From a bacterium (GTDB lineage: Bacteria; Zhuqueibacterota; Zhuqueibacteria; Oceanimicrobiales; Oceanimicrobiaceae): a stretch of 26,250 nt of DNA. Position numbers and translations under genes: made by a program. Below, in pieces: positions 1-26,250 of the stretch. The stretch spans positions 1-26,250 of the forward strand of contig JBHHXT010000055.1 of NCBI GenBank assembly GCA_046757165.1. Reading direction: 5' to 3'. Below the pieces are notes generated by a model. That model had not been told where the DNA came from and searched no databases. It saw only the letters and a program-made list of their open reading frames with translations. Each line of letters begins with the position of its first letter. The first letter of the stretch is position 1.

Positions 1-17
1 CTTCGGCCTGAACGATT

Positions 18-311
18 GAGCTCGACCGCAATCCCAATGTCGATGCCTGGGTGAAGAACGACCATCTCGGTTTTGAAATTCACACCATCTGGCAAGGCGT
101 GGTCAAAAAATACCGGCCTGATTTTATTATTCGTTTGATCAACGCAGATCATCTCATTCTGGAAACCAAAGGACAGGATACACAGAAAGACAAAACCAAG
201 CGCAGATTTCTGGACGAGTGGGTGACGGCAGTCAATTCTCACGGCGGATTTGGAAGATGGCGCTGGGCGGTGTCTTTCAATCCGGCAGATGTGCCGGGGA
301 TTGTAGGGTAA
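18..311 (+). pseudogene. C-terminal fragment of a type III restriction endonuclease (Res subunit, PD-(D/E)XK nuclease domain)
   Basis: Frame reads ELDRNPNVDAWVKNDHLGFEI...YRPDFIIRL...LILETKG...WV.AVN.HGGFGRW, typical of type III Res C-termini (PD...ETK catalytic motif). An in-frame TGA at 9-11 precedes it. Confidence 0.75.
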
Positions 312-313
312 CT

Positions 314-351
314 CCACCGAAGTTCTCCGAAGCCACCGAGTTTCACCGAAG
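314..351 (+). repeat. Four tandem degenerate CACCGAA units, period about 9-10 bp
   Basis: ccaccgaag ttctccgaag ccaccgagt ttcaccgaag, directly after the res stop codon. Confidence 0.7.
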
Positions 352-433
352 GGTTTTGTTTCACGGAAGACCTTCGCCTACATCGTTCTCACACGTGACT
401 GTCCGCCTCCGCCCTCACCGCCGCTTTTTTTCC

Positions 434-463
434 TTGACATTCCCCCCCATTTAGAGTTATTTT
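434..463 (+). promoter_or_regulatory. Putative sigma70 promoter for yjbQ-thiL
   Basis: TTGACA (434-439), 18 nt spacer, TATTTT (458-463). Confidence 0.45.
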
Positions 464-507
464 TGAATCTATTGGAACATCTACACAACGACAGGGAGCC
501 AGGGGCT

Positions 508-903
508 ATGGTCAAAGAATTCTCTATCCGAACCAACTCTCGGGTCGAGTTCGTCAAGATTACTCACAAGATCGAAAACCTGCTGGACGACAGTGGCGTG
601 CAGGACGGCCTCTGCCACGTCTATGTGCCGCACACCACGGCGGGGATTACGATCAACGAAGGCGCCGACCCGGACGTGCAGCATGACATCATCAAGGAGC
701 TGAACCAAATCGTGCCTTTTGAGGATGGCTATCTGCACCGCGAGGGCAACTCCGCGGCGCACATCAAGGCGAGTATGATGGGCGCCTCGGTCGCGATTTT
801 GGTGCAGAACGGCAAGCTTGTTCTGGGGACCTGGCAGGCAGTGTTTTTCTGCGAATTCGACGGGCCGAGAACGCGCCGGGTCCTGGTGCACCTGAGCTCA
901 TGA
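508..903 (+). CDS. yjbQ: YjbQ/UPF0047 family protein (secondary thiamine-phosphate synthase)
   Basis: Motifs VPHTTAGITINE.ADPDV, H.EGNSAAHIKAS, LGTWQ.VFFCEFDGPR. ATG 508 after a purine-rich SD-like stretch is preferred to the TTG at 463. Confidence 0.93.
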   Translation: MVKEFSIRTNSRVEFVKITHKIENLLDDSGVQDGLCHVYVPHTTAGITINEGADPDVQHDIIKELNQIVPFEDGYLHREGNSAAHIKASMMGASVAILVQNGKLVLGTWQAVFFCEFDGPRTRRVLVHLSS

Positions 904-1931
904 AACTCGAGGAAGTTGGCGAATTCGGTCTCATCGAACGTATCAAGCAGATTGTCCATCAGTCGTTCGGGAAGCTGGTGGTTGGGATTGATGATGATGC
1001 CGCTGTTTTTGAGAGTTCGCCGGGCTTCTTGACCGTTGTCTCCACGGATGCGTTTATCGAAACCGTCCATTTTGATTTATCCTATTTCAGTTTTTATCAG
1101 CTTGGCTGGCGGGTGCTGGCGGCCAGCCTGAGCGATATCGCGGCTATGGCCGGGGTACCAAAGGTCGCGGTTTTCTCAATTGGCCTGCCTGCCTCCATCG
1201 AGGTCGAATCGGTTGAGCAGTTCTACCGGGGCGCAAAGGCGCTCGCCGACCGGTTTGAGACTGCGATCATCGGTGGCGACACCACAGCCTCGCCGGGGAA
1301 GCTCTTTATCTCGATCACCGTGATTGGCGAGGTTGAGGAGGAGAAGGTCACGCGTCGTTCGGGCGCACGCCCTGGCGATGGTGTGTTTCTTACGGGCGTT
1401 GCGGGGGTCTCCCATGCGGGTTTGCTCGCTTTACGCTCGCAGAAAGCTGGCGACAGGGCAGCGTTTCGCGGGGTCGAGGAGCGACATCTCCTGCCCCTGC
1501 CGCGTGTGTACGAGGCCAGGTGCCTGGTAGAGCGCTTTCCCATCCATGCGATGATCGACGTCAGCGATGGCGTGGCCTGCGAGATTCATCACATCTGCGC
1601 CCACAGCCGCGTGGGAGCCAGACTTGTTGTAGACCGAATCCCGATCGATTCCGGTGCTGAGGAAGTCGCCAGTTTGATGAGTCAGAATGCTCTGGATTAT
1701 GCGCTCTATGGCGGTGAGGACTTTGAGTTGCTGTTCACGGCGCCGGCTCAGCTTGGTGATGAGATTCGTGAGCGAATGAGCGCTCGTTTCGATCTGGCGT
1801 GTACCTGCATCGGCGAGATCACGACGCAGAGTGAGGGGATTTGTCTCGAGGATGCGAGCGGGCGAAAGCGCGAGCTGGGCAAGAAAGGATATGACCACTT
1901 CGGTAAAACATCGAGTTCATCATCTTCTTAA
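900..1931 (+). CDS. thiL: Thiamine-monophosphate kinase
   Basis: GEFGLI, GIDDDAA, SDIAAMAG, IIGGDT, RSGA.PGD, AMIDVSDG, GGEDFELLF, GYDHF; ATGA overlap with yjbQ. Confidence 0.95.
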   Translation: MKLEEVGEFGLIERIKQIVHQSFGKLVVGIDDDAAVFESSPGFLTVVSTDAFIETVHFDLSYFSFYQLGWRVLAASLSDIAAMAGVPKVAVFSIGLPASIEVESVEQFYRGAKALADRFETAIIGGDTTASPGKLFISITVIGEVEEEKVTRRSGARPGDGVFLTGVAGVSHAGLLALRSQKAGDRAAFRGVEERHLLPLPRVYEARCLVERFPIHAMIDVSDGVACEIHHICAHSRVGARLVVDRIPIDSGAEEVASLMSQNALDYALYGGEDFELLFTAPAQLGDEIRERMSARFDLACTCIGEITTQSEGICLEDASGRKRELGKKGYDHFGKTSSSSSS

Positions 1932-1948
1932 CGGGAGTTGTTGCATCA

Positions 1949-1978
1949 GCCACGAATTTACACGAATTGGCACGAATA
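1949..1978 (+). repeat. Triple CACGAAT repeat, exact 10-bp period
   Basis: CACGAAT at 1951, 1961 and 1971; near-identical element at 21851-21880. Confidence 0.85.
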
Positions 1979-2022
1979 ATGGTGAGTCTTCAATGTGAAA
2001 TCTTGTTCGTCATTGACAAGAC

Positions 2023-2592
2023 ATGAAGACTGAGAAAAAAACCCAGCTTTTCAAAGAACAGTACGAAAAGTTGGCTGGCCAGGTGTATGTGACGCAGACT
2101 CCATCTGGTGTCGTGAAGGCGATGCAGGAGATTCTTGCGCAGAGTAAGGCACGAAAAGGCGTGACCACACCTGAGTTCGTAAATTTGCCCCTGCAGCCGC
2201 AGAAACTTTTGACCCCCCAGAACTTTCCCAGGGTCCCATTCGAGATCTGCGATGAATTGTCTCCGCCGGGCATCAACGCCGCAGACGTCGGCGTGAGCGC
2301 TGTCTCGTTTGGAATCGCCTTCACCGGCACGGTCGTGGAGGTGACCGCGAATGATTCGGCCCGGCTGGTTTCGTCGCTGCCGCGGGTGCATGTGGCACTT
2401 TTACCCGGGACTGAGATTGTGCCGTCCCTCGAGGAGGCGGCGCCCAGGCTGCGGAGAATCTATGCCGAGCATCCCGGGAGCTGTCAAATCACCTTTATCT
2501 CCGGACCGAGCCGGACAGCGGATATCGAGATGCGGCTGTTTCTCGGCGTGCATGGGCCGCAAGCGTCTTATGTGATCGTGTGCGATTTTTGA
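2023..2592 (+). CDS. lutC: LUD-domain lactate utilization protein C (LutC/YkgG-like)
   Basis: ADVGVS...GIA.TGTVV, R.VSSLP.VHVA, FISGPSRTADIE..L..GVHGP. Confidence 0.88.
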   Translation: MKTEKKTQLFKEQYEKLAGQVYVTQTPSGVVKAMQEILAQSKARKGVTTPEFVNLPLQPQKLLTPQNFPRVPFEICDELSPPGINAADVGVSAVSFGIAFTGTVVEVTANDSARLVSSLPRVHVALLPGTEIVPSLEEAAPRLRRIYAEHPGSCQITFISGPSRTADIEMRLFLGVHGPQASYVIVCDF

Positions 2593-2608
2593 TCAGCGCG
2601 GCCGGGCC

Positions 2609-2668
2609 TTTCGGTGGGAAAAGCTTTGAGACCACCGAAAATCACCGAAGCCGCCGAAGGTCACCGAA
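2609..2668 (+). repeat. CRCCGAA tandem repeat (4 units) preceded by an inverted copy
   Basis: tttcggtgg (2609-2617) pairs with ccaccgaaa (2632-2640); units at 2633, 2643, 2652 and 2662. Confidence 0.75.
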
Positions 2669-4785
2669 TGACAAATTACGAAGCGCTCAACCACAAGATT
2701 TCCATCTCTCTCGAGCAAGCTTCGCAGCGGGAGGCGTTGCTCAGCGCTGTTGCCCGCGGTCGGGACGCACGGGCTCAAACATTGCAGGATATTCCCGGCG
2801 GCGAGGCGTTCCGCGAGCGGGTATCTCAAATCAAGCAAAGGTGCATTGAGGACCTGCCCGAGCTGATCGCAAGATTCACCCAAAACGCCCGTGCTCGCGG
2901 CGCCACCGTCTATCTTGCCCGCGAAGCCAGGGAAGCGTGCGACTATGTGCTGAATCTGGCCAGAGAAAGAAACGTCAGCCGGATCACGAAATCAAAGTCC
3001 CTGACCACGGAGGAGATCGAGCTAAATCACCCGTTGGAGAAGGCAGGCATCGAGGTCCTGGAAACCGATTTGGGTGAACTGATCATCCAGATGGCTGGCG
3101 AGCTGCCGTACCATCTCGTTTTTCCGGCAGTGCACAAGACAGCCGAGCAGGTCGCAGAGCTGTTTCGCGGCAGGACCGGTGAACCGGTGTCCAGCGACCT
3201 CGGCGAGATCATGGCGCTCATGCGCCGCTATCTCAGGCCGAAGTTTCTGCAGGCTGACATGGGCATCACCGGCGCGAACGTGGCGATTGCAGAGACCGGC
3301 TCTTTGCTGATCGAAACCAACGAAGGCAATGGACGCCTGGTCAGCGCCATTCCGCGCCTGCATGTGGCCGTCGTTGGCATCGAGAAGATCGTGTCGACCA
3401 TCGACCAGGCGCTCCAGTTGATCTTTGCCCATCCGGTCAGCGCCACCGGCCAACTGTTGACCACCTACGTCTCATTTTTCGCTGGCCGTTCGCCCCTGAA
3501 TGCCGAAAAAGATCGCGAGCTTCACATCGTGCTGCTGGACAATGGCCGGCTGCTGATGAGCTCGGATGACGGCTTCCGCGAGGCGCTGCATTGCATTCGC
3601 TGCGGCGCGTGTATGAACATTTGCCCGACGTACGGCGTCCTCGGCGGCCACATTTTTGGCCACATCTATCCCGGTCCAATCGGCATTCCGTGGACAGCAC
3701 AAGTCCACGGCCTGGAGCAGGCTGCTGCGTTCACGGATCTATGCATTTCCTGCGGTCTTTGCAAAGAAATCTGTCCGGCCAACATCGACATTCCCTGGAT
3801 GATCGCCCGTGTGAAGGAAAACGTGCTGGAGCACGCCTCGCAGCCACTGGTGAACAGAGTGCTGATGGCGAGCGAATCCCTGGCCAAATTCGCCTGTGCT
3901 ACTGCGCCGGTCAGCAACTGGCTGCTGCGAAGCAGAGTCGTCAAGGCGTTGACTGAAAAGGTGCTTGGCCTGGATCGGCGGCGCAAGCTGCCAGAATTTG
4001 CGCGCACGACGTTGCGCAAGCGCTTTGTTTGCCGGGCCAAACGGGCACGGGCTTCTGTGAGAAAGGTCGCTTTTTTCGCAGACTATGCGGCCAATTACAC
4101 CGTGCCAGAGCTGGGCATGCAAGCCATCGAGCTCCTTGAACAAGGCCGGGTTGAAGTTTGTCTGCCTGAGCAGAAAGCGAGCGGCTACCCGTATATTTCT
4201 TACGGTGAGCTGGCAAAGGCGCGGCGAGTTGCAGCCTTCAACGTCACAAGGCTCCATCCTCTTGTCGAGCAGGGCTATGAGGTGGTCACGATTGAGCCGA
4301 CGGCCGCATATGCTTTGAAGCAGTGTTATCCGCGCCTGCTGGATAAATCAAAGGCAGCGCGGGCGGTAGCAGACCACACCCATGAATATTTTGAATACCT
4401 CGCGACCCTGGCGCACGATGGGTTTTTGCTCTTTCCCCCGCAAGTCAAAGACAGGCGAAATTTCGGCTTTCATATCCCCTGTCACCAGCATGGCGTCAGC
4501 GGCGGCAGCCAAACCCTGCACCTTTTGCGCTCCATTGGCTTTGATGTCGAGGTCATCGAGACCGGGACGTGCTGTGGCATGGCCGGAACCTTTGGCCTGA
4601 AAGCCGGACCGCTGGGGGTTGAATTATCCACCATGGTCGGCAAACCACTGTTCGAACTGTTTGAAGCCAGGGGAATAGAAGCTATTGTTACGGAAAGCAG
4701 TGTTTGCAAGATACAGTTGCAGGAGGGTACCGGCTTACCCGTCTTTCATCCGTTGCAATTGATCGCAGAGAGCAAATTGGTTTGA
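2668..4785 (+). CDS. lutB: LutB-type iron-sulfur lactate utilization protein fused to a C-terminal CCG (GlpC/LutA-like) region
   Basis: KSKSLTTEEI, ETDLGE.IIQ, NEGNGRL, LLDNGR, CIRCGACMNICP, CISCGLCKEICP; C-terminal HIPCH and CCGMAGTFG. ATG 2668 chosen because the GTG-2614 extension only translates the repeat. Confidence 0.88.
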   Translation: MTNYEALNHKISISLEQASQREALLSAVARGRDARAQTLQDIPGGEAFRERVSQIKQRCIEDLPELIARFTQNARARGATVYLAREAREACDYVLNLARERNVSRITKSKSLTTEEIELNHPLEKAGIEVLETDLGELIIQMAGELPYHLVFPAVHKTAEQVAELFRGRTGEPVSSDLGEIMALMRRYLRPKFLQADMGITGANVAIAETGSLLIETNEGNGRLVSAIPRLHVAVVGIEKIVSTIDQALQLIFAHPVSATGQLLTTYVSFFAGRSPLNAEKDRELHIVLLDNGRLLMSSDDGFREALHCIRCGACMNICPTYGVLGGHIFGHIYPGPIGIPWTAQVHGLEQAAAFTDLCISCGLCKEICPANIDIPWMIARVKENVLEHASQPLVNRVLMASESLAKFACATAPVSNWLLRSRVVKALTEKVLGLDRRRKLPEFARTTLRKRFVCRAKRARASVRKVAFFADYAANYTVPELGMQAIELLEQGRVEVCLPEQKASGYPYISYGELAKARRVAAFNVTRLHPLVEQGYEVVTIEPTAAYALKQCYPRLLDKSKAARAVADHTHEYFEYLATLAHDGFLLFPPQVKDRRNFGFHIPCHQHGVSGGSQTLHLLRSIGFDVEVIETGTCCGMAGTFGLKAGPLGVELSTMVGKPLFELFEARGIEAIVTESSVCKIQLQEGTGLPVFHPLQLIAESKLV

Positions 4786-4795
4786 GCTGTCATTC

Positions 4796-5701
4796 TCACA
4801 GGAGCTCGACCAGGATTGCGCCTTGATTGCTGATCGCTAAGGTTGTGGTCTTAGCCTGCACGTGCCGTTGGCTGGCCAGCGCCTGCCACTGCGCTTCCAG
4901 GTTGGCACCGCTGTCGACGGTCAAGGCGAGAATCGTGGACCCCGAGCCGCTGATCGCCACACCCAGAGCGCCGTTGTCGAGGGCGACTTTCTTGAACTGC
5001 TCGAATGCAGGGATTAGAGGCATACGATATGGTTGGTGCAGCTTGTCCTGCATCGCACGTTTGAGCACGTCATAGTCGCCGGTGAGGAACGCGTAGGTGA
5101 GCAGGGCGCTGCGCTGCAGGTTGAAGACAGCGTCCCGGTGAGGCACTGTGGTGGGTAGAACCTTTCTGGCGGCCTCGGTAGAAATGATAAGGTCCGGAAT
5201 GAGCAGCACGGCTTTGAGTCGCTCGTCAGCCAGAGGGATGCGCCGGGAGACAACACCGGCGCTGCTCACGCAGCTTATGGTCAGGCCGCCTAAGAGCGAG
5301 GCGGAGACATTGTCCGGGTGCCCCTCCAGGCGTGCTGCAGTCGACAGAATATCGTCATTTGACAGTTCAGCGCCGACGAGCTGGTTCGCGCACACCATGC
5401 CGGCGATGACAGCAGCACCACTGCTGCCGAGCCCACGAGAGAGCGGTATAGCGTTGTTTATTCGGATCGTAAGAGAAGGAAGGTGTTTCCCGGCGGCCTG
5501 AAACACGCTCAGGGCTGATTTGTAGACCAGGTTGCGTTCATCTTTGGGGATCTCTTCCTGCCCCTCGCCGGAAGACTCGATTTGTAGGGTGTCCTCAGAA
5601 AACGCCATCTCGACCGTCAGAAACAGCTGCAAGGCCAGTCCAATGGCATCAAACCCGCAGGCGAGATTTGAAGTTGAGGCAGGAACCCGGACCTTAACCA
5701 T
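4796..5701 (-). CDS. thrB: Homoserine kinase
   Basis: VRVPASTSNL.CGFD.IGLAL, GHMP motif IPLSRGLGSSGAA, EGHPDN, D.LHQPYR, ISGSGST; ATG 5701 overlaps the pyrE end. Confidence 0.93.
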   Translation of the reverse strand: MVKVRVPASTSNLACGFDAIGLALQLFLTVEMAFSEDTLQIESSGEGQEEIPKDERNLVYKSALSVFQAAGKHLPSLTIRINNAIPLSRGLGSSGAAVIAGMVCANQLVGAELSNDDILSTAARLEGHPDNVSASLLGGLTISCVSSAGVVSRRIPLADERLKAVLLIPDLIISTEAARKVLPTTVPHRDAVFNLQRSALLTYAFLTGDYDVLKRAMQDKLHQPYRMPLIPAFEQFKKVALDNGALGVAISGSGSTILALTVDSGANLEAQWQALASQRHVQAKTTTLAISNQGAILVELL

Positions 5702-6278
5702 TTTGACCTGAACTTCTGCTCCCGGGCTTGACCGCAGGACCGAGATTGGCAAGCTCGGGGTCGTTGGGCGGGTACGTTTGGATTTGCAGGGAGATGAGGG
5801 AATGATAGGGCAGGCCGAAGTCTACCTGGCCGCCGCTGCGGTCTACCAGACTGGCCACGGCCACGGTCTGTCCGCCGAGCTCGCGCACCAGACTGAGAAC
5901 CTCTTTGGCCGATCCGCCGGTGGTGACCACATCTTCTACCACGAGAATGCGTTCCCCCTTTTTGAGCTCGAAGCCGCGTCTGAGCGTCATGGTTCCGTGC
6001 TCGCGCTCGGTGAAGAGGCTGCGTACGCCCAGTGCCCTCGCCATCTCATGGGCCACCAGGATGCCACCGATGGCCGGTGCGACCACGGCATCGAGGTTGT
6101 CTTTGTTGAAATGCTGCGCCAGATGCGAGCAAAACTTTTCGGCGAGCTCGGGATGCTGCAAAACCCGGGCACACTGAAAATAATGCTTGCTGTGCAGTCC
6201 TGAGGTCAAGACAAAGTGTCCGGAGAGCAGCGCACCCGTGCGCGTAAACGTTGCCAGAATTTCATCTTCAGTCATCAT
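5694..6278 (-). CDS. pyrE: Orotate phosphoribosyltransferase
   Basis: GHFVLTSGLHS..YFQCA, PRPP-binding VVEDVVTTGGS, VDRSGG, C-terminal KPGSR. Confidence 0.95.
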   Translation of the reverse strand: MMTEDEILATFTRTGALLSGHFVLTSGLHSKHYFQCARVLQHPELAEKFCSHLAQHFNKDNLDAVVAPAIGGILVAHEMARALGVRSLFTEREHGTMTLRRGFELKKGERILVVEDVVTTGGSAKEVLSLVRELGGQTVAVASLVDRSGGQVDFGLPYHSLISLQIQTYPPNDPELANLGPAVKPGSRSSGQNG

Positions 6279-7113
6279 GCTCCACTGCCGCCCGCAACTT
6301 CTCCTCTCGATATTGATTGATTCGCTTATTGAGGAATTCTGCTTCTTGACGTGCGGCCTCGGCGAAGTCGGTCCCGTTCGACTTGTAGATGACCCCTCGG
6401 CTGGAACTGATCAGCGCCAGTCCGCCAGCCCGGTCCGTGCCATATTTTACGGCTTCCTGTAAGTGGCCGCCTTGCGCACCGACGCCCGGGATCAGAAAGG
6501 GCAAATTCGGGGCAAGATTTCGGATGTTGTCCAGCTCATCGGGGTGGGTGGCACCCACGACCACGCCACAGTTGTTGCGCGTGTTCCATTTCAGCGTTTC
6601 TTTGACGACTTTCTTGTAGAGCGGCCGGGCATTGATCTGCAAATGTTGAAAATTACGACAGCCCGGGTTTGAGGTCAGGGCAAGGATGAAGGCGCCCTTC
6701 TCGGGCCACTGCAAAAAGGGCCGCACCGAGTCTTCGCCCATATAGGGGCTTACGGTAACGGCGTCAAAGTTCAGTCGCTGCAATATCGACTCTGCGTACT
6801 TCAGCGAGGAATTGCCGATGTCTGCACGCTTGGCATCAGCGATGGTCAGAATAGAGGGGGGAATGATATGCATCAATTTTTCAAGGGCGGACCAGCCGTT
6901 CAGGCCCTCTGCTTCGAAGAATGCGAAGTTGAGCTTGTAAGAGGCGACGAGGTCGTTCGTGCTGGCGATGATTTCAGAACAGAATTTGAAGAGCGGATTG
7001 GCATCTGACCTCATGCACCGGGGCAACCGTTTCAAATCCGGATCCAGACCGACACACAGCAAGCTGTTCTGGCTGGAGGTAACTTTGGTCAGTCTATCTA
7101 CAAAAACCATCAT
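6268..7113 (-). CDS. pyrF: Orotidine-5'-phosphate decarboxylase
   Basis: LCVGLDPD, K.NFAFFE, DAKRADIGNS, LTSNPG, VVGAT, LIPGVGAQGG, SSRGVI; start ATG 7113 or 7110. Confidence 0.95.
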   Translation of the reverse strand: MMVFVDRLTKVTSSQNSLLCVGLDPDLKRLPRCMRSDANPLFKFCSEIIASTNDLVASYKLNFAFFEAEGLNGWSALEKLMHIIPPSILTIADAKRADIGNSSLKYAESILQRLNFDAVTVSPYMGEDSVRPFLQWPEKGAFILALTSNPGCRNFQHLQINARPLYKKVVKETLKWNTRNNCGVVVGATHPDELDNIRNLAPNLPFLIPGVGAQGGHLQEAVKYGTDRAGGLALISSSRGVIYKSNGTDFAEAARQEAEFLNKRINQYREEKLRAAVEHDD

Positions 7114-7349
7114 CTGATCTGGAAGCAAAATGTACGATTGAAGCTCAATAACATTTTCGAACGGAATTGCTAAAAGATGAACTATTTAATTTAAGTAAAT
7201 AGCAGAAAGAATCAACAGAAATTGCTCGCGTTTTCCCTTTACTTCGTTGTATTTTTTTTCTACTTTATCAATTCTAACCCGTCGTACCCTTATTAATAAA
7301 TGCGACTTGCGAATAACGCGCACAATCCACGCAACTAAGCGGAGGGAGT

Positions 7350-8588
7350 ATGAAGCTGAAACTGCACTGGCAGATTGCCATCGCGCTCGTACTGGGACTG
7401 GCCTTCGGGTTTTTGTCGAGAGGCCTGCATTTCGAAAGTTTTGTGACCGACAAAGTCGCTTTGCTCGGAACCGTGTTCTTACGCGGGCTGCGCATGATCA
7501 TTGTTCCGCTCATCGTATCCTCGATCATTTCCGGCGTGACAAGCATTGGCTCGGCGCAAAATCTGGGACGACTGGGGCTGAAAACGTTCGTCTATTATGT
7601 TACTACCAGCTTGTTGGCGATCCTGACCGGATTGTTCCTGGTCAATCTAATCGAGCCCGGTGTTGCAGCGGAGGTCGGGCTGCGGGCCACTCCGGGGCAG
7701 CTCGCTGCCAATGCCCAGAAGTTGGGAGATACCATCCTGGGGATCATTCCCACCAACCCCCTGCGGGCGATGGTGGAGGGAAAGATGCTGCCAACGATCT
7801 TTTTCTCCCTTCTTTTTGGCTTCTTTATCACGCAGGCGCCCTCACCCTACAAGCAGCAACTGACAGACGTATTTCAAGGCATTTTCGAAGTCATGATGAA
7901 GCTGACACACTTCATCATCCGCTTCACGCCCATCGGCGTCTTTGCGCTCATGTCCAAGACCATCGCGGAGACCGGGTTTGACGTCATTCTGCCTTTGGCC
8001 ACCTATATGATAACCGTCACAGCCGGCCTGGCGGTTCACGCATTTGTTACGCTTCCCGTGCTGCTTTTCTTCGTCGCACGGGTCAATCCGATAGCGCATG
8101 CACAGGCCATGTCTGCTGCTTTGCTGACGGCATTCTCCACCTCCTCCTCGTCTGCAACCTTGCCGCTGACGATGAAGTGCATCGAAGAAAACGCCGGCGC
8201 CTCGAACAAAGTATCCAGCTTCGTCCTGCCGCTGGGGGCCACCATCAACATGGATGGCACGGCGCTTTATGAATGTGTCGCTGCCATGTTCATCGCCCAG
8301 GTCTACGGCATCGATCTCTCCTTCGGGCAGCAGGCGATCGTCGTGTTCACGGCTCTACTCGCCAGCATCGGCGCGGCCGGTATTCCCATGGCGGGTCTGG
8401 TGATGATCACCGTGATTCTTAGCGCCGTCGGGTTGCCCCTGGAAGGCGTCGGCCTGATCCTGGCTGTCGACCGGATTCTCGATATGATGCGCACAGCAGT
8501 GAATGTCTGGAGTGACAGCAGCGGAACAGCGATCATCGCAAAGTCCGAGGGGGAGAAGGAGTTGAAGGTGTTGTGGGATGCGGCCTGA
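7350..8588 (+). CDS. Dicarboxylate/amino acid:cation symporter (DAACS, GltP/GltT family)
   Basis: FSTSSSSATLP, LPLGATINMDGT, ASIGAAGIP, VDRILDM.RTAVNV; GGAGGGAG SD upstream. Confidence 0.93.
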   Translation: MKLKLHWQIAIALVLGLAFGFLSRGLHFESFVTDKVALLGTVFLRGLRMIIVPLIVSSIISGVTSIGSAQNLGRLGLKTFVYYVTTSLLAILTGLFLVNLIEPGVAAEVGLRATPGQLAANAQKLGDTILGIIPTNPLRAMVEGKMLPTIFFSLLFGFFITQAPSPYKQQLTDVFQGIFEVMMKLTHFIIRFTPIGVFALMSKTIAETGFDVILPLATYMITVTAGLAVHAFVTLPVLLFFVARVNPIAHAQAMSAALLTAFSTSSSSATLPLTMKCIEENAGASNKVSSFVLPLGATINMDGTALYECVAAMFIAQVYGIDLSFGQQAIVVFTALLASIGAAGIPMAGLVMITVILSAVGLPLEGVGLILAVDRILDMMRTAVNVWSDSSGTAIIAKSEGEKELKVLWDAA

Positions 8589-8879
8589 GGAAGCGCTGCC
8601 GGTGGATTTCTCATTAGCGGACGGAAGGCCCGCGAACGAGTCAGGCGCTCAACGCATTTTATGCAGTTTCAGACACATCCGTCAACTTTTCTGAAACAAT
8701 GAGCACGGCATGCTCCGCCCGAGAAGTCTGCATCAGGTGCCATGCGCAGCACATCGCAGATGGTTTCTTGCAGGGTTAGCCCGACATTCCCGCTGTTGCA
8801 TTACCGTCCCGACTTGATGAGATTGTCCAGGTGACATCGCCCATTGAGCGGCTCTTCACGTTCCTGAGCTTTGTAGCTA

Positions 8880-8908
8880 TTGCAAGAAAGTTCGATAAGT
8901 CGTAGATT
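8880..8908 (+). promoter_or_regulatory. Putative sigma70 promoter for the ZIP transporter
   Basis: TTGCAA (8880-8885), 17 nt, TAGATT (8903-8908). Confidence 0.5.
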
Positions 8909-8967
8909 GTGGCCAGGAAGCCCTGCGGCAAGCCATTGGGTCACCACGCACAACAAAGACCAACAAC

Positions 8968-9747
8968 ATGCAAGAATCAGATGTGCTCTTCTGGACCTTT
9001 GTGACCGGTGTGCTGAGCGCTGCTGCGACCGGCCTGGGGGCTATCCCGGTGGCCTTTATCAGCAACAGGTCGAAAGTCGTACGGGCTTTTTCCGGTGCCG
9101 TCGCAGCGGGTATGATGATCTCAGCCTCAGTCTTCTCTCTGGCGCAAGAAGGCATTGCGCTCAAGAGCCACCGGACCTCGGCCCCGTACGAGGTCATTCT
9201 GGGTTTGCTTCTCGGCGCCGCCTTCTTCTGGTTTGTTGAAAAGAAATTTAACCATGGCGATTTTGACGTCGGTCGTTTCAGTGGCAAAGCCTCAAAACGT
9301 GGCTTTCTGATATTCCTGGCCATGTTCATTCACTCTTTTCCTGAAGGCGTGGCAATCGGAGTGGGATTTGCGACCGGTGATTTCAACTTTGGTCTGCTTA
9401 TCGCTCTGGCGATCTCGGTTCACAACATTCCGGAAGGTATCGCTATTTCTCTGCCGCTGCGAGCAGAGGGGAAATCATTTCTCAAGTGTTTTGCCTTCTC
9501 GGTGCTGTCGAGTGTGCCACAGCCGGTCGCAGCCGTGCCTGCTGCGCTGGCCGTTTGGTTGTTCAAACCGTTGCTGGCGACCGGATTGGGGTTTGCCGGC
9601 GGTGCCATGATCTATTTAGTCGTCCTCGAGCTCATCCCGGAAGCGCTGCGCGAAGGGGGACGCAGTCTGACGGCGTGGGGCGTGATGGTGGGCCTGGGCG
9701 GGATGCTTTTGATCACGACGTTACTTGGCCTGATCAATGTTCAGTGA
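8968..9747 (+). CDS. ZIP family divalent metal transporter (ZupT/GufA-like)
   Basis: AAGMMI.AS, HSFPEGVAIGV, HNIPEG.AI, GGAMIY.V..ELIPE; multiple TM helices. Confidence 0.92.
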   Translation: MQESDVLFWTFVTGVLSAAATGLGAIPVAFISNRSKVVRAFSGAVAAGMMISASVFSLAQEGIALKSHRTSAPYEVILGLLLGAAFFWFVEKKFNHGDFDVGRFSGKASKRGFLIFLAMFIHSFPEGVAIGVGFATGDFNFGLLIALAISVHNIPEGIAISLPLRAEGKSFLKCFAFSVLSSVPQPVAAVPAALAVWLFKPLLATGLGFAGGAMIYLVVLELIPEALREGGRSLTAWGVMVGLGGMLLITTLLGLINVQ

Positions 9748-9828
9748 AATCTAGCTAGCGGCACTAGCCCAGCGTTTCCGAATCAACATGCCAGATGTGC
9801 GCTGTTGGTCTATATTGGGGGGTGCTGC

Positions 9829-12060
9829 TTAGAAGTTTAGCAGATAGGTCAGCTTCGCCAAAAGGGTCCGGTTCTGGCTGCTGACGCCTGCGCCGGTGTC
9901 CCACTCCTGGTTGTAGACCAGGTAGAAATCGCTGCCGGGCGAGTGGATGAAATTGAGCAGGACATTGCTGACGATTCTTTTGTCAAAGCGATTCCACTGG
10001 ACATAGGTTTTGACAAACAGGTCCGTCGAGAATGAGTAGTTGAGCCGGCCGCCGAGGACGCTGGTGGTGAACGTATGTGCGCCCGGCAGATCGACGCTGT
10101 TCCAGTCCCAGGTCAGCTCGAGGGCAACTTTGTCATTCGGTCGCCACTGTCCGGCGAGATCCAGACCTGCAAATGTGCCATCATAAAAGCTCCCGAATCC
10201 TATGCCGGCGCTGCCCGCCAAGGTGCGACTGAAATCTGATGCATAGCTTGTGCCCAGGACATTGTAGGTATAAACGCGCGGCGCAACAAACGCCTCGCCC
10301 AGCACGAAGCCGGGCTCAGGCACTTTGTCATAGTAATTGATCAGGCCGATGAAAAAGTAGGATTCGTTGTTGAAAGTATTGAAGATGCTGGGTTGTATGG
10401 TCCGGTATTGGAGCTCGTGGTCATGGTTAGTGATGTACTCGATTCGGTAGGACAGATGGGTCTGTCTGGTGTTGAGGAAGTGTGGCCGCGGGCTGACGGT
10501 GAGCTGAAAGTTGTATTTGCGGATGTCGCGCCACTGCAAGAAGCCCATCTCCGGGTTGAAGTTTTCGCCGATGTCTGTATACGAGCCCCACAAATAGTAG
10601 CGATCGTTGCCCCAGGAGGCCTCGAGAAAGCCATTCTGGTCTTTCCCTTTCAGTCCGGGGGTGACGGTTTTGGCCAGGTACCCTTTGACAGAGACGTTGT
10701 TGTCGAATGAAAAAGTGCCGTCTACGGCAAAGGTGCGGTTGTAGTCGCCGCCGGCCACCGGATCTTTGCTCAACGCCAGAAAGCCGATAGCCGATCTCTG
10801 GAAGATATCACGCTTGATTCTGAAGGCGGAATAGTTGGTCCGGGCGATAGGTGTCGTATCCATGACCGCCGGATTCTGGGGGTCGAACCGAATGATTGTT
10901 GTCTTGTTGGTGTACACGTCCAGCAAACCCAGCTCATAATCTTCTTCCTTGCCGGTCATCTTCACCCCGCCAACAAGGGGCACTTTCTGGTCCTGGACCA
11001 GGCCAATGCGTCGACTGAAAAACAGCAAGGTAAACGGGTCGGCGTTGGTTTGTTCGCCGACGTTGAAGACGTCCAATCCTTCCAGGAAGAAATCCCGTTT
11101 TTCAGGAAAGAACAGGCTGAAGCGGGACAGATTGACCTGCTCCTGATCGGCTTCCACCTGCGCGAAATCGGTGTTGATAGTGATATCTGAAACGAGGTTG
11201 GAGGTCAGGTGCACTTTGACGTCCAGACCCGCGTCGAACAATTTGTCGGTGGGGCTGTCGAAGCTGAAGTTTTTTTCCAGACCGCCAATGGCAAACGGCT
11301 TAATCTGCACTCTGGTGTCATGCCCGATATTGCTCAGCCCGCGCAGGGTGCCAAATTTCGAGACCCTGAATTTGCCATAGTCGTCAAAGTCATCATTGCG
11401 GGAAATGGGTGACCAGTACGACTCCTCTCGCTTCCTGGGGATGTACCTGCCAAAGTTGATCCCCCAGGTTATGTCGTCCTCGTTGTCAAAGCGAAGGGTT
11501 TGAAACGGAATGGCGACCTCAGCGGTCCATCCCAGGGGGTCCCGCCGGGCTGAGCTATGCCAGATGCCGTCCCAATCCCAGTTGAGATGCGATCCCTCGG
11601 TCTTGATTTCGCAATCGAGACGCGCGCCCAGAGAGTTGGTTGCGAAATAGTACGCGTTGCGCTGGTCGTGAAAGGTATCGATGATGATTTCTACGTAATC
11701 GTTTTCCGACAAATCATAATCACGGCGCATTTCAGTGGCAACAATAGCTTTGGGGGTTTGGTCAAAACATCGAATCCCGAAGTAGATGTTGCTATCGTCG
11801 TAAGAAATCAGGATAAATGTGGGTTCGGAGGATGGGGCGCCTTCGACGGGCTCTTTCTGTGTGAAATTGTAAATGACTGCGGCGTTTCGCCATTCGTTTT
11901 TGCTCAGGATGCCATCGAGATCGGGAGCTTGCGCGATGTGACGAACGTTGACTTCGTAAGCCATATTCTTACTTCTCTTTGAGCCACTCGACCAACAGAC
12001 TCTTGGTACGCTTGTCAAGAGCAGCAATACGGCTAAGGTTTGTAAGGCGAGAATCGGCAT
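9829..12060 (-). CDS. Secreted/outer-membrane protein with a CBM9-like N-terminal domain and a DUF5916-like beta-barrel
   Basis: Signal-like N-terminus; P.LDG.L...EW, YD..NIYFGI.CFD, GWTAEVAIPF, NTDFAQVEAD, FFPEKRDFFLEG, FFSRRIG; terminal YLLNF. Start ATG 12060 or TTG 12078. Confidence 0.8.
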   Translation of the reverse strand: MPILALQTLAVLLLLTSVPRVCWSSGSKRSKNMAYEVNVRHIAQAPDLDGILSKNEWRNAAVIYNFTQKEPVEGAPSSEPTFILISYDDSNIYFGIRCFDQTPKAIVATEMRRDYDLSENDYVEIIIDTFHDQRNAYYFATNSLGARLDCEIKTEGSHLNWDWDGIWHSSARRDPLGWTAEVAIPFQTLRFDNEDDITWGINFGRYIPRKREESYWSPISRNDDFDDYGKFRVSKFGTLRGLSNIGHDTRVQIKPFAIGGLEKNFSFDSPTDKLFDAGLDVKVHLTSNLVSDITINTDFAQVEADQEQVNLSRFSLFFPEKRDFFLEGLDVFNVGEQTNADPFTLLFFSRRIGLVQDQKVPLVGGVKMTGKEEDYELGLLDVYTNKTTIIRFDPQNPAVMDTTPIARTNYSAFRIKRDIFQRSAIGFLALSKDPVAGGDYNRTFAVDGTFSFDNNVSVKGYLAKTVTPGLKGKDQNGFLEASWGNDRYYLWGSYTDIGENFNPEMGFLQWRDIRKYNFQLTVSPRPHFLNTRQTHLSYRIEYITNHDHELQYRTIQPSIFNTFNNESYFFIGLINYYDKVPEPGFVLGEAFVAPRVYTYNVLGTSYASDFSRTLAGSAGIGFGSFYDGTFAGLDLAGQWRPNDKVALELTWDWNSVDLPGAHTFTTSVLGGRLNYSFSTDLFVKTYVQWNRFDKRIVSNVLLNFIHSPGSDFYLVYNQEWDTGAGVSSQNRTLLAKLTYLLNF

Positions 12061-12087
12061 GGCATCTTTTATGGACAACCCCAGCGA

Positions 12088-12116
12088 AAATTAAACAATT
12101 CTGCAACAAAAATCAA
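12088..12116 (-). promoter_or_regulatory. Putative sigma70 promoter for the CBM9/DUF5916 gene
   Basis: Minus strand TTGATT (12116-12111), 17 nt, TAATTT (12093-12088) in an AT-rich divergent region. Confidence 0.45.
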
Positions 12117-12308
12117 AGAAAAAAAGTTATCTTCTGCGATAACAGGAAATTAGGAAATTGCCACTACGAGTAGTGAAATCAAATACTTCTTGCTTCTCAA
12201 CTTCTTTTTTGATACTTTTGAATTTTGTTTTGCAAACATGACGTCGATGTGCCGGCGGTGCACACTCGGGGCTCCGAAAAGAATACGGAATGATATCTCG
12301 GAGGTAGA

Positions 12309-13532
12309 ATGCAACTTATTGGCTGTCTCGGTCTTTTTCTTGCTCTCGCTTACAATTTCATCTCCTTTGAGTCTGGTTACGCACAATTTTCTTTTGATCG
12401 GGTAAAAGGTGACAGCGGCTTTGAATATGAGAAACCGTTTCAACTCTACTGGACCCCGCGCTATAACAGAATCGAGGGCTTGTTTGTCAATTTCGGCGCC
12501 AGGTTTCGACCCGAATCAGCGCCGGGGGTGCAATTCTATGGCGATGCTGGCTGGGGGTTCTGGAACGAATCCGGCAAGGAGTTTCGCTTCAACGCCGGCG
12601 TGCACAAAGACTTCTTCGAGTTTAACCGTCTCAGTGTTGGCCTGGATGTGTTCAAGGAGTTGGAGTCGGAAGACAACTGGATCGTGGGTGAAGTGGAGAA
12701 TTCGTTGGCCTCTCTGCTTTTCCGCGAAGATTTTAAGGACTACTATGGCATCTACGGATTTCGCCTGTATGCTGACCACAAGTTTCTAGGTCGACACACG
12801 TTGCGCGCTGAGGTGGAGCGGCGTACCTACGACGCGCTCAGAAGAAACATCGATTGGAGCGTGTTCAAAGGAGACTTTGAAGAGAATCCGGCCAGCCCGG
12901 GATCGAGAATCATCGAAGGCGATGAGCTTGGCTTCAGACTTGTCGCGGCTTTCGATTGGCGGGACAACCCGATATTTCCGCTCACAGGCTGGTACGTCCA
13001 GACCATTTATGAGCATACGGTCGATGATTTTGACACGGACGGCTTGTTTCTGACGGTCAAGCGGTTTCAGCAAACCTTTGGCACGCACCGGTTATTGCTG
13101 CGCGCTCTGCTCGGGACGCGCCGCGGAAGCCTGGCAGAGCAGCACACCATGGACCTTGGGGGCATTGGAAGTCTGCGCGCATTTGACGACAAGGAATTCA
13201 GCGGCAATCGTATGTTCCTTTTCAGTGCCAACTATCTTTTCGGCGGCGATATCCTGCAAAGAATTCCACTGCAAGAGGTGCCTCTGTTCGGGACGCTGTG
13301 GACCACACTCTCCCTGGGCGTCTTTCTCGACGCCGGACAAACGCACGTCGCCGCAGTCGATGGCGGCCTGTTGACCGAGCTGGGGGATGTCTTTGATGAC
13401 CTCGAGGCAGATGCCGGATTCTCCGTACTGGTCCTCGATGGCGTGCTTCGTCTGGATGTGGCCAGACGCACGAGCTCAGCCCCGGGTAAGAATGATTATC
13501 GCGTAACCTTCAGGTTGCTGGAGAGCTTTTGA
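12309..13532 (+). CDS. Omp85/BamA-TamA-like outer-membrane beta-barrel protein with no obvious POTRA domain
   Basis: Signal peptide, RYNRIEGLF, D.RD...FP..GW, LGG..SLRAF...EF.G, FLDAG, terminal F; GGAGG SD. Confidence 0.7.
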   Translation: MQLIGCLGLFLALAYNFISFESGYAQFSFDRVKGDSGFEYEKPFQLYWTPRYNRIEGLFVNFGARFRPESAPGVQFYGDAGWGFWNESGKEFRFNAGVHKDFFEFNRLSVGLDVFKELESEDNWIVGEVENSLASLLFREDFKDYYGIYGFRLYADHKFLGRHTLRAEVERRTYDALRRNIDWSVFKGDFEENPASPGSRIIEGDELGFRLVAAFDWRDNPIFPLTGWYVQTIYEHTVDDFDTDGLFLTVKRFQQTFGTHRLLLRALLGTRRGSLAEQHTMDLGGIGSLRAFDDKEFSGNRMFLFSANYLFGGDILQRIPLQEVPLFGTLWTTLSLGVFLDAGQTHVAAVDGGLLTELGDVFDDLEADAGFSVLVLDGVLRLDVARRTSSAPGKNDYRVTFRLLESF

Positions 13533-13574
13533 TTATCCTCGAGCTGCCCGGCACAAAGTAATTCTCGACAGACG

Positions 13575-14921
13575 ATGTATCTAATGCGCTGTAACCTTGA
13601 TTCCTTCTGCCTCAGAGTGGTGGTGCTGCTGCTGGCGTGCTGTTCACACTCTATCGGGCAGACCGCGCATCTCCCCACAGACAGCCTCCTGACACGCCCA
13701 GCGGCGCGAATTCGACTCATCCTTGTGCAGGGCAATGAAAAGACGAAGGAGGAGATCATCCTGCGCGAGATGAAGCTCAAACCCGGCGATGCGCTCGATT
13801 TTGAAGAGATGGAGCGCGACCGACTGCGTATTCAAAACCTTGGTATCTTCAACCGCGTCGAGATAGATGTCGTACCGACCAACAGTGGTGCCATTCTGGT
13901 TGTGTCCGTGAGCGAAATGTGGTACATCTTTCCTTACCCGATCATCTTCCGTAACGAACGCGACTGGAGTCGGCTCTCGGTAGGCGCGGGCTTGCTTTAC
14001 ACCAATTTTCGCGGCCGCCGCGAGGTCATCGACGTTTCCGGTTGGTTGGGCTTTAATCCGGCGGTTCGGCTCGCGTATACCAACCCCTGGGTTTTGGGGC
14101 AACTGAAGCTGTACACGAAAGTTTCTTTGTTTGCACGCCGCGTCCGCAACCGTTCGTTTACTGTGCTCGATTCTGTCGTCAACGAGAATCAAATCGGGGT
14201 CAAGTGGACGATTGGAAAGCGATTCGGCCACTTTACTTTTCTTGATGTCAGCTTCGGCTACCGGCAGCTTACCCTGTCTCCGCGTGATATTGGTGCCACC
14301 CTTTCTGCATCAGGGAGAGACCGGTTGGTCAGTCTTGGCGCGTCGTTGAGATATGACTCGCGCGACCTGTGGGAGTATGCCCACCGGGGCCATTATCTGA
14401 ACATCTGGGCGACCAAAACGGGCTGGCCCGGCAATACCATCGATTATCTACGCTACGGCGTGGACTTGCGAAAGTATGTGCCGCTTGGGAAAACTACGCT
14501 GGCGTTTCGTGCTGCCGCCAATTTGTCGGACGGCACAATTCCGCTTTACGAGCAAGTCCACTTCGGCTTTCTGACGCGCATCCGAGGCCATTTTCGCGAA
14601 CGCAGCTCCGGAGAGAATCTGATGGTCGGCAGCGCCGAGTTCAGGCTTCCCATTCTGCCGATCACCTACCACGACTGGGGACCGTTTCAGAGCATGGGCA
14701 CCTACGGTACGAATTTTCGCTTCGGGATCGGCGCCGGCTTGTTTGTCGATACCGGCAGCATCTGGTTCCAGGGGCAGAATCCTGGCAAGGACAACTTTAT
14801 CTCGGGATGGGGCGCCGGGGTCCATTTCTTTCTGCCCTACAATGGCTTGATCCGGCTGGAGTATGCTTTCGATGAGGATTGGGACGGGCAAATCGTCGTG
14901 GATGCGTTGATGACGTTTTGA
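13575..14921 (+). CDS. BamA/TamA family outer-membrane protein with one POTRA domain
   Basis: I.VQGNEKTKEEIILREM.LKPGD...RI.NLGIF..V (POTRA), NFRGR, YDSRD, IRG, EFRLPI, FVDTG, GWGAG, terminal F. Confidence 0.85.
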   Translation: MYLMRCNLDSFCLRVVVLLLACCSHSIGQTAHLPTDSLLTRPAARIRLILVQGNEKTKEEIILREMKLKPGDALDFEEMERDRLRIQNLGIFNRVEIDVVPTNSGAILVVSVSEMWYIFPYPIIFRNERDWSRLSVGAGLLYTNFRGRREVIDVSGWLGFNPAVRLAYTNPWVLGQLKLYTKVSLFARRVRNRSFTVLDSVVNENQIGVKWTIGKRFGHFTFLDVSFGYRQLTLSPRDIGATLSASGRDRLVSLGASLRYDSRDLWEYAHRGHYLNIWATKTGWPGNTIDYLRYGVDLRKYVPLGKTTLAFRAAANLSDGTIPLYEQVHFGFLTRIRGHFRERSSGENLMVGSAEFRLPILPITYHDWGPFQSMGTYGTNFRFGIGAGLFVDTGSIWFQGQNPGKDNFISGWGAGVHFFLPYNGLIRLEYAFDEDWDGQIVVDALMTF

Positions 14922-14924
14922 GGA

Positions 14925-15923
14925 ATGAAAATCCTCGGCATAGAAACCTCTTGTGATGAAACCGCGGCCGCCGTCTGGATTGGCGACCGGCTTGGCTCCA
15001 ACATCATCGCTTCTCAGGATGTTCACAAACTCTATGGCGGCGTTGTGCCTGAGCTCGCTTCCCGCGCACACGTCAGGTTGATCTGGCCACTGGTGGCGCG
15101 GGCGCTCGAGGAGGCGCAGGTGTCAAAAACAGAGCTGGACGGCATCGCTACCACCTATGGCCCGGGCCTGGCCGGTGCGCTTCTGGTCGGGCTGAATTTC
15201 GCCAAAGGGTTGGCGCTGGCTTTGCGTTTGCCGTTCATCGGGATTAACCACATCGAGGGGCATATTTTCTCGAACTCGGTTCTCGACCAGGGGCCAGTGC
15301 CGCCGTTTCTTTCTCTAATCATTTCAGGTGGCCACACACAATTGGTGCTGGTCAAAGCGTGGGGGACCTATGAGATCCTGGGCAAAACCCGCGATGACGC
15401 CGCCGGCGAGGCGTTCGACAAAGTCGCGAAAATGCTCGAGCTCTCCTACCCCGGGGGGCCGGCGATCGACCGGCTGGCCAGAGACGGTGATCCGGCTTAC
15501 GTGACCTTCCCGAAAGGCAGGTTCAAGGACACGCCGTTGGATTTCAGCTACAGCGGTCTCAAAACCGCGGTTCTGTACCACCTGAAGTCGCTCACGAGCG
15601 AAGAAAAAGGGCGCAGGAAGGCGGATATCGCGGCCAGCTTTCAGGAGGCTGCCGTACAAGTGCTGGTGGACAGGAGCTTGCTTGCGCTGGAGAGCTGCGG
15701 ACTGAACCAGTTGGCACTGGCGGGCGGTGTGGCTTGCAACAGCCTGTTGCGGCAGAAATTGCAGAACGCGAGCCAGGCAAACGACTTCCAGCTTTTCATT
15801 CCGCCGCCCGTGCTGTGTACGGACAACGCGGCGATGATTGCGCGCACCGGCAAGTTTTATCTTGAAGCTGGTGTGACCTCAGATTTTGGGCTGAGTCCGC
15901 GACCGTCGCTGCGGCTGGGATGA
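14925..15923 (+). CDS. tsaD: tRNA N6-adenosine threonylcarbamoyltransferase
   Basis: ILGIETSCDET, GGVVPELASRAH, GPGL.GAL, NHIEGH, SGGHT, DDAAGEAFDK, FSYSGLKT, CTDNAAMI. Confidence 0.97.
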   Translation: MKILGIETSCDETAAAVWIGDRLGSNIIASQDVHKLYGGVVPELASRAHVRLIWPLVARALEEAQVSKTELDGIATTYGPGLAGALLVGLNFAKGLALALRLPFIGINHIEGHIFSNSVLDQGPVPPFLSLIISGGHTQLVLVKAWGTYEILGKTRDDAAGEAFDKVAKMLELSYPGGPAIDRLARDGDPAYVTFPKGRFKDTPLDFSYSGLKTAVLYHLKSLTSEEKGRRKADIAASFQEAAVQVLVDRSLLALESCGLNQLALAGGVACNSLLRQKLQNASQANDFQLFIPPPVLCTDNAAMIARTGKFYLEAGVTSDFGLSPRPSLRLG

Positions 15924-16115
15924 GAGGATGGTGTTGTTCAGTTATTGGCATTTCGCTAGCTGGTGGCTCCTGGCCATTGTCATAAATTGGTTACACAATA
16001 GGAAGTGACACAAAGAGACTGAAAGGGTTTTCGGCGCGTTGCTCAGGGCACTGCGCAAAACCTAACAGTCTAATCGCCTACAGTCTAAACACCTGAAACT
16101 GACAAGGAGACTCTC

Positions 16116-18290
16116 TTGACAGAAATAAGCTTACAAACGGCGGGCAGCACCTTACTCCTTGTTGTGACTTCACTGCTGGCCATCGGGTTGAGTTATTTCG
16201 TTTACCGCCACACCGTCCCACCGGTCTCGACGGGCTGGCGCACCCTGTTGATCACGTTGCGTTCGCTGGCAGTCATGGCGATTCTCCTGCTTCTGTTTGA
16301 ACCGATTCTGAGCATCACTCGCAAAAAGCAGGAGAAGCCGGTGGTCGCGGTGCTCATCGACACCTCCGCCAGCATGGCGCTGGTGGACCAAAAAGTCGAT
16401 CGGCCGGCGGTGTTGCGGGAAATATTGCAGGCCGAGCTCTTCGCTTCCGATCGCCGCGACTATGAATTGGCGTTTTTCCCATTCTCTCATGCTCTGGCTG
16501 ATCGGCTGCAACAACGGCCGGACTCGCTTGCCCTGGACGATGATGGCACTGACATCAAGCAAGCGCTCGCTGATCTGCGCGAGAAACTGGCGGAGGAGTA
16601 TTTTGCCGCAGTCGTCCTAATCACGGACGGCGCCGACAATCTGGGAGAAAGCCCGGCGCGGTTTGCCGCCAGCTACGGCGTGCCGATTTATCCCATCGGC
16701 GTTGGTGATCCCTCTGAACAAAAGGACGTGCTGATCACCAACTATGTCACGAATGAAATTGCGTATGCCGGCAGCCGCGTGCCGGTCGACGTCTATGTCA
16801 AGAGCAGCGGCTTCCAGAGCAGCCGCGTGGTCGTCCATCTTGTCCACGCGGGCAAAACGCTAGACATGCAAATGGTGACGCTCTCTGGTCGAGGTCTCGA
16901 GCAAAAAGTGCGGTTGCATTTTACGCCTGAGAGCGAAGGGCTCGCAAAGTATGAAATCCGGCTGCCGCAGCTCGAAGGCGAGCTGACCACTATCAACAAC
17001 ACGAAACCCTTCTACACAAAAGTTCTAAAGAGCAGGTTGAAAATCCTAATCATTGCAGGAGGACCAAGCGCAGATTTTCTTTTTCTGAAGCGGACCTTGA
17101 AGGCCGATGCGAACATCGAAGTCGAGACCTTTGTTGAAAAGCACAAAGGGCAGTTTTACAAGACCCCGTCCTTGCCGCCTCCAACAGCGCTGGACAAAGT
17201 CGATTGCGTCGTTCTGCTGGATTACCCGCGGCGCTCATCGAATCTACAAGAATTACAAAAGCTAAGGGGCGTGCTCGCAAAGGGAAAGCCCGTCCTCCTG
17301 CTGACGGGCAGGAACGTCGACTACGAGAAGCTCTGGAATCTGAAGGAGTTTCTGCCGCTAGAGACCGAACCCTCGAAGCGGGAAGAACAATCGATCTATC
17401 TCAACGTCTTACCTCCAGGTGTGCACCACCCGCTGCTGCGCATTTCAGAGGAGGAGCTGGAGATCAAGGAGAGCTGGCAGGAACTGCCCCCCATCTTTAC
17501 CAACTTGCGCTCTTCGAAGGTCCGCTCGACCGCACAGGTGCTTGCGAGCATCGATGTTGACCGGTCGCAGGCTGTCCGGCGCAGCACGCTACCGTTGATT
17601 ACGGCCTACAACTCCGGCAAGCGCAAGTCCGTGGCAGTACTTGCATATGGCTTGTGGCGGTGGGACCTGATGATGCGAGGGGTGGGCAAGAGTGACGAGA
17701 CCTACCGCCGTTTTGTACGAAATACCGTGCGTTGGCTCACGACTCAGGAAGACAGCAAGCTGGTGCGGATTACGTCTAATAAGGAAATCTACCGCAGCGG
17801 CGAGGAAGTAGAATTCACTGCACAGGTCTATTTCGAAGATTATCAGCCCGTTGACGGTGCGGAGGTGGTGGTGCAGTTGGCCGGTGGCAAAGAGGCCCAC
17901 GAGCTCACATTGAGAAACATCGGTGACGGCCGTTATCAGGGCGGTTTCCAGGTGCTGGAAGGCGGTGATTATCAGTTCAACGGCACCGCGCATCAGCAAG
18001 GCAGGGTGCTGGGCCGTGATTCGGGCAAGTTCTCCGTTGAAGCGTTCAGCCTGGAATATCAGGACACGCGTATGAACGAAGAGCTGCTCCGGCGCATGGC
18101 CAGGGAAAGCGGCGGGACGTTTTACACGCCATCTGATTTTGGCAACGTCACCAACAAGCTAGACTTCCCACAGAAGTATGTGACGTTGAAGAGCGAATGG
18201 GAGATCTGGAACCGCACACCGATGTTGGTGCTTTGCATTCTGCTTGTCGGGACAGAGTGGTTTGTTCGCAAGCGCAAGGGGATGCTCTGA
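16116..18290 (+). CDS. Membrane-anchored vWA-domain protein with Ig-like and glutamine-amidotransferase-like regions
   Basis: Two N-terminal TM helices, MIDAS DTSASM, TD, LITDG; WRW motif, L..MARESGG, terminal TM then EWFVRKRKG; TTG start with AAGGAG SD. Confidence 0.75.
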   Translation: MTEISLQTAGSTLLLVVTSLLAIGLSYFVYRHTVPPVSTGWRTLLITLRSLAVMAILLLLFEPILSITRKKQEKPVVAVLIDTSASMALVDQKVDRPAVLREILQAELFASDRRDYELAFFPFSHALADRLQQRPDSLALDDDGTDIKQALADLREKLAEEYFAAVVLITDGADNLGESPARFAASYGVPIYPIGVGDPSEQKDVLITNYVTNEIAYAGSRVPVDVYVKSSGFQSSRVVVHLVHAGKTLDMQMVTLSGRGLEQKVRLHFTPESEGLAKYEIRLPQLEGELTTINNTKPFYTKVLKSRLKILIIAGGPSADFLFLKRTLKADANIEVETFVEKHKGQFYKTPSLPPPTALDKVDCVVLLDYPRRSSNLQELQKLRGVLAKGKPVLLLTGRNVDYEKLWNLKEFLPLETEPSKREEQSIYLNVLPPGVHHPLLRISEEELEIKESWQELPPIFTNLRSSKVRSTAQVLASIDVDRSQAVRRSTLPLITAYNSGKRKSVAVLAYGLWRWDLMMRGVGKSDETYRRFVRNTVRWLTTQEDSKLVRITSNKEIYRSGEEVEFTAQVYFEDYQPVDGAEVVVQLAGGKEAHELTLRNIGDGRYQGGFQVLEGGDYQFNGTAHQQGRVLGRDSGKFSVEAFSLEYQDTRMNEELLRRMARESGGTFYTPSDFGNVTNKLDFPQKYVTLKSEWEIWNRTPMLVLCILLVGTEWFVRKRKGML

Positions 18291-18575
18291 CAACCAGCCA
18301 GCAAACCGTCCAGCGCCTCATTCGGTAGCCACTAAAGAAGCTGCTCGAAAACCGTCGATACTCTTTCTGCCTTGTTCTATCTTCAATGCCACAGCTCACG
18401 GGTGCAACAGTGTGTCGTCCAATCTGGATTCTCCTCACACAAGTATAGTATGAACATGTAGCAGCAGATGATTTCAAGAACGCACTGGTCACCTCCAAAG
18501 AAGAGAAAATTATCTCACGATTCCTGTCGCAAAGAACGATTTTCCAGTTGAAAGACACGGTCTAACCTTGAACCA

Positions 18576-18604
18576 TTGACAATCAGTCTTGGATTATCTA
18601 TATT
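18576..18604 (+). promoter_or_regulatory. Near-consensus sigma70 promoter immediately before the TPP enzyme start
   Basis: TTGACA (18576-18581), 17 nt, TATATT (18599-18604); ATG 9 nt downstream. Confidence 0.7.
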
Positions 18605-18613
18605 CATTTTCTC

Positions 18614-20341
18614 ATGAATGGCGGCGACCTCATAGCAGAAACCTTGAAGGCCCACGGCGTCAGGTTTCTCTTCACCCTGTGCGGCGGACACATTTCTCCC
18701 ATTTTGGTCGGCTGCAAAGCCGTTGGGATTCGTGTCGTCGATGTTCGGCACGAGGGGACCGCTGTCTTTGCGGCAGATGCCGTGGCGCGGTTGACAGGTG
18801 TGCCGGGTGTGGCAGCCGTCACGGCGGGCCCGGGCGTGACCAACACGATTACGGCGGTCAAGAATGCGCAACTGGCGCAATCTGCGGTCGTCCTGCTGGG
18901 CGGGGCGACGGCCACCGCGCTAAAAGGGCGGGGCTCCCTGCAGGATATCGACCAGATGGCCCTCTTCAAACCGCACGTCAAGTGGGCCACCTCGGCCAAA
19001 CGTGTCCGCGACCTCGTTCCTGCCCTGCAACGCGCGTTCGTGGTCGCGCAGAGCGGTGTTCCCGGACCGGTCTTTGTCGAGTGTCCGGTTGACCTGCTTT
19101 ATCATGAATCGCTGATTCGGGACTGGTATGGCGTGAAGGCGCCGGGCGGGCGCTCGTTGGCAGAACGGGCGCTGCAAGTGTACCTGCGGTACCATGTCAA
19201 CCGGCTGTTTGCAGGCAGTTCGGACTTGCAGCCTTCGTCGCGAGAGCAGATCTCCATTCCGTTGCCCGAACCATCCCGAATCACCCAGGTCAGGCAGAAA
19301 TTGCAAACCGCGCAGCGGCCGGTGCTGTTGGTCGGCAGCCAGGCGGTCCTGGCGGCAAAGGAAGCTTCAGCAGTTGCGCAAGCTGTCGAGCGGTTGCAAA
19401 TGCCGGTCTATTTGTCCGGCATGGCCAGAGGGTTGCTTGGCCGGCACCATCCACTGCAAATGCGTCATAAACGGCGTCAGGCGTTCAAGGAAGCAGACCT
19501 TGTGCTCCTGGCTGGCGTGCCGTGCGATTTCAGGCTGGACTACGGCCGTCATATCCGCCGCGCAAGCTTTCTGGTGTCTGTCAATCGCAGCCGCACTGAC
19601 TTGACCCGGAACCGGCGTCCAAACATCGCCGTGCCCGGAGACCCGGGCCGGTTCTTGTGTCAACTCAGCGAGCAGCTCAACGAGCAGAGCCCCCGGCAAG
19701 ATTGGCTCGCCATGCTGCGAAAACGGGACCAGGAACGTGAACAGGAAATCGTTGCTCAGGCGGCACAGCAAACCGAGTTTGTCAATCCGCTTCGGCTTTG
19801 TCGCGCGGTCGAAACGCACCTTTCTGAGCAGAGTATTCTGGTAGCAGACGGGGGAGACTTCGTCGCCACCGCCTCCTACATCGTCAGCCCGCGCGCACCG
19901 CTGTGCTGGCTCGATCCGGGCGTTTTTGGCACGTTGGGCGTGGGCGCCGGGTTCGCCCTGGGCGCCAAACTCTGCCGGCCGGAGGCGGAAGTCTGGATTC
20001 TGTACGGGGATGGCTCTGTCGGCTACAGCTTGAGCGAATTTGATACTTTTGTCCGGCATCAGATTCCCGTGATTGCCCTGGTTGGCAACGACGCGTGCTG
20101 GATGCAGATTGCGCGGGACCAGGTTGAGATTCTGCAGGATGACGTCGGGACGGTCTTGAACCACGCGGATTATCATCTGGTGGCGCAAGCGTTTGGCGCC
20201 AAAGGCTATTTGCTAAAAGATGCGGGAGAGATCCCCACGATTCTGCAAAGCGCACGCGAATCGGCGGCCGCCGGCCGGCCGGTTTTGATCAACTCGTTGA
20301 TTGGTAAGACAGGGTTTCGCAAGGGGTCGCTTTCCATGTGA
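18614..20341 (+). CDS. TPP-dependent enzyme, acetolactate-synthase-like / 2-hydroxyacyl-CoA lyase (ILVBL/HACL2-like)
   Basis: [53 protein letters not shown]-binding GDGS...GND. Confidence 0.88.
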
Positions 20342-20369
20342 GAGGCCGGATTTGCAGAGTTTTTGATCA

Positions 20370-20446
20370 CGCAAAGCCGCAAAGTCCGCAAAGAAAGAAT
20401 AAGCATCGTTTTTGTTTGAAAGCTTCGTGCTCTTAGCGTCTTTGCG
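20370..20446. repeat. Three CGCAAAG units mirrored by three inverted degenerate units (long imperfect hairpin)
   Basis: CGCAAAG at 20370, 20378, 20387; CTTCGTG 20423, CTTAGCG 20432, CTTTGCG 20440; spacings 8/9 mirrored as 9/8. Confidence 0.8.
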
Positions 20447-20573
20447 GTTAGGACGGAGTGGTCTCTCGGACAAAGTGAACTTTCAGCCCGCTTAGCCCGT
20501 TCAAGAACTCGAATCACACCCTTTATCACAGGATAGCTTTTTCACGATGCGTGACAGGAGGAGTAAGGACAAC

Positions 20574-21734
20574 GTGGCAAAGCGTGAGACCGGAACCGTC
20601 AAGTGGTTCAACCCTACCAGAGGCTATGGGTTTATAGAGAACGAAAACGGGACGGAGATATTTGTCCATCACAACGATATCGAGATGGCCGGCTACCGCC
20701 ATTTGCGCCGCGGCCAGGTGGTGAGCTTTGTTCTGGTGGATGAAGGCGAGGGGCCCAAGGCCATTGAGCTGATGGTCGAGGGCGACCCGGCCATGAGCTC
20801 TGACCTATCACCTGAAGGGACACCGGCCGCTCGGCCCACGCCGGGCTACCATTGCAACGAGATCATCGAGCTCGAAGAGGATCGCGAGCACGAATTCAAA
20901 AGTCTGAAAAATGCCAAGGATCCCATTCGAACCATCACCGAGTACTATGTTGAAAAATACATCAACGCTTTTCTCAACACCAATGGCGGCACCATCTACT
21001 TCGGGATTGATGACGATGGCCGGGTGCAAGGGTTGCGGTTGGACCGGGCTCAGCGCGACCGGCTGCGCACCATTATCAGCAAGCAGATCAACAAGTTCCA
21101 GCCTGCGGTCGAGCCGGACCTCTACAAAATCGAATTCATCGAGGTGCATGACAAGGAGTCAACTTATGTGGTCGAGATCCGGGTTTCGAAGGGCCCGGCC
21201 AACCTGTATATGACCGGCTCACAAAATTTCTACATCCGCCGCGACGGCAGCAATTTCTTGATGCCGTTTGACATGATTCGGGCGCGGTTGCAAGCCCCAC
21301 CACAAGCGCCGGTTCAAAGGCCCGGAGAAAAAAGTGCAGACGCCGGGGCCGGCGACCTGGCTGCGGCAGACCTGGATCTTGGTATTCTGTTGGCCATGAT
21401 CTTCATGAGCTGGAGCGACGAAAAACTATCGGAAAACGACATTAGCCTCATAGAGGAACGGGCGCGGGACGAAGGATTGGATGAGCAAGAAGCGAACATG
21501 CTCATGCAAGCCATCGTTCAGCCGCCGCTTTTGGAGACGGTGGTCTCCTACCTGCCCACACCGGAATCCCGCAAAGCGGCCGCCACCATCGCTTACCTGA
21601 CCGCCCTTTCCGACAGCGTGCTGGCCTCCAAAGAGCTCGCGGCCTTTGACAAAATGTGTGAGGCGTTGCAGATCTCGCAATCGGATCGCGATGAGATTCG
21701 AAAGCTGGGGGAAGGGCAGATTCGGCTGAGGTAG
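20574..21734 (+). CDS. Fusion protein: cold-shock domain + Schlafen/AlbA_2 domain + TerB-like helical domain
   Basis: GTVKWFN..RGYGFI (RNP1) and IFVH (RNP2); EDREHEFKS, AFLNTNGGTIYFGIDDDG, FYIRRDGS; then WSDEKLSEND...ALSDSVLASKE...CEALQI. GTG 20574 after a purine-rich SD (alternative ATG 20547). Confidence 0.82.
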   Translation: MAKRETGTVKWFNPTRGYGFIENENGTEIFVHHNDIEMAGYRHLRRGQVVSFVLVDEGEGPKAIELMVEGDPAMSSDLSPEGTPAARPTPGYHCNEIIELEEDREHEFKSLKNAKDPIRTITEYYVEKYINAFLNTNGGTIYFGIDDDGRVQGLRLDRAQRDRLRTIISKQINKFQPAVEPDLYKIEFIEVHDKESTYVVEIRVSKGPANLYMTGSQNFYIRRDGSNFLMPFDMIRARLQAPPQAPVQRPGEKSADAGAGDLAAADLDLGILLAMIFMSWSDEKLSENDISLIEERARDEGLDEQEANMLMQAIVQPPLLETVVSYLPTPESRKAAATIAYLTALSDSVLASKELAAFDKMCEALQISQSDRDEIRKLGEGQIRLR

Positions 21735-21850
21735 GCGTCCAGAGTCGGTTGCCATGGCTTCACCTCTCACGTCTGATGGTCGTGATTAATCCAGGCACTT
21801 GAAGAAAATGAAGACAATTTGCTGTCAATATAGTGAAAACAATTGATTTA

Positions 21851-21892
21851 GCCACGAATTTTCACGAATTGACACGAATGAATTCCGTGTGG
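21851..21892 (+). repeat. Triple CACGAAT repeat, 10-bp period, with a partial inverted unit
   Basis: CACGAAT at 21853, 21863, 21873, then aattccgtgtgg. Confidence 0.85.
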
Positions 21893-21962
21893 TTTTTTAT
21901 CGGTGTGGAATATTTGACCGTTCCCGACTGCCGGGCGGAACTAACGCAGGTTTACCAAAAAG

Positions 21963-24248
<2,286 letters not shown>

Positions 24249-24420
24249 TTGTTGAGCGGTAGCCTCCGTCCGCAGCCGTTGCAACGTGTGGTGATACCCA
24301 GCCAGGTCCCGGTGGTGGGGCAGCGAAACCCGTGTGTGCCGACGGTGCTGGATACTGCAAATTGCGCCAATCTGACATCAGTAGCGTTCTCGCTCTGTCA
24401 CAACCCTGTGGGTTTCTTGA

Positions 24421-24441
24421 TTTCGGTGACCTTCGGCGGTC
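24421..24441 (-). repeat. Two-unit CRCCGAA repeat, 18/18 identical to 2651-2668
   Basis: Reverse complement of 24422-24439 is ccgccgaaggtcaccgaa. Confidence 0.75.
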
Positions 24442-24469
24442 TTAGATTTTTCCCTGGACCGTGAACTGG

Positions 24470-26078
<1,609 letters not shown>

Positions 26079-26149
26079 TTGCAAAAGATAAGTCATTTTA
26101 TGCAAGATAGCAACATAAATGTTTCCGCAAGCCTGACAAAGGGCTCTCC

Positions 26150-26186
26150 CACCGAGGGGCGCCGAAGTCACCGAACACCACCGAAA
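26150..26186 (+). repeat. Four CRCCGAA units, period 9-10 bp
   Basis: caccgagggg cgccgaagt caccgaacac caccgaa; inverted cttcggc near 26220. Confidence 0.7.
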
Positions 26187-26250
26187 TTTTCTTGCACGCC
26201 TCTGAATTGACAGATTGGCCTTCGGCAAAAAAGGGTTTGGAGTTAGTTAG

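Follow-up and report, generated by a model that had tools for sequence, protein, structure and literature searches.

The locus considered here lies in a stretch of 26,250 nucleotides (the window) from a bacterium of the phylum Zhuqueibacterota. It raises the question of what is done by a single protein in which a cold-shock domain (CSD), a Schlafen/AlbA_2 nuclease domain and a TerB-like domain are joined, and whether it belongs to antiviral defence. By sequence and fold the protein is a prokaryotic Schlafen; its gene is real, its architecture is a new variant, and its evolutionary profile is unusual.

The reading frame is single and uninterrupted on the forward strand (20547/20574-21734; Table 1). 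A Shine-Dalgarno-like stretch precedes the GTG at 20574 and the N-termini of homologues coincide with it, thus the start chosen in a preliminary description of the sequence is the right one. When 8000 candidates were scored in a protein search, 13 other clusters aligned over 91% or more of its length with identities of 55-71%, and therefore the frame did not arise by chance. Two partial clusters were also found, and a profile search added no full-length members to those of the protein search. The GC3 of the gene is 0.707 vs. 0.69-0.76 in its neighbours. Scans for promoters (0 vs. a shuffled mean of 1.0) and terminators (4 vs. 2.2 +/- 1.6 in shuffles) gave nothing above shuffled sequence. The intergenic flanks at 20352-20444 and 21836-21925 carry short dispersed repeats bearing inverted arms, with 27 and 57 other BLASTN matches in the host genome, and these look like REP/MITE-type elements.

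Table 1. Features of the CSD-Schlafen-TerB gene, in window coordinates
Feature	Position	Strand	Remarks
CSD-Schlafen-TerB gene	20574..21734	+	386 aa, GTG start, stop included
Shine-Dalgarno-like stretch AGGAGGAG	20556..20563	+	precedes GTG start; read directly from sequence
Cold-shock domain, bacterial CspA type, RNP1 RGYGFI and RNP2 IFVH	20574..20783	+	Pfam, Foldseek
Variable Pro/Ala linker 1	20784..20846	+	pLDDT <50; poorly conserved
Single-lobe Schlafen/AlbA_2 nuclease domain	20847..21296	+	Pfam; structural matches
Catalytic E-x4-E-x-K motif EDREHEFK (E102, E107, K109)	20877..20900	+	equals SLFN11 E209/E214/K216
D147, third acid, equals SLFN11 D252	21012..21014	+	position counted from SLFN11 alignment
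Variable Pro/Ala linker 2	21297..21362	+	pLDDT <50
TerB-fold (DUF533/TerB-like) acidic helical domain	21363..21731	+	pI ~4.4; Pfam, AlphaFold, Foldseek
D-x6-(D/E) repeats	21417-21440 and 21612-21635	+	in TerB-fold domain

The three-domain anatomy proposed in the preliminary description agrees with Pfam, with structural matches and with a full-length AlphaFold2 model built on 17 sequences (mean pLDDT 79.9, pTM 0.44), and the motifs that it named (RGYGFI, IFVH, EDREHEFK) are all present. The model displays three confident domains and two disordered linkers, both of low confidence (residues 81-97 and 253-271, numbered on a 395-aa form). No fixed packing between the domains is seen in it, so gating of the nuclease by TerB gains no structural support here. 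The CSD (Pfam, residues 6-66, E 1.2e-19, over cut-off) combines the RNP1 and RNP2 aromatic motifs with an OB fold, as in CspA, and matches CspA itself (1mjc) in Foldseek with an rmsd of 1.3; it is 46-52% identical to the four stand-alone Csps of the host. In three relatives, P0007, P0011 (L004:346-1515) and P0015, the CSD is divergent, and they group together in the CSD tree (91/96). Protein P0016 (301 aa, on a 52.9-kb contig) begins at the Schlafen domain, and is either a mis-called start or a form lacking the CSD.

Pfam places SLFN_AlbA_2 at residues 102-229 (E 2.8e-21; 76.7 bits vs. a cut-off of 25.3). The best structural match of this domain is the SAMD9 effector domain (7ksp, Z 15.6, 162 residues), followed by SLFN12, SLFN11 and SLFN5 at Z 12-13; the ESM Atlas offers a Schlafen cluster at 0.76 only, a weak lead. 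There is only one AlbA_2 stretch and no helicase, so that the two-lobed core with linker/helicase of mammalian SLFN11-14 is absent. E102, E107 and K109, and several arginines as well, are invariant in alignment A1 (16 family proteins plus P0018), the triad in 17/17 rows. Profile alignment to SLFN11 (7zel), with the numbering offset fixed from the E209A mutant chain 7zep, sets the triad on E209, E214 and K216; the intact Schlafen motif claimed from the sequence is therefore borne out. These three residues are reported as essential in SLFN11, and D252A as harmless (PMC9482658). At the third acid, D147, aspartate is found in 15 of the 17 rows and asparagine in two (P0007 and P0011). The change D45N is reported to abolish the toxicity of Avs9 (PMC12680541), thus the two relatives with D147N may be impaired.

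TerB domains bind metals. The C-terminal domain is TerB-like, as had been suggested, although its Pfam scores lie below the cut-offs: DUF533 is matched at residues 261-375 of the full protein (E 3.9e-5, below cut-off), and the domain alone gives 22.2 bits vs. a cut-off of 24.4 for TerB (E 1.8e-4) and 25.8 vs. 29.6 for DUF533. TerB is matched by all eight members of alignment A2, and the TerB cut-off is passed by relatives P0071, P0094, P0102 and P0121 and by the L188 protein. Folded alone with AlphaFold (pLDDT 88.9), the domain aligns with 2ou3, a COG3793 tellurite-resistance protein of the TerB family, at Z 13.2 (rmsd 3.1, 121/122 residues), the next unrelated structure reaching Z 8.6 across half the domain; 2ou3 is also ranked first by Foldseek (TM 0.70, E 0.048), and it figures among the structural matches of the full-length model too. 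The two acidic repeats of the preliminary description are unequally kept. The second (D347..E354) stands in 16/16 rows covering it; in the first the acid at 289 is likewise kept in 16/16 rows, but D282 only in 12/16. No PADLOC model matches the C-terminal domain better than E 0.004. TerB has been reported as membrane-associated and proposed to watch the membrane (10.1101/2022.05.11.491447; 10.1101/2025.09.30.679545).

The prokaryotic Schlafens (pSlfn) are among the nearest known systems. Like RorSlfn5 and EcoSlfn7, the gene encodes one AlbA_2 domain, here scoring over the SLFN_AlbA_2 cut-off, with an Ex4(E/D)xK motif and fused accessory domains (the CSD and the TerB-fold domain; putative sensors, as such domains are thought to be in pSlfn). 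The pSlfn catalogue comprises, in the available part of PMC13056530, 5,930 proteins of reference genomes in 55 compositions, with 1,020 fusions left unannotated. The present gene differs from pSlfn1-55 in its uncatalogued composition and in lacking a defence island. No TerB entry occurs among pSlfn1-55 in supplementary file 21 of that paper, where PF00313 is listed once, as Slfn.HATPase.CSD, and PF05099 and PF04391 are absent; 11 further supplementary files gave no relevant match. Variants of the type OB.OB.OB.pSlfn and pSlfn.OB.OB are included in the catalogue (PMC13056530).

Cash (Schlafen-Csx15; PMC13462974) is likewise a single-lobe Schlafen with a C-terminal regulatory domain and an E-D/E-K triad with divalent metal. 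Its sensor, however, is Csx15, which binds cA4 in type III CRISPR loci, and by the same account Cash is an inactive dodecamer activated by cA4 through filament formation; neither Csx15 nor cas genes were detected in the window. TerB and cold-shock terms are absent from the available text and six supplements of that paper (of seven 'csd' matches, the two shown are sequence letters), its seven further clusters do not include the present group, and REHEFK does not occur in its domain table. SLFN11/12/13/14 and the AlbA_2 effectors of SAMD9 and Avs9 share the fold and catalytic residues with this gene which, unlike them, has no second lobe, helicase, SIR2 or STAND NTPase. The SAMD9/Avs9 layout (AlbA_2, then SIR2, STAND NTPase, TPR and OB) is thus absent, the N-terminal CSD being the only OB fold. 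The SAMD9 effector is reported as an anticodon nuclease (PMC10246899). All tested bacterial AlbA_2 clades are described as defence-associated in section 7 of PMC12680541, which makes no mention of this group. On the TerB side, Bunzi, Shango and Dionysus, and the TerB/DUF533 family generally, have a TerB fold with acidic repeats, as here. The three systems are multi-gene, with membrane, helicase or pore partners and, in the available accounts, no Schlafen. The function of TerB in them is given as unknown (10.1101/2022.05.11.491447; 10.1101/2025.09.30.679545). Elsewhere, jukA is accompanied by EcsC-like genes and TerB fusions (10.1101/2022.09.17.508391). The CSD-Schlafen-TerB architecture, which the preliminary description did not match to any described system, is absent from the pSlfn1-55 catalogue and the Cash paper, and no description was found in the literature searched, a body that lacks most subscription papers, bioRxiv supplements and Anantharaman 2012 (Ter domain fusions).

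These precedents bear on the defence role that had been proposed for the gene. It could be a solitary single-gene anti-phage (abortive infection) system, in which infection would be sensed by TerB or the CSD, be it as a disturbed membrane, as a phage protein or as single-stranded nucleic acid, and tRNA would then be destroyed by the Schlafen domain; this is a serious candidate, though on the whole a doubtful one. Such a reading is kept alive by two facts. The prokaryotic Schlafens characterised in the available parts of PMC13056530, PMC12680541 and PMC13462974 are all anti-phage or cell-killing effectors, RorSlfn5, EcoSlfn7 and Cash being phage- or CRISPR-activated (PMC13056530, PMC13462974) and RorSlfn5 a phage-triggered tRNase that requires its Ex4DxK motif (PMC13056530); and TerB, the proposed membrane watcher, is found in Bunzi, Shango and Dionysus. 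CSDs are reported as common in CoCoNuTs (PMC11090510) and occur in retron effectors, and among bacterial Schlafens the nearest relatives carry fused NB-ARC/TPR. The model of the retron type V/Se72 CSD effector is matched here at 45.7 bits vs. a cut-off of 82, and no reverse transcriptase is present among the 18 window ORFs.

The genomic surroundings weigh against an anti-phage role. Co-localisation of homologues with defence islands, a check named in the preliminary description, is seen neither in the window nor in most homologue loci. Gene order in the window is bamA-like, tsaD, VWA-like, ALS-like TPP enzyme, the CSD-Schlafen-TerB gene, DUF255 and thiC. Its 17 other ORFs hold no defence gene save a weak PRTase match to ShosT (E 0.001), which together with the gene's own CSD makes up all PADLOC matches in the 18 window ORFs; no defence gene was thus found within 10 kb, in a window reaching just 4.5 kb downstream of the gene. 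Upstream, at 2023-4785, a LUD-domain gene is followed by a LUD/4Fe-4S/CCG fusion, a lactate-utilisation-type pair.

Around homologues, the order ALS-gene-DUF255 recurs in L001 and L022, DUF255 follows the gene in L002 and thiC follows it in L018 and L003; flanking order differs in L004, L005 and L023. Ten homologue loci comprise 77 ORFs, of which 58 were scanned, the CSD-Schlafen-TerB gene and overlapping frames having been set aside; eight of the 58 gave PADLOC matches at 1e-5. The only full-length defence-like matches are a type II methyltransferase in L025 and, in L004, PDC-S01 at a distance of 2 kb from the gene, the remainder being partial matches to housekeeping folds; several homologue contigs measure 1.6-6 kb, too short for a 10-kb test. 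In G003, a non-carrier, VWA, DUF255 and thiC are contiguous. Two of eight DUF255-upstream regions in other genomes of the family contain, respectively, an XhoI-like R-M pair (L099:1187-2793) and a Phd-YoeB pair (L100:1357-1981), and one of four ALS-downstream regions a DUF4258 gene (L102:3215-3538; 20 ORFs scanned). The flanks of the gene are fluid. The PDC-S01 neighbour and the R-M and Phd-YoeB pairs favour the anti-phage reading, and the want of island context counts against it. No partner genes of a ter operon or of Bunzi, Shango or Dionysus were found among window or homologue neighbours.

Inheritance of the gene likewise argues against an arms-race role. The Schlafen-TerB part is found in 7 of the 21 genomes of the host's family (probably KSB1-type), including 5 of 13 near-complete ones, and not in the other 14; across the 167 genomes of the phylum, other families gave no match. 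Identities across six genome pairs are 68-80% for the Schlafen domain, 72-80% for TsaD and 50-80% for the CSD; for the TerB domain they are 66-77% (five genome pairs). Six of seven carriers form one clade of a TsaD tree (90/93) with no non-carrier inside, G013 falling outside; this tree covers 17 genomes, G003 having been dropped (46% match) and three genomes having no hit. Carrier state requires 2 changes on it vs. a shuffled mean of 5.7, and the carrier clade spans five genera. The tree of the gene itself is weakly supported, recovering only G000/G004/G005 and failing to unite G008 with G019 although they belong to one genus. A recent horizontal acquisition was rejected because of the neighbour-like GC3 and the TsaD tree. 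In conservation the nuclease domain equals TsaD, with strong purifying selection and near-vertical retention outside defence islands. Such retention over five genera of one clade and conservation at the level of TsaD are unusual for arms-race genes, and together with the absence of island context they weaken the defence reading. Among viral contigs, 73 pattern matches were obtained and no relative was confirmed, which also counts against an anti-phage role.

Two points go beyond the preliminary description: the module at the N-terminus can be exchanged, and a protist Schlafen clade stands close to the nuclease domain. As to the first, P0018 of locus L025 retains Schlafen-TerB behind a segment that by eye is Cys/His zinc-finger-like, and L106, from an Anaerolineaceae genome, encodes a degenerate Schlafen lobe, then an active lobe, then TerB. 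The stable core is thus Schlafen-TerB, preceded by a cold-shock domain, a zinc finger or a degenerate second lobe. Regulatory coupling of TerB and nuclease fits with this, since TerB is still fused in the Anaerolineae genome and in L025 despite the changed N-terminus. The L106 gene (L106:241-1686) echoes the two-lobed mammalian core and adjoins uvrA and a stand-alone TerB gene. In the class of G167 (Anaerolineae) the Schlafen-TerB fusion was found in 1 of 401 genomes, and this rarity and scatter across phyla would suit an anti-phage module.

Stand-alone TerB proteins of 145 aa, 56-63% identical to the present TerB domain, form many clusters. In a genome scan with one of them (P0193), L186, the lone match among those listed, proved to be a spurious locus. 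Genome G308 has a stand-alone TerB relative following a gene that matches the PADLOC candidate PDC-S29 (E 5e-13), an adjacency that also favours the anti-phage reading. At L188:167-1318 the PDC-S29-like gene (no Pfam hit), which we take to be EcsC-like, is directly followed by a 147-aa stand-alone TerB relative, and this pair is possibly a small defence system. The partner gene of G308 was not found in five KSB1-type genomes in a search run without a positive control. Besides the present gene, the host carries another Schlafen gene, of generic type (473-aa frame), and two further genes for TerB (G000:C384:2335-2667, G000:C140:6375-6722 and G000:C47:4945-5226).

Weighed together, the inheritance pattern gives slight preference to a stress role over the anti-phage one. 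The gene is tentatively read, at nearly an even call, as encoding a latent, TerB-gated tRNA/RNA endonuclease, an immune-type module domesticated for stress-triggered translation arrest. Nuclease activity, trigger and TerB gating are all inferred. The protein would be a metal-dependent Schlafen endoribonuclease, latent, which a single bacterial lineage has retained to slow translation when stress triggers it. The TerB-fold domain may hold the nuclease off or set its oligomer, and a change in membrane or ion/metal status, sensed via the conserved acidic repeat, could release it. The cold-shock domain would grip and melt single-stranded RNA and present the loops or ends of tRNA, and perhaps mRNA, to the catalytic residues. 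Cleavage would then slow translation and lead to growth arrest, not to obligatory suicide; phage infection could be one trigger, not necessarily the main one. Schlafen biochemistry offers precedents, as the E/E/K triad is reported to bind Mn2+ or Mg2+ and to cut tRNA loops, and single-lobe Schlafens (Cash, RorSlfn5), like SLFN11, are described as having to oligomerise and as held off by a fused domain; for SLFN11, the nuclease needs dimerisation and Mn2+ (PMC9482658). Also, defence genes are not found near 30.4% of pSlfn genes, and roles outside immunity are considered possible by the authors (PMC13056530). Counting against the stress brake are the anti-phage or cell-killing nature of the characterised prokaryotic Schlafens, the 14 of 21 family genomes without the gene, the loss of the first TerB acid in 4/16 rows, and D147N in two relatives, the change that kills Avs9, though D252A is harmless in SLFN11.

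An improbable alternative is a constitutive or low-turnover endonuclease of RNA processing or quality control, in which the CSD would select single-stranded substrates and TerB would do no more than anchor the protein at the membrane or dimerise it. Housekeeping-like conservation and context would suit this, tsaD lying within ~5 kb of the gene in the window, L001 and L003. However, most family members do without the gene and known Schlafens are kept latent. The surroundings of tsaD are fluid in gene order and its proximity is probably plain synteny, so that no functional link was accepted. Less probable still is an RNA-binding protein that acts as a regulator or chaperone and whose Schlafen domain is vestigial or dead as a nuclease. 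Several mammalian Schlafens are reported as inactive (PMC9482658) and D147N occurs in 2/17 rows, but the inactive ones described there lack one of E/E/K, and here all three, plus several arginines, are invariant.

Concerning the protist connection, a search of 1.84 billion representatives gave as best Schlafen-domain matches outside the family many protist proteins and a small number of bacterial-type ones, in which Schlafen is joined to membrane, NB-ARC or TPR parts; of 30 matches looked up, 11 are named protists or protist transcriptomes, one is from an echinoderm and the rest have no taxon. Schlafen trees were built from rows picked by likeness to the query, on an alignment of ~150 columns. 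In a careful tree of 33 rows, the 13 eukaryotic rows (11 named, two assigned by UBA domains) form one clade (96/97) and the KSB1 rows a second (95/88). These two clades, along with six rows of bacterial type, are separated from eight generic bacterial AlbA_2 domains (100/99); a grouping of all 12 bacterial rows is not rejected (p-AU 0.238). A second bacterial group, of methyltransferase-, receiver- and PemK-Schlafen fusions, nests among the eukaryotes in a 56-row tree. The KSB1 group does so in a quick tree of 103 rows, but eukaryote-to-bacterium transfer, which that tree suggests, is not upheld by the careful 33- and 56-row trees.

Protist proteins of the same Schlafen branch come from Paulinella, Lotharella, Muranothrix, Cavostelium, Arcella, Mastigamoeba, Monocercomonoides and Thecamonas. 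They comprise CSD-(CSD)-Schlafen-(UBA) and Schlafen-NB-ARC forms, several with the same CSD-then-Schlafen order as here, but none of them has TerB. Their CSDs are 25-34% identical to the present one, vs. 46-52% for the host Csps, which points to independent CSD-Schlafen fusions; shared descent of the fusion with protists was rejected on this identity, even if the CSD tree, on 64 columns, is weak. A eukaryotic-type CSD(-CSD)-Schlafen family (P0019, P0053, P0057, P0061, P0063, P0076, P0111, P0124, P0140, P0160 and P0225) includes some members with UBA and C-terminal zinc fingers, and among its members those with names belong to Rhizaria and a ciliate; neither a description of this family nor a functional study of the protist proteins listed above was found in the literature searched. 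P0043 (Paratrimastix pyriformis, 2478 aa) joins a GCN2-like kinase (RWD, kinase, HisRS-like) to a Schlafen domain of the same subfamily (residues ~1704-1835, motif intact), so that one chain combines a tRNA sensor with a likely tRNA nuclease.

These relationships allow a bolder and rather unlikely reading, that the protein is a bacterial Schlafen domesticated for a role outside immunity, a tRNA nuclease gated by TerB which shuts down translation under envelope or ion stress. It would come from the small bacterial branch that among those sampled is nearest to, and possibly the source of, the pan-protist clade. That branch would consist of KSB1 and Anaerolineae-type Schlafen-TerB, and CSD-Schlafen and GCN2-Schlafen fusions would have arisen again in protists. 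If true, it would supply a direct nuclease read-out for TerB sensing and, in bacteria, a model of how the stress-linked Schlafens of eukaryotes arose.

The role of the roughly 30% of prokaryotic Schlafens outside defence islands is left unexplained in the available part of PMC13056530, and the present small soluble protein, with its conservation and its fixation in one clade, is well suited to a test of that role. TerB is part of three validated defence systems whose mechanism is described as unknown, and fusion to a nuclease provides it with an output that can be measured. How near the nuclease domain stands to a wide protist Schlafen clade, together with the repeated uptake of cold-shock domains, bears on the origin of eukaryotic Schlafens.
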